From assembly GCF_006345805.1 (NCBI RefSeq), contig NC_043012.1, positions 6,572,001-6,636,000 on the forward strand: a DNA stretch of 64,000 bases, written 5' to 3'. Both the position numbers and the translations under genes were made by a program. Source of the stretch: Octopus sinensis. Its lineage: Eukaryota. Shown in pieces: positions 1 through 64,000 of this stretch. Below the pieces are notes generated by a model, which did no database searches, was not told the DNA's origin, and worked only from the letters and a program-made list of their open reading frames with translations. The first letter of the stretch is position 1; each line of letters starts with the position of its first letter.

Positions 1-169
1 GGGGTCGAATTACTCAACTAAAGGTGGTGCTCCAGCATGGCCATAGTCAAATGACTGAAACAAGTAAAAAGAAAAAAAAAAGAATAAAAAAATACAGGTA
101 AAGGTGTTACATTCCAGCTTTGCCCTGGAATGCAAATATCTCTAATCCTTTCATTACCATATTTCTGTT

Positions 170-590
170 ACTCTTTTACTCTTTTTACTCTTTTACTTGT
201 TTCAGTCATGTGACTGTGGCCATGCTGGTGCACCACCTTTAGTCGAGCAAATTGACCCCAGAACTTATTCTTTGTAAGCCTAGTACTTATTCTATCGGTC
301 TCTTTTGCCAAAGCGCTAAGTTACGGGGACGTAAACACACCAGCATCAATTGTCAAACGATGTTGGGGGGGGGGACAAACACAGACATACAAACATATAC
401 ACACACATACATGTATACATATATATACGACGGGCTTCTTTCATTTTCCGTCTACCAAATCCACTCACAAGGCTTTGGTCAGCCTGAGGCTATAGTAGAA
501 GACACTTGCCCAAGGTGCCACACAGTGGGACTGAACCCAGAACCATGTGGTTCGTAAGGAAGCTACTTACCACACAGCCACTCCTACACC
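170..590 (-). mobile_element. Dominant tRNA-derived SINE, full-length copy
   Basis: tRNA-like head (GGAGTGGCTGTGTGGTAAG...GGTTCAGTCCCACTG), internal microsatellite, and tail GGTGCTCCAGCATGGCC..CAGTC..ATGACTGAAACAAGTAAAAGAG. More than 20 copies or fragments in the window. Confidence 0.85.
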
Positions 591-2480
591 TAGAATGTAA
601 AGTGCTGGAAAAAAAGCTGCAAAGCATATTGCTCAATGTGCTAACGACTCTGCCAGCTTTCTGCCCTAATTTGATGCATAAATTAACATGAAACTTTGAT
701 GAATGGCTTTGATTTAGATCACTTTAAAAAAGAGGAAATTTGTATTATTTGAACCTAGAATAGTCTCAGGTGGTTTGGTATTAAAAAATTGGGGTTAAAG
801 TTGATCTTTCTGATATGATGTGTTGTCTTTTAAGTACACATTTTAACCTTGAAATTCCTCTTCATCAAGAAAAAAATTATGATTGCACATAATAGATTTA
901 ATTAATGATATTTGATTTATAAAACCCCAGACGTAGTGTGGACGATGGTGGCTTGTGTGTGGGGGAATGGTGAAGACGGGGAATAATTAGAAATAAAACC
1001 GAAAGACCTGTAAATAATGGAACATCATCGCATTAATTGTTTCATTTATCAGAAAGCTACTAAGGGGACCGTTTCCGTATTAGTTCTGTGATGATCTATC
1101 GGATTTATGTTTATGGAATGGACAGAGGTGGTGGTGGGCGGCAAGCAGGAAGGCTCCTGATAGTATTAAAATATTTCTAGTACTGATTCTTTATCTGTGT
1201 AATTGCTTACATAGCATTTTTCCTTGGAATATTGCCCAGATAAATATGAAAATGCACGTATTTGCTGATAATTTCTTCATAGTTCTGTGTATATTTCAAT
1301 TCCCCAAAGAGTAACTGTAATAGTAGTAGAATATGATAGTATGTGCACGTGTGTGATTGTCTGTATACGTGTGTACGCAAATTACTTTTATCTTTTTTTT
1401 AAAATTTATTTATTTATGTATTTTTTTTCTTTTATCAGAATATTGACCTCACAACTAAAAGTACACTTATTCACAGTAGGAAATTCATTTTTCAGATGTA
1501 AATTGACAGGAAGCAAGAAACTTTCAGGAAGGACATTTATTTTCAATAAATATGCTTCGTTCACAGTAACAAATGTCATTATGATTACTACAAATTAAAG
1601 ATTTCTAACATAGTCAAATAGTTGATTGCAAAAAAACAGAATATTTGTTACCAAACCTATATATATATACATATATTTCATCAATAAATATCTTCTACAA
1701 CTCAATATGAACACATAACGTAATACAGAACACTACAAACCTTTCAATTAATACCACTAACCCCCATACATCCCATACACCATTCACATTACAGATCTAT
1801 ATCTACCCTAATTGCACCAAATCCAGAACTTCTTACCTTCCTTACACATAATTGTTTTACTCAGGGACTAGTAGACATGACACCATTCATTAATCGGTGT
1901 GCATTCAAAGCAATGATTAGTAAATTCATGAAACCGGTATGCTTTTAAATCTCTTTAACAAGTCACAATAATGACTATTATTACATTTATTCCTACCTCA
2001 GTTCAACTAATTGTATATATCTATCGTTACTTTTCATAAAATGCTTTTACTTTTTTTATTTCCAATGTGCATTTTTGCTTATTTTTCTTCTTACTTTCCC
2101 CTTACATTTCCACATGTAGTTTCTATTTTCTTTTTGTAACATATTTCTATTATATATATATATATCAAAATAAGCAACAAGGATATCTAGAGGTAATGCA
2201 GTACGACTGTTTCATGCAACTCCATTTAAATTATTGCTTTCCATTAAACATGAACAGACTGTGGTCTGTCGAAATTTTTGAATGGAATGCTAATGAGAAA
2301 AATAATTATTATTTTGATTATAATCACCCCATTTTGAATTATATGGATAATACCATACTAAATTCTGGTGCCTTTAACTTAAGTACCATATTCATCTGAA
2401 TTTAAATTTTACTGAACTTATATATATGTATATATATATATATAATTTCACACACACACACATATATATACATATATATA

Positions 2481-2526
<46 letters not shown>

Positions 2527-4664
2527 CATACACACACACACACACACACACGTATATATTTATATTTAGCACCAAGCCTGTATGTATGTGTATAGTCATT
2601 TAACCCTATTGAATTACAAATATTCCATGCTTAATTTCATTAAATGGATAAAAATGTATCTAATGACTCTCTTATTTATCTTTTGCTTTCCATTAAACAT
2701 GGACAGACTGTGGTCCATCGAAAGTTGTGAATGGTATGCTAATGAGAAAAATTACCTTGACATTTTTTCGTAATGCAGTCCACCTGATGATGAACAAAGT
2801 CTCCTGTAGCCTACTTCTTGCAAACAGTTGCCCAAATCTAGTTTAAATCATTGACAAATGCAGACCATCATTAGTGAACTAATGAGGCAATCTCTTGTAG
2901 CAGATTTGAAACCAAATCACAGTGAAAAGGTTAACCACATAACCTTGTCAAAATCAAATCGAATGGGAATTGTAGTTGTGAGTCCTGTGCCAGTAGCACA
3001 TAAAAAGCACCATCCGATTATGGTCAATGCCAGCTCCTCTGGCCCCTTGTGCTGGTGGCACGTAAAACGCATCCACTACACTCTCAGAGTGGTTGGCGTT
3101 AGGAAGGGCATCCAGCTGTAGAAACACTGCCAGATCAGATTGGGGCCTGGTGCAGCCTCCTGGCTTCCCAGACCCCAGTCGAACCATCCAACCCATTCCA
3201 GCATGGAAAACAGATGTTAAACAATGATGATGATATACTGTTGCTAGAAAACTGAAATAAAATATAAAACCAAAATTCAGAATTTATAAAGGTGTATTAT
3301 GTATCACTTTTATCCTATTCCATCCTTTCTGATCTGAAGAATTTTAAAGCAAAATATTTCTTTAGTGTAGTCTCTGTGAAATTTAGTCTGGCTGCATTCC
3401 GATATTAATATATGGAGTGGAATTAATGCTGGCTTTCATTTGTTTATATTTTGTCTCTTTACTTCATCCTTTTCTCATTAATAATTCAACAGGACAAATG
3501 AAAAATAATTTTGGAAGATCGTTATTATTTCATAAATTATTAAATGGTAAGTATGTCACTGTTATGATATAGAAAAGGGAAGCCAGAGAGATAAATATAA
3601 CAGATATCAGCATTAAATATTCAACGTTCAACAGAGAACAGCTCAGGAATGTCTTTTATTTTTTGGTGGCAGTGCAAAGTATTTTAGCGGGGGCCTAAAA
3701 ATAAATAAATAAATTGATCTGAGGAATCTATGAGTTAGCTTTTAGACTTTTAGAATCAAAGAATTAGAATCAAAAATTAATACTCTGGCAACAATATTCC
3801 ACCCCCACCCCCAAAAAACTAATAAAAAATAAAATAATACAAAACTAAAGTAAAATAAAATCTTTGTTAGGCGCTAGCTGAATGGTTTTGGGTACCAGAC
3901 TCAGGGTCTATCTCCTTCATATATCTTAACTAGAGCATCAAGCATTCTTGTCAACATGTGGTTATAGGTTCAAATCTCACTGCTGTCAGATATATTCATG
4001 GATGGTGAGAGATAAGAAAATCAGTCAAGTAGTGAACAAAATTTTCTTGTGGTATTTAGTTATATTCTAGTTTCAAATCCCTGCCCTAGTTGACTTTGCC
4101 GGTCATTCTTCTGGTGTCTAGAAAACAAGAATGTGTCAAATAGTAGGCATATATAACTGAGTGTACCTTTAAAAGCATTGCTCCAGTATGGTCTTGGCAG
4201 AATAATTGAAAATGGTAGAACATTAGAAGAGTTTTAAAAAATTAACATTTGGCTTGTTAGAAAATAAATACCAGCCAAATACTGAGTATATATAATTATG
4301 ATTAATTGATTATACTTTTAAAACCTTTAGAGGCATTGCTCCAGTATGGTCACCGTGCAAAAACTGAAAGCAGTAGAAATATATCTTTCTTTTACTTATT
4401 TCACTTATTGGACTACAGCCATGCTCGGGTATTGCCCTCAAGGTTTTAGTTGAACAAATTGATTTTTTTAAAAGTGTGGACGAGTTGAACCAGCCCCTAG
4501 GTGCTAATTATTCATAGGGTTGGTTTTCTCTGTATACACAACTGGAATATCCTATTTGGTACTTGCCAACCATAGGCTAGAACCACAGGTTTTTCCAGAC
4601 CTACCTGGTGCATCTCTTTTCAAGTACCTAATTCTATCTGAATCCTTATTTAATTATATATATA

Positions 4665-5050
4665 GGCGCAGGAGTGGCTGTGTTGTAAGTAGCTTGCCTA
4701 CCAACCACATGGTTCCCGGTTTATTCCCACTGTGTGGCACCTTGGGCAAATGTCTTCTACTATAGCCTCAAGCCGACCGAAACCTTGTGAGTGGATTTGG
4801 TAGACGGAAGCTGAAAAAAGCCCGTTGTATATATGTATATGTATGTGTGTGTGTATATGTTTGTGTGTCTGTGTTTGTCCCCCCAACATCGCTTGACAAC
4901 ACATGCTGGTGTGTTTACATCCCTGTAAAAAGAGGCTGATAGAATAAGTACTAGGCTTACAAAGAAAAAGTCCTGGGGTCAATTTGCTCGACTAAAGGCG
5001 ATGCTCCAGCATGGCCGCAGTCAAATGACTGAAACAAGTAGAAGAGAGAA
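4665..5050 (+). mobile_element. Dominant SINE, full-length copy
   Basis: Same head, internal microsatellite and tail as 170-590. Confidence 0.85.
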
Positions 5051-5072
5051 TATATGCATGTGTGTGTGTATG

Positions 5073-5108
<36 letters not shown>

Positions 5109-5725
5109 AAGCAAACTTCTTACTACACAGCCATGCTTGTGTCTACATAGAAAAAGGTTTTACAAATTTTCATCTTGCTCATGAGATAGTTTCTATTGGT
5201 TTAGTATAGTTAGATTTAGATTATCTGATAAGATAGGCTAGAAATATTTTGCTTGGATAACTGATTTAATCATTAACAAAGGCAGCAATAGTGAGCATAA
5301 TTATCAGACTGTGAGATTTGTTTGGATAATCCAGAATTCAGATAATTACTGTTGGGATAACTGAAGCTTCACTGCATTTTCAAAATGTTGGTATGGAATT
5401 AAGAATATGGAGAATGCTAGTGTGGAAGATGTGGTTGTGTGGTAAGAAGCTTGCTTCTCAACCACATGGTTCCAGGTTCAGTCCCACTGCATGGCACCTT
5501 AGGCAAGTGTCTTCTGCTACAGTCCCAGGCTAACTGAAACTTATGTGTTGATTTGGGTGATGGAAACTGAAAGGAACCCCTTGTGTATTTGTCTCTCACC
5601 ACCAGTTGACATCCAGTGTTGGTTTGTTTACACCTCTGAAATTACGCCTCAGCAAAAAGAGATTAATTAAATAAGTATCAGGATTTAAAAATAAATTAAT
5701 TAGAAGTAGATTTGTTTGAGTAGAC

Positions 5726-6083
5726 CAGTGGGTCTCAACAGGGGTCCATATGACACCAGAGGGGGCCATATAAAATTTTTTCTTGTGGGATGGGGTCTAC
5801 ACAACAGTATAGTAAACTGGGGATCCACAATAGTATTTTAAGGTCCTCTGAAAAGATTTTGTTTTAGATGTATGTATTGGCCTGCATTGTAAGGAACAGG
5901 CGGGTTTCTTTCTTGAACATTTTACCAACATAAGTTAATGTGTAAAAAAACAAAATTGGAATTTTGAAAGAATTATCAGTAAAGCTAGTTTTTAAACATT
6001 GAATGGCTATGGGTGTTGACCAGAACAAAATAGTAATCAAAGGGGTCCATTGATAAAAAAAAAAAACTGGTTGAGAATCCCTG
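5726..6083. mobile_element. hAT-type MITE inserted in a SINE tail
   Basis: Termini CAGTGGGTCTCAAC / GTTGAGAATCCCTG. Flanks gagtagac / gactcgac match at 6 of 8 positions. SINE sequence resumes on both sides. Confidence 0.7.
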
Positions 6084-6410
6084 GACTCGACCTTTCAGGG
6101 CAGTGCCCCAGCATGGACACAGTCTGATGACCAAAACAAATAAAAGATAAATTATAAAAGAAAAAGTTTATATATATATTCTTTTACTTGTTTCAGTCCT
6201 TTGACTGCGGCCATGCTGGAGCACCACCTTTAGTCAAACGAATTGACCCCAAGACCTGTTCTTGGTGAGCCTAGTACTTATTCTATTGGTCTCTTTTGAT
6301 GAACTGCTAAGATACAGGGACATGAATACACCACACATATATATATATTATTTTTATTTTTTTATTTCTATCTAGTTTCAGCTCACAAGCTGTGGCCATG
6401 CTGGGGCACC

Positions 6411-6450
<40 letters not shown>

Positions 6451-7796
6451 CCAACCCATGCTAGCATGGAGAACGGACGTTAAACGATGATGATGATATA
6501 TATATATATATATATATATATTGGGCCGTTATTGTTTTTTAGCCCCAATCCTCCTCATAATCATGATTATTTTCTAAATTGATTTTACAAAATATTTAAA
6601 AAAAAAAAAAACGATTTTTCGTGGCCGTTGCCAGTACCACCTGACTGGCCCTCATGCTGGTGGAACGTAAAAGCACCCACTACACTCTCAGAGTGGTTGG
6701 CATTAGGAAGGGCTTCCAGCTGTAGAAACTCTGCCAGATCAAGATTGGAGCCTGGTGCAGCCATCTGGTCCGCCAGTCCTCAGTCAAATCGTCCAACCCA
6801 TCCTAGCATGGAAAGTAGATGTTAAACGACGACGACGACGATATATATATATATATATGGACATCAACATTATAGAGAACTTATTCTAAAGAATTTACCA
6901 TATAGACAGAGTTTGTATAGAATATGGAGAAAGTCTTAGTATGGAGCTCCGTATGGGGAGAGTGTAATTCAGAGGATCTGCTGCCATTTCGAAACTTGTA
7001 CATATTTTAGTTAGAAAACATCTGTAATGGACATTAATTTGTAAATTGTTATGGTTTTGAATTTGGTTTACAATATTCTTGATATGAACTCTTGTGTTAA
7101 AACAGATTTTGTTGTATCTTGAGAGCTGTAAACTTAGGGACAAACAGACAGACAGACCGGAATCAGATCTGCAGTAAAGAGAGAGAGAGAGAGAGAGAGA
7201 GACATTCCACGGCTTTTGCTCATATGCTGTCTTCTACATGATAAAAATTGATTTCTTTTGATGAAACTGAAGGCCAAATATGTACACAAGCAGAACTAGC
7301 GGGAGAGAGATTACATGACATTCATGTATTTGTGGAGGGTATTATTAATATAAACTAAATGAATTGGATTTGAGTGGAGATGGAAACCAGATTGCTGACT
7401 CAGCTCTGTGGGAGTTTTATCTGCTGTTCTTCATGTTATTGCTGTTTAACACTGAGTCAGCCCTAATTTAACATACATATGACCAAAGGAATTTCACTCG
7501 TGAGTATCCTGTCTTCTCCACCCCTTTCTCTGACATGGCATAACTATTTAATGCATCCTTTCTTTTTAAAGACATGAAATGATATGACTGAAGGAGATTT
7601 GACTGCTATTTCATGGAAGTTGACTGACCCAATAAATGCTGAATCTTTGGCTTACTGTGGTTGATGTTGTCATTGTTGTTGCTGATGATGTTAAGTCAAC
7701 TTTAATTGAACAAATCTATCAAAAAGACATTCCATCTTTCACTATCCCACGTTTTTTACTCTAGGCATAATGTATCTAAGAATACATTATCCAATC

Positions 7797-8190
7797 TGTC
7801 TTGTGCTGGTGGCACATAAAAAGCACCATCTGAACGTGGCCGATACCAGCGCCGCCTCGACTGGCTTCTGTGCTGGTGCTACATAAAAAGCACCATCCGA
7901 ACGTGGTCGATGCCAGCACCGCTTTGACTGGCTTCTGTGCCGGTGGCACGTTAAAAGCACCAACCGATCGTGGCTGATGCCAGACTCCCCTGGCACCTGT
8001 GTCGGTGGCATGTAAAAAGCACCCACTACACTCGCGGAGTGGTTGGCGTTAGGAAGGGCATCCAGCTGTAGAAACACTGCCAGATCAGACTGGAGCCTGC
8101 TGCAGCCCCTGGCTTCCCAGACCCCGGTTGAACCGTCCAACCCATGCTAGCATGAAAAACGGACGTTAAACGATGATGATGATGATGATG
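7797..8190 (+). repeat. RTE 3'UTR-only copy (5'-truncated LINE tail)
   Basis: Matches 63560-63869, with GTGCCGGTGGCAC-type subrepeats and the ending GGACGTTAAAC(GAT)n. Confidence 0.85.
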
Positions 8191-8694
8191 AATAAAGAAG
8201 GTAATTTGAGAAAGATTTCTGGCTGTTATTTTTCTGAGTCAAGTGATTCCAATCTTGAGTCGCAGACTCTTATTGTTTGGTTCCAAGACACTTTATCAAA
8301 GACCTTCCAGTTATGTACCATCTCACATTTTTTTAAAGCATAGTATATCTAGGACTAAAGCAGAATGGTTCACACAATGAGCAAAATGTTTAGTGGCGTT
8401 TCTTCCAGCTCTTTTATGCTCTGAGATCAAATGCCACCAAGGTCAAGTTTTCCTTTCATCCCTGCCTAAAGGAACAATCAAACATAGGGATTGAAATAAC
8501 CGACTCATCTCTTCTCTTCAAAATTGTTGGTCCTGGACCTGGCAATGGATTGTCATCCTGTTTTGGGTGAGTGTTGTGATCTTGGTCAATTATATGTGCC
8601 ACATGGAAGCGAGCTGACCAGCCTTAGGAGTCATAGGACTTAAGAAAAAGAAAGGAAGACACTTGGCAAGAAATGGAAGCAAAATTGAAAGAAA

Positions 8695-8729
<35 letters not shown>

Positions 8730-11157
8730 ATAATAATAATAATAATAATGATAACACTCATAATAATAGTTTCAAATTTTGGCACAAGGCCATCAATTTT
8801 GAGGGAGGGGGAAAGTTGATTACATCGACCCCAGTGTTCAAGTGGTACTTATTTTATCGACCCTGAAAGTGTGAAAGGGAAAGCTGACCTCAGCAGAATT
8901 TGAACCCAGAATGTGAAGACGGATGAGATGCCACTAACCATTTTCCCCTTCATGCTAATAATTCCAGAAGCTCATCACGTTAATCAATAAATTAATATTG
9001 AACACAGACAGTAGTCTGTGTCTAATGTAACAACATGCAGCAAATCCTTGTAAATATCGAAGTAATTACAGGATTTCTGTGTCTTTCATTTTTTTCCAAT
9101 TGCCATTAAACATGGAAATCAAATTCATTATTGGAATTTGATTTTCTGACATTCTTTTAAAATAATGATAAGAAGAAATCAATGATGACATTCCCAGAAA
9201 TTAATCAACGCAGGAAAAAGCCAATTCTTCAGTAAAATATTATTTCTTGTTGATTAAGTCTCACTTGTTTACTTGTTCAGAAATGATGTGGTTTCATTTC
9301 TTGATCTTTGTACCATCATGACCTTCATCGTATCATGACCTCTGACCTCAGGCAAGGATGAGACTGATGCAGCTGATACCCAGGATTGAATATCTCCAAT
9401 CCAAAGTCTGCACCATAAAGAACGGTCAACAGGGGGAAGAGAGCCAGCTAGTGATGGTGGTGGTGGGATCTGATTGTAACAGAATGAGCTTTGCTGAGAG
9501 CACTCAAGACTGGGAAAGAGATGAAACAGCAACAAGGGGCAGTGAAGCCCTTCTGAAAATTGGTGGGATCAGTGCAACTGGTGCCCAGCCTGAATATTTT
9601 CAGGTCCTTCTCCTCCTCCTCCTCCTCCTCCATATTCTTCTGTTTGATCTTCTTCTTCTTCTCCCCCTCCTCCTCCCCTTCCTCCCACCACCACCACCAC
9701 CAGAGTTAATTCTTCCAACTTTGCATTCCAAGTTCAAATGTTTCCAAAGTCAACTCTGTCTTTCATTCTTTTGAAATGCAAAATATAAAATAAAAATAAA
9801 CATAGTCCCCTTGATCAAATTAAAGGGGCATATGTTTGTTTTCATTTTTAATTAATTAATTAATTAATTAATTTTTTTACTCTGCATACTCTATCTGTTG
9901 AATGTAAAGTCTGAGAAATGGATCACAGTTTTCTAGAGATGGAGCAAGATTTGAACTCAGAATTCTCAAGACCACATTGCATACTGCAATGTATCCCACC
10001 CAATGCTCTAACGGTTCAACTAATCCACTGTTCTGGACTGGTCATTTTTCTTTTGACCCCGAAAGGATGAAAGGCAAAACTTTGACCTCAGTGGAGTTAG
10101 AATTCAGTGCACAAAGGATGTCAAGAGAAAAACAGGCAAGCAGTATTTAGTTCCAATGCTCCAGTGTTTCTGCCAATTTAATGTGTCTGGGAGAGAGGGT
10201 AGGAGGAAAAGAGAGGGGGAAGAGAGAGGGGAAAGAGGGGAGGTAAAAGATAGAGGGAAAGAGACAAAGAGGGGAAAATGAGAAGAGAGGGAGAGAGAGA
10301 AATGCTAATTCATGTGACAATATATAAACCGCTACACACTTCCAACACAAGATTGTGGGGAGCCTTTTTGTGCTTTTGTAGCGCAATAAAAACAAGTCAT
10401 GTACAGGCATAAAGATATATATATATATCGAGAGAGATAATCATGTGAGCATATATATGTTTGTCTATATATGTATGTATATATATATATGCATATATAT
10501 ATATATATATATGTAACACATGGTACAATTATAAACAGGAAAAATTTTAGCTAATTCTTTGCAGACTGAAATATAAAATAGTAATAACAACCTTAATTGA
10601 CTTTTGAACCATATCAACTTTTCATCAGAGGGGTTCACATCATTCTGACAGTCTTCAAAGAAATGAGCAGCCAAACTGTTTATATACTCAACAAAAGCAG
10701 CAGATACGCTATGAGGGAATCCCTAATTTGCATACTGAAAGAGTTTAACACTTCATAAATACCAGCAGCTTGTCAACAGGGATCTTAGTTCACTCAGTAT
10801 CAAAGTATGATATAATAAATATGTAACATGTGGTATAATTATAAACGGGGCAAATTTTAGCTATATTTCTGCAGATATATCATCATCATCATCATCATCA
10901 TCATTTTTTAGCGTCCGCTTTCCATGCTAGCATGGGTTGGACGGTTCAACTGGGGTCTGGGAAGCCAGAAGGCTGCACCAGGCTCCAGTCTGATCTGGCA
11001 GTGTTTCTATGGCTGGATGCCTTTCCTAACGCCAACCACTCCGTGAGTGTAGTGGGTGCTTTTTACGTGCCACCGGCACAGTTGCCAGATGGGGCTGGTA
11101 AACGGCCACAGTCGGATGGTGCTTTTTACATGCCACCAGCACAGGGGCGAGGCGAGG

Positions 11158-11349
11158 CTGGGTGTCCCAAAAGTCACTGATTGGTTTCAATTTTTAACTT
11201 TAGAAATAAATGCATGAAATTTTGATACAAGTTAATTATTTAACCTTTTCCATCTCTTTTCAGATTTTATCAGAATTTCATGTATTTGTTTGTAAAGTTA
11301 AAGAAGTTATTAAAAACTGAAAGCCATCAGTGACTTTTGGAACACCCTG
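11158..11349. mobile_element. Tc1/mariner-type MITE
   Basis: ~23-bp inverted termini CTGGGTGTCCCAAAAGTCACTGA / TCAGTGACTTTTGGAACACCCTG, followed by TA. It truncates an RTE-tail repeat. Confidence 0.75.
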
Positions 11350-11704
11350 TATATATTTATGCTGACAAACCATGTGTGTATCAACAAAGCAGGCCTTAAT
11401 ATATATATACATCACTAATTTAAACGAAGATTTTCAAGACCACATGTGTAAAATGATGCCTTGTATTCATCTTCAGTTTTTAAGGTTTCTGTTTAAAATG
11501 TTACTTTACACTTGTTGCATATTGTAGTCCTGTGTTTAATTGATTACTTTTAAAGACACTGTTTGAGCTTTTAACAAAAAGAAAAAAGCAAGAAATGAAA
11601 TGAACAGCCCCCACCCACAAAAAGGTATTGGGTGGGGAGGGGGAGATAAGAGAAAAAGTATGGAAATAGCTAAAAAGAAGGAGAAATAAATAACCCAAAA
11701 CTAT

Positions 11705-12985
11705 GATTGATTGATTGATTGATTCTAGTTTCAGCTTATGAGCTGTGGCCATGCTGGGGCACCGCCATTTGGTGTTGCTACTTGGTTTCACTTCATGGAG
11801 GCTTTCTAGCAACTGCTATTTGGTGCATGAGAGAGTTCGATGCAGCTGCCCTCATCTGCCCCTCCTGCCGTGAAGTTGGTTCATCTGGGACACCTGACAG
11901 GAAGAGATCCAGCTTCATTTTAAAGACATCTGTATCCACCCCATGCAGGTCTCTCAGGTTCTTCAGGAGGATATTGAAGAGCTGTGGGCCTCGGAAGCCC
12001 AGGCTATCACAGAATCTTGTCCTACATCTTGATGGCAGGTTTGGAGTCCTAGGCACCACGCAGTGGCGCCCAGTTCTGGCATTTGCGTAACTCTCGATGC
12101 CAAAGTTCAGGACACTTCCCTCCAGGATCTTCCAGATGTATATTATGGCATATCTTTCCCGCCTTCGCTCCAGGGAATATAATTTTAATCTCTTGAGTCT
12201 TTCCCAGTAGCTTACATTCTGCATAGAGGCTATCTTCTTTGTGTAGCTTCGTTGGATCGCCTCAAGTTCTGTGATCAACTTGACACTGGATGGTGACCAT
12301 AGCTGAGAGCAATAGTCAAAGTGGCTTAGGACAAGTGTCTTCCAGAGGACCATCATGGTTTCTTGTTCTCTTGTTCTAAAGGTTCTAAGAATCCATCCAG
12401 CCAGCCGTCTACATTTCATTGTCAGTTTAGCAACATGTACATGAAAGGTCGCGTCATCACTCATGTGAATACCCAGGTCACGCACTGATTGTGCCTCTGG
12501 GATTGCAATCCCTCCGGGTCCAGTGTATTCATTGGGTATTGCATTCAGTTTTGCATGCTGATAGTATAAAGCTTGAAACTTTCCAGCATTGAACTGCATG
12601 CTATTCTTTTCAGCCCACTTGTATATTTCGTCCAGCTCACATTGCAGGTGTTTAGTGTCCTCAGGGTTCTGTATTGCCTGTGAAACTTTTGTATCATCTG
12701 CATAACTTGTGATCGTGGCTCTCTGCGTGGCTGAGGGCATGTCTGAGAGGGCCATTATGAACAGTAGTGGTCCCAGAACAGTGCCCTGCGGAACACCGCT
12801 CACTATTTGTGTGTTAATGGAGGTGGCCCCATTGGCTACTACCACCTGACTTCTATCCTTCAGAAAGTCATGAAGCCATTCTCCCAGTTTTCCAACTATG
12901 TTGAGATCACGCAGTTTGTGACATATCATTCCATGATCGACTTTATCAAAGGCCTTTGCAAAGTCGAGATATATCACTTCCACAT
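11705..12985 (-). mobile_element. 5'-truncated CR1-like LINE with an open RT/C-terminal ORF (11793-12983) and (ATCA)n tail
   Basis: 396 uninterrupted codons containing YLDFAKAFDKVDH, SGVPQGTVLGPLLF, YADDTK, RDLG and LYSLERRRERY, typical of CR1-group RTs. The short 3'UTR GGCGGTGCCCCAGCATGGCCACAGCTCATAAGCTGAAACTAG is followed by (ATCA)n. Confidence 0.9.
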
Positions 12986-13699
12986 ATGTAGATTTTTACG
13001 ATAGGAAATTAATGGTTGGTGTAAGACATAAAAACATATTAAGTTAAAGCAAGCATTACAATAAGTTTTTGCTTGCTGTGGTATAACCAATACGAAAATA
13101 GATGTATTGTGTGTAGAATATGAGAGAGAGAGGGAGAGAGAGGGGGGAGAGAGAGAGAGAAGTCCCAGTGGTTATATATTCAGACATCAGGTGTGAAAAC
13201 AGAAAATTGGAGGAAACAATATTCTGAAGGGGGAATTGGAATTAAAACACACACACACACACACACATATATATGCATGTTCACACAAACCCATGTATAC
13301 ATACACATCTACATTTTCTTTTTGTTCTTTTGTTGCGATGCCAACAGTGCAGCAGTTTAGTCAGGATGCTTGCCTTTTCCTTTTGCTGTTTGTCCAATGT
13401 TTACAAGTATAGCATCGAACTTGGAATGTAAATAGGTAAACAGAATAGAATAAACCAGTCTTTGCGAAAAAATATATATATATAACTCTATATTGGAGAT
13501 TTCGAATAACATATTTTCATTTAAATATACAAACAAATATATAAATATATGTATATATGCATGTGTATATGTTATTAAGTTGTATTTCTAAATTTCTCGC
13601 CAATGGACAAAGACCCGGTTTCTAACCAAGATCCAAGGCTCCTTCATTGGAATTTCAACATCAACAAAGTATTTGTACATATATGTGTGTGTATAATGA

Positions 13700-13870
13700 C
13701 ATCATGCTTGGAATGGTCAGTGGCAAGAGAGGAAGAGGCTGACCAAGAACCCGCTGGCTTGACCCCATCAAGAGTGATACCAGAATAGACATAGCCAATC
13801 TGAAAGAAGCAGCCCAGGATAAAACTGACAGGAGGACACTGATCCAACAAGTAACCAAGAGCGGATAGAT
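13700..13870 (+). mobile_element. RTE LINE C-terminal remnant
   Basis: Translation GMVSGKRGRG*PRTRWLDPIKSDTRIDIANLKEAAQDK matches the RTE C-terminal G-x-R-x-R-G-R-P-x-x-R-W motif. Confidence 0.65.
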
Positions 13871-13875
13871 AGATA

Positions 13876-13907
<32 letters not shown>

Positions 13908-14913
13908 GCAAATATTTGGAGTCAGTGCATGTGCAGACTGGTATATTTTGTTTAAAGTATGTATACTCATACAAATAATTGCATGCCTGGATATGTGCAT
14001 ATGTACTTATATACTAAACTTTTGGAAAGTTTTGCATATTTTGACAGTTCCATCAATGGGTTATACCTGTAATAATCTAAATAGTTTTCTCCTTTCTGGT
14101 TTTGAGAAACGTAATTTCTCAAGATTGGTACTAAGGCAGTTTGTTACATTTAGAATTGATCCAATAATTACAGGTATAAATTTGAACTTTGAGTGTATGT
14201 ATGTACATATTTATGTATGTATATGCATGTATGTATGTATGTATGTATGTATGTATGTATGTATGTATGCATACACGCATCAATGTACGCATCTATGTAC
14301 ATCTATGTACAAGTTTGATTGATGAAAAAATAAATAGAATTCAATATACGAGTCATCATCATCATCATCATCGTTTAACGTCCGGTTTCCATGCTGGCAT
14401 AGGTTGGATCTGGCAGTGTTTCTACAGCTGGATGCCCTTCCTAATGCCAACCACTCTGAGAGTGTAGTGGGTGCTTTTTACGTGCCACTGGCACAGGCAC
14501 CAGATGAGGCCAGAAATGAGCACAATCAGCTGGTGCTTTTTATGTGCCACCAGCATGGAAGCCAGTCAAGGTGGCACTGGCATTGGCCACATTCGGATGG
14601 TCTTTTACGTGCCACTGGCAAGGTGATCACAACTACAATTTTCATTTGATTTGGATGTACTTGACTCAATAGGTCTCCTCAAACACGGCATGTCACCCTA
14701 TGAGCCAAGGTACTTTTGAGTGGGCTGGTTATGTGACACTGGTGTAGGTTACAGCTGTAAACTCACTTTATTTGCCGGGTCTTCTCAGTTGCAGCATATC
14801 TCCAGAGGTCTCGGTTTTTTGTCATTGCCTCTGTGAGGCCCAATGTTTGAAGGTCATGCTTCACCACTCATCCCATGTCTTCATGGATCTCCCTGTACCC
14901 TGGACTCCCAAAC

Positions 14914-14952
<39 letters not shown>

Positions 14953-16299
14953 GCAAGAATGAAATCCAGTTTAACCCACAGATCCGACACAGGGGATGGG
15001 TTTATTTTAGACTTGCTACGAGGTAAGATCACATATATTGTCTTTACACTGTGTCTCAGGGGGCAACTCTTTCCATATATTCTTTCACTGTTTAGATTCA
15101 TGTTGCAGTCCGGAGTCTCATTTTGTTCAGAGAATGGATGGTGTATATATATATATATATATATATTATAACAAGTAAAGTAGCTAGATAGAAAATCTAA
15201 GTGATGAAAGTAGCAATTATACTGAGAAGTATAATTACTACTGTTACATACTGCAATATATATACCAGGGCAGATTGCATAAATAACCAGCTAGAGGAGG
15301 TTCCTCTTGGAGTTAAAAATGGTAGTAAAAGATGGTAGTCAAAAAAGGTAGTAAAAATGGCCCAACCTTCCAAGTTCTTTTATAGAGCTTAGAAAAACTG
15401 AAGGATCGTTTCAATAAGTGTGTGGGTCTGAGAGGGGAAGATGTTGGATAAAATCATAATTAACTGATTGTCCTGTATTTTCTTTTACCCAAAGCCAGGA
15501 ACTTTTCAGCACCCCTCATATATATGTATGTATGTGTGTATATACACATACACACACACACACATATATATATGCACACACATACATACACACATACTCA
15601 CATACATTCATCGGACACACTGCCACCCAGACATACACACAGACACACTCACACATCCACACACATACATACTTACGCGCATACTCGCAGGCACGCGCAC
15701 ATACGCACTTACGCCGGCTCGCGCTGCATACGCGCCGCATACACCTCGCCCTTGGACCTGACGAGACCTCCCGCCCGTTCCTGGGACCGTCGCGTGTCGC
15801 TGGGTTTTCCCACGCCTGTCTCCGCGGTACCACTCTTCCATCTTCCCCTCAGCTGGAGTCCTTTTTCCTTAACCCCCCCCCTTTTTCGTTACACACACGC
15901 GCACACATATACACACCTTGCCTATATATATACATCACTCTTACACACATTCAATCTACTCGCCATTAATACCACCACGACACAGGACACACACACACAC
16001 TACTACTCAACACACGCTGGCACGCTACATACGCCCCCACCCCTTCCCCTCCCTCCCTTCCTCCTTCCTTCTTTTTCTTACTACTGACCTCCCTTCCTCT
16101 TCCTTCTTTTTCTTACTACTGACCTCGTCTGCTAGCTGACCACTAGTCTCGCCCTACCCACACGCCTACACACAGACGCACACACTAACACACATATTTT
16201 TTTGTTTTTCATCTCGCCTCACACACACACATACACACACGCACACGCACACACTCACACATACACACACATCTGTTGGGTTACCAACCTTGTCTCCAC

Positions 16300-16520
16300 T
16301 CTTTTGCCTTTAAAAACCCACTTTGCTCTTGTTATCGTCAACATCCGCCTTTCACCATGTGCAACTCGTAAACACCAGTCGTCTTTTTCTCTTTCCTGTT
16401 GCCCGCCTGGGATCTTTCTTCCTCTCTCTTCTTCTTTATGTTTCCGACGAAGAGCTCCGCTCGAAACGTCATACCTCCCGCTTCCATCTCCTGAGCGCCT
16501 ATTAATAATAATACTGTAAT
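16300..16520 (+). repeat. Probable Penelope terminal repeat with a degenerate minimal hammerhead motif (16444-16470)
   Basis: CCGACGA-A-GAGC-TCC-GCTC-GAAAC-GTC. Related copies lie at 48880-48906 (+) and 46580-46607 (-). The Penelope assignment is inferred from the known PLE-hammerhead association. Confidence 0.5.
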
Positions 16521-16559
16521 TGTTCCTGTTGTTGTTGTTTTTTGTTTCCCTTTTGGATT

Positions 16560-16562
16560 AAA

Positions 16563-16593
<31 letters not shown>

Positions 16594-16632
16594 CATACAC
16601 ATATATATTATATAAATACACTACATACATAC

Positions 16633-16671
<39 letters not shown>

Positions 16672-16701
16672 TACATACACACATACATACATATGTATAT
16701 A

Positions 16702-16735
<34 letters not shown>

Positions 16736-17066
16736 CACACACACATACATATTACATACACACAGGCACATACATACACACATGCACTTACATACATACA
16801 TACATACACACATGCACTTACATACACACATACATACATACATATGTATAATATATATATGTATGTATATGTGTGTGTGTGTATGTATATATATATACAC
16901 ACACACACACATACATATTATATACACACATGTACATACATACACACATGCACATACATACATACATACATACACACATACATACATACACAGATACACA
17001 CATACATGCATACATACATACACACATACATACCTACACAGATACACACATACATACACACACACT
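16560..17066. repeat. Compound (TA)/(CA)/(TACA) microsatellite block
   Basis: Direct inspection. Similar blocks at 19335-19530, 26990-27320, 31060-31430, 34960-35390, 40460-41010, 43320-43800, 48990-49310 and 58670-59020. Confidence 0.95.
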
Positions 17067-17394
17067 ACTGTTATTAATTGCCTTCCTCTCCTCAACCTCC
17101 CTCGCTTCATAAAACAACATATTGTGGCATATTTCATGACGTATTTTATATTTCTGATAATTTCTTTCTCTTATTTTCCTTTCTTTATTAAGGTTCCATG
17201 TCAAGGATCTTAAACCAAATGTGACAAGACTGCACGAAGAAAGCATGGGGCTGGGTGTGAAAGGGTAAGGAACAAGGGACTTCTTCAAGCTGATATGAAG
17301 AGAGGTGGGTGAGAATGGTATTGAAGAGAGAGAGAGGTAGAAACCGGTGAGGGAAGAGGAGCATGTGAAGACAGGAAGATGGAAAGGTAGAAAG

Positions 17395-17464
17395 AAGGAG
17401 GAGGAGGAGGAGAGAAGAAGAAGAAGAAGAAGAAGAAGAAGAAGAAGAAGAAGAAGAAAAAGAA

Positions 17465-17510
<46 letters not shown>

Positions 17511-17520
17511 GTGGTGATGA
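17395..17520. repeat. (GAG)n-(GAA)n-(GAT)n trinucleotide run
   Basis: Direct inspection. Also (AAT)n at 25355-25431, (GTT/GGT/GAT)n at 25615-25690, (TAG)n at 47295-47349 and (CAC)-rich sequence at 55575-55715. Confidence 0.95.
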
Positions 17521-19429
17521 TCAAAAAGAAAGAGAATAAAAATAAGGTGATATAAAAAGGAGAGGAGGAAAAAGAAAATGTCGAGAAGGAAGATGAAGAA
17601 GAATGTACGATCTTTCTGAGTTTGATGATGTGTTACATGACAGAGTGATGAAAATAATGACTGGTGAATAGTGAATAGCTTGATTTGTTCTGAAACCATC
17701 AATCAAAGTCATTTTTGGACAAGATTTATAAAAATAAAAAAAAATTGGCAGGAAACACAGTCTTTTTTCAACACATCTACATACTTACATACATACATAC
17801 ATAAATATATATATATGTATATATGTTTGTATATGTATGCATACACTTGCATGTGCATTTTAATGAAACCCTAACATGGGCATGGTTCTTAGCTTTGGTT
17901 ACATGTTTATGAGATAAAGATACAAGAGAACACCGTAAAAAGTAACGGTGGTAATGACTTCAGAGAAATGAAAGTAGCAATTACAAATATAAAACAAAAA
18001 AAGGGAAAAAAACAAAATCTGCAGATGAATATTCTAGAAACTAAAATAGTGATTGCATCATACATCATCATCATCATCATCATTATATGTATAAATATAT
18101 ATCTTCATGTATATACATATGTGTGTGCGTGTGCATGTGAGTGTGTGTGCATGTGAGTGTGTGTGTGAGTATAGATTTATTTACTCACATTCATACGCAC
18201 ATATATAAAAAGACAGATATTTCTGTATATATATATATATATTGTTTTTATTTACTTGTTTCAGTCAGTTGACTGTGGCCATGCTGGAGCACTGCCTTTA
18301 AAGTAAGACCTGTGTCTTTTAAATATATATATATATATATGTAAAAAATATTTAAAAAAAAATTTCTTGATACTTCTATAATTTTTCTCAAAAAAATAGC
18401 ACATTAACTCACACCTGATGAAAGGAGTTTTTTGTGTAAGTGCCTTTTGCTGTTTTCAATTTTTTAAACATGTGTTATGAGGTAATTCATATGGAAGTAA
18501 TTGTTCAACATATATACTAGCAGCTAAGCCTGGTTTCACCTGGTCTGTTTGGATGATGTGGCTGTGATCATTGTCGGTTAGGCATAATCTATAACAGCGT
18601 TTCTCAACCTTATCATTTCGAGTCCCCTGTTTCGATTGGAGACTCCAGCTGTATGAAAATTTCCTGACTCCCCACCCCTTCTCAGAAAACAGCTTCAGGA
18701 GTTGTGAAGAAGTAATTTGTACATAGTCTGTTTCTGAGAACTGTTGTATTGGACCTCTGTCCAATCATTAAAACATTGATTTAATTATGAACATACAAAG
18801 AAATTATACATTAATCCCTTTTCTTGTAAGCAGTTGTATCCATAAAAATTTTATTTGCAGAGAGCAGAAATTGAAAGAAGATATATGAAATGGATGTGTG
18901 TGCATGTGTGTATGTTTTCTGCTAATTTGGCAGGAGTTTTGCAGTTAGCACAAGGAGGTTTGTGTTTATCTCTCGAGTTGAATTGTTGTTAATTTGTCTG
19001 TAATAGCAATGCCTGGACAAGTCGAAATATCTTTGCTTTTTACTCCTTCGCCTGCAGTAAAATGAGCCAGGAGCCCTTCTCAGGTAAGTTGAAGTAACAA
19101 TAAGAATATTCTGATAAGTTTTAACTTCAGTTTATATTTTATATGTTAACAGACAGTGTGTTTATAGTTAATAAAGTATACTAACACAGGTGCCTCCCTC
19201 CTAACTTTCAGAAAAATTGATATTTTTTAATGAAATTTTCAACAAATACATTTCAGATAGTTTGAATTTCGATTATATCGGAATTTGTCATGAAAAACAT
19301 TTCCGTGGCTGTGGAGAAAAGTTTTGGAAATTTTACACACACACACACTCACACGTGTGTATATATATATACATACATATATACACACACATACACGTGT
19401 AATATACATACATACATACATACATATAC

Positions 19430-19460
<31 letters not shown>

Positions 19461-20931
19461 TACACGTGTAATATATATACATACATACATATATATACAT
19501 ATATACATGCACATACACGTGTAATATATATCATCATCATCATCATCATCGTTTAACGTCCTATATATATATATATAGTGTTTGAGGGGCTGTGTAAGAC
19601 AGAAAGTGTGGTGTGTATGTAATGGAGAGAGAGAGAGATAACTGAAATTTTTTTATTTACTTTTTGTAGTGAGTGAATGTATGAGTGATTGACAGAGAAA
19701 AAGATAGAGAAAGAGAGGTTATGTATGTGTGAATGGCTTCAGTGACATACGCACACATACAAAAACATGTACATACAGCTATTTCATACATGTTCATGTG
19801 TGTGTGTATTTCCTTTTTTAGTGAGTGAATGTGTGATTGATTGACAAAAGAGAGAGAGAGAGAGGTTATGTATGCATGTATGTGTGAATGGCTTCAGTGA
19901 CACACAGAAACATACTTACGTACTCCTATTATATGCATGTTCATGTGCATGTGAGGGAGAGAGAGAGAAGATTTTTTTTTTGTTTTTGCTTGTTGTTATA
20001 CATAGCAGACCGTTACATAAACATACATGCAAACAACAAGCAAAAGCAGAAATCATACTTTCTCTCTCTCTCTCTTTTCTCTGTCAATCACTCACACATT
20101 CACTCACTACAAAAAGTAAATAAAAAATTTCAGTTATCACTCTCTCACAATCACGCACACGCACACACACACCAGCACCATTGATCTCGCTGTCTCTTCA
20201 CAGACACTGACAAAACTTCACATACACACAACACTTTCTTCTCACACAGCCCATCACATACACACACTTAAATTCTTCCGCTTCATGCTGACTTCAAAAG
20301 GTAGTCCCCTCTTCTAATTCGAATGAGAAATTGTAACTAAAGATTAAGATTATTAACCCCACAAAGAGGTGAAAGAAGAGAGACAGCATAGCGAAGGTTT
20401 TGGCTGACTGTCATCCTGTACTCCCCTTGTTGCTAGCGAAATGGTATATGCCAGTTGTGTGAGCACCTGGTTGTTTAATGGCAGAACAAACAGGGGAATT
20501 CCATTAGAAAAAGTTTTAATTGATTTTCTCGGTAAGTATGAGGGGCTAGGAAAAAAATACAAACTGCATTCCAATCTATGCACCCGTCTCCACATGTGTG
20601 CCATTTTTCACGCGAATCCTCCCAGCCATTTGGCTGTGAACCTCAAGACAAGAAAGAATACAATGATTGCCCATGTCCAATTTATATTATGCATATATGT
20701 GTGTGTGTGTGTGTGTGTGTGTTTATTTATTATCATTTAGCATCCGCTTTTCCATACTTGGTGGTTGGTATTAGGAGGTGTGACAGTTATAGAAACCATA
20801 CTAAAGTTGATATTGGGGTCCAATGCAGCCCTGCAATATGCTGGGTCCTGACAAACTATCCAACCATGACAGTATGAAAAATGGAAAATATAGAATGATG
20901 GTGATGATGATGATGATGAGGAGGAGGAGGA

Positions 20932-20964
<33 letters not shown>

Positions 20965-20967
<3 letters not shown>

Positions 20968-21270
20968 TTTTATTCTTTTACTTGTTTCAGACTGTGGCCA
21001 TGCTGGAGCACTGCCTTTAGTTGAACAAATCGATCCCTTGACTTATTCTTTGTAAGTTTAGAACTTATTCTATTGTTCTCCCTTTGCTGAACCGCAAAGT
21101 TATAGGGACGTAAACACATCAACATTGCTTGTCAAGTGACGGTGTGGAAACAAACACACACTCATATATATATATATATATATATATATAGTAGAAGACA
21201 CTTGCCCAAGGTGCCATGCAGTAAGACTGAACCCCAAACCATGTGGTTGGGAAACAAGCTTCTTACCACA
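20965..21270 (-). mobile_element. Dominant SINE copy, internally deleted
   Basis: Tail and head segments are recognisable. Confidence 0.75.
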
Positions 21271-22259
21271 CAACATAATCCCTATTACCTGTTTATATGG
21301 AGGGAACCTGTGGCAGGAAGATATAGGACAAGGTGGTAAAGTCTAATCTTTGAACATTGGGCCTCACAAAGGCAATGAGTTGTGACTGAGGCCTTTGGCA
21401 ATAAGCTGTAATTGAGAAGACCCATCAAGCCAAGTGAAATTGTGGTCATGGCTAATGCCAGTGTCACATAAGTGGCACATAAGAAGCATGTTTTGAGCAT
21501 TGGGCCTCATGGAGGCAATGACAAAAGACTGCGACCTTTTGCTGTATGCCATACTTAAGTAGGAAACCTATCAAGCCAACTGAAATTGTAGTCATGGCAG
21601 ATACTGGTGGCACCTGTGTTGGTGGTACCTATATTGGTAGCAACTGTGCTGGTGGTATGTAAAAGCACCCATTACACTCTTGGAGTGGTCAGCATTAGGA
21701 AAGAGATCCAGCCATAGAAACCAAGTGAAATCTGACTGAAGTCTGGTGCAGCCTGCTAGCTCCGGTCAAACTGTCCAACCTATGCCAGCATGGACGATGG
21801 ACGTTAAATGATGATGATTATGATGATGATGATATATATATGTATGTATGTATAACCCACACCACTGGAAGTGTATCAGCTACACTGACTACATATGTGT
21901 GTATAATACACATACACATGATAGTAGAAGATTAATAAAGAGATTTGATTTGATTCTTATCTGATTCTATCCCAAACTAAGTTCTATTATGGAACAGAAT
22001 ATCTTTGGGTTGACTGTTCCATCAGGGTGCCAGACAAATGGTATATTGTGGCGGCGGTGGCAGGAGTTTTATGATGGTGTTTACTGTAGTAGTGGTGATG
22101 GTTATAGTGATGATGGTTGTTGCGATGATAGTGGTGGTGGTGATGGTGGTAAGTAGTGATGGATGTGGTGATTATTGGCGAAAGGAGGAAAGCAGTGGAG
22201 AGAAACTAATTTGAGAAGGAGAGTAATAGAGTGAGAAGAGAATTGTAGAAAGAACCAGC

Positions 22260-22305
<46 letters not shown>

Positions 22306-22964
22306 AATAGGGAAAGAATGAGAGGGAAAGTGATTTGATAAATCTGGCTTATTGAATAAACCATAAAATAGATTTCCTCCTGACCTTCCAGGAAGCATGG
22401 AAGAAGACATTTAATGAAATTACGTTCTCCTAGTCCCTAATCAATGGCCATTACATTCTCAAATATTATAAGGTTTTCTGGGGCACTAACTTACCCCACT
22501 CTTTTTTTTGTCTTCTTTTTACATCTTAGGGAGTTGGGAGGGAAACTGTTAAAATGGAGAACCACATAAAAAAAAAACCCTTCTTATTTTTGTATTCTGT
22601 CCATTTTTTTGTTTGTACTATAGGTTAATCATGGGATGTGAAAATAGAGACCCTATCTCAGATAAAGAATCTCATAAACAAAAACAGCCTTTTTTTAGCT
22701 GGATTCTGTCCATTTTTGTTTTACCATAAGTTAATCATGGAAGAAGAAAATAGGAACCATGTCCCTTTCAGGTCATCCCGAGTTCAACTGATGTGTTTGA
22801 TGATGATGACCAGTATGAACATCTGTCAGTTAACAAGAAAAGTTGGGTGAGAAGTTTGTGACCCAAGTTCAATCCCTCTTCATGCCTCTTTGATGTGTTC
22901 TACACACCACTGCAAATATATATACAACACAGTACCATACACACTTCAGCTGTATGTGTATATA

Positions 22965-23018
<54 letters not shown>

Positions 23019-23560
23019 AATATATAGGCGCAGGCATGGCTGTGTGGTAAGAAGCTTGCTTCCCAACCACAGGGTTCTAGGTTCATTCCCACTGTGTGGC
23101 ACCTTGGCCAAGATTCTTTCACTATAGTCTCAGGCCAACCAAAGACTTGTGAGTGGATTTGGCAGATGGAAACTGAAAGAAGCCTGTTGTATATATATGT
23201 ATATAAAAAAAAGTGTTGAATGGTACAACAATGCACTGTAATACAGACAATGGTCTGTGTATACCTGTTGTAATTTAGTCATCCATAGTCTTATATGATA
23301 TTTCAGAATAATATTCCTTCCTCAGATATTCTTAGATGGAGTCACTGCTATGATCGGTTTTCTAACGGCTTTTCTTTTTCATTTTGTGGAAGCGTCTCAG
23401 CAGTGGTCTTACGAAGCTCCTTCCAGAATTCCTCATGAGAAATGTGTGAGGTCGGCCATGTCTCAATCTCATGTGTACTGGTACATCCTTAGCACTGCTT
23501 CTAAGTTACATATTATTCATGCAGCTTCCTTTTTTTCCTTCTTTTTCTCTCTTTTTTTTG

Positions 23561-23905
23561 TTATAAACTACAGATGAGCATATTATCAAAAATGAACCTA
23601 CACGCATCCAGATGTATCTGAATAATGTATTGATTACCAACTTCCAGCCTGTTGTTAATTTGGGGCCCTAGTCTGTGTATGAGTATAACTTCCTTAAGTC
23701 TTAAATTGCCCAAATTTCTTTCATTGGCCTCAGTTGTGACTGTTATGCTTTTGTCAGTGTTCCAGCATCTGTCTAGAGGTTTTCTGAAGGAGGAAGCTCT
23801 CGTGTGCAGATGTTCTTTGATGCAGACGTGTAACGGTCTTGTTGTGCTACCCACATAGAACTTGTTGCATTTGTTACATTGTATTCTATACACAACATTA
23901 ACCAA
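23561..23905 (-). pseudogene. Penelope-like element GIY-YIG endonuclease fragment
   Basis: NVVYRIQCNKCNKFYVGSTTRPLHVCIKEH...LKEVILIHRLGPQINNR matches the PLE GIY-YIG pattern VVY-x-I-x-C-x2-C-x3-YVG-x-T-x-R...EH. Confidence 0.85.
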
Positions 23906-24005
23906 TACATGAAACTAGTAAACCATTAGAGAACACACGCACACACTTTGAGGGGCACGCAATTTTGATGCTTGCTCTGGGTGCCATTTACTCTAGCTAC
24001 ACCCT

Positions 24006-24055
<50 letters not shown>

Positions 24056-25038
24056 ATGGGTTTCTTTCAGTTTCCACTTACCAAATCCACTCATAAAGCA
24101 TAAGGCTTTGGTCAGACTGAGGCCATAGTAGAAGACACTTGCCTATGGTGCCATGCAGTGGGGCTGAACCTGGAGCTATGTGGTTGGGAATCAAGATTCT
24201 TACCACACAGCCATGACCATACACCTGTTCATCATCTTTGGATTAATTATTTAACAGAAGGAAAAAGAAAGAACTTTTCTTGTTTTTTCAATAAACACTC
24301 AAAATTAATAGAAATATGTCTGAGGAATTAGTTTTCTTCTATTTATATTCAAGCACAGACATGGGTGTATGGTTGAGAAGCTCATTTTTCAATCACATGG
24401 TTTCAGGTTCAATTCCACTGTCTGGCATTTGCGTGCCTTCTGCTATGGCTAGTGAGTGAATTCGGTAGACGGAAAATATGCGGAAGAAGTCTGTCATATA
24501 CGTGTGTGTGTGTGTCTTTGTCCTCCATGACTGCTTGACAACTGGTGTTGGTTTGTTTATGTACAAATATCATTAGCAGTTCAGCAAAGAAGATCAATAT
24601 CATAAGTACCAGACTTCAAGAATAAGTGTTCATCATCATCATCCTCATCATCATCATCATTTAACATCCGCTTTCCATGCTGGCATAGGTTGGACGGTTT
24701 GACTGAGGACTGGCAAGCCAGATGGCTACACCAGGCTCCAATCTGGTCTGGCAGAGTTTCTATGGCTGGAGGCCCTTCCTAATGCCAACCACTCTGAGAG
24801 TGTAGTGGGTGCTTTTACGTGCCACTAGCATGAGGGCCAGTCAGGCGGTACTGGCAATGGCCATGCTCAAATGGTGTTTTTTTACATCCCACCAGCAGAG
24901 GAGCCAGTCCAGTGGCACTGGCACCTGTAAAATTTGTTTGACTAAAATTCTTCTAGACGGTGCCCCAACATGGCTGCAGTCCAATGACTGAAACACGTAC
25001 AAGATAAAAAAGATGTAAAAAAACATAATAATACTCAC

Positions 25039-25305
25039 AATAGATATTTAACTGTTTGGTAACCGTCTTCTTCCATTTGTGAAACATGGCAGTGCATACA
25101 CAGTCCGTTCCGTGCAAATGTCGAGTGAGAAAGAAAAATAATGCACATGCTTGTTTGCCTGAGCTGTTCACACCACCACATGTGAGTTGTACTCTTGGAG
25201 CTGGTTGGGATCCAATCCAGCTGCATGCTACTGTTAATGTAGTATTTTCTGTTTCTGGTCTATCCGTTTCAAACCCTTCTATTAGGATGTTACCCCGTGG
25301 AATAT
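25039..25305 (-). CDS. Internal coding exon A3 (short Ig-like domain with a fifth Cys)
   Basis: Acceptor ttttgtgtcctatttttttttccAG and donor GTGAGT. 267 nt, phase 1/1: YIPRGNILIEGFETDRPETENTTLTVACSWIGSQPAPRVQLTCGGVNSSGKQACALFFFLTRHLHGTDCVCTAMFHKWKKTVTKQLNIY. Same C28/W30/P35/C43/C69/C71 register as A1 and A2. Membership of the same transcript across the 27-kb gap is inferred. Confidence 0.87.
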
Positions 25306-25356
25306 CTGGAAAAAAAATAGGACACAAAAATGATTTGATAATAATGATCATAATAA

Positions 25357-25435
<79 letters not shown>

Positions 25436-25624
25436 GCCCAGATTCAGTACCAGACAGTGACTCTCATGGCTTCTGATCTTAACTGATTGGAAGTGTTATC
25501 ATGTACATCATTTTGTCTTGGTAACAGCAAATATCCCGCTCAATACGGCAGACATGCTTGTCAGTTGTTTGACCTTAACCAGTTGAGCATGTCCCTTAGT
25601 GGTTGACGATATGTGTTGTTGTTG

Positions 25625-25656
<32 letters not shown>

Positions 25657-25689
25657 GGTGGTGATGATGATGATGATGATGATGATGAT

Positions 25690-26345
25690 AGGCAATCTAA
25701 AAGAATGCACTGAAGCTGTGGTGTGCAGCACCCATGAGCAGGCTCTCCAAACTAACTCCATTAAGCATCATGTTGACAAAATGAAAGAATCACCATTATG
25801 TAGAATGTGTGGAACAAAAGGAGAAAGGTCAGCTATTTTGCAAGTGAACATGCTAAGTTGGCACAGCAAAAGAACAAATGATGACATGATAATGTTGCCA
25901 GATATATCCACTGGATGACACCTGAGAAATATGGGTTTGCCAGAGCAGCTAAATGGTATGAGCAGAAACCAGAACGGGTGTTAGAGAATGACAAATTTAA
26001 GCCTTTGTTGGACTTCACCATTCCATGTGATGGAATGACTGAGACAAGAAGGCCAGACATTGTTGTTATCAACGAGAAAGAAAGTGGTCCAAATTATTGA
26101 TATCTCTATTCCAGGAGATAGAGTGAAAAATAAAGAACATGAAGGGGTGAAGAAGAATAAGTCACTGAAGGAGGAGGATGGAAGGTTGTGGGGGATGAAG
26201 AAGATTTTAGCGATTCCTGTGGTGATAGGAGCATTGGGATGCTTATTGGACAATTTCAAAGACAGTGTAAATAAAGCTGAGATTAATGCAAAGTCAAACA
26301 AAAACACTTTTTGGTAAAACAAGGATTTTAATGAAAGTCTTGTCT
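25690..26345 (+). pseudogene. Restriction-like-endonuclease LINE (R2 group, R4/NeSL-like) C-terminal fragment
   Basis: Frameshifted pieces: EQALQTNSIKHHVDK..SPLCRMCG (CCHC region), KWYEQKPERVLEND, RRPDIVVI, IIDISIPGD, LWGMKKILAIPVVIGALG. These correspond to the PD-(D/E)xK RLE domain. Confidence 0.8.
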
Positions 26346-28754
26346 AGATAAGACACGGGAGAGGAAGCAGTAAGGGACTTCTGTCAACTTGTTGTTGACT
26401 GCTCCCTAACTAAACTGTCCAGACCATTTAACATCTAAGTATCTGAGATTTTCAAAAATGAAACATAATTATAATCTCCTAATATAATAATGAGTGTAGT
26501 TTTTATATATTTGTACATATATATATATATATACACATGCACATTTGTTCAGAATCACTCTGGATGCAGAGGAGGAGAGAAAATGGTAATTCGGTGAAGG
26601 AGAAGTAGTGAGAGTAATAGCCCTGACTGAGCGGGAGTGAGAGAAAGTAATAGCAATGAGAGAAAGGAAAGGGTGATAGAAGAATAAGGAAGGAAGGGGT
26701 GAAAACAAAATCAGCGTTTCAAATCTGTGTGAGTATATGTGTGTATGTGTGTGCATGTACAAGTGAAGTATGTGAATGTTTGTATGTGTGATTATTATGT
26801 ACCTTGTTTTGTACCTTATTTATATATAAAATACTACAATTAGCCGTCATTATTGACGCCATGGGGCCAGCTATTATTTGACATTTAATAATACAAATGG
26901 ACATTTGACAAATTAGAATGAGTGAGAAACTGGGAACAGCTTTGGGTGCACAAAATGAATGACACTTTTTGTATGATTGTGAAACTCCTTTGCAACTATC
27001 ATACAATTTCAAGATGGGGGACACAAGCAAGCACACACAAATACACACACACACATACACACATCCACATGCTCACACACACACACTCACATACACATAC
27101 ACACACACATACATATACTCACACACATACACACACGTCCACATGCTCATACACACATATACACATACTCACAAATGCATGCACACACGCACACGCCCAC
27201 ATAGTCACACACACATACTTACACACGCATGCACACACACACGTCCACATACACACACATACTCACAAACGCATGCACACACACATGCACACACACACAC
27301 ACCACACACACACACACAAGTAGCTTTTTTGAGCTTCCATATCTCAAATCCACTTGCAAGGCTTTGACTGACCTGGGGCTATAAGAAAAAAAAGCACTTG
27401 CCCAAGGTGCCATAAAGTGAGACTGAACCTAGAACCACATGGTTACAAAGCAAGCTTCTTAACCACACAGCCATCCTGGACTCTGTTTGAAACTTTAACA
27501 GAATCTGAACTCAGACGATGAAGCTTTGAAAATTATTCCCTGCTCATTAGTTATTCTGTCTTCTTTTGAGTTGAATATCTAAAAGGTAAGTCCCATGGTG
27601 ATTAATAACTTTGGTTTGTTGAAGAAATTCCTTTCCCACATGATGGAATGAGTAAATTCGATAGTAAGGTGGGGTGGATTTCATTGATGTATGGAAGAAC
27701 AATATAATTATGAATGTAAAAGTTTGCGTGCATGTATATATCTGTTGCGTGTGTGTGTGTGTATCGACTGATCTCACTGTCTACCCATCTATCTTTCTAC
27801 CTCTCTCTCTCTTATACATACATACATATATACATACATACATACATACATATACATGTGCCTATATACAAACACACATATACATACACAAGCATACATC
27901 AAATTCTCTTGATATCTCGAAGATTCCAAGATATCGCATGATATAATTCATCAAAGTCAGGAATATGACTTTGATCAATGCAACACTGGTGTATATCATT
28001 GTTATGTGCTTCTACTGCTATGATATAATATATACATCTCGTAGTTTCATTGATATATTGCAGAATAAAAACGAAATTGGCACAGAACCAGCATACTATT
28101 GTTACAACATGCTTAGCTGTTTACAGTAAATATGAACCCAGCATATAACCAACTGCTTATCTATCGTATCTTCCGGCATCGAGGACACTGTTTTATTTAT
28201 TTATTAATTTATTAATTTTTTTTCCCCCTCAAAAAATACATATTGGAAATTTACTGTGTCCTACAGGATGAAGGTTATATTGTTCTTCAACCAATTTTAA
28301 CCCCAAAGGAGTATTATCTATGCTAAATTTAATGTTTATCCATACTGCAAAAGCAAAAGATAACATGCAGACTGTATGTGATCAATAAGATCTATATGCC
28401 ATTAAGCTTGCTAAACCATAAATGAAGAATCTTGGTTAAAGTATGTGAACGTTTTGAGATTTTGTCATTATTTTTGTTTCTCTTTTTTTTAAAAAAAAAT
28501 TTCTGAATAAAAATGAGGATGTGTCTTCGATAGAGAAATGTCCTTGATGCTGGAAAATACAGTAAGGATAAAAATTGTGGAAATAAGATGGAGTAGCTGG
28601 AATGCTTTTGATCCTAGGTTGACCTGGGGTTAAACAGTAACCAGAACAAACAACAACATGCTTCACACATACTTCATGGTTGAACGGTTCACTATAGGTG
28701 TGGTGTACCAATGAAAAAAGAAAAAAACACTCAACCATGGCTGTGTGGTAAGTA

Positions 28755-30011
28755 TTAGGTTGTCAAGAAAGTTCTTGCGGAATTTTAAAATTTTGGTTTT
28801 AAATGATGTATTTTCAATAACTTTGACTTTATATATTATTTTAAAGCCTGTTTTTCGCTCTATCTAACCATGTTACTCTTTCTCTTTTTGAATAATCAGG
28901 CCACTTTTTCCGAAACGTTGAATACAACATGGACAAAAAGCAAATTCGCACAATTTTCTTATTCCAGTTCAAGCTGCTGAAACAGCTCGCAATATAAATG
29001 ATGCGTTTGGCCCAGGAACCATTAATGAATGTACAGCACAATGGTGGTTCAAGAAATTTCGTAGCGGTGTCAAGTGTCTTGAAGATGATAAGCGTAGTGG
29101 TCAGCCATCGGATGTTGACAACGATCAACTAAGAGCCTTAGTCGAAGCCAATCCATGCACAACTGTTTGAGAGCTTGCTTCTGAATTAGACGTAATGTAT
29201 ACGACAATTTCCGACCACTTGAAAGAGGTAGGAAAAACAAAAGTACTTGAGAAATGGGTGCTGCATGAATTGAACAGCAACAAAGAAAAACACCATTTTG
29301 AAGTGTCAGCTTCCCTTCTTTTATGCAACAAGAATGACCCATTTCTTGACCGGATTGTGACTTGCGATGAAAAGTGGCTTCTTTACGATAACTGGCAATG
29401 CTCAGCTCAGTGTTTGGACACTGATGACATTCCACGCCATTTCTTGAAGCCAAAGTTGCACCAAAAGAAGGTCATGGTGACTATTTGGTGGTCTGCGGCC
29501 GGTCTCATCCATCACAACTTTTTGAATCCAGGCAAAACCATTATGGCAGAGAAGTACTGTCAGCAAATGGATGAAATGCATAAGAAACTCCAACAACAAC
29601 AGCCAGCATTGGGCAATAGAAAAGGACCAATTCTTCTCCACGACAACGCTCGGCTGCACATCGCACAACTGACTCTGCAGAAGTTGAACGAATTGGGCTA
29701 CGATATTCTGCCTCATCCGCCATACTCACCAGACCTCTCGCCTACTGACTACCACTTTTTCAAGCATCTCGACAACTTCCTGCATGAGAAATGCTTCAAA
29801 AACCAAGACGATGCCAAACACGCCTTCAAAGACTTCATCGCCACCAGAACGCAGGATTTTTACGCTACTGGCATAAATAAACTTGTTTCACGTTGGCAAA
29901 AGTGTGTTGATTCTGATGGTGTTTATTTCAATTAATAAAGTTTTGTTTGAGCCGAGATATGTGCATCTGAATTTAAAGGTTAAAACCGCAAGAACTTTCT
30001 TGACAACCTAA
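28755..30011 (+). mobile_element. Full-length mariner transposon (Hsmar1/cecropia-like), inactivated
   Basis: Perfect 26-bp TIRs (TTAGGTTGTCAAGAAAGTTCTTGCGG at 28755-28780 and 29986-30011) with TA on both sides (28753-54, 30012-13). Length 1257 bp. It splits a SINE head (...GTGTGGTAAG-TA / TA-GCTTGCTTCCCAACC...). Confidence 0.95.
28929..29935 (+). pseudogene. Mariner D,D34D transposase pseudogene
   Basis: Starts MDKKQIRTIFLFQFKL, then a frameshift near 28975 and an in-frame TGA near 29168. Downstream it is intact, with TCDEKW, HDNAR and HPPYSPDLSPTDYHFF; it closely parallels the Hsmar1 transposase as I recall it. Confidence 0.9.
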
Positions 30012-30879
30012 TAGCTTGCTTCCCAACCACAACCACATGGTTATAGGTTCAGTCCCACTGCATGGTACCATGGACAAGTGTCATCTACTATAGCCTTGGG
30101 CCAACCAAAGCTTTGTGAGTAGATTTAGTAAATGGAAACTAAAAGAAGCTTATCATGTACATACATACATACATACATACATACGTACATACGTACATAC
30201 GTACATACGTACATACGTACATACATACATACATACATACATACATACATACATACATACATACATACTGGAATAATGATAGCATTCTTATTCACTAGAT
30301 CTTCAAACATCAGTTTATTAAATGTCTAAATGTTTGAGAAGAGTCAGGGTTAATAAGATGACAATTTCTTGAGCTATCAACATCATCTTGAAATACGTAA
30401 AAATGCTTTAATATTTAAGCCTTTGAAGCTTATTTCCCCTCAGGACATGTTGACAGGATATGAAGGCAGCTGGACACATCAGCTGATAGATAATGAAACA
30501 CCTTGCCTGCTTTTACAATCACCTTGTTGTTGACATAGTGGCAAGTTCTATCAAGGAAACTCAGACATAGGTACAATATACAAAACTATGAATGGTTAAG
30601 AAGTCTGCTACTATATGTAGACTGGAGTCAACCAAAGCTTTGCAAACAGATTTCGTAGATGGAAGCTGAAGAAACCCATCATGTGTGCATGTATGTGTAT
30701 GCGTGTGTGTGCTAAGAAGTTCACTTTCCAATTACGTGGTTCTGGGTTCAGTCTTGGTGTGGGTCACTTTGGACAAGTGTCTTCCACTATAGCCTTTGGT
30801 TGATCCATGCCTTGTAAGTGGATTTGGCAGACAGAAACTGAAAGAAGCTCATTGCGTATATATATATACATATGTGTGT

Positions 30880-30918
<39 letters not shown>

Positions 30919-31383
30919 TTGTGTCTGTGTGTATCCCACACCATTGCTTGACAACTAGTGTTGTGTTTATGTCTCCGTGACTCAGCTGTTCGAATGAATA
31001 AGAACCAGGCTAAAAGATTTATAAGTATTGGGTGGATTTGTTTGATTAAAATGCTTCACACAATTACACACACACATGTATACACACACACACACACCAC
31101 ACACACACATATATATATATATACGTATGTATGTGTGTGTGTGTATATATATATATCTATATATATATATATTTATATATATATATATATAAGCATTACA
31201 CACAATTATGCACACACACACACACATATATTTTATCTATCTATCTAGCTATACATATATATATGCATATATATGTATATACATATATATATATATATAT
31301 TTATACACATGCATGCATATATATCTATATACATATATGTGACCATGCATATCCACATATGCACAAATACGTGTGTGTGTTTA

Positions 31384-31428
<45 letters not shown>

Positions 31429-33386
31429 GAAATGCAAGAAAATAAAAATCTAATAAATGCCATCTTTGGAAAATAGATGGAATACAATCTCATAAAATGC
31501 AAACAAAACTGATGATCAGTATTTGAAACCATGACTACAGAATTATTATTCCAGTACCATTAACAATATTAGGTTTTTTCTCTTTTTTTTTTGCTTCTTT
31601 AATCTGAAGAATAAGTTAGAAACAAAATCTCTTTCAAAAGTAATCTGGTTGTTGTCTTCTGTCTTGTTTATAAGAAAAATATTTTAAGTATGACAGAATG
31701 TCTATAAAAGCCAAATTTTAAAGATCCACTATTTGGATTTGGTTCGTTCTGTTGTTCCATTGTTGTTGTACTTTACAAGCATTCACTGATCTCCAGACCA
31801 ATGTTCTGTTAGAACATATTTTAAAGTATTTGGCTGGATATGAAGACACAGAAAGACTAAAATACATGGCGTCATAGAAAACATATTCTTTCCTCTTCCC
31901 CCCCCCACTGTGTCTAGAGTAATATCTAAAGTCAATAATTAAACTTTATTGCAGCAATTTCCTATGTTTTATTTAGTCAAGGGAATGTTTTTCATTTACC
32001 ATTCATTCATCTATTTTTCTAGAAAATTTACTAATAAAGCCTCTTACTAAACCATAGATAAGAAATGACTAAAAGTCTCTACATTTAATGTCAATGTAAT
32101 ATGATTATAACATGAAATTTGATTACCAATTTTAGCATCATCATGTGATATCACTTGTATTTATTATTATTATTATTATTATTATTGTTATTCTTCTTCT
32201 TCTTCGTATTATTATTATTAATTATTATTTTTATTATTATCTCATTATTTTCATTCAATGCAGGATAAGGAAAAGATAATTCTTGCTGAAAATTATAATA
32301 GATTGTACATTGATTGCGTATCATAGGACTTAATTCTTATCTGTTGCAGAAATAGCCATCTTGACAAGCTTTTTTTTAATGCTAAAAATGGTCAAAATAG
32401 TTTTAACCCCCGCCCCCTCCACCAAAAAAAAAAAAACAATGACACAAGCATTAGATAAAAGATGGTACCATTCTTGATAATTTAACCATAATTTTATTGT
32501 GTTTACTTGTTTCAACTGTATTGAGCAATAAAATGCTTATATTAATGACAAAAATAAAACACGACAAAAAGAAAAACAAAACTAAAAAAATAGAATTGCT
32601 ATCTAAGGCAATGAATGATGAAATCTAATTTTTCAAATTGCATTTTCTTTTTTTGTATTTTTCCATAAAAATATGGAAAACAAATTAAAGAATTCTAAGT
32701 AGCATCTTTAATTGATTTCAAGTATAATTTAGAATATTTGTGGGACTTCTTCTAGTGGTGATTGCAGACAAAAGCACTGGAAACGAGGCAGTATTGATTA
32801 AACTCTAAACAAATATATTGCAATGCTCCATCTTAATTTGAATTGTAATTTATTGTAATCATTGCAAAACAATTAAGAAAAAAAGGGAAGAAATTAAAAC
32901 AAAAATCAAAACTTTGGAAGGGAGTTACATCATTGTTTTAGGGGTTAGTGTCTAAAGAGCTCCTTAAAAATAAGGAATTCCTTAATCAAAAGAAGGAATT
33001 TGTAAATTTATTATTACACAACATAAATAGATTGAACAGTAAATAAATAAAGGATTTCCTATGACCGAGTGGTTAAGAAGCTTGCTTTGCAATCCTGTGG
33101 TTTCAAGTTCAGTTCCACTGCATGACACCCTGGGTAAGTGTTTTCTACTATAGCCCTGGGCCAAACAATGCTTTGTGAGAGAATCTTGTAGATGGAAGCT
33201 GCGTGCAAACCAGGAAACAAGTTATATATAGAAATCTCTCTCTCTCTATATATATATTTTCTCATACAAAATGGAGATGAGACCAATGTTCCCATGTGGC
33301 AGCCTTGAAAATTGTCATGGGATTTCTCTTCACATGAAACCATTAATAGCCTTGTTAACTCACAAATATAAAAAAGTATACATATT

Positions 33387-33439
<53 letters not shown>

Positions 33440-33442
<3 letters not shown>

Positions 33443-33765
33443 GACTGGCCTCATGCCGGTGGCACATAAAAAGCACCATCCAATCGTGGCCATTGCCAGC
33501 CTCGCCTGACCCCCGTGCCAGTGGCACGTAAAAAGCACCATCCGATTGTGGCCGTTTGCTAGCCTCGTCTGGCACCTGTGCCGGTGGCACGTAAAAAGCA
33601 CCCACTACACTCACGGAGTGGTTGGCGTTAGGAAGGGCATCCAGCCGTAGAAACATTGCCAGATCAGACTGGGCCTGGTGCAGCCTTCTGGCTTCCCAGA
33701 CCCCAGTTGAACCGTCCAACCCATGCTAGCATGGAAAGCAGACGCTAAACGATGATGATGATGAT
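33440..33765 (+). repeat. RTE 3'UTR-only copy
   Basis: Near-identical to the terminal ~300 bp of the LINE at 63.6-63.9 kb. Confidence 0.88.
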
Positions 33766-34053
33766 ATATATCATCATCATAACCATCATCATCATCAATA
33801 TCATCATCATTTCACTGAGGCATGTTGAGCCTCACGGAAGCAATGATGAAAGACTGAGACCTTTGGCAACATCCCATGCTTGAGAAGACTCATCAAGCCA
33901 AGTGGCATGTAAAAACAAGAAAAAAATGACACTCCAGCTATGAGCCTCCTGTCTTTCGTATATCTAGACTTACTCAGTCCAGTATGCCTGATCCTTCTTG
34001 TATAGGCTAGTAAGGATTGATTAAAAAAATATTTGATGGACAACCGTCCAGAT

Positions 34054-34577
34054 GAATAGTTCTCAACCATTTTTATTCTATGAAACCCTTTAGTTACCAT
34101 CTTATTCTGGTGGAACACTGCCAGGAAAACCAACAACAAGATTGAAGAATTGGACGGTGTGGAAATTCTGCTGCATCCACTCTATAGTCCAGACGTTACT
34201 CCATCTGACTACGGTCTCTTCTGATCAATGCAGCATCTTATGAAAGGTCACCGATTCGAGTTATTCGATGAAGTTGAAGAATCCTGTCAAGAATTTTTCA
34301 ATTCAAAGCTGAAGGATTGGTACTTTGATCAAATCCAAAAGCTTGCAGATTGTTGGCAGAAGGTCATGGAAAATGATGGCCTTATTTTGAAGAATAGTTG
34401 TTGTTGCTTTTGAATAAATTCTTGCATAAAAAAATCATTATTTTAACATGGCACACAAGCTTTTTCCTCAACTTGATATTAATCTGGCTCGCCAGTTTAC
34501 TCCTTTGCTTTTATGAACCCCACAAAAATCTTATGTGGACCTCCAGGGACCACTTAGACCCTGGTTGAGAACCACTG
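34054..34577. mobile_element. hAT-type MITE interrupted by the mariner fragment
   Basis: Ends ...TAGTTCTCAACC / GGTTGAGAACCACTG. Degenerate 8-bp flanks gtccagat / atctagat. Confidence 0.6.
34140..34478 (+). mobile_element. Mariner transposase 3' fragment (second, older family)
   Basis: EILLHPLYSPDVTPSDYGLF*SMQHLMKG...IQKLADCWQKVMENDG matches the mariner C-terminus. It lies inside a hAT-type MITE. Confidence 0.8.
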
Positions 34578-35036
34578 ATCTAGATGCACAGTTTGTGGTT
34601 GGTGTTATTTGTTGATGGTTGTTAGTTGCAGCGTGTTTGGTGGCGATGAAGAGAGTGATTAGACGGTCCGCCTAGGAAGATTAAAAAGTCAGTAGTTGAT
34701 ATTATACTACACACACACACACACACATACACATGTACGCATACATACATATATCATATATCATATATATATATACATGCACACATGTATGTAATGTATG
34801 TATATATGTATGATATCCTTGAACAGAACTAGGTGGATGAGAATCTCTCCTGATTGTTATATTGCCATAGATCATGCAGGATATATTATATGCACCAATG
34901 TAAAGTAAATGTTAAACCAATTCGGTATTTTTAGAATATTTCTCATTTTACAAAATCACATGATACACACACACATGTGTGTATATGTGTGTGTATGTCC
35001 ATGTATATATGTATATATATATATATATATACATAT

Positions 35037-35087
<51 letters not shown>

Positions 35088-36999
35088 TGTATATATATAC
35101 ACACACACATATATATAAATATATGTATATCCATAAAGATATATATATATATGCGTGTGTGTATACATGTGAATGTGTGTGTGCATACATGTGAATGTTA
35201 GTATGTATTATTTACATATGTGTCAGTGTGTGTGTGTATGTTTATGCATATGTGTGTGTACATGAATGCACATACCTACACATACACATACATATATATA
35301 TATATATATACATGCATACTCACACACATACACAGACACATACATCATACACACACATACACATACACGTACATAGACACGCATAGATATTTAAATTCAT
35401 TCTATGAATATTAATGAATGTACCCGACAAGAAGTACACTTATGGAAAACACTGTACTGAATTGCAGATTTCACTTCACTGAAATACTAACAAATACAAA
35501 ACACAAAAAAAAAAACAACCCAAAATGGAAAAACCAAAAAAAAAATCAAAAACAAAACAAAACCCAAACCAAAAAGACAACAAATGTGTAGTACAGTATT
35601 GCTTTTGCAGAGAGAAGCCAAGGGTTAAAGGGTGGAGAACAGATTTTTGCAAGTTTTGTTGCTTAAATTAATCATTATTTTTTTATTCATTTACTTTTTC
35701 TTGTTATTTTCCTTCTATACTAAACTGACATAAGTTATGACAGATCTTGGTACATTCAAGAGCGAATCTATTCCACAGACGTGTTATTTCTGTTTTTATC
35801 ATCTCATAACACGTGAATTTACAATTATCATTTAATTGTCTGCATATAAATATCCAACCCAAACAGGGTGGATCTGTTGCTGTGCATGTCACATCACCTT
35901 TCTCAAAGAAGAGCACAACATTTTCAGAATGACACAAAGAAGAGAAGAAAAAAAATCAGAAAAAAATATTTTGAAACAAAACCAGAAATAATTGCACTTC
36001 CCAGTTATGTTTGTTTTTGCAAATAGCTTTGTCTATGTGAAGCTATTTAGAGCATGCTTATTAAGTGGGGTGTATAACCTGTGTAGGGTTGTTGTTGATG
36101 TTCTGTCCATTTTCACTTCTGATCCAACACACACATCTTGTCAAAGGTATTTCAGCTGTGAACCTCATTTTTTTCCCCTTTCTTTTCAGTGAATATCAAC
36201 ACAAATATGACTGCATAGTTAAGAAGATCACTTCATAAGCACGTGTTTTCTGGTTCAGTTTCAGTGTGCAGCACCTTAGACAAGCATATCCTCTACAAAA
36301 GCCTCAAGCCAACCAATACTTTGTGGGTGAATTTGATAGATGAAAACTCTGTGTGTGTGTGTGTGTGTGTGTATATCATCATCATCATCGTCACCGTCAT
36401 CGTCGTCATCATCATCATCATCATCATCATCAACATCATCATCATCGTTTAACGTCCATTTTTCCATGCTGGCATGGGTTGGACGGTTTGACTGGGGACT
36501 GGAAAGCCAGTAGGTTGCACCAAGCTCCAATCTGATCTGGGAAGGTTGCCCTTCCTAATGCCAACCATTCTGAGGGTGTAGTGTGTTCTTTTTATGTGCT
36601 ACCAGCATGGGAGCCAGTCAGGCAGCATTGGCATTGACCTATGCTTGAATGGTGTTTATTACGTGCCACTGGTATGGGTGTCACTCCGGCAGCACTGGCA
36701 TCAACCCACACTTGAATGATACTTATTACGTGCCACTGGCACAGGTGCCAGTATGGCGGCACTGGTATTGGCCACAACTACAATTTCCCATTTTGATTTC
36801 GATCTTGATTTGCTTTGATTTTGATCTTTGATTTCACTTGACTCCATAGGTCTTCTCAAGCACAGCATATCACCCAGTGATTCAAGGGTACTTTTAAATG
36901 AGCTGATTATGTGACACTGGTATAGGCCATAGCTGTGATCTCACTTTACTTGCCGGGTCTTTTTTTTTTGTTCAAATTTGTGTAAATGTGTATAGAATA

Positions 37000-37303
37000 A
37001 TATATCAGTTGAATAGATTTACAGCATGGTCTGGTTTTCACGCTTTTTATTAATGTATTTAAAAAAAAAAATTTTTATAATGTTGAAGTGTGTTAAACAT
37101 TAAAAAAAATATTTTGTAATGTTCATAAAGTTCAATTAGCACTTTTGTACTATGAAATTATGAAAGCCCTAATTTTATGAACATTACAAAATATTTTTCT
37201 AATGCTTAACACACTTCAACATTGTAAAATAATTTTTTTTTAAATACAATAAAAAAAAAACATATTAACCAGGGTATGATGTAACTTTATTCAACTGATA
37301 TAT
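37000..37303. mobile_element. Fold-back (hairpin) MITE with ~130-bp arms
   Basis: Arms 37000-37129 and 37174-37303 are reverse complements with scattered mismatches, around a 44-nt loop. Termini TCAGTTGAA / TTCAACTGA sit in TA-rich flanks. Confidence 0.8.
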
Positions 37304-37501
37304 ATATATATATACATATATCATCATCATCATCGTTTAGCGTCCGTTTTCCATGCTAGCATGGGTTGGACGGTTCTACTGGGGTCTGTGAAGCCAGAAG
37401 GCTTCATCAGGCCCAGTCAAATCTGGCAGTGTTTCTACGGCTGGATGCCCTTCCTAACGCCAACCACTCCGTGAGTGTAGTGGGTGCTTTTTACGTGGGT
37501 G

Positions 37502-37552
<51 letters not shown>

Positions 37553-37554
37553 TC

Positions 37555-37775
37555 TCTTTATTTGTTTCTGCCATTTGACTGTGGCCATGCCGGAGCACTG
37601 CCTTTAGTCAATCGAATAAATCAACCCCAGGACTTATTCTTTGTAAGCCTAGTACTTATTCTATCGATCTCTTTTGCCGAACTGCTAAGTTACAGGGACG
37701 TAAACACACCAACATCAGTTGTCAAGAGATGTTGGGGGGACAAACACAGACACACAAACATATACACACATACAC

Positions 37776-37814
<39 letters not shown>

Positions 37815-37985
37815 ATATATATATATATATACACACACACATATATACGACAGGCTTCTTTCAGTTTCCCTCTACCAAATCCACTCACATGGCTTTGGTC
37901 GGCCTGAGGATATAGTAGAAGACACTTGCCCAAGGTTCCACGCAGTGGGACTGAACCCGGAACCAAGCAAGCTACTTACCCCAGC
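37555..37985 (-). mobile_element. Dominant SINE copy
   Basis: Tail, microsatellite and head match the consensus seen elsewhere in the window. Confidence 0.8.
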
Positions 37986-38039
37986 CTCTCCAGCATTATT
38001 GATGCCATGTGATGCCCTTATATGGCTTTTAAGCTCAGC

Positions 38040-38250
38040 CAAAATTTTACACATTTTATTACGTACTGCACAGCTGTGCTGGCTGGCAGGAGAAACAGGT
38101 GCCATCGTATGCATTCTCTGAACACGTCTCTTCAGACCTCCAACTGAGAGGCACACCCTTCCACATTTTGTTGTGAATTGTAATAGCCACATCACTGTCA
38201 GATCTTTGATGGCTGATCAGGCCTGCACGACTCACAAACCACACTCACAA
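38040..38250 (-). mobile_element. RTE-type C-terminal zinc-finger remnant
   Basis: Two frames give VSRAGLISHQRS and KCGRVCLSVGGLKR, resembling the C-x2-C...GL-x-x-H tail also seen at 49.6 kb. Confidence 0.5.
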
Positions 38251-39855
38251 AAAGCAATACTCTCTCACTCTTCACAGGTTCCCTTCTTCTAAGCCCCCCG
38301 CTTCCTAATATATATATATATATATATATCATCATCATCATCATCATCATCGTTTAATGTCCGTTTTCCGTGCCAGCACAGGTTGGACGGTTCGACAGGG
38401 GTCTGGGAAGCAAGGAGGCTGCACCAGGCTTCAGTCTGATCTGATAGTGTTTCTACAGCTGGATGCCCTTCCTAACGCCAACCACTCCGTGAGTGTAGTG
38501 GGTGCTTTTTATGTGCCACTGGCATAGGTTTCAGGGGAGGCTGGCAGCAGCCATGATCGGTTGGTTCTTTTTTCTGTGCCACCGGCACAGAAGCCAGTCA
38601 AGGCAGCGCTGGCATCGGCCACATTCAGATGGTCCTTTTTACGTACCACTGGCACAGGTATATATCATCATCATCATCGTCATCATCATCATTGGTGACT
38701 AGTACATCCTGAAAGTTTATTTCCTTTGGCACACAGCATATTTTTATAGTTATGACGAACTACACATCTTTCAACTGAACAGAGTATGAACAGTTGCATA
38801 TGCAACCAGGCATAACTTTTTCTGCACAGCTTTATTCAGGATCTAGTGCCATGGTTCAAGTTAGCCAAAGGAAAGCTTTGATTTTATTTCTTGTAGAGCA
38901 TGGATTAGAATATCATGTGATTGTTCGGAACTGAGTTGTAGATGATTCAAAATATTTTAACAGCTATTTTGATTACTGATGAGATAAAAGACATCAATCA
39001 TGAAATGATGTTCAAAATGGAGCCTTTATACTGTGACATGTTCATTTTGACTGAGAGTCATTGGTTGTAACTACTGTTATTGTGTTTATAGGATTGTGAA
39101 CTATTTCAAACAACTTTATAGTCTCTAACATTGCTATTTTGCTAAAACAATGTTGATGGTGATTAAATCATTTTTTAAACATATTTTTAGTTAGCCTGAT
39201 ATAATCCCCCCCAAAATAAATTGTCAGTTGTTAAAGCTTGTGCACAATAGACTATTGATTTTGAAATTTATGAATTATTCAATGAACAACATAGAGTGTT
39301 TAAGACAGTTATATATTATATATTAATATAATCATTATTTCTAGCTGCAGATACAAATAGAGTGAAATATTTTTTAAAGATTGTTAGTAACTTCTAAATT
39401 TCCTTTGAGGCTCAACTAGGAAACTGAATAACACACGCACACACACATGCACACACACACACACACACAGATGAATGTATATAATAAAAATATACATAAC
39501 AATATATAAAATCAAAAACTATTACTAACACCTGATTAACAAAACTTCCTTATAATTTGGGTAAACTATGTTTTTAAATCAACATGACTTTCTTTAATTC
39601 AATTAAAATATGTATACATTTAATAGTGTTTATGCTAATGAAACAGCTGTTGAATCCGCTTAAAGTATGAACTATATGTGAAATTTATGCCCTTCCATAT
39701 TTATTCTAAACATGTTGCTCTTAAAGATCATTTTAGTAGATTATACATAAGCATGCAAGTCAGTCCCACTTGGACTTACTTCAATGTAATTACCTGTCAG
39801 AGTTTGATGATCCATTAATTACCTTGAATATATTCTTTGATGTTTATACATCAAT

Positions 39856-39891
<36 letters not shown>

Positions 39892-39980
39892 CATATATAT
39901 ATATATATTATCATATATATGTATATACATATATATTTATATATATACACATACATACATACACACACACACACACCACA

Positions 39981-40012
<32 letters not shown>

Positions 40013-40512
40013 CTGTTCATATGATCTTACAACACTTCCTATGTTGCACGTCAGTGCTTCTACACAAGTATGCATATGAGATTACAGTTGTTCTTCAGCA
40101 CTAAATCGACCCTGACCTAGAAGACTTGTGTCTAACAATATCCCAGACTTTATAATCACATCGTTTCTTTTTGCAGGCATTTTGTATTCCTGCCTACATT
40201 AATCAATGTGTATGTTGTTATTGCTTTCAAGACAGATTTAGCTACTATTTCTAACAGGTTCTTTATCTTGTATGCATCTGTGTGTTTAGAGAGGTACATG
40301 TGTATGTGTATGGTTTTGCACTAATTTTCCTATGTATGTTGTGTATATATTTGAGTGTGTATTGAACAAGATTGTTGATTGTTATTTAAACACGTAAAGA
40401 ACATATTGCTAGAAATTAATTGAAGGGAAAAAAGCAAAACAACCATTTCCCCTCCCACATATATGTATGTGTATGTATATAATATATATATATATATGTA
40501 TGTATGTATGTA

Positions 40513-40548
<36 letters not shown>

Positions 40549-40564
40549 TGTATGTATGTATATA

Positions 40565-40597
<33 letters not shown>

Positions 40598-40601
40598 TAT
40601 C

Positions 40602-40664
<63 letters not shown>

Positions 40665-40779
40665 CACATATATATATGTGCACATGTGTGTGTATCTCTG
40701 TGTGTTATGTGTGTGTATATATATATACACACACACATATTCACTCATATATAGGTATATGCATATATATATGTATATG

Positions 40780-40819
<40 letters not shown>

Positions 40820-40823
40820 TTAC

Positions 40824-40854
<31 letters not shown>

Positions 40855-41422
40855 CACAGACATATATATGTGTATACATATATTTATAAATATATATGTA
40901 TATATGTATGTGTATGTGTATGTGCATCCACACACAGACGCACATATATATCTATATTTAAATACATACAAAAACATGCATACACACACACACACACACA
41001 TCATATATATTTATTGATATTATTCATTGATACAAAAAGCAGCTCTCCCACCTCAAATGAGAATCAATTGTACTCAATGAAATGGCCACCAAGAACATTT
41101 TTGGATAAGCTGAAGGATTCAACAACTTCAGTAATGAAGTTTTCTGGGAAATCTGCCAGAATCTAATTCCTAAGAAGAACTTACCAAAACAACAACACAA
41201 AGAATAAAACAACTATTGTTTCTTTTTTTTTCAATTTTTTCTTCTTTCCTTTTTCTGCCAATCAAGCCAACAAGATTGTTCGTTTCATTTTAGCGTTGTT
41301 GTTGATGTGGCTGTTGTTGGTGGTGTTAGTAGTGGTTTTTACGATAGGAGTGTCGAGGATGGTTACAACAGGGGTGGGAGTTCTAGGGGTGATAATAATA
41401 GTGGTGGTGGTGGTGGTGGTGG

Positions 41423-41642
41423 TAAGGTGGTGAGCTGGCAGAATCGTTAGCATGCCAGGTAAAATGTTCAGTGGCATTTTGTCCACCTTTATGTTCTGAG
41501 TTCAAATTCCACCAGGGTTGACTTTGGCTTTCGTCCTTTCGGGGGTCGATGAATTAAATACCAACGAAAAACTGGGGTTGATGTAATTGACTAGTCCCTT
41601 CTCCCAAAATTTCAGGTCTTGTACCATTAGTAGAAAGGATAT
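41423..41642 (+). mobile_element. Second tRNA-derived SINE family (Deu/Nin-like central domain)
   Basis: A box TGGCAGAATCG and B box GAGTTCAAATTCC. The core CTTTCGTCCTTTCGGGGGTCGATGAATTAAATACCA resembles the Deu/Nin SINE core as I recall it. Confidence 0.7.
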
Positions 41643-43646
41643 AAGTGTAGGTGTTAGTGGTAGTGGTGGTGGTGGTAATAGTTGTAGTAACATCAGTGCT
41701 GGTAGTAATGGTGATGGTGTTGGTGGTACAGATGACTCGTTTGGCAGTGGTGGTCATGGCAATACCAGTTATTGTAGTGTTGGTGTTGATAGTAGTGGTG
41801 GTAGAAGTAGAAATGGTGATGGTGGTATTGATGGCTCAGGTGGCTTATTTGGTGGTGGTGGTGGTGGTGGTGGTGGTGATGACTGGCACTGGTGTTGACA
41901 TCAGTCAGGTCAGGGATCTCATCTCAGGCCAGTGAGACCCCTGACTGGTACTATATAAACCGAATCTATCTATTGTATGGTCAAATGGTCAGTGACTAAA
42001 CTGGTTCCCCAACTCTTGTGAGGAGGTTGTCTGGACACCTAGCAGGATTAAAAGCAAGAGATATTGAAGGCCGGATGAGCCCCATGTGGGTCAATCACCA
42101 TCCATTTGGGGGAAGGCAATGGCAAACCACTCCAATATCTCTGTCAAGAAAACACTATGAGAAAGTTCGAATGAAGTCATTCTATGGCTTCATCTGATGG
42201 AAGGACTTGTGCTGAATCAAGAAGACTTCTGTTGTAGAGTTATCAATGCACTACAAAACGGTATGATACATGAAGATGCAAGTGGTGTTGAGGGGAAGGA
42301 ACAAGCCAATGCCAGTGGCATGTGAAAGGCACCTTTGCAGGTGACACTTTAAAGGGCACTCATTCCAGTTTCTTCCTTGCTGCAGTCATTATATATATGT
42401 ATATACACACATACACATACATAAGTATATATATATATATATATACGTACATACATACATGAAAATATTACCTTGCTTGGAAACAGGTGAGGCTTGGTGA
42501 CAGGAAGAGCATCTGGTTGTAGAATATCTGCATCAATAAACTCCATCCAACCCAAACAAGCATGGGAAAGTGGACATTAAGATGACAACGTTGATACTCA
42601 AGACCACAAATTTTCACACATAGCCAGACATGTTCTTGCTGAATATTGGAAATGATGGCTGTGTGGTTAGGGAGTTTGCTTCCTAGCTATATGGTTTCGG
42701 GTTCAGTCCCACTGCGTGGCACTTTGGGCAAGTGTCTTCTTCTATAGCCCTGAGCCGACTGAAGCTTTGCGGTTGAATTTGGCAGGCGGAAGTTACTGCC
42801 ATGTGCGTATATGTTCGTGTAGGTGCTTGTGCCTCTCCGAAAGAGAGAGAGGGAACGACACTCCTTGCGTGGCGGTCATTCTTAATCACGACCATCATGT
42901 ACTGTCAAGAAAAAGAGTGACACACACATGTGCACTCATGTGCACACACATACACACACACACACACATACATATCTAATGGGCTTCGTTCAGTTTCTAC
43001 CTAAGGCCATAGTAGATAACACTTGCCCAAGGTACCATGCAGTGGGACTGAACCCAAAACCATGCTGTTGGGAGAGGAGTATACCTCACAAGGAACCTGT
43101 ATATATTGAGAGGGAACTAAGGGAAATGAGAAATGAAAGTGTATTAGAAGCCTTTCAGGCAGATTTTGGCTATAGTCTTGACACTGGTGCTCTGTGATGC
43201 TGATTCTACCAAAGAATTACATTAAAGGTATGTTGTGCCTGTGGAATACTCAGCCACTTAGATAATATGTCAATGAGTAAGAAAATTCATTGAAACAAAA
43301 AGAGAATCACCCACCATCCACATATACCAATATATAAACATACACACATAGACACACACATACACACACGTGTGTGTGTGTGTAGGTATGTATATATATA
43401 TATATGTACAGACACATGTATGTATAGGTGTGTGTAAATATATGTATATATCTATATATACATGTATAGTACATGTATGTATATATTTATATATATATAC
43501 ATGCATACACATACACAGACATATATTTACATATATATATACATATACACATATATATACATACCTATACATACACACGTATATATATATATATATATAC
43601 ATACATATATGAATATATATGTATATATATGTGCATGTGCATATAC

Positions 43647-43677
<31 letters not shown>

Positions 43678-43766
43678 AATATATATAATGAATATGTATG
43701 TGTGTACATATATATATATATGAATATATATGTATCTATCTATATATATACATATATAAATATATA

Positions 43767-43797
<31 letters not shown>

Positions 43798-44460
43798 GAA
43801 ACACAGTTTAAATCTATTTGAGTTATGAACCACCGACTATGAGCAAACACAATATATATGTAGAATGATTCAAGACGGAGACAGAATACATATTTGTGGA
43901 TATATTAATGCCGGTGGGGAGAGAGTGAGTAAAGTCTGCTCACAAAAAGCCATTAATATTAACATTAAGATCTTGACTTTGGCAAAAGATTCAGAAATAA
44001 TTTATGAATTTGTTTCTCTTTGTTTCGACAACATCACATTGGATTTTATATTGATGAACACTGATATAATATTAAGTGGTTGCTTTATAATTCAATAGCA
44101 AGCTAATGTTCTCTGCTTACAGCTAATTTACGCTTGAGTAAATATGCCGAGCCCAAAAATATATATCGTGTTAATGATTCTATTAATTTCTTGTGAAGAG
44201 ATTTTTTTTTCCTTGTGGTTTTTGTATTTATGAACAAATTATTATATTTTATTTTATGTATTTTTGTATGGATAAGCGATACTAAGTTATGATTTTTGCC
44301 TTACGTATTTTTGCCTTTGAAATCAATAGGAGAGCCTCATCATAATACTTCACCCTGTTAGAAATACCAACAATATACTCCTCAAATTACACACGATGAT
44401 CCAAATACAGAAGTAAGTCACAAGATAATGTAATCATATATATATATATATATTTTTTTT

Positions 44461-44848
44461 TTTTTACTTGTTTCAGTCATTTGACTGCGGCCATGCTGGA
44501 GCACCACCTTTAGTCGAGCAAATCGACCCCGGGACTTATTCTTTGTAAGCCCAGTACTTATTCCATCAGTCTCTTTTGCCGAACTGCTAAGTGACGGGGA
44601 CGTAAACACACCAGCATCGGTTGTCAAGTAATGCTAGGGAACAAACACAAACACACAAACACATACATAAATATATATATATATACGACAGGCTTCTTTC
44701 AGTTTCCATCTACCAAATCCACTCACAAGCTTTGGTTGGCCCGGGGCTATAGCAGAAGACACTTGCCCAAGATGCCATGCAGTGGGACTGAACCCGGAAC
44801 CATGTGGTTGGTTAGCAAGCTACTTACCACACAGCCACTCCTGCGCCT
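44461..44848 (-). mobile_element. Dominant SINE, full-length copy
   Basis: Near-consensus copy ending CCACTCCTGCGCC. Confidence 0.88.
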
Positions 44849-44859
44849 ATGTATATATG

Positions 44860-44931
<72 letters not shown>

Positions 44932-45262
44932 GCACTGGATTAATCATTATACACAATAAGCCCATGCTTAGGGCACCAAAGGAAGTGAGGCACACTACAG
45001 AAATGGTAAATAGTTTACAGCACAAAAGAAATCACTTTAAACTTGCTGAAATAATATTTGAAATGGTTTGTGAGACCACGAATATAATTTTGAAGTGCAC
45101 ATGGTGTCATAATGAGGATCTGATCCAAGACTTTGCCATTAAAAAAAATGTAGGGGAAAACTTTCCAAATATAAATAAAGTGGAGATATACAAAAATAAA
45201 CATTATTTCCCATCTTACCATTTGTTTGGTTTCATTTTCAAAAAATACAAATTTATTTTATG
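44932..45262 (+). repeat. Old dispersed AT-rich repeat with a second copy at ~51495-51770
   Basis: A ~280-bp collinear similarity (GGCAC..CAGAAATG.TAAAT.GTTTA..GCACAAAAGAAATCA.TTTAAACTTG.TGAAAT...) is visible by eye. CTGGATTAA / TTAATCCAGCCCTG-like ends at 44935 and 52028 suggest a DNA-transposon derivative. Confidence 0.65.
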
Positions 45263-45267
45263 ACTTA

Positions 45268-45507
45268 TTTTACTCTTTTACTTGTTTCAGTCATTTGACT
45301 TTGGCCATGCTGGAGCACCGCCTTTAGTCGAGCAAATCGACCCCAGGATTTATTCTTTATAAGCCTAGTACTTATTCTATCGGTCTCTTTTGCCAAACTG
45401 CTAAGTTAAGGAGTTGTACACACACCAGCATCAGTTGTCAAGCGATGTTGGGGAGACAAACACAGACCCACAAATATATACACACATACATATATATATA
45501 TATATAT

Positions 45508-45539
<32 letters not shown>

Positions 45540-45750
45540 CATATATATATATAATTATATATATATATACACATATATATATATATATATGGGCTTCTTT
45601 CCGTTTCCATCTACCAAATCCACTCACAAGGCTTTGGTTGGCCTGAGGCTATAGTAGAAGACACTTGCCCAAGGTGCCATGCAGTGGGACTGAACCCGGA
45701 AGCATGTGGTTGGTAAGCAAGCTATTTACCACACTGCCACTCCTGCGCCT
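45268..45750 (-). mobile_element. Dominant SINE, full-length copy
   Basis: Near-consensus copy ending CACTCCTGCGCC. Confidence 0.88.
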
Positions 45751-45842
45751 GAGGGTACCAAAACTTTTAAGTACTTATGGCTGTATAGTCTTAATCTGGC
45801 TCTGTAGGTATACTATATATATAGTGTTGCATCTTGCTAAAA

Positions 45843-46062
45843 AGGGGCGTTTTCTACTCTAGGCACAAAGCCCGAGATTTTTGAGGAGGGGACCAGTCGA
45901 TTAGATCAACTCCAGTACTCGACTGGTACTTAATTTATCGATCCCGAAATGATGAAAGGCAAAGATGACTTTGGCGGAATTTGAACTTGGAAAATAACAA
46001 CGGGCGAAATACTGCTAAGCATTTCATCCGGCATGCTAACGATCCTACCAGCTCGACACCTT
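45843..46062 (-). mobile_element. Second SINE family copy
   Basis: Reverse complement of the 41423-41642 element. Further copies at ~8768-8980 (-), ~10050-10130 (-), ~47460-47620 (-), and a decayed one at ~3930-4200 (+). Confidence 0.72.
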
Positions 46063-47294
46063 AATTGATATAAAATATTATTAAGGCATCAGTAATTTAA
46101 GAATGTAACTTGCTACCAAGGTGTTACTTATGCAAATTGGTTTATTCCAATTTACTTAAGCCTGTAGCTATAAGGGATTTATAATTTATGCGAAATTCTT
46201 CTAAGAACCATCATCTTTATAAATCAAATATTTCAACTTGTTCTTATGTATATTTTGCCTTAGATCATGATTCTTCTAAATTTCTTTTTAAATAGGAATA
46301 TACAAATATATGTGTGTGTTTGTGAGTATGTGTGTGTATGTGTGTGTGTGCATACATATGTATGTATACATATATATATGATTGATTGATTCCAGTTCCA
46401 GCCTATGAGCTGTGGCCATGCTGGGGCATACATACACACACACACATATATAATATATATATATATACATACACATACATATATAGGGAGAATTCACAAA
46501 AAAAAAACAAAAGATGAAAACAGGTGGTATAGACAACAAACAGATGTGTAAGTTTAATGTTCGGGAATGAAAAAGTTTTTAACATTTCGTGCCTATGCTC
46601 TTCTACAGAAAGGAACACAGGAAGAAACAAGGAGAGAAAAAAAAAACAATGTGTAGTGGCTAGCGATCTATCATGGCAAATCACACACACACACACACAC
46701 ACACATATGTATGTATAACTTGGTTTTTGACTCGTTTGTAAATGCAATCTAACCAAAAGAAAAGAACAGAAGAGAAGTGATCTTTACAACTCAGAGCGCA
46801 GGCAACCCATCAAAGAGAGCAGAGACTCTGAAAAAAGGCAATGATGAAGGGAAGAGGTGCCTCTTAATTACAATAGCTGACAGCATGATAAAATGCATCC
46901 AGTTCATACTGTAGAGTGTTTGGTGATAAAGTGGGCATCTAGCCATGGGTGCAATATTGGAAAACATGGCATACACACAGTGAGAAAGTTTGGCAGCAAA
47001 ACCACAATATCTGGCATGTTATTATTACGAAATTCCTCATAACTCATGACAGTTTGGAAAAAAACATGAACATTAGAATGATGATGATAATGATGATGAT
47101 GATGCTGATGATGATACAATTTATTTCATTATGCTATTATCACTCTTTTGCACAAAGGTGGTTAGTTGAGCACAACCAGTTCCTCCGTATCTTTTCTCAC
47201 TAAAAGAGTTGTATTTGGTTTAAGTAAATATATCTGGATTTTATGTGCAAGATCCCAGCTGTACTTGGTCTTTAAAATATATCAAAATGGGCTG

Positions 47295-47349
<55 letters not shown>

Positions 47350-48164
47350 CCTTCATTTATATCAACATTTCTGTAAATGAGATGAGTTATTGCTAGCTTC
47401 TCTATCACCTCTTTCATTACACAGACTTAATAATTACAAATAATTACCAATAATTGATATCTGGAAATTGGCACAATACCACACATTTGTAGAACAAGGG
47501 GTGGGGGAGTTGTATACATAGTTATTTGTATCAAAGCCCGACCCCCCCACACACACACACACCTACAATGCTAGGTTCTTATTTTATCGATTGAAGAAAG
47601 ATGAAAGGCAGGCGTCGTCTCTGATGAAATGCTGCATGCTAAAAACCAGCAAGACAGAACAGTGGTGATGGTGGTGGTAGTGGTGGCAGGGACGGACAGA
47701 CAGACAGACACACAGCTTAAACATTCTAAACATTCTAAAGGAATTTAATCTGCTTCCCTACCATTTCAGCCATTCCAAAGTACATTGTTGATTGCGACCA
47801 ATAAAATCTCCATTAAACTAATGAAACAATTTAAATATATGAATATGCAAAAACGTTCTCATACACAATGTTCTCAATTAACTGTGACCACATACATTGG
47901 CATTTATCAAGAAATTGGGGTGAGGGGCTGACAAAAAAGAAAAAATGCGAAAAAAAGGAAAATAATCAGTTGTGTCCGATTAGAAAGAAACAATGAATAA
48001 TTAACATTAAGGAGGAAATTATCTTTGGTTCAATTTACACTTGTAGATAATCTTTCCACTCCATTCATATATTCAAAAGAAATTTCCAGCACCATGCAAA
48101 TGTCAACAGAATGCCTTTAAGATAGTAAAATATGCATATATATGGGAATACATACACAAATACA

Positions 48165-48223
<59 letters not shown>

Positions 48224-48309
48224 ACACACATATACATATTCATACATACACATTGACAGATATACAGACACATATATATACACACACATATACATACATA
48301 TATATATAT

Positions 48310-48830
48310 ATCATCATCATCATCATCATCATTGTTTAATGTCCACTTTCCATACAGGCATGGGTTGGATGATTTGATTGAGGTCTGGTGAACCAGATGG
48401 CTGCACCAGGCTCCAATCTGATCTGGCAGAGTTTCTACAGCTGGGTGCCCTTCCTAATGCCAACTACTCTGAGAGTGTAGTGGGTGCTTTTATGTGCCAC
48501 CAGCACAAGGGCCAGTCAGGCGTACTGGCAATGGCCATGCTCAAATGGTGCTTTTTATGTGCCATCTGCACAAGAGCCAGTCCAGCGGCACTGGCAATGA
48601 CCTTGCTCGAATGTTTTTTCACGTGCCACCCAGCACAAGTGCCAGTAAGGCAACGCAGGTAATGATCACGCCCTAATTGTGCTTTTTATGTGCCACTGGC
48701 ACAGAAGCCAGTTTGTTGCTCTGGCAACAATCACGCTCAGATGGTACTCTTAGCGCTCCACTAGCATGGATGCCAGTCATCGAATTTGATTTCGATTTCG
48801 ATTTCACTTGCCTCAACAGGTCTTCACAAG
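48310..48830 (-). repeat. RTE 3'UTR-only copy
   Basis: (CAT)n followed by the reverse complement of the LINE tail. Other copies (approximate): 2950-3235, 6620-6840, 21330-21830, 63950-64000 (+); 10880-11157, 14355-14830, 24630-24925, 36380-36960, 37320-37500, 38330-38660, 53087-53610 (-). Confidence 0.85.
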
Positions 48831-49063
48831 CTGAGTTTAGTATCCTCCATCTTCCTTTCTATTGGACTCTCCTCTGTTTCTGAAGAAGAGCATTGCTTGA
48901 AACATTAAGCCATCCTTTTTTCCTTCCCTGAGCGTCTGCTAATACTTTACATCTACCACGTCCTCGCATTGTTGTTTTTTTGTGTTTGTTCTTCATTCTT
49001 TGGACTTACTATGGTATATATATATCTTTGTATATATGTATATGTATATGTTATGTATATATA

Positions 49064-49102
<39 letters not shown>

Positions 49103-49162
49103 GCATATATATATATATACTATATATATATGACTATATATATAGTATATGTATATTATATG

Positions 49163-49209
<47 letters not shown>

Positions 49210-49599
49210 TATATATATGCATATATATATATATCTATATCTATATATATATATGCATATATATATATATCTATATCTATATAGATTATATATATATATA
49301 TTATTATATATATATGATGACTCCTCCCTTGTTATCGAGTATGGCCATTGCACGAAGCTTAACTGTTATTGGTGCTGTGATTGAATGTGACTTTTTAGCC
49401 CAGCTAAAGATCTACAATGTCTTGTACAGAATTGGCAGCTTAAAACCTTTACCGGTCATAGCCGGCTGTAGTTGTAACTGGGCTTCATGTACCTCTGCAT
49501 ATCATTTAAATCCTCCTGCCGAATTACACTCTCTTCCACATGCCTGACAGATATGATTAGTATGGTGTATAACACCACCACCAGTGGTCAGGTTGTCAC

Positions 49600-50520
49600 T
49601 CATCTGTCTCGCTTAATGACTACAAAGATGACTCATGAGTCCAGCTTTACTGAGGCAGAGTCTTGCACAGACACTGCATGTCAGCATCATAGGAAGACCC
49701 TTCCCATCTGGAAGTGTAACAGTGATGCCCTTCCTGATATCCCTCCTTACTTTCTCATGCGCAACTCGTGATTTCTCAAAAGTAGCTGTCCCCTTGTGCA
49801 CAATCCTTCTCCACCTGCTATGATCAGTAGCTATGCCCTCCCATGTGTCAGGAGAGATGCAAGCATCTCTTAAAGAAGCCTTCAGCAAGTCCTTATACCT
49901 CTTTTTTGGTTTATGTGGGGGTCGTTCTCCTTTAGTTAACTCTCCATAAAAGAGTTGTTTTGGCATCCTTGAATCCTTCATCCTGATCAGATGACCACTC
50001 CATCTGAGCCTTTGCTTTAACACAAGAACTTCTATACTTTCGCACCGAGAGCCTTCCAATATTTCAAGATCACTGATGCAGTCCTCCCACTTAATGCTGT
50101 AGATCCATCTGAGACACATCTGATGGAAACATTCCAGTTGTTTAAGATGGTATCGAAATGTGACCCACGTCTCGCAGGCATAGAGAAGAGAAGGGAGCAT
50201 GCATGCGTTGTACACCTTTAACTTTGTCTTTCTGCATAGGTCTCACCGACTCCAGAGGTGCCTTTCTAGCCTTCCAAAAGCATCTCTTGCTTTCATAATT
50301 CAGTATGGAATTTCATCATCCAAATTGCTATATCTATTAACAGTGCTTCCCAGGTAGACAAACTGATCAACTACATCAAGTCGTTTACCTTACACATAGA
50401 TATTTGGTACACTATACTGCTTACCAGGGGCAGGTTGGTACATGACAACAGTTTTCTTGAGACTGACTGTCAATCCTAAGGCAGTACAAGCATCAGAGAA
50501 TGCATTCAAAACGTGTCGCA
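49600..50520 (-). pseudogene. RTE (BovB-like) LINE 3' fragment, decayed
   Basis: LGLTVSLKKTVVM...FVYLGS...KLKVYNACMLPSLLYACETW...RLRWSGHLIRM...CSVCARLCLSKAGLMSHLCSH. Three in-frame stops upstream of the 200-aa ORF at 49613-50215. Confidence 0.88.
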
Positions 50521-50521
50521 T

Positions 50522-51040
50522 TAAGGAAAAACCAATACCAAGGTAGAACAAGTATCTCCAGTCATTTAGAATAATTCAATAAGGGTAATGTGAATTTGAA
50601 GTCTTACAGACATTTCTGGGATAACCCAAGTGGTAGGTTAGCGATTCCATCATCAGCGACAAGGACAAAGATTTACTGTTTATAAGGAATAAAATAGAAG
50701 AATAAAGAAATAAAGAGTCATGGTAGAATACTGGCAGGACTCATCTTTTTCCAGAGGATGTGGATGTTGGTCGGTACTTCCATATACTCTGGAAAAAGAT
50801 GATTTCTGAATATTATTTTCCAGCCTGTATTCTACCTTTACTTTTTATTCTTCTGTTTTATTCCTCATAAACTGTAAATCTTCCTATTCATACTTTGTCT
50901 CTGATGACAGAATACCTAGTGCATGGACATGCTTTAGTATCACTTGGGTTATCCCAGAAACGGCTGTAAGACTTTGAATTCACCTTACCCTAAATAAATT
51001 ATTCTAAATGACTTGAGATACTAGCTCTGCCTTCGTTTTG
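50522..51040. mobile_element. Long-TIR non-autonomous DNA element
   Basis: ~95-bp inverted core arms 50539-50632 and 50941-51035 (e.g. AGTCATTTAGAATAATT...TTTCTGGGATAACCCAAGTG), extending degenerately on both sides. It abuts and truncates an RTE fragment. Confidence 0.7.
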
Positions 51041-51203
51041 CCTTTTCTTCTAATATAATATATACCTGCTATAACAGAACCCTAACATAAATCCCTAGAT
51101 CCAGCTTCAGTTGTTAACTTGGTACCTAGCAGATGACCAATTATAGCACTTACTCAGCATGCCTATACTTTTAGATCACAAGTGAACTAAACCCCTCATA
51201 TTC

Positions 51204-51274
<71 letters not shown>

Positions 51275-51443
51275 AAATATGAATTAGAGATAAAACCACT
51301 ATTAGGCAACTCAAACAGTGATAGACATAAACCAATACATAAATAACAAATAATATAAATATAATTAATATAATATATAATATATGTATATAATTTTTTT
51401 TTAAAGTATAAAAAGAATGATAAATATAAATATAATTAATATA

Positions 51444-51475
<32 letters not shown>

Positions 51476-52040
51476 CACACTTAGGTATCAAGAGAAGAGG
51501 GGCACCACAGAAATGATAAATGGTTTATGGCACAAAAGAAATCATTTTAAACTTGGTGAAATTATATTCAAAGTAGTTTATATGATCAGAAATATAATTT
51601 CAAAGTGTTCAAGGTGTCATAGTGAGGGTCTGGTCAAAAACTTTACCATTAAATCAGTAAGAGAAAACCTTTAAAGTATAAAGAGGGATTACACAAAAAT
51701 AAATGTTATTTTCCATCTTATTGTTAGTTTTGTTTTATTTAAAAGAAAAAAAATTTATTAAATGGTTTATTATTGTAGCAAAGATTGTTTGCCACCATAA
51801 CACGGCAGTCCTGGTTTAGGACTAATGTTGCTGTAATCTAGCCCCAAGAGACATCATCTCCAGCTGGCTATGTGACACGCTCAGTGCTCTTATATTTTCA
51901 AACAAGGAAATCTCACGTTGTGAGATTTAAAAACAGTAATTTTCTGGTTTATTATTGTTTATATTATGAATTATATATATTAGGAGGGCACCAAAATCTT
52001 TTAAGTGTTTAATGCCTCAATGGGTCTTAATCCAGCCCTG

Positions 52041-52343
52041 GTGGATGTACCTGGCCTAGTGGTTAAAGCAGTGGACTCATGGTCAAGGGATTGCGGGTTC
52101 AAATCTCAGACCGGGCGATGCGTATGTTTATGAGCGAAACACCTAAGCTCCACACAGCTCCAGCAGAAGGTAATGGCAAACTTCTGTTGACTCTTTTGTC
52201 ACAACTTTCTCTCACTCTTTCCTCCTGCATCTTGCAGCTCACCTGCGATCGACCAGTGTCCCATCCAGGTGGGAAACCTATACACCAAAGAAACCGGGAA
52301 ACCGGCCCTCATGAGCCAGGCATGGCTTGAGAAGGGACAAACA
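52041..52343 (+). mobile_element. tRNA-derived SINE (minor family) with a 12-bp TSD
   Basis: A box TGGCCTAGTGG and B box GGGTTCAAATC. Flanked by the direct repeat AATCCAGCCCTG at 52029-52040 and 52344-52355. Confidence 0.85.
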
Positions 52344-52415
52344 AATCCAGCCCTGCCTGTGTCTATTCATTTATAGAAAACAACCAATATTGGAAGACGA
52401 TGGTGCCATACTTAC

Positions 52416-52682
52416 AGTTGAAGCTGACGTTGCGCGTATTGACAATCTGCTTTAGAGGATGTGTACCATTGCAAGTGCATGATGAAATGTTCAGGTGTTT
52501 ACTAAACTCCAGTAAAACAGATACTTCCGAAACACCCATGTAATTAAGACTGCCACATGTTAGTTGCAGATTAGCTTCCGGATTTCCACCTTTCCATGCA
52601 CATACTACAGTCAGTGTTTCGTTACCATATAAAGATTCGTTTGGGCCTATAACTTTCATTTCCGGACGTCCAATTGGAGGAT
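52416..52682 (-). CDS. Internal coding exon A2 (short 4-Cys Ig-like domain)
   Basis: Acceptor ttttggccttctttgcAG and donor GTAAGT. 267 nt, phase 1/1: YPPIGRPEMKVIGPNESLYGNETLTVVCAWKGGNPEANLQLTCGSLNYMGVSEVSVLLEFSKHLNISSCTCNGTHPLKQIVNTRNVSFN. Five N-x-S/T sequons. Confidence 0.9.
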
Positions 52683-52813
52683 CTGCAAAGAAGGCCAAAA
52701 GACAAAAATGTTATCTATTGTGTTATAAAGTGACAGGGATCAATAAAGGAAAAAAGGAAAAAAGAAACAGAAAACTGGCCAAATATAACTTCTACTGAAC
52801 TTGTTACTTCCTG

Positions 52814-52916
<103 letters not shown>

Positions 52917-53608
52917 TTCTTTTACTATTTTATTTGTTTCAGTCATTTTAACTGTACCCATGCCGGAGCACTGCCTTTAGTCAAACAAATTGACCCCTGG
53001 ATCGCTAACATACAGCGACATAAACACACCAACATTGGTTGTCAAGTGATGGTGGAGGGACAAACTCAGACACACAAAGACATACATCGTCATCATCATC
53101 ATCATCATCATCATCATTATCGTTTAACGTCCGCTTTCTATGCTGGCATGGGTTGGACGATCTGACTGAGGACTGGCGAGCCAGATGGCTGCACCAGGCT
53201 CCAATCTGATCTGGCAGTGTTTCTACAGCTGGATGCCCTTCCTAATGCCAACCACTCCGAGAGTGTAGTGGGTACTTTTACATGTCACCAGTACAAGGGC
53301 CAGTCAGGCGGTACTGGCAACGGCCATGCTCAATTGGTGCTTTTTATGTGCCACCTGCACAGGTGCCAGTCCAGCGGCACTGGCAATGACCTTGCTCGAA
53401 TATTGTTTTTCACGTGCCACCAGCACAAGTGCCAGTAAGGCGAAGCTGGTGACGATCATGCTTGAATGGTGTTTTTTACATGCCACCGGCACGGGAGCCA
53501 GTCAGCGGCCCTAGCAACGATCATGCTCGGATGGTGCTCTTAGCGCTCCACTAGCACGGATGCCAGTCATGTGGTGTTGTCATCGAATTTGATTTTGATT
53601 TCACTTGC

Positions 53609-53657
<49 letters not shown>

Positions 53658-54376
53658 TATATATAATATATATATATTATATATATATATATATACATAC
53701 ATAAACATGACAGACTTCTTTCAGTTTCCATCTACCAAATTCACTCACAAGGCTTTGGTTGACCTGATGCTATAGTAGAAGACACTTGCCCAAGGCACCA
53801 CACAATGGGACTGAACCTGGAACCATATGGTTGGGAAGCAAGCTTCTTACCACAAGTCCAATCCTGCGCCTATACAACCATTCCTGTGCCTATATATATA
53901 TATAAATTATTAATGTAGGCAGTGGTTTAGCAATATATATATATATATATATATAAACAATTACAGCATTGAAGGTGTTTATAAGTCATTTAAGAAACAC
54001 ACAAAAGCCGTTCGATTCACATCAGCATTTAAATTTAATTTGCCAAAATATTTTCGTCACTTTGAGACCACGACCTGTTCACTGACCTGTTTCTTAAATG
54101 GCTTATAAACACCTTCCACTCTGCAATTGTTTTCATTCCAGTACACGATCTCAGATCAGGTCACTTGCTATGCAAGTACATATATATATATATATATACA
54201 TACATGTATGTGAGTGTGTGTGTGTTGATCTTTGTTCAACATGTATCAAAGCATGCTAAAAATACATGCATCTATTCTGTAAAAATTTCCCATACATCAA
54301 ACCAAAACCTAAACTTGTAATCTGTCATTGTTATAAATTGTTAGGGAGTCTTATGTAATGAGCACAGTGAAACTAG

Positions 54377-54608
54377 GCCCTTTAGTATTTAAACTAGCCA
54401 AATCCAGCCCAAACAGACGACTACCTTGTTTTATGTTGAAACCAATCAGATCTGGCTTCTCACACCTACTCTACAATGTCATTCCAGAGATATACAATCA
54501 CATCATCAAAATCTCAAAGCTATGAGAATAATTTTGGATTAATTCCAAACGATGCGAATGAATAAGAATTATATTTGACAGAGTAAATCCAAATATGAAA
54601 GGGTTAAA
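54377..54608. mobile_element. Possible piggyBac-type MITE remnant
   Basis: Begins CCCTTT and ends AAAGGG followed by TTAA. The left TTAA is not preserved. Confidence 0.35.
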
Positions 54609-55844
54609 TGAGAATTGAGAAGGAGAGGACATTGGGCTATTCACACAGTAGTTTATATATTAACAATATATACAGCATATCCATTCCGTTCAAAAGACAA
54701 AATAAAAACCAAACCAAATGCAAAATATATTTGTGTTAATTCAAAAGAAATCATTACGGAATATAAAGCGTCACAACAGAATATTTGGCCTCTGACAGGA
54801 ATACATGAATGACAAGCTTTTAGTTCTTAGCATTTATAATTTGCTTTCCAATACAAAATATGTTAAATTCATGAAATTAAATATTTCATAGTAGAGAGCC
54901 AAATCGAATTACACAATTGATTTTATACCATAACTAGCAGAATAATATAATTATATCCTTTTACAAATTCCTTGTTTTTACTTGGTTTTATGATTTGCTG
55001 TTATTTGGTTACAATAATTCCAATAGACACGACTAGTTTTGTTCCAGTTGAACAGAGTTCAAAAACTTTTCTCTTGTATACACGTATGCATCTAGGTTCT
55101 TTTATATACGTTATTTTATTTATTATTATTGTTATTGCTGTTGTCATTGTTGCTAGTGTTATTTTGCTGTCATTGTTTTATGTTCTTGTGATAAATAGCT
55201 TTTAGCTTCAAGCCTATATTTTCCCCCTTTTATTCTCTTATTTCTTTGTCTAAACCCCTCCACTTGTACACTCAAACTCCCTGTTCTGCCCTCTGCTAGT
55301 TGTCTGATATGGAAATGATACTCACCATGTAATATAATAAAAGTACATTATATTTTCTTATATATCATGATATGACACATGTTACATATAGCCCTGATAT
55401 ACTATAGCATGCTGTAAACTAGTATGCTATAAATCCAGGACATTCTGGTTGGATGGCTAATGGATATATACACTCCAAGGGCAGCCTTCTTTGAGTAGCT
55501 TTATATAAAAAAAAACATTTCTGAATTAATCATGATATCTAAATAGATGTGCATCTTTTGTGTTTCACCAACCATGACTACCACCACTGCCACCACCACC
55601 ACTACCACCACTGCCACCACCACTACTACCTCCGCCGCCGCCACCACCACCACTACCACCGCCGCCACCACCACCGCCGCCACTGCCACCCCAGCTGCCG
55701 CCACCACCACCACGACCAGTGCTGCTGGACTGCTTAGATCCCTCTACTTGGCAGTTCAGCAGAAGAGAATGATAGAATAAGTATCAGGCTTCAATAAAAT
55801 AAATACTGGGGTTAGTTTGTTTAACAATGGCTGAAACAAGCAAA

Positions 55845-56235
55845 GCATGGTTGTGGCAGTGTGGTAAGAAGTTTGCTTCCCAGCCACATGGTTTCAGGTT
55901 CAGTCCCACTGTGTGGCACCTTGGTCAAAGTGCCTTCTATTATAGCTTTGAGCTGACCAAAGCCATGTGAGTGGATTTGGTAGATGGAAACTGTGTAAGA
56001 AGCCCATCATGTGCATGTGTATGTGTGTGTGTGTGTTTGTCCCTCGCTACCACTTGACAACCAGTGTTGGTGTGTTTACGTCCCTTTAATTTCACAGGTT
56101 GGCAAAAGAGACAAACTGAGTAAATACCAAGCCTAAACGAAAAAATAAGTACCGGGGGGTCGATTTATTTGAGTCAAAGTTCCTGAAAGTGGTGCCCCAG
56201 TATGGCCACAGTGTAATGACTGAAACAAGTATAAG
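55845..56235 (+). mobile_element. Dominant SINE copy next to the donor of Ig exon B
   Basis: Head, microsatellite and tail present. Other copies or fragments (approximate): 1-75, 5420-5720, 6180-6330, 18245-18300, 23027-23200, 24055-24200, 24355-24630, 24930-25020, 27315-27480, 30600-31040, 33060-33200, 36240-36350, 42655-42790, 42975-43070, 52925-53075, 53710-53870. Confidence 0.8.
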
Positions 56236-56300
56236 ATAAAAACGATAAACATTAAGTAAAAGATGAAAGAACAGAAGAATTATAAAGGGAGACAACTTAC

Positions 56301-56600
56301 AAGTAACGTGGACGGTGATCTCTTTTGATTTGACTAACTTCTCGGTCATTTGTGTGAATTGGTTTGTTGCTACACAATAGAACTCTTGTAAGTTGTGTTT
56401 CCTGTTGACTTGGTGGAATGTCAAATGACCATCTGCATCACTATTTGTATCCTGCATGCTGCTTCCTTCGGTTGGAAACCATTCATATGTTGTTGGTGGG
56501 GGATTGCCTTCGGGATCAGATCGGCAAATTATCTGTTCGGTTTGGTTCTCAAACCAAGGAAATACTGTTGAGGGAAACACTTTGGGTGTTGCTGGGGGAT
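56301..56600 (-). CDS. Internal coding exon B of the same gene (canonical C2/I-set-like Ig domain)
   Basis: Acceptor ttttgcttactttttcacAG and donor GTAAGT. 300 nt, phase 1/1: YPPATPKVFPSTVFPWFENQTEQIICRSDPEGNPPPTTYEWFPTEGSSMQDTNSDADGHLTFHQVNRKHNLQEFYCVATNQFTQMTEKLVKSKEITVHVT. Canonical Ig hallmarks: C26, GNPPP loop, W41, L-x-F E strand, Y-C76-x-A-x-N. Confidence 0.93.
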
Positions 56601-56777
56601 CTGTGAAAAAGTAAGCAAAACAAATACAAAATTGCATATTGTACTGTTGTTGTTGTTGTTATTGTTGGGGGTGAAGGTGTTGTTTCTTTAACCCCAGGCC
56701 AAACCTGATTGAGCAGATCTATGACTAAAAACATGTTAGTCATGATCAATATCATTGTGTTTTATTATATTTTAGAC

Positions 56778-56956
56778 CAGTGCTTTTCAAACTTTTTGCT
56801 GCAGCGGAACCCCAAGGAAACATTCTTCTGGCTCGAGGAACCCCTGTGCAATAATTTAATAGTCTTATGCACACATATCTGCACAGGAGACTTAAAAATT
56901 ACTGCCGACTTTAGCAGCTTTGTAACTTCTTGCGGAACCCTGGTTGAAAACCACTG
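56778..56956. mobile_element. hAT-type MITE (179 bp)
   Basis: Termini CAGTGCTTTTCAA / TTGAAAACCACTG with a perfect 8-bp target-site duplication TTTTAGAC (56770-56777, 56957-56964). Confidence 0.88.
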
Positions 56957-57140
56957 TTTTAGACATATAATAGCATAAAGGAATGTCTGTTTTCTGTTGT
57001 CTTTTTCTTAAGACAGTTCAGTATAATTTCAGAAGAAATTCAGCTGCTATTTCTTGCAAGTCGAATGACTACATAGAGGCTCCCTCATTGGCATATAATT
57101 GTGGTTTGGTTTGTCAAACCACAATACCTATTATCAACAA

Positions 57141-57490
57141 CCAAATTATTTTCGTTAATTAAAGAATTAGTAAATAAACTATTACACTAATGAGACAGGT
57201 GTAACAGTTGAACGGTAAACTTTTGGAATAGTCATTACAATCCCATAGAGAAAAGCACCAGCAGAAAAGTTTACTGGTAATGTGCACATAATTGGAAGAC
57301 AAAAATGTAAACTGTTAAATGCTTTGGACAAAGATTTCTTTCACAGAAGGGAAACAATCACCTGATTCTTCACTTTTTCTTTCTCTATGAGGTAGCAATT
57401 GTTATTCTGAGAGTTTGCTGATCAATTATTACACCTGTCTCTAGAGTGTAATAGTTTATTCACTAATCCTTTTGTAAATAAAAAAAATTG
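57141..57490. repeat. Inverted-repeat element (probable old MITE)
   Basis: Arms ~57161-57211 (AAAGAATTAGTAAATAAACTATTACACTAATGAGACAGGTGTAACAGTTGA) and ~57422-57473 are near reverse complements, with weaker similarity outward. Confidence 0.65.
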
Positions 57491-58806
57491 GCTTTCGTTA
57501 ACAGAAAAGTACCAAAATGTTTTATATTCGTTTCATTAAAGAAGAAGAATAAAAAGCAAGATTTTTTTATGCTTCTTTGCCTTTCTCAATGATATTAACA
57601 AGGCAAATGATGTGAATATAACACAATGATTTCTAGGCACTTAACAGTGACTTTCTCGTTCTCATACCAAATTAGGTAGGAAGAAGAATACAAAATCATC
57701 ATTACTGTTAATCTGTAATTCTTATATTTAAACTGTATAGTGTTGTATTAATTCATTTAGTCTAAAACTGTAGCTACATTGTTGTGGTCTTTGGTTAGTC
57801 TGATGGGTCAATGCTCATTGAGCAAACTATGATCAAAAACAGTCCAGTCATGGCCATCTCATCTTATAAGGTGGATCTAGGACTACATTAGTCCTGGGTT
57901 TGATATTAAGCTGCATCCTATATTAGGGCCCTGATTCAAGGTCCAAGGTTTTGAGGTGCATGAAACCATCTCTTAGTTACTATTGTTCCCAGGTCTCTTG
58001 TAATCCTGAGTAGTAGAACCTGTCAGGGTCCCGATGGTAGGTTAAATAACATGTAACCATCCGAGCCAGGGAATGTTGAAATCATGGGATGCAGCAGGGT
58101 GGATGTGAAATTACTGAGTCAATAGCGAATATCACAAGATGCTGAAGGGATGACCAGATAACAAGCTGTCAATGGCTAAGATCTATCAGTTCAGTTAGTG
58201 AACTTCTGCTATTATCAGTAGTCATGGTATGTACAGATGAAATATTTCAGCTAGTAAAGGGCCAATGTAACTAAAACCCAGGCTATACATTCATGAGTAT
58301 CACTCAATCAGAACATCAGTAATAGAAGAGTTGTATTGGTCAGGGAAAATTACCTGACTAGATGGTGAGGACTACATTGTCCACTGAACCCCTTCTTTTT
58401 TAAAATAGTAAGGCATGAGTTGAGGGAGACTTGACTACTGTTTCTACTCTAGACAACCACACCATAGTGGTGAATTCACTTGCCATTGTGGTGTGGTTGC
58501 CTTCGAGATCCTGGATGAGAATGTAACCTTCATTTCCTTAAGGTAATCTTCGCCTGATGACTAGCTGTATTGTGCATAGCTCATTGCATAGATATTACAT
58601 CACAAGCTTCAACCAGCTGAGAAACATATGTAGCATGCATTTTACCTGTTCCACACCCTCAATCTGGATTTTATATATATATATATATACATATAAAAAC
58701 ACACATATAAACACATATTTATACACCCAACCCACACACACATACATATATACCCATGCATGTATATATATATATATATATGTATGTATATATATATATA
58801 TACAAA

Positions 58807-58880
<74 letters not shown>

Positions 58881-59079
58881 TATATACATATATATATATA
58901 TATACATCATCATCATCATCATCATCATCATTTAGCATCCGTTTTGTGATGATGATGATGATGTACATATATATATATACATATATATACATATATATAC
59001 ATATATATATTCATATATATATGTGCTGTTCCATGATGTGGACTAAGGTAAAGAAAATATGCATTATAGGAATACTTAC

Positions 59080-59346
59080 AATAAACTGTCATTGACTGTG
59101 ATGTGTTTTTACTAATTCCTGGATGAAGCCCTTCACAAATACACTGAAAATCATTCAAATCCCGCTTGACATCTATCGCGAGCATGGTTACAGAAACTCC
59201 AATGCTGATTGTCGCACCGCAGGAGAGCCGCACTAGGGCAGACGGAAACCCTCCGGACCAGTTGCATGACACGAGCAGTCGCTCGTTTTCTAACAATGGA
59301 ATCTCTGGATTGAAGCCTTCTATTACAGGCTTACCTGGTGGTGTAG
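59080..59346 (-). CDS. Internal coding exon A1 of a multi-Ig-domain cell-surface protein (short 4-Cys Ig-like domain)
   Basis: Acceptor ttcttttttttctctgcAG (AG at 59348-59347) and donor GTAAGT (59079). 267 nt, phase 1/1, open frame: [89 protein letters not shown]. Aligns without gaps to the exons at 52.5 kb and 25.1 kb. Confidence 0.9.
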
Positions 59347-59525
59347 CTGCAGAGAAAAAAAGAATTTGGAAAGAGAGGAGAGGGTTAAATAAAAGTCAAT
59401 ATAATATCTGAGAAGATTAAAAGAGGAAGAGGGAGAGAGAGAAAGAGAGAGAAAGGTCAGAAAGAAAGTGTGAACATAGGAATGGGAAAGGCTGTGAGAA
59501 ACAACAAAAGTAAAATGGAGAAAGG

Positions 59526-59565
<40 letters not shown>

Positions 59566-59686
59566 TGATAAATCCAATAATGGAAGAAAGCGCTAAAAAT
59601 GTAAATAAATTAAACAATATATATAATCATCCAACATTCTGACTACCTTACTATTCTAAATATACAATATCTATACATCACTTCAA

Positions 59687-59759
<73 letters not shown>

Positions 59760-59781
59760 CCATACGCACACGCACACACAC

Positions 59782-60592
59782 CAATTTCCATCTCATTGTA
59801 TTGTCCCTCATTCTTTCAGTATTCCCTCATTACCCTGTCTAGCTCAAACATTTTTTTTCGTTTAGACTTGTCTACAGGTTCATAGCCACTCTGATTTTTC
59901 AATTTTTCGTTTAGTGTTGTCTCCCGATTCATACAAACCCATTTGCTAGCTCATACGATTAACAGAACCTCTTTACTCAGACACGGTGTTATATTAGCTA
60001 TCAATAATGATATTCCCTCTGATTTTTCTGATTTTCAAACCTATTTATCTAATGTTTATTTATCGACAATGCCGTCCCCAGTCAAATTCCCTCACACCGC
60101 TTATTGTCACGTGTCCCTTGACCTCTCTCTCTAACTAACCCTATCTCTCTCTCTCTATGTCCCCCCTTCCCATAACCATCATCGCCATGGTTCTCCATGC
60201 CCCCCCCTTCCCAAAACCATCATCGCCATATATAAAAGAGCAATCGCATTTATCGTTAACCCCACTCGCTTCAAAATATCTAAAGAATACGCACAGATCA
60301 TGAATGGCTAAAAGTTAAGTGAATCGTCCAACCTCGCTACGACTACCTTCTTTCTTGCACTTATTCTTATTCTTTCTCTATTCTTCAATTTCCATCTCAT
60401 TGTATTGTCCCTCATTCTTTCAGTATTCCCTCATTACCCTGTCTAGCTCAAACATTTTTTTTCGTTTAGACTTGTCTACAGGTTCATAGCCACTCTGATT
60501 TTTCAATTTTTCGTTTAGTGTTGTCTCCCGATTCATACAAACCCATTTGCTAGCTCATACGATTAACAGAACCTCTTTACTCAGACACGGTG
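59782..60592 (+). repeat. Perfect 207-bp direct repeat with a 397-bp spacer
   Basis: 59782-59988 and 60386-60592 appear identical (CAATTTCCATCTC...CTCAGACACGGTG). The spacer contains its own ~28-bp duplication (CCCCCCTTCCCA.AACCATCATCGCCAT). Confidence 0.9.
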
Positions 60593-63500
60593 CACCCGCC
60601 CTCCCACCCCCACACGCATGCCGGAAGTTCCTATTCTCTGCCATTCCGGGGTTGCTTCCCATGAAGACTGCAAATGTTCTCACCATCCCTACCCCTCCCT
60701 ACCCCTAGTCTCGACCTATGTAAGGTAATGTTCATACAGTGCAAAATATGAAAGGCTAGCGTTATGCAGGTTGTACTGAAGGCTACTTTACTACTTCATT
60801 TCTTCACATGAACTCTGCCAAATGCGAGCTTTCTTTTCAGGTACACGAAGCTACTGTCCACCATCCCAGGGTCTCTAGAGCCCATGCCTCCCACACCCTC
60901 AGGGTTGGCACCCTCAACGTTGGCACTCTGAAAGGTAGGTCTGGTGAGATAGTCGAGATGCTTGAACGGAGATGTGTGGATATATGTTGCATGCAAGAAA
61001 TAAGGTGGAGAGGAGGATCAGCTAGGTTCCTCACAGGCAAGGAACGCAGGTACAAGATTTTCTGGGCTGGGAACACTGACGGGGTTGGTGGCGTGGGTAT
61101 ACTTATCGCTGAGAAATGGGTAGATAAAGTAATTGAGGTAATCAGAGTATGTGACAGAATACTTAAGATTAGATTAGTGCTTCATCATAGTTTAGCAACC
61201 ATTATATCAGCCTATGCTCCTCAGTCGGGGCTACCCGATGGACAGAAAGACCGATTCTATGACACTCTACTGCAGACTACCTCGTTGACGAATGACAGAG
61301 ACCTTATCTTTGTGGCTGGTGACTTCAATGGTCACGTTGGACGACATGCTGGGGGCTTCCATGGCGTACATGGAGGCTATGGCTATGGCTCCCGCAACGA
61401 GGAGGGAACCAGGCTGCTGGAGTTCTGCGATGCAAATAATCTTATGATTTGCAACACTAACTTCAGGAAACCTACCAGCCACCTAGTCACTTACCAATCG
61501 GGCCAACATACCAGCCAAATTGACTACATCCTTACAAGGCAAAGGGAGAGATGGCTGCTTATAAATGCCAAAACCTTCCCAGGTGAAGAATGTACCCCAC
61601 AACATAGACTGGTAGTTAGTGACTTTAGGATCAGGACTAGGAGGACAACCAGAAGACGACAAATATGGAGAAGAAGGATCTGGAAGCTTAAAGATCCTGC
61701 AAATGGACAGAGATTTAGGGACATATTACTTGAAGCCTCTGACGAAGGGGTCATACCCAATGACTGGTGTAGCAGTATAATAGTCAACTGCTACAAAGGT
61801 AAAGGTGATGCCCTAGATACAAATAACTACAGAGGTATCAAGCTGTTGGACCAGGTGATGAAGGTTACGGAGAGGGTCATAGCCCAACTAATTAGAGAGA
61901 GAGTTAGTTTAGATGAGATGCAGTTTGGGTTTGTGCCAGGGAAAAGTACTACTGATGCTATATTCCTGGTAAGGCAGCTGCAGGAGAAATACCTAGCCAA
62001 AGATAAGCCCCTGTACCTGGCTTTTGTTGACATGGAGAAAGCCTTCGACAGGGTCCCCCGATCCCTTATCTGGTGGGCAATGAGGAAACTAGGGATAGAT
62101 GAATGGTTAGTGAGAGCTGTGCGGGCCATGTACAGGGACGCCGCTAGTAGGGTGAGGGTTGGAAATGTGTACAGTGAAGAATTCCGGGTAGAGGTAGGAG
62201 TCCACCAAGGCTCAGTACTCAGCCCCCTCCTATTTATCATAGTCCTCCAGGCAATAACGGAGGAATTCAAGACAGGATGCCCTTGGGAGCTCCTCTATGC
62301 TGATGACCTTGCTCTAATTGCTGAGTCACTATCAGAACTGGAGGAGAAGTTTCAGGTGTGGAAACAAGGATTAGAATCGAAGGGCCTCAGAGTCAATCTA
62401 GCTAAAACCAAAGTTGTAATCAGTAGGAAGGTAGACAAATCACAAACACCTTCAGGTAGATGGCCCTGCTCGATCTGTAGAAAAGGTGTAGGTAGAAACT
62501 CTATAAGATGCACCAAGTGTAAGCTATGGACACATAAGAGATGCAGCAATGTCAAAGGAAGGCTAACTAGGAAGATGGTTTTTGTATGTGGCAGATGCTC
62601 AGGAACAATAAACACTGAAAATGCTCTGAGACCAACTTCCGTCACTTTCCAGGGAGAAAAACTAGAAATAGTTGATAGTTTCCGTTACCTAGGTGACCAA
62701 GTCAGCAGCGGGGGCGGGTGTGCTGAAAGTGTAACTGCTAGAGTAAGAATAGCTTGGGCAAAGTTCAGAGAGCTCTTACCTCTGCTGGTGACAAAAGGCC
62801 TCTCGCACAGAGTGAAAGGCAGACTGTATGATGCGTGTGTACGAACAGCCATGCTACATGGCAGTGAAACATGGGCCGTGACTGCTGAGGATATGCGTAA
62901 GCTCGCTAGAAATGAAGCCAGTATGCTCCGATGGATGTGTAATGCCGGTACTCACACTCGGCAGAGTGTAAGTACCTTGAGAGAAAAGCTGGACCTAAGA
63001 AGCATCAGTTGTGGTGTGCAAGAGAGACGTTTGCGCTGGTATGGTCATGTGGTGAGAATGGATGAAGATAGTTGTGTGAAAAAGTGCCACACCCTAGCGG
63101 TTGAGGGAACCTGTGGAAGAGGCAGACCCAGGAAAACCTGGGACGAGGTGGTGAAGCACGACCTTCGAACTTTAGGTCTCACTGAGGAAATGACTAGAGA
63201 CCGAGACCTCTGGAAGTGTGCTGTGCGCGAGAAGACCGGCAGGACAAGTGAGTCCATAACCCGTGGCCTTCTACATGGGATGGAGCCAGCCTACGTATGC
63301 ATACCTTCCCTTCTTGGGACACAAAACTCTACTTGTGAAGACGTGATGAGGTAAGTGAGGATCAGAATCGAAATTGATCAATGGAAATTGCGGATGTGCT
63401 ACCAGTGCCAGTGGCATGTCAAAACTCTGCTTGTGAAGACCCGTTGAGGCAAGTGACGATCAGAATCGAAATCGATCAATGGAAATCGATCAATGGAAAT

Positions 63501-63869
63501 TGCAGATGTGTTACCAGTGCCGGTGGCATGTAAGAGAACTTTCCGTTTCGCGACCGTTGCCAGCACCGCCCCGTTTTGTGTCCGTTGCCAGCCTCGCCTG
63601 GCCCTCGTGCCGGTGGCACATAAAAAGCACCATCCGTTCGTGGCCGTTTGCCAGCTCTGTCTGGCACCAGTGCGGGTGGCACGTAAAAAGCACCCACTAC
63701 ACTCACGGAGTGGTTGGCGTTAGGAAGGGCATCCAGCCGTAGAAACACTGCCAGATTTGACTGGGCCTGATGAAGCCTTCTGGCTTCACAGACCCCAGTA
63801 GAACCGTCCAACCCATGCTAGCATGGAAAACGGACGCTAAACGATGATGATGATGATGATGATGATGAT
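60593..63869 (+). mobile_element. RTE-clade LINE, near full length, antisense to the Ig gene
   Basis: The ORF above is followed by a ~500-bp 3'UTR with internal tandem subrepeats, ending GGACGCTAAAC(GAT)n at ~63843-63869. The 5' boundary is approximate and no TSD was identified. Confidence 0.88.
60808..63354 (+). CDS. RTE-clade LINE ORF: APE endonuclease plus reverse transcriptase with an inserted PHD finger
   Basis: 848-aa open ORF. APE motifs TLNVGTL, MQEIRW, GVGILI, AYAPQ, AGDFNGH, QIDYIL, QHRLVV. RT motifs YRGIKLL, QFGF, FVDMEKAFD, GVHQGSVLSPLLF, YADD, YLG. RTE-type C-terminus GRGRPRKTW. Confidence 0.95.
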   Translation: MNSAKCELSFQVHEATVHHPRVSRAHASHTLRVGTLNVGTLKGRSGEIVEMLERRCVDICCMQEIRWRGGSARFLTGKERRYKIFWAGNTDGVGGVGILIAEKWVDKVIEVIRVCDRILKIRLVLHHSLATIISAYAPQSGLPDGQKDRFYDTLLQTTSLTNDRDLIFVAGDFNGHVGRHAGGFHGVHGGYGYGSRNEEGTRLLEFCDANNLMICNTNFRKPTSHLVTYQSGQHTSQIDYILTRQRERWLLINAKTFPGEECTPQHRLVVSDFRIRTRRTTRRRQIWRRRIWKLKDPANGQRFRDILLEASDEGVIPNDWCSSIIVNCYKGKGDALDTNNYRGIKLLDQVMKVTERVIAQLIRERVSLDEMQFGFVPGKSTTDAIFLVRQLQEKYLAKDKPLYLAFVDMEKAFDRVPRSLIWWAMRKLGIDEWLVRAVRAMYRDAASRVRVGNVYSEEFRVEVGVHQGSVLSPLLFIIVLQAITEEFKTGCPWELLYADDLALIAESLSELEEKFQVWKQGLESKGLRVNLAKTKVVISRKVDKSQTPSGRWPCSICRKGVGRNSIRCTKCKLWTHKRCSNVKGRLTRKMVFVCGRCSGTINTENALRPTSVTFQGEKLEIVDSFRYLGDQVSSGGGCAESVTARVRIAWAKFRELLPLLVTKGLSHRVKGRLYDACVRTAMLHGSETWAVTAEDMRKLARNEASMLRWMCNAGTHTRQSVSTLREKLDLRSISCGVQERRLRWYGHVVRMDEDSCVKKCHTLAVEGTCGRGRPRKTWDEVVKHDLRTLGLTEEMTRDRDLWKCAVREKTGRTSESITRGLLHGMEPAYVCIPSLLGTQNSTCEDVMR

Positions 63870-63913
63870 ATATATATATATATATATACATACACATACA
63901 CACACAGACACAG

Positions 63914-63947
<34 letters not shown>

Positions 63948-64000
63948 GTGCCCTTGTGCCGGTGGTACGTAAAAGCACTCACTACACTCTCGGAGTGGTT

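What the first reader, a model, noticed from the sequence alone, without database searches (positions are those of the whole stretch)
52416..52682. Atypical short Ig domain: core Trp and Tyr-corner apparently replaced by a second disulfide
Seen: A1, A2 and A3 are each 89 aa and align with no gaps at only ~27-31% pairwise identity by hand count. Invariant positions include N21, L24, V26, C28, W30, G32, P35, L41, C43, G44, G50, L64, C69 and C71. Established: canonical Ig domains have a B-strand Cys, a C-strand Trp six residues after the loop Pro, and an F-strand Y-x-C, as exon B does. Here the Trp position is Leu41, a Trp sits at Cys+2, and new Cys residues occupy W+2 (C43) and the Tyr position (C69). 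In the Ig fold W+2 and the Y of YxC are cross-strand neighbours. Inference: C28-C71 is the canonical bond and C43-C69 is an extra C-F cross-strand bond that stabilises a compact domain with only 43 residues between the canonical Cys.
Basis: partly seen in the sequence, partly recalled or inferred. Interest (0 to 1): 0.72.

Follow-up and report, generated by a model that had tools for sequence, protein, structure and literature searches.

The report
Mollusc Ig domain with second disulfide
The exon encodes one of three tandem C2-type immunoglobulin domains of a cephalopod cell-surface protein, and they carry an extra, co-evolving cysteine pair that is shared across molluscs, so this is a modest, apparently undescribed variant of a very well known fold.

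Summary
Window 52416-52682 on the minus strand is a 267-nt phase-1/phase-1 exon. Two paralogous exons lie at 59080-59346 and 25039-25305. They align without gaps at 26-31% identity, and the listed residues are invariant.

The domain is an Ig domain of the C2 type. Pfam does not see the three copies. A profile built from them finds 69 proteins, and Pfam calls many of those domain copies C2-set_2 or Ig_3. A 52-sequence alignment gives an AlphaFold model with pLDDT 85.7 and seven strands, A B C C' E F G. Foldseek's top matches are Ig domains.

The extra cysteines are not special to this gene. All named carriers are molluscs: bivalves, gastropods and a cuttlefish. Across 158 domain copies, C42 and C68 are present together in 116 and absent together in 23. 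They are the top covarying pair.

The idea that the disulfide replaces the Trp fails. Most four-Cys copies keep the core Trp. Cephalopod copies have Leu there and a Trp at Cys+2. The closest named relatives are vertebrate VSIG10-like 2 domains, which carry a different extra pair between strands A and G. Cys-Cys distances could not be measured.

The parts
52416..52682 (-). The finding, called A52 here. It is a 267-nt phase-1/1 exon encoding the third extracellular domain, a four-Cys C2-type Ig domain. In 88-aa numbering the key codons are: Cys27 at 52600-52602, Trp29 at 52594-52596, Leu40 at 52561-52563, Cys42 at 52555-52557, Cys68 at 52477-52479, Cys70 at 52471-52473 and His74 at 52459-52461. 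There are five N-x-S/T sequons.
   Evidence: The domain is 75% identical to residues 322-409 of the transcript-derived orthologue P0001. The AlphaFold model has pLDDT 85.7.
59080..59346 (-). A59, a paralogous four-Cys Ig exon encoding the first A-type domain. It corresponds to orthologue residues 132-220.
   Evidence: It is 76% identical to P0001.
56301..56600 (-). B56, a canonical Ig exon of 300 nt with phase 1/1. It has C...W...F-Y-C and lies between A59 and A52 in the mRNA.
   Evidence: Pfam Ig_3 at 3.3e-7. It is 55% identical to P0001 residues 222-320.
25039..25305 (-). A25, a paralogous four-Cys Ig exon that follows A52 directly in the orthologous mRNA across an intron of about 27 kb. It carries a fifth Cys at 25145-25147 and has Phe instead of the family His at position 74.
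   Evidence: It is 66% identical to P0001 residues 406-497.

Best explanation
The three exons encode tandem extracellular C2-set immunoglobulin domains of a large type I membrane protein of the Ig superfamily. In the orthologue the order is an N-terminal region, A, B, A, A, about five further Ig domains, one fibronectin type III domain, a transmembrane helix and a tail. [quoted passage not shown] It adds a second, intra-sheet disulfide between the last residue of strand C (Cys42, two residues after the canonical Trp position) and the residue that normally forms the tyrosine corner at the start of strand F (Cys68). These two positions are lateral neighbours in the G-F-C-C' sheet, at the end of the sandwich next to the C-C' turn and the E-F loop. 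The bond would therefore take over the job of the tyrosine corner and pin the C-C' hairpin to strand F. This four-Cys form is an old, mollusc-wide variant of a C2-set_2-like domain. In cephalopods the domain was shortened further. The core Trp on strand C became Leu, and a Trp sits two residues after the B-strand Cys, facing the same core. Shown here: the exon structure, the homology, the taxonomic spread, the covariation and the predicted fold. Inferred: the actual bond, its buried structural role and the adhesion or recognition function.
For: Exon structure and paralogy. A profile of the three copies finds 69 proteins at E <= 1e-3, 20 of them at E <= 1e-10. The orthologue P0001 was assembled from transcripts about 5 kb long and has no introns. 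It contains A-B-A-A in tandem, then Ig_3, fn3 and a hydrophobic segment. Column counts over 158 domain copies: C27 152, C70 145, C42 119, C68 122, W40 111 and L40 27. State counts: CCCC 114 and CxxC 23. Where the extra pair is absent, position 68 is F, Y, L, I or V, the usual tyrosine-corner-type residue. The 42-68 pair is the top covarying pair by a factor of two, and at the protein level 48 proteins have only CC and 10 have only xx. Ig identity: 36 of 52 aligned relatives hit Ig_3 and 31 of 52 hit C2-set_2, with a best E of 2e-9. The profile hits Dscam, SYG-2 and CD276 Ig domains in the PDB, and the SYG-2 D3 alignment spans profile positions 2-87. AlphaFold gives pLDDT 85.7 and pTM 0.75, with strands at 7-11, 22-28, 37-42, 45-50, 52-58, 65-74 and 77-86. 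That is the C2 topology, with C27 in strand B, C42 at the end of C, and C68 and C70 in F. The top Foldseek matches are Ig domains (probability 1.0, TM up to 0.77). The strand register comes from the literature. The C-strand Trp and the F-strand Cys are backbone-paired anchors of the GFCC' sheet (PMC12051499), so W+2 faces Cys-2. A C-F cross-strand disulfide has a precedent in CD4 domain 2 (PMC4354306). Five N-glycosylation sequons in A52 fit an extracellular, oxidising location.
Against: No coordinates were available, so no S-S or C-beta distance was measured. The good model depends on an alignment that I selected for the four-Cys pattern. Foldseek E-values are weak, with a best of 8.5e-3 and none at or below 1e-3. 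Pfam finds nothing in the window's own copies even at E = 10, so Ig membership rests on transitive homology. The domain copies are related to each other, often as tandem repeats within one protein, which inflates covariation counts. Cross-strand disulfides are often strained and reducible, so a purely structural role is not assured. There are no expression or protein data for this species.
Confidence: 0.75

Rival explanations
1. The bond is the same, C42-C68, but it works as a redox-labile or force-sensitive switch (an allosteric cross-strand disulfide) rather than a static staple. Reducing it would loosen the C-C' hairpin and change ligand binding or oligomerisation of the receptor, as proposed for CD4 domain 2.
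For: It would link adjacent antiparallel strands, and this class of bond is described as metastable. The CD4 D2 bond Cys130-Cys159 joins strands C and F (PMC4354306). The extra Cys can slide two to three residues into the C-C' turn in some relatives, for example W-T-G-V-C and W-T-S-G-C, which suggests a bond near the surface.
Against: Positions W+2 and Cys-2 face the core in canonical Ig domains. In CD4 D2 the canonical B-F bond is missing, but here it is retained. The pair is nearly invariant across about 100 copies in at least 10 mollusc species, which is the usual pattern for structural cystines. No redox data exist.
Confidence: 0.13
2. The extra cysteines do not pair with each other. They are either free, or cross-paired (27-68 and 42-70), or they make inter-domain or inter-molecular bonds.
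For: No distance or chemical mapping is available. A25 and its orthologue have a fifth Cys. Some cephalopod paralogues carry an additional A-strand Cys. Odd cysteines therefore exist in this family.
Against: C27 and C70 persist whenever C42 and C68 are absent, and C42 and C68 are gained and lost together. Cross-pairing or independent free thiols would not give this pattern. The alignment to solved Ig domains puts 27 and 70 on the canonical pair.
Confidence: 0.06
3. The three A exons are mutually exclusive alternative exons, as in Dscam, rather than tandem domains. Their low identity would then reflect isoform diversity.
For: They have the same length and phase and are paralogous, so any one could replace another without breaking the reading frame.
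Against: The transcript-derived orthologue P0001 and its cluster members, 1185-1214 aa long on contigs of about 5 kb, contain all three in series with exon B between the first and second. Bivalve relatives have 4-7 such domains in series.
Confidence: 0.02

Closest known systems
CD80-like C2-set Ig domain (Pfam PF08205, C2-set_2), as found in nephrin/SYG-2, nectins and the constant-type domains of the B7 family
   Same: It has the same B-strand and B-C loop motif, L-x-C-x-x-x-G-G-x-P-x-A-x-L-x-W. It has the seven-strand C2 topology and a spacing of 42-53 residues between the canonical cysteines. Of the 52 aligned family members, 31 hit this model, with a best E of 2e-9. The best full-domain match in the PDB is SYG-2 D3.
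   Different: The Pfam model does not detect the cephalopod copies. The family carries an additional Cys at W+2 and a Cys in place of the Tyr or Phe at Cys-2. The four PDB alignments that were shown do not have this pair.
Vertebrate VSIG10-like 2 (VSIG10L2) Ig domains, some of which are annotated 'hemicentin-1-like' in fish and frogs
   Same: These are the only non-mollusc proteins identified among the profile hits whose source names I looked up. The profile-profile match has probability 98.1% and E 9e-14 over 87 columns. They share C-S-W-x-G-G-x-P-x-A and C-x-A-x-H-P, including the Trp at Cys+2 that the cephalopod copies have. The proteins have a similar multi-Ig plus fn3 architecture.
   Different: They lack the C42-C68 pair: position 68 is F or Y and position 42 is S or G. 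Instead they have a different invariant extra pair, one Cys in strand A and one in strand G. Most keep the strand-C Trp. Orthology of the whole gene was not tested.
CD4 domain 2 cross-strand disulfide (Cys130-Cys159)
   Same: It is a disulfide between strands C and F of the same sheet of a C2-type Ig domain (PMC4354306).
   Different: In CD4 D2 the F-strand partner is the canonical Cys and the B-strand Cys has been lost, so this is the only bond in the domain. Here the canonical bond is kept and the extra bond sits one register step, two residues, further along. There is no sequence relationship beyond the superfamily.
Ig domains with other supernumerary disulfides: ICAM-1 and VCAM-1 domain 1, CD2/SLAM domain 2, TIM, pIgR
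   Same: The general principle is the same: a second cystine added to a small Ig domain. This comparison comes from my own knowledge and was not tested here.
   Different: The positions are different (the B-C/F-G region, A-G, or C-C'). None that I know of uses W+2 and the tyrosine-corner position.

Membership tests
Immunoglobulin superfamily, C2-set topology | A Cys on strand B and a Cys on strand F, about 40-55 residues apart, forming the inter-sheet bond. | tested here: met
   C27 and C70 are 43 residues apart in all three copies. They align to the canonical pair of SYG-2 D3. They are present in 152 and 145 of 158 relatives. The bond itself is inferred.
Immunoglobulin superfamily, C2-set topology | A two-sheet sandwich with strands A-B-E and G-F-C-C', and no D strand. 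| tested here: met
   The AlphaFold model has pLDDT 85.7 and seven strands, with a C-C' hairpin at 37-42 and 45-50 followed directly by E. The top Foldseek matches are Ig domains, TM 0.6-0.77, but the E-values are weak. This is a prediction, not an experiment.
Immunoglobulin superfamily, C2-set topology | A conserved Trp on strand C that packs on the disulfide. | tested here: not met
   Position 40 is Leu in all three window copies and in the cuttlefish orthologue. It is Trp in 111 of 152 relatives. A Trp is present at Cys+2 on strand B instead.
Immunoglobulin superfamily, C2-set topology | A tyrosine corner (Y or F at Cys-2 on strand F). | tested here: not met
   Position 68 is Cys in the window copies and in 122 relatives. 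It is F, Y, L, I or V only where Cys42 is also absent.
Pfam C2-set_2 (PF08205) / Ig_3 (PF13927) | A score above the curated threshold in hmmscan. | tested here: not met
   The window's three A domains give no Pfam hit even at E = 10. Of the 52 aligned homologues, 31 match C2-set_2 and 36 match Ig_3 at E <= 0.01. Membership is therefore transitive only.
VSIG10-like 2 type Ig domain | The shared motifs C-x-W-x-G-G-x-P-x-A and C-x-A/G-x-H-P, with significant profile similarity. | tested here: met
   hhalign gives probability 98.1% and E 9.2e-14 over 87 columns. The motifs are visible.
VSIG10-like 2 type Ig domain | The extra Cys pair between strands A and G that is invariant in the vertebrate copies. 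| tested here: not met
   C12 and C86 are invariant in the 9 vertebrate copies. They are absent from the three window copies.
VSIG10-like 2 gene family (orthology) | Reciprocal best match and a shared full-length architecture, including the N-terminal V-set domain. | not tested
   The window holds only four internal exons. Pfam found no V-set hit in the N-terminal 130 residues of P0001, whereas bivalve P0005 and fish P0012 do have one.
Cross-strand (C-F) disulfide of the CD4 D2 type | Two cysteines on adjacent antiparallel strands, directly opposite each other, within bonding distance. | not testable with these tools
   The register argument comes from the literature and the strand assignment from the model. 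The tools return no atomic coordinates.

The most novel reading that the evidence does not exclude
The four-Cys domain is an undescribed subtype of the C2-set Ig domain. It would be ancestral to molluscs, and perhaps to a wider group of lophotrochozoans. A buried or semi-buried C-F cross-strand disulfide would replace the tyrosine corner, relax the need for the core Trp, and act as a redox- or force-sensitive latch in adhesion receptors. Vertebrate VSIG10L2 would have solved the same problem independently with an A-G staple.
Probability: 0.12. Interest if true: 0.55.

Novelty: new variant of a known kind. Interest (0 to 1): 0.33.

Why it matters
It adds a defined, testable variant to the catalogue of ways the Ig fold is held together. 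The tyrosine corner, and in cephalopods also the core Trp, are given up while a second cystine is present. The homologous vertebrate domain uses a different second cystine. This makes a natural experiment on which core elements of the Ig fold are interchangeable. It also has a practical side: current Pfam models miss these cephalopod domains, so Ig-superfamily counts in cephalopod genomes are probably underestimates. It does not reveal a new kind of molecule or mechanism.

Tried and rejected
1. Pfam on the three A domains at E <= 10 gave nothing.
2. The word-indexed homologue search with the joined A-B-A protein gave nothing. With the 52-sequence alignment it gave only two short ORF fragments. 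That tool is too insensitive for this family.
3. AlphaFold with the three-sequence alignment gave pLDDT 40 and was discarded.
4. A second HMM iteration on the 69 proteins drifted into ordinary Ig domains (259 hits, including six in P0001), so I kept the first iteration.
5. I scanned for further A-type or other phase-1 Ig exons in the window and found only the four. tblastn with the orthologue shows that the N-terminal exons and the exons after residue 497 lie outside the window.
6. I tried to identify the species through exact look-ups of the exon-spanning ORF. Nothing was on record. The look-up of P0099 was uninformative.
7. Literature searches for a described four-Cys mollusc Ig domain, or for an Ig disulfide at W+2 and Cys-2, found nothing relevant. 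This library is incomplete, so the absence is weak evidence.
8. The Dscam-like alternative-exon idea was rejected on the orthologous mRNA.
9. I tested whether loss of the core Trp goes with the extra disulfide. It does not. Trp is lost both in four-Cys copies (gastropods and cephalopods) and in two-Cys copies (Esox, frog, Solemya, Mytilus).

Full report
**What is in the sequence**

The finding lies on the minus strand. Window 52416-52682 is bounded by an AG acceptor and a GTAAGT donor. It is 267 nt long and is read in phase 1 at both ends, the usual arrangement for Ig-domain exons. Two more exons have the same length, phase and splice signals, at 59080-59346 and 25039-25305. A 300-nt exon with canonical Ig features lies at 56301-56600. 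Every one of these exons ends in T, and three of them (all but the 59-kb copy) begin with AT, so the codon across their junctions is Tyr. Pairwise tblastn gives E = 1e-11 to 1e-14, against E of about 0.3 or worse for all other matches in the window.

Below I number residues from the first full codon.

**What it belongs to**

Pfam finds nothing in the three A domains even at E = 10, while exon B is Ig_3. A profile of the three copies, searched against 1.84 billion representative proteins, finds 69 proteins at E <= 1e-3.

- The best hit is P0001 (E 1e-98), a 1214-residue protein assembled from intron-less contigs of about 5 kb, that is, from transcripts. Its 90% cluster includes a protein of the cuttlefish Acanthosepion pharaonis.
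- P0001 reads: N-terminal region, A, B, A, A, then Ig_3, I-set and Ig_2 domains, one fn3 domain, a hydrophobic segment and a tail.
- The four window exons match its residues 132-497 at 55-76% identity, in the same order. No other part of it is found in the window.
- The A exons are therefore tandem domains of one cell-surface protein, not alternative exons. A52 is joined directly to A25 across about 27 kb of intron filled with repeats.

**The wider family**

All named carriers of the same cysteine pattern are molluscs.

- Bivalves: Mytilus coruscus and M. galloprovincialis, Pecten maximus ('nephrin-like'), Argopecten irradians ('CEACAM5-like'), Tegillarca granosa and Solemya velum.
- Gastropods: Physella acuta, Batillaria attramentaria, Aplysia californica and Biomphalaria glabrata.
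- Cephalopods: the cuttlefish.

These proteins often carry 3-7 such domains in series. Pfam recognises the non-cephalopod copies: of the 52 aligned domains, 36 hit Ig_3 and 31 hit C2-set_2, with a best E of 2e-9. The profile of these 52 domains hits Ig domains of Dscam, SYG-2 (nephrin) and CD276 in the PDB. The domain is an Ig domain of the CD80-like C2 type. The cephalopod copies have diverged beyond the reach of the current models.

**The cysteines**

I extracted 158 domain copies with the three-sequence HMM.

| Position | Residue counts |
|---|---|
| 27 | Cys in 152 |
| 70 | Cys in 145 |
| 42 | Cys in 119 |
| 68 | Cys in 122 |

- 114 copies have all four cysteines, and 23 have only the canonical two. 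Only about three are mixed, and in at least two of those the C-strand Cys is simply displaced two residues into the turn.
- Where the extra pair is missing, position 68 is F, Y, L, I or V, the ordinary tyrosine-corner type of residue.
- Positions 42 and 68 are the strongest covarying pair in the domain. The APC-corrected mutual information is 0.61, against 0.30 for the next pair. At the protein level, 48 proteins have only the paired state and 10 have only the unpaired state.
- Relatedness among tandem copies inflates these numbers. Even so, the all-or-none pattern in several lineages is what a 42-68 bond predicts. It is not what 27-68 with 42-70, or independent free thiols, would predict.

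**Fold and geometry**

- With three sequences AlphaFold gave pLDDT 40.
- With the 52-sequence alignment it gave pLDDT 85.7 and pTM 0.75. The strands are at 7-11, 22-28, 37-42, 45-50, 52-58, 65-74 and 77-86.
- That is A, B, C, C', E, F, G, the C2 topology. Cys27 is in B, Cys42 is the last residue of C before a two-residue turn, and Cys68 and Cys70 are in F.
- The top Foldseek matches are Ig domains (sDscam Ig1, PTP-delta and PTP-sigma Ig, SYG-2 D4, ICAM-1, MAG, Siglec-10), with probability 1.0 and TM 0.6-0.77. Weaker non-Ig beta-sandwich matches come lower in the list. E-values are 8.5e-3 or worse, so no solved structure is close.
- In the HMM alignment to SYG-2 D3, the solved domain's Trp aligns to position 40, His to 42, the Tyr of Y-x-C to 68 and the Cys to 70.
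- The IgStrand paper states that the C-strand Trp and the F-strand Cys are backbone-paired anchors of the G-F-C-C' sheet (PMC12051499).
This remains the main gap.

- The extra bond does not stand in for the core Trp. Position 40 is Trp in 111 copies and Leu in 27. The typical bivalve copy is C-x-V...W-x-C...C-x-C, with both Trp and the extra pair.
- The cephalopod signature is C-x-W...L-x-C...C-x-C-x-G-x-H. It occurs in P0001, P0002, P0022, P0030, P0041, P0051 and P0067, and where a source name is known (P0001's cluster and P0030) that source is a cuttlefish.
- Trp at Cys+2 is also present in vertebrate relatives together with the strand-C Trp, and in one Tegillarca copy.
- Several gastropod four-Cys copies and several two-Cys copies have no Trp at either place.
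- A shift of the bulky core residue from strand C to strand B in cephalopods is therefore a reasonable inference, but it is not tied to the disulfide.
- The domain is also not unusually short for a C2-set domain. Its 42-43-residue Cys-Cys spacing is nevertheless the shortest in the family, where 47 and 50 dominate.

**Closest named relatives**

[quoted passage not shown] Their domains match the mollusc profile with hhalign probability 98.1% and E 9e-14 over 87 columns. They share C-S-W-x-G-G-x-P-x-A and C-x-A-x-H-P. They lack the 42-68 pair and instead have an invariant Cys in strand A and another in strand G. Homologous domains in the two phyla thus carry different second cysteine pairs. The nearest mechanistic precedent for a C-F bond is CD4 domain 2 (Cys130-Cys159, PMC4354306). 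There the canonical B-F bond has been lost and the F-strand partner is the canonical Cys.

**Mechanism and verdict**

Most likely (about 0.75) each A domain has two disulfides. One is the canonical inter-sheet bond. The other is an intra-sheet C-F bond at the end of the sandwich where the tyrosine corner normally sits. It would pin the C-C' hairpin to strand F in a trimmed, heavily glycosylated extracellular domain; A52 has five sequons. The alternatives are a labile, regulatory version of the same bond (about 0.13) and other pairings or free thiols (about 0.06).

The protein is probably an adhesion or recognition receptor. That rests only on its architecture.

I found no paper describing this variant, no dedicated Pfam family, and no example among the PDB alignments shown. 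InterPro, CDD and SMART could not be checked.

This is a new variant of a known kind. It is a tidy piece of fold evolution and a blind spot in annotation, not a surprise of principle, since supernumerary disulfides are common in Ig domains.

Noticed in passing
window 25145-25147 (-), within exon 25039-25305: The third A domain has a fifth cysteine, at residue 53 on the predicted E strand. It is conserved in the cuttlefish orthologue (P0001, '...GVPACAHSFF...'). This odd Cys could be a free thiol or form an inter-domain or inter-chain bond. The same domain has Phe where the family has the conserved His at F-strand Cys+4.
   Followed up: partly
relatives P0012, P0016, P0027, P0040, P0061, P0066 (alignment A3): The homologous vertebrate VSIG10-like 2 domains carry a different invariant extra cysteine pair, one Cys in strand A (P-x-G-x-P-x-C) and one in strand G (K-x-C-x-x-x-L). 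The C-F pair seen in molluscs is absent.
   Followed up: partly
relatives P0022, P0030, P0041 (cephalopod paralogues): Other cephalopod proteins with the C-x-W...L-x-C...C-x-C signature have one more Cys before strand B ('SSEICEEK', 'SQSGICAGK', 'KSEICVGE'). That gives five cysteines with no obvious partner for the fifth.
   Followed up: no
window 56301-56600 (-): Exon B has F-Y-C on strand F, so Phe is at the tyrosine-corner position. The cuttlefish orthologue has Y-Y-C. This exon is the least conserved of the four, at 55% identity to the orthologue.
   Followed up: partly
window 60808-63354 (+): An uninterrupted 848-codon ORF of a non-LTR retrotransposon lies in the intron upstream of the first A exon, on the opposite strand. 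It contains an endonuclease domain, a reverse transcriptase (RVT_1, 1e-31) and a weak PHD-like finger.
   Followed up: partly
window 11793-12983 (-) and 49613-50215 (-): Further retroelement remnants. The first is a 396-codon ORF with the C-terminal part of RVT_1 (2.5e-18). The second is a 200-codon ORF that has no Pfam hit but resembles the region after the reverse transcriptase in such elements.
   Followed up: partly
window 29195-29935 (+): A fragment of a mariner-type DNA transposase (Pfam Transposase_1, 1.4e-25; DDE_3) lies inside the 27-kb intron between A52 and A25.
   Followed up: partly
window 2954-3196, 7787-8140, 10932-11180, 14404-14649, 33360-33719, 37366-37578, 48378-48662, 53217-53438, 63476-63811 (both strands): A short interspersed repeat recurs at least nine times. 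It is recognisable because it translates to '...LQSDLAVFLQLDALPNANHS.SVVGAFY.PPAQ...'. Long (TA)n, (CA)n and similar microsatellites are also abundant. One (TA)n run, at about 52820-52890, lies just upstream of the finding's exon.
   Followed up: no
P0001 residues 1-131 (orthologue; not in the window): The N-terminal region of the cuttlefish orthologue is Cys-rich and basic, and Pfam finds no V-set hit there. The bivalve (P0005) and fish (P0012) relatives begin with a V-set domain.
   Followed up: no
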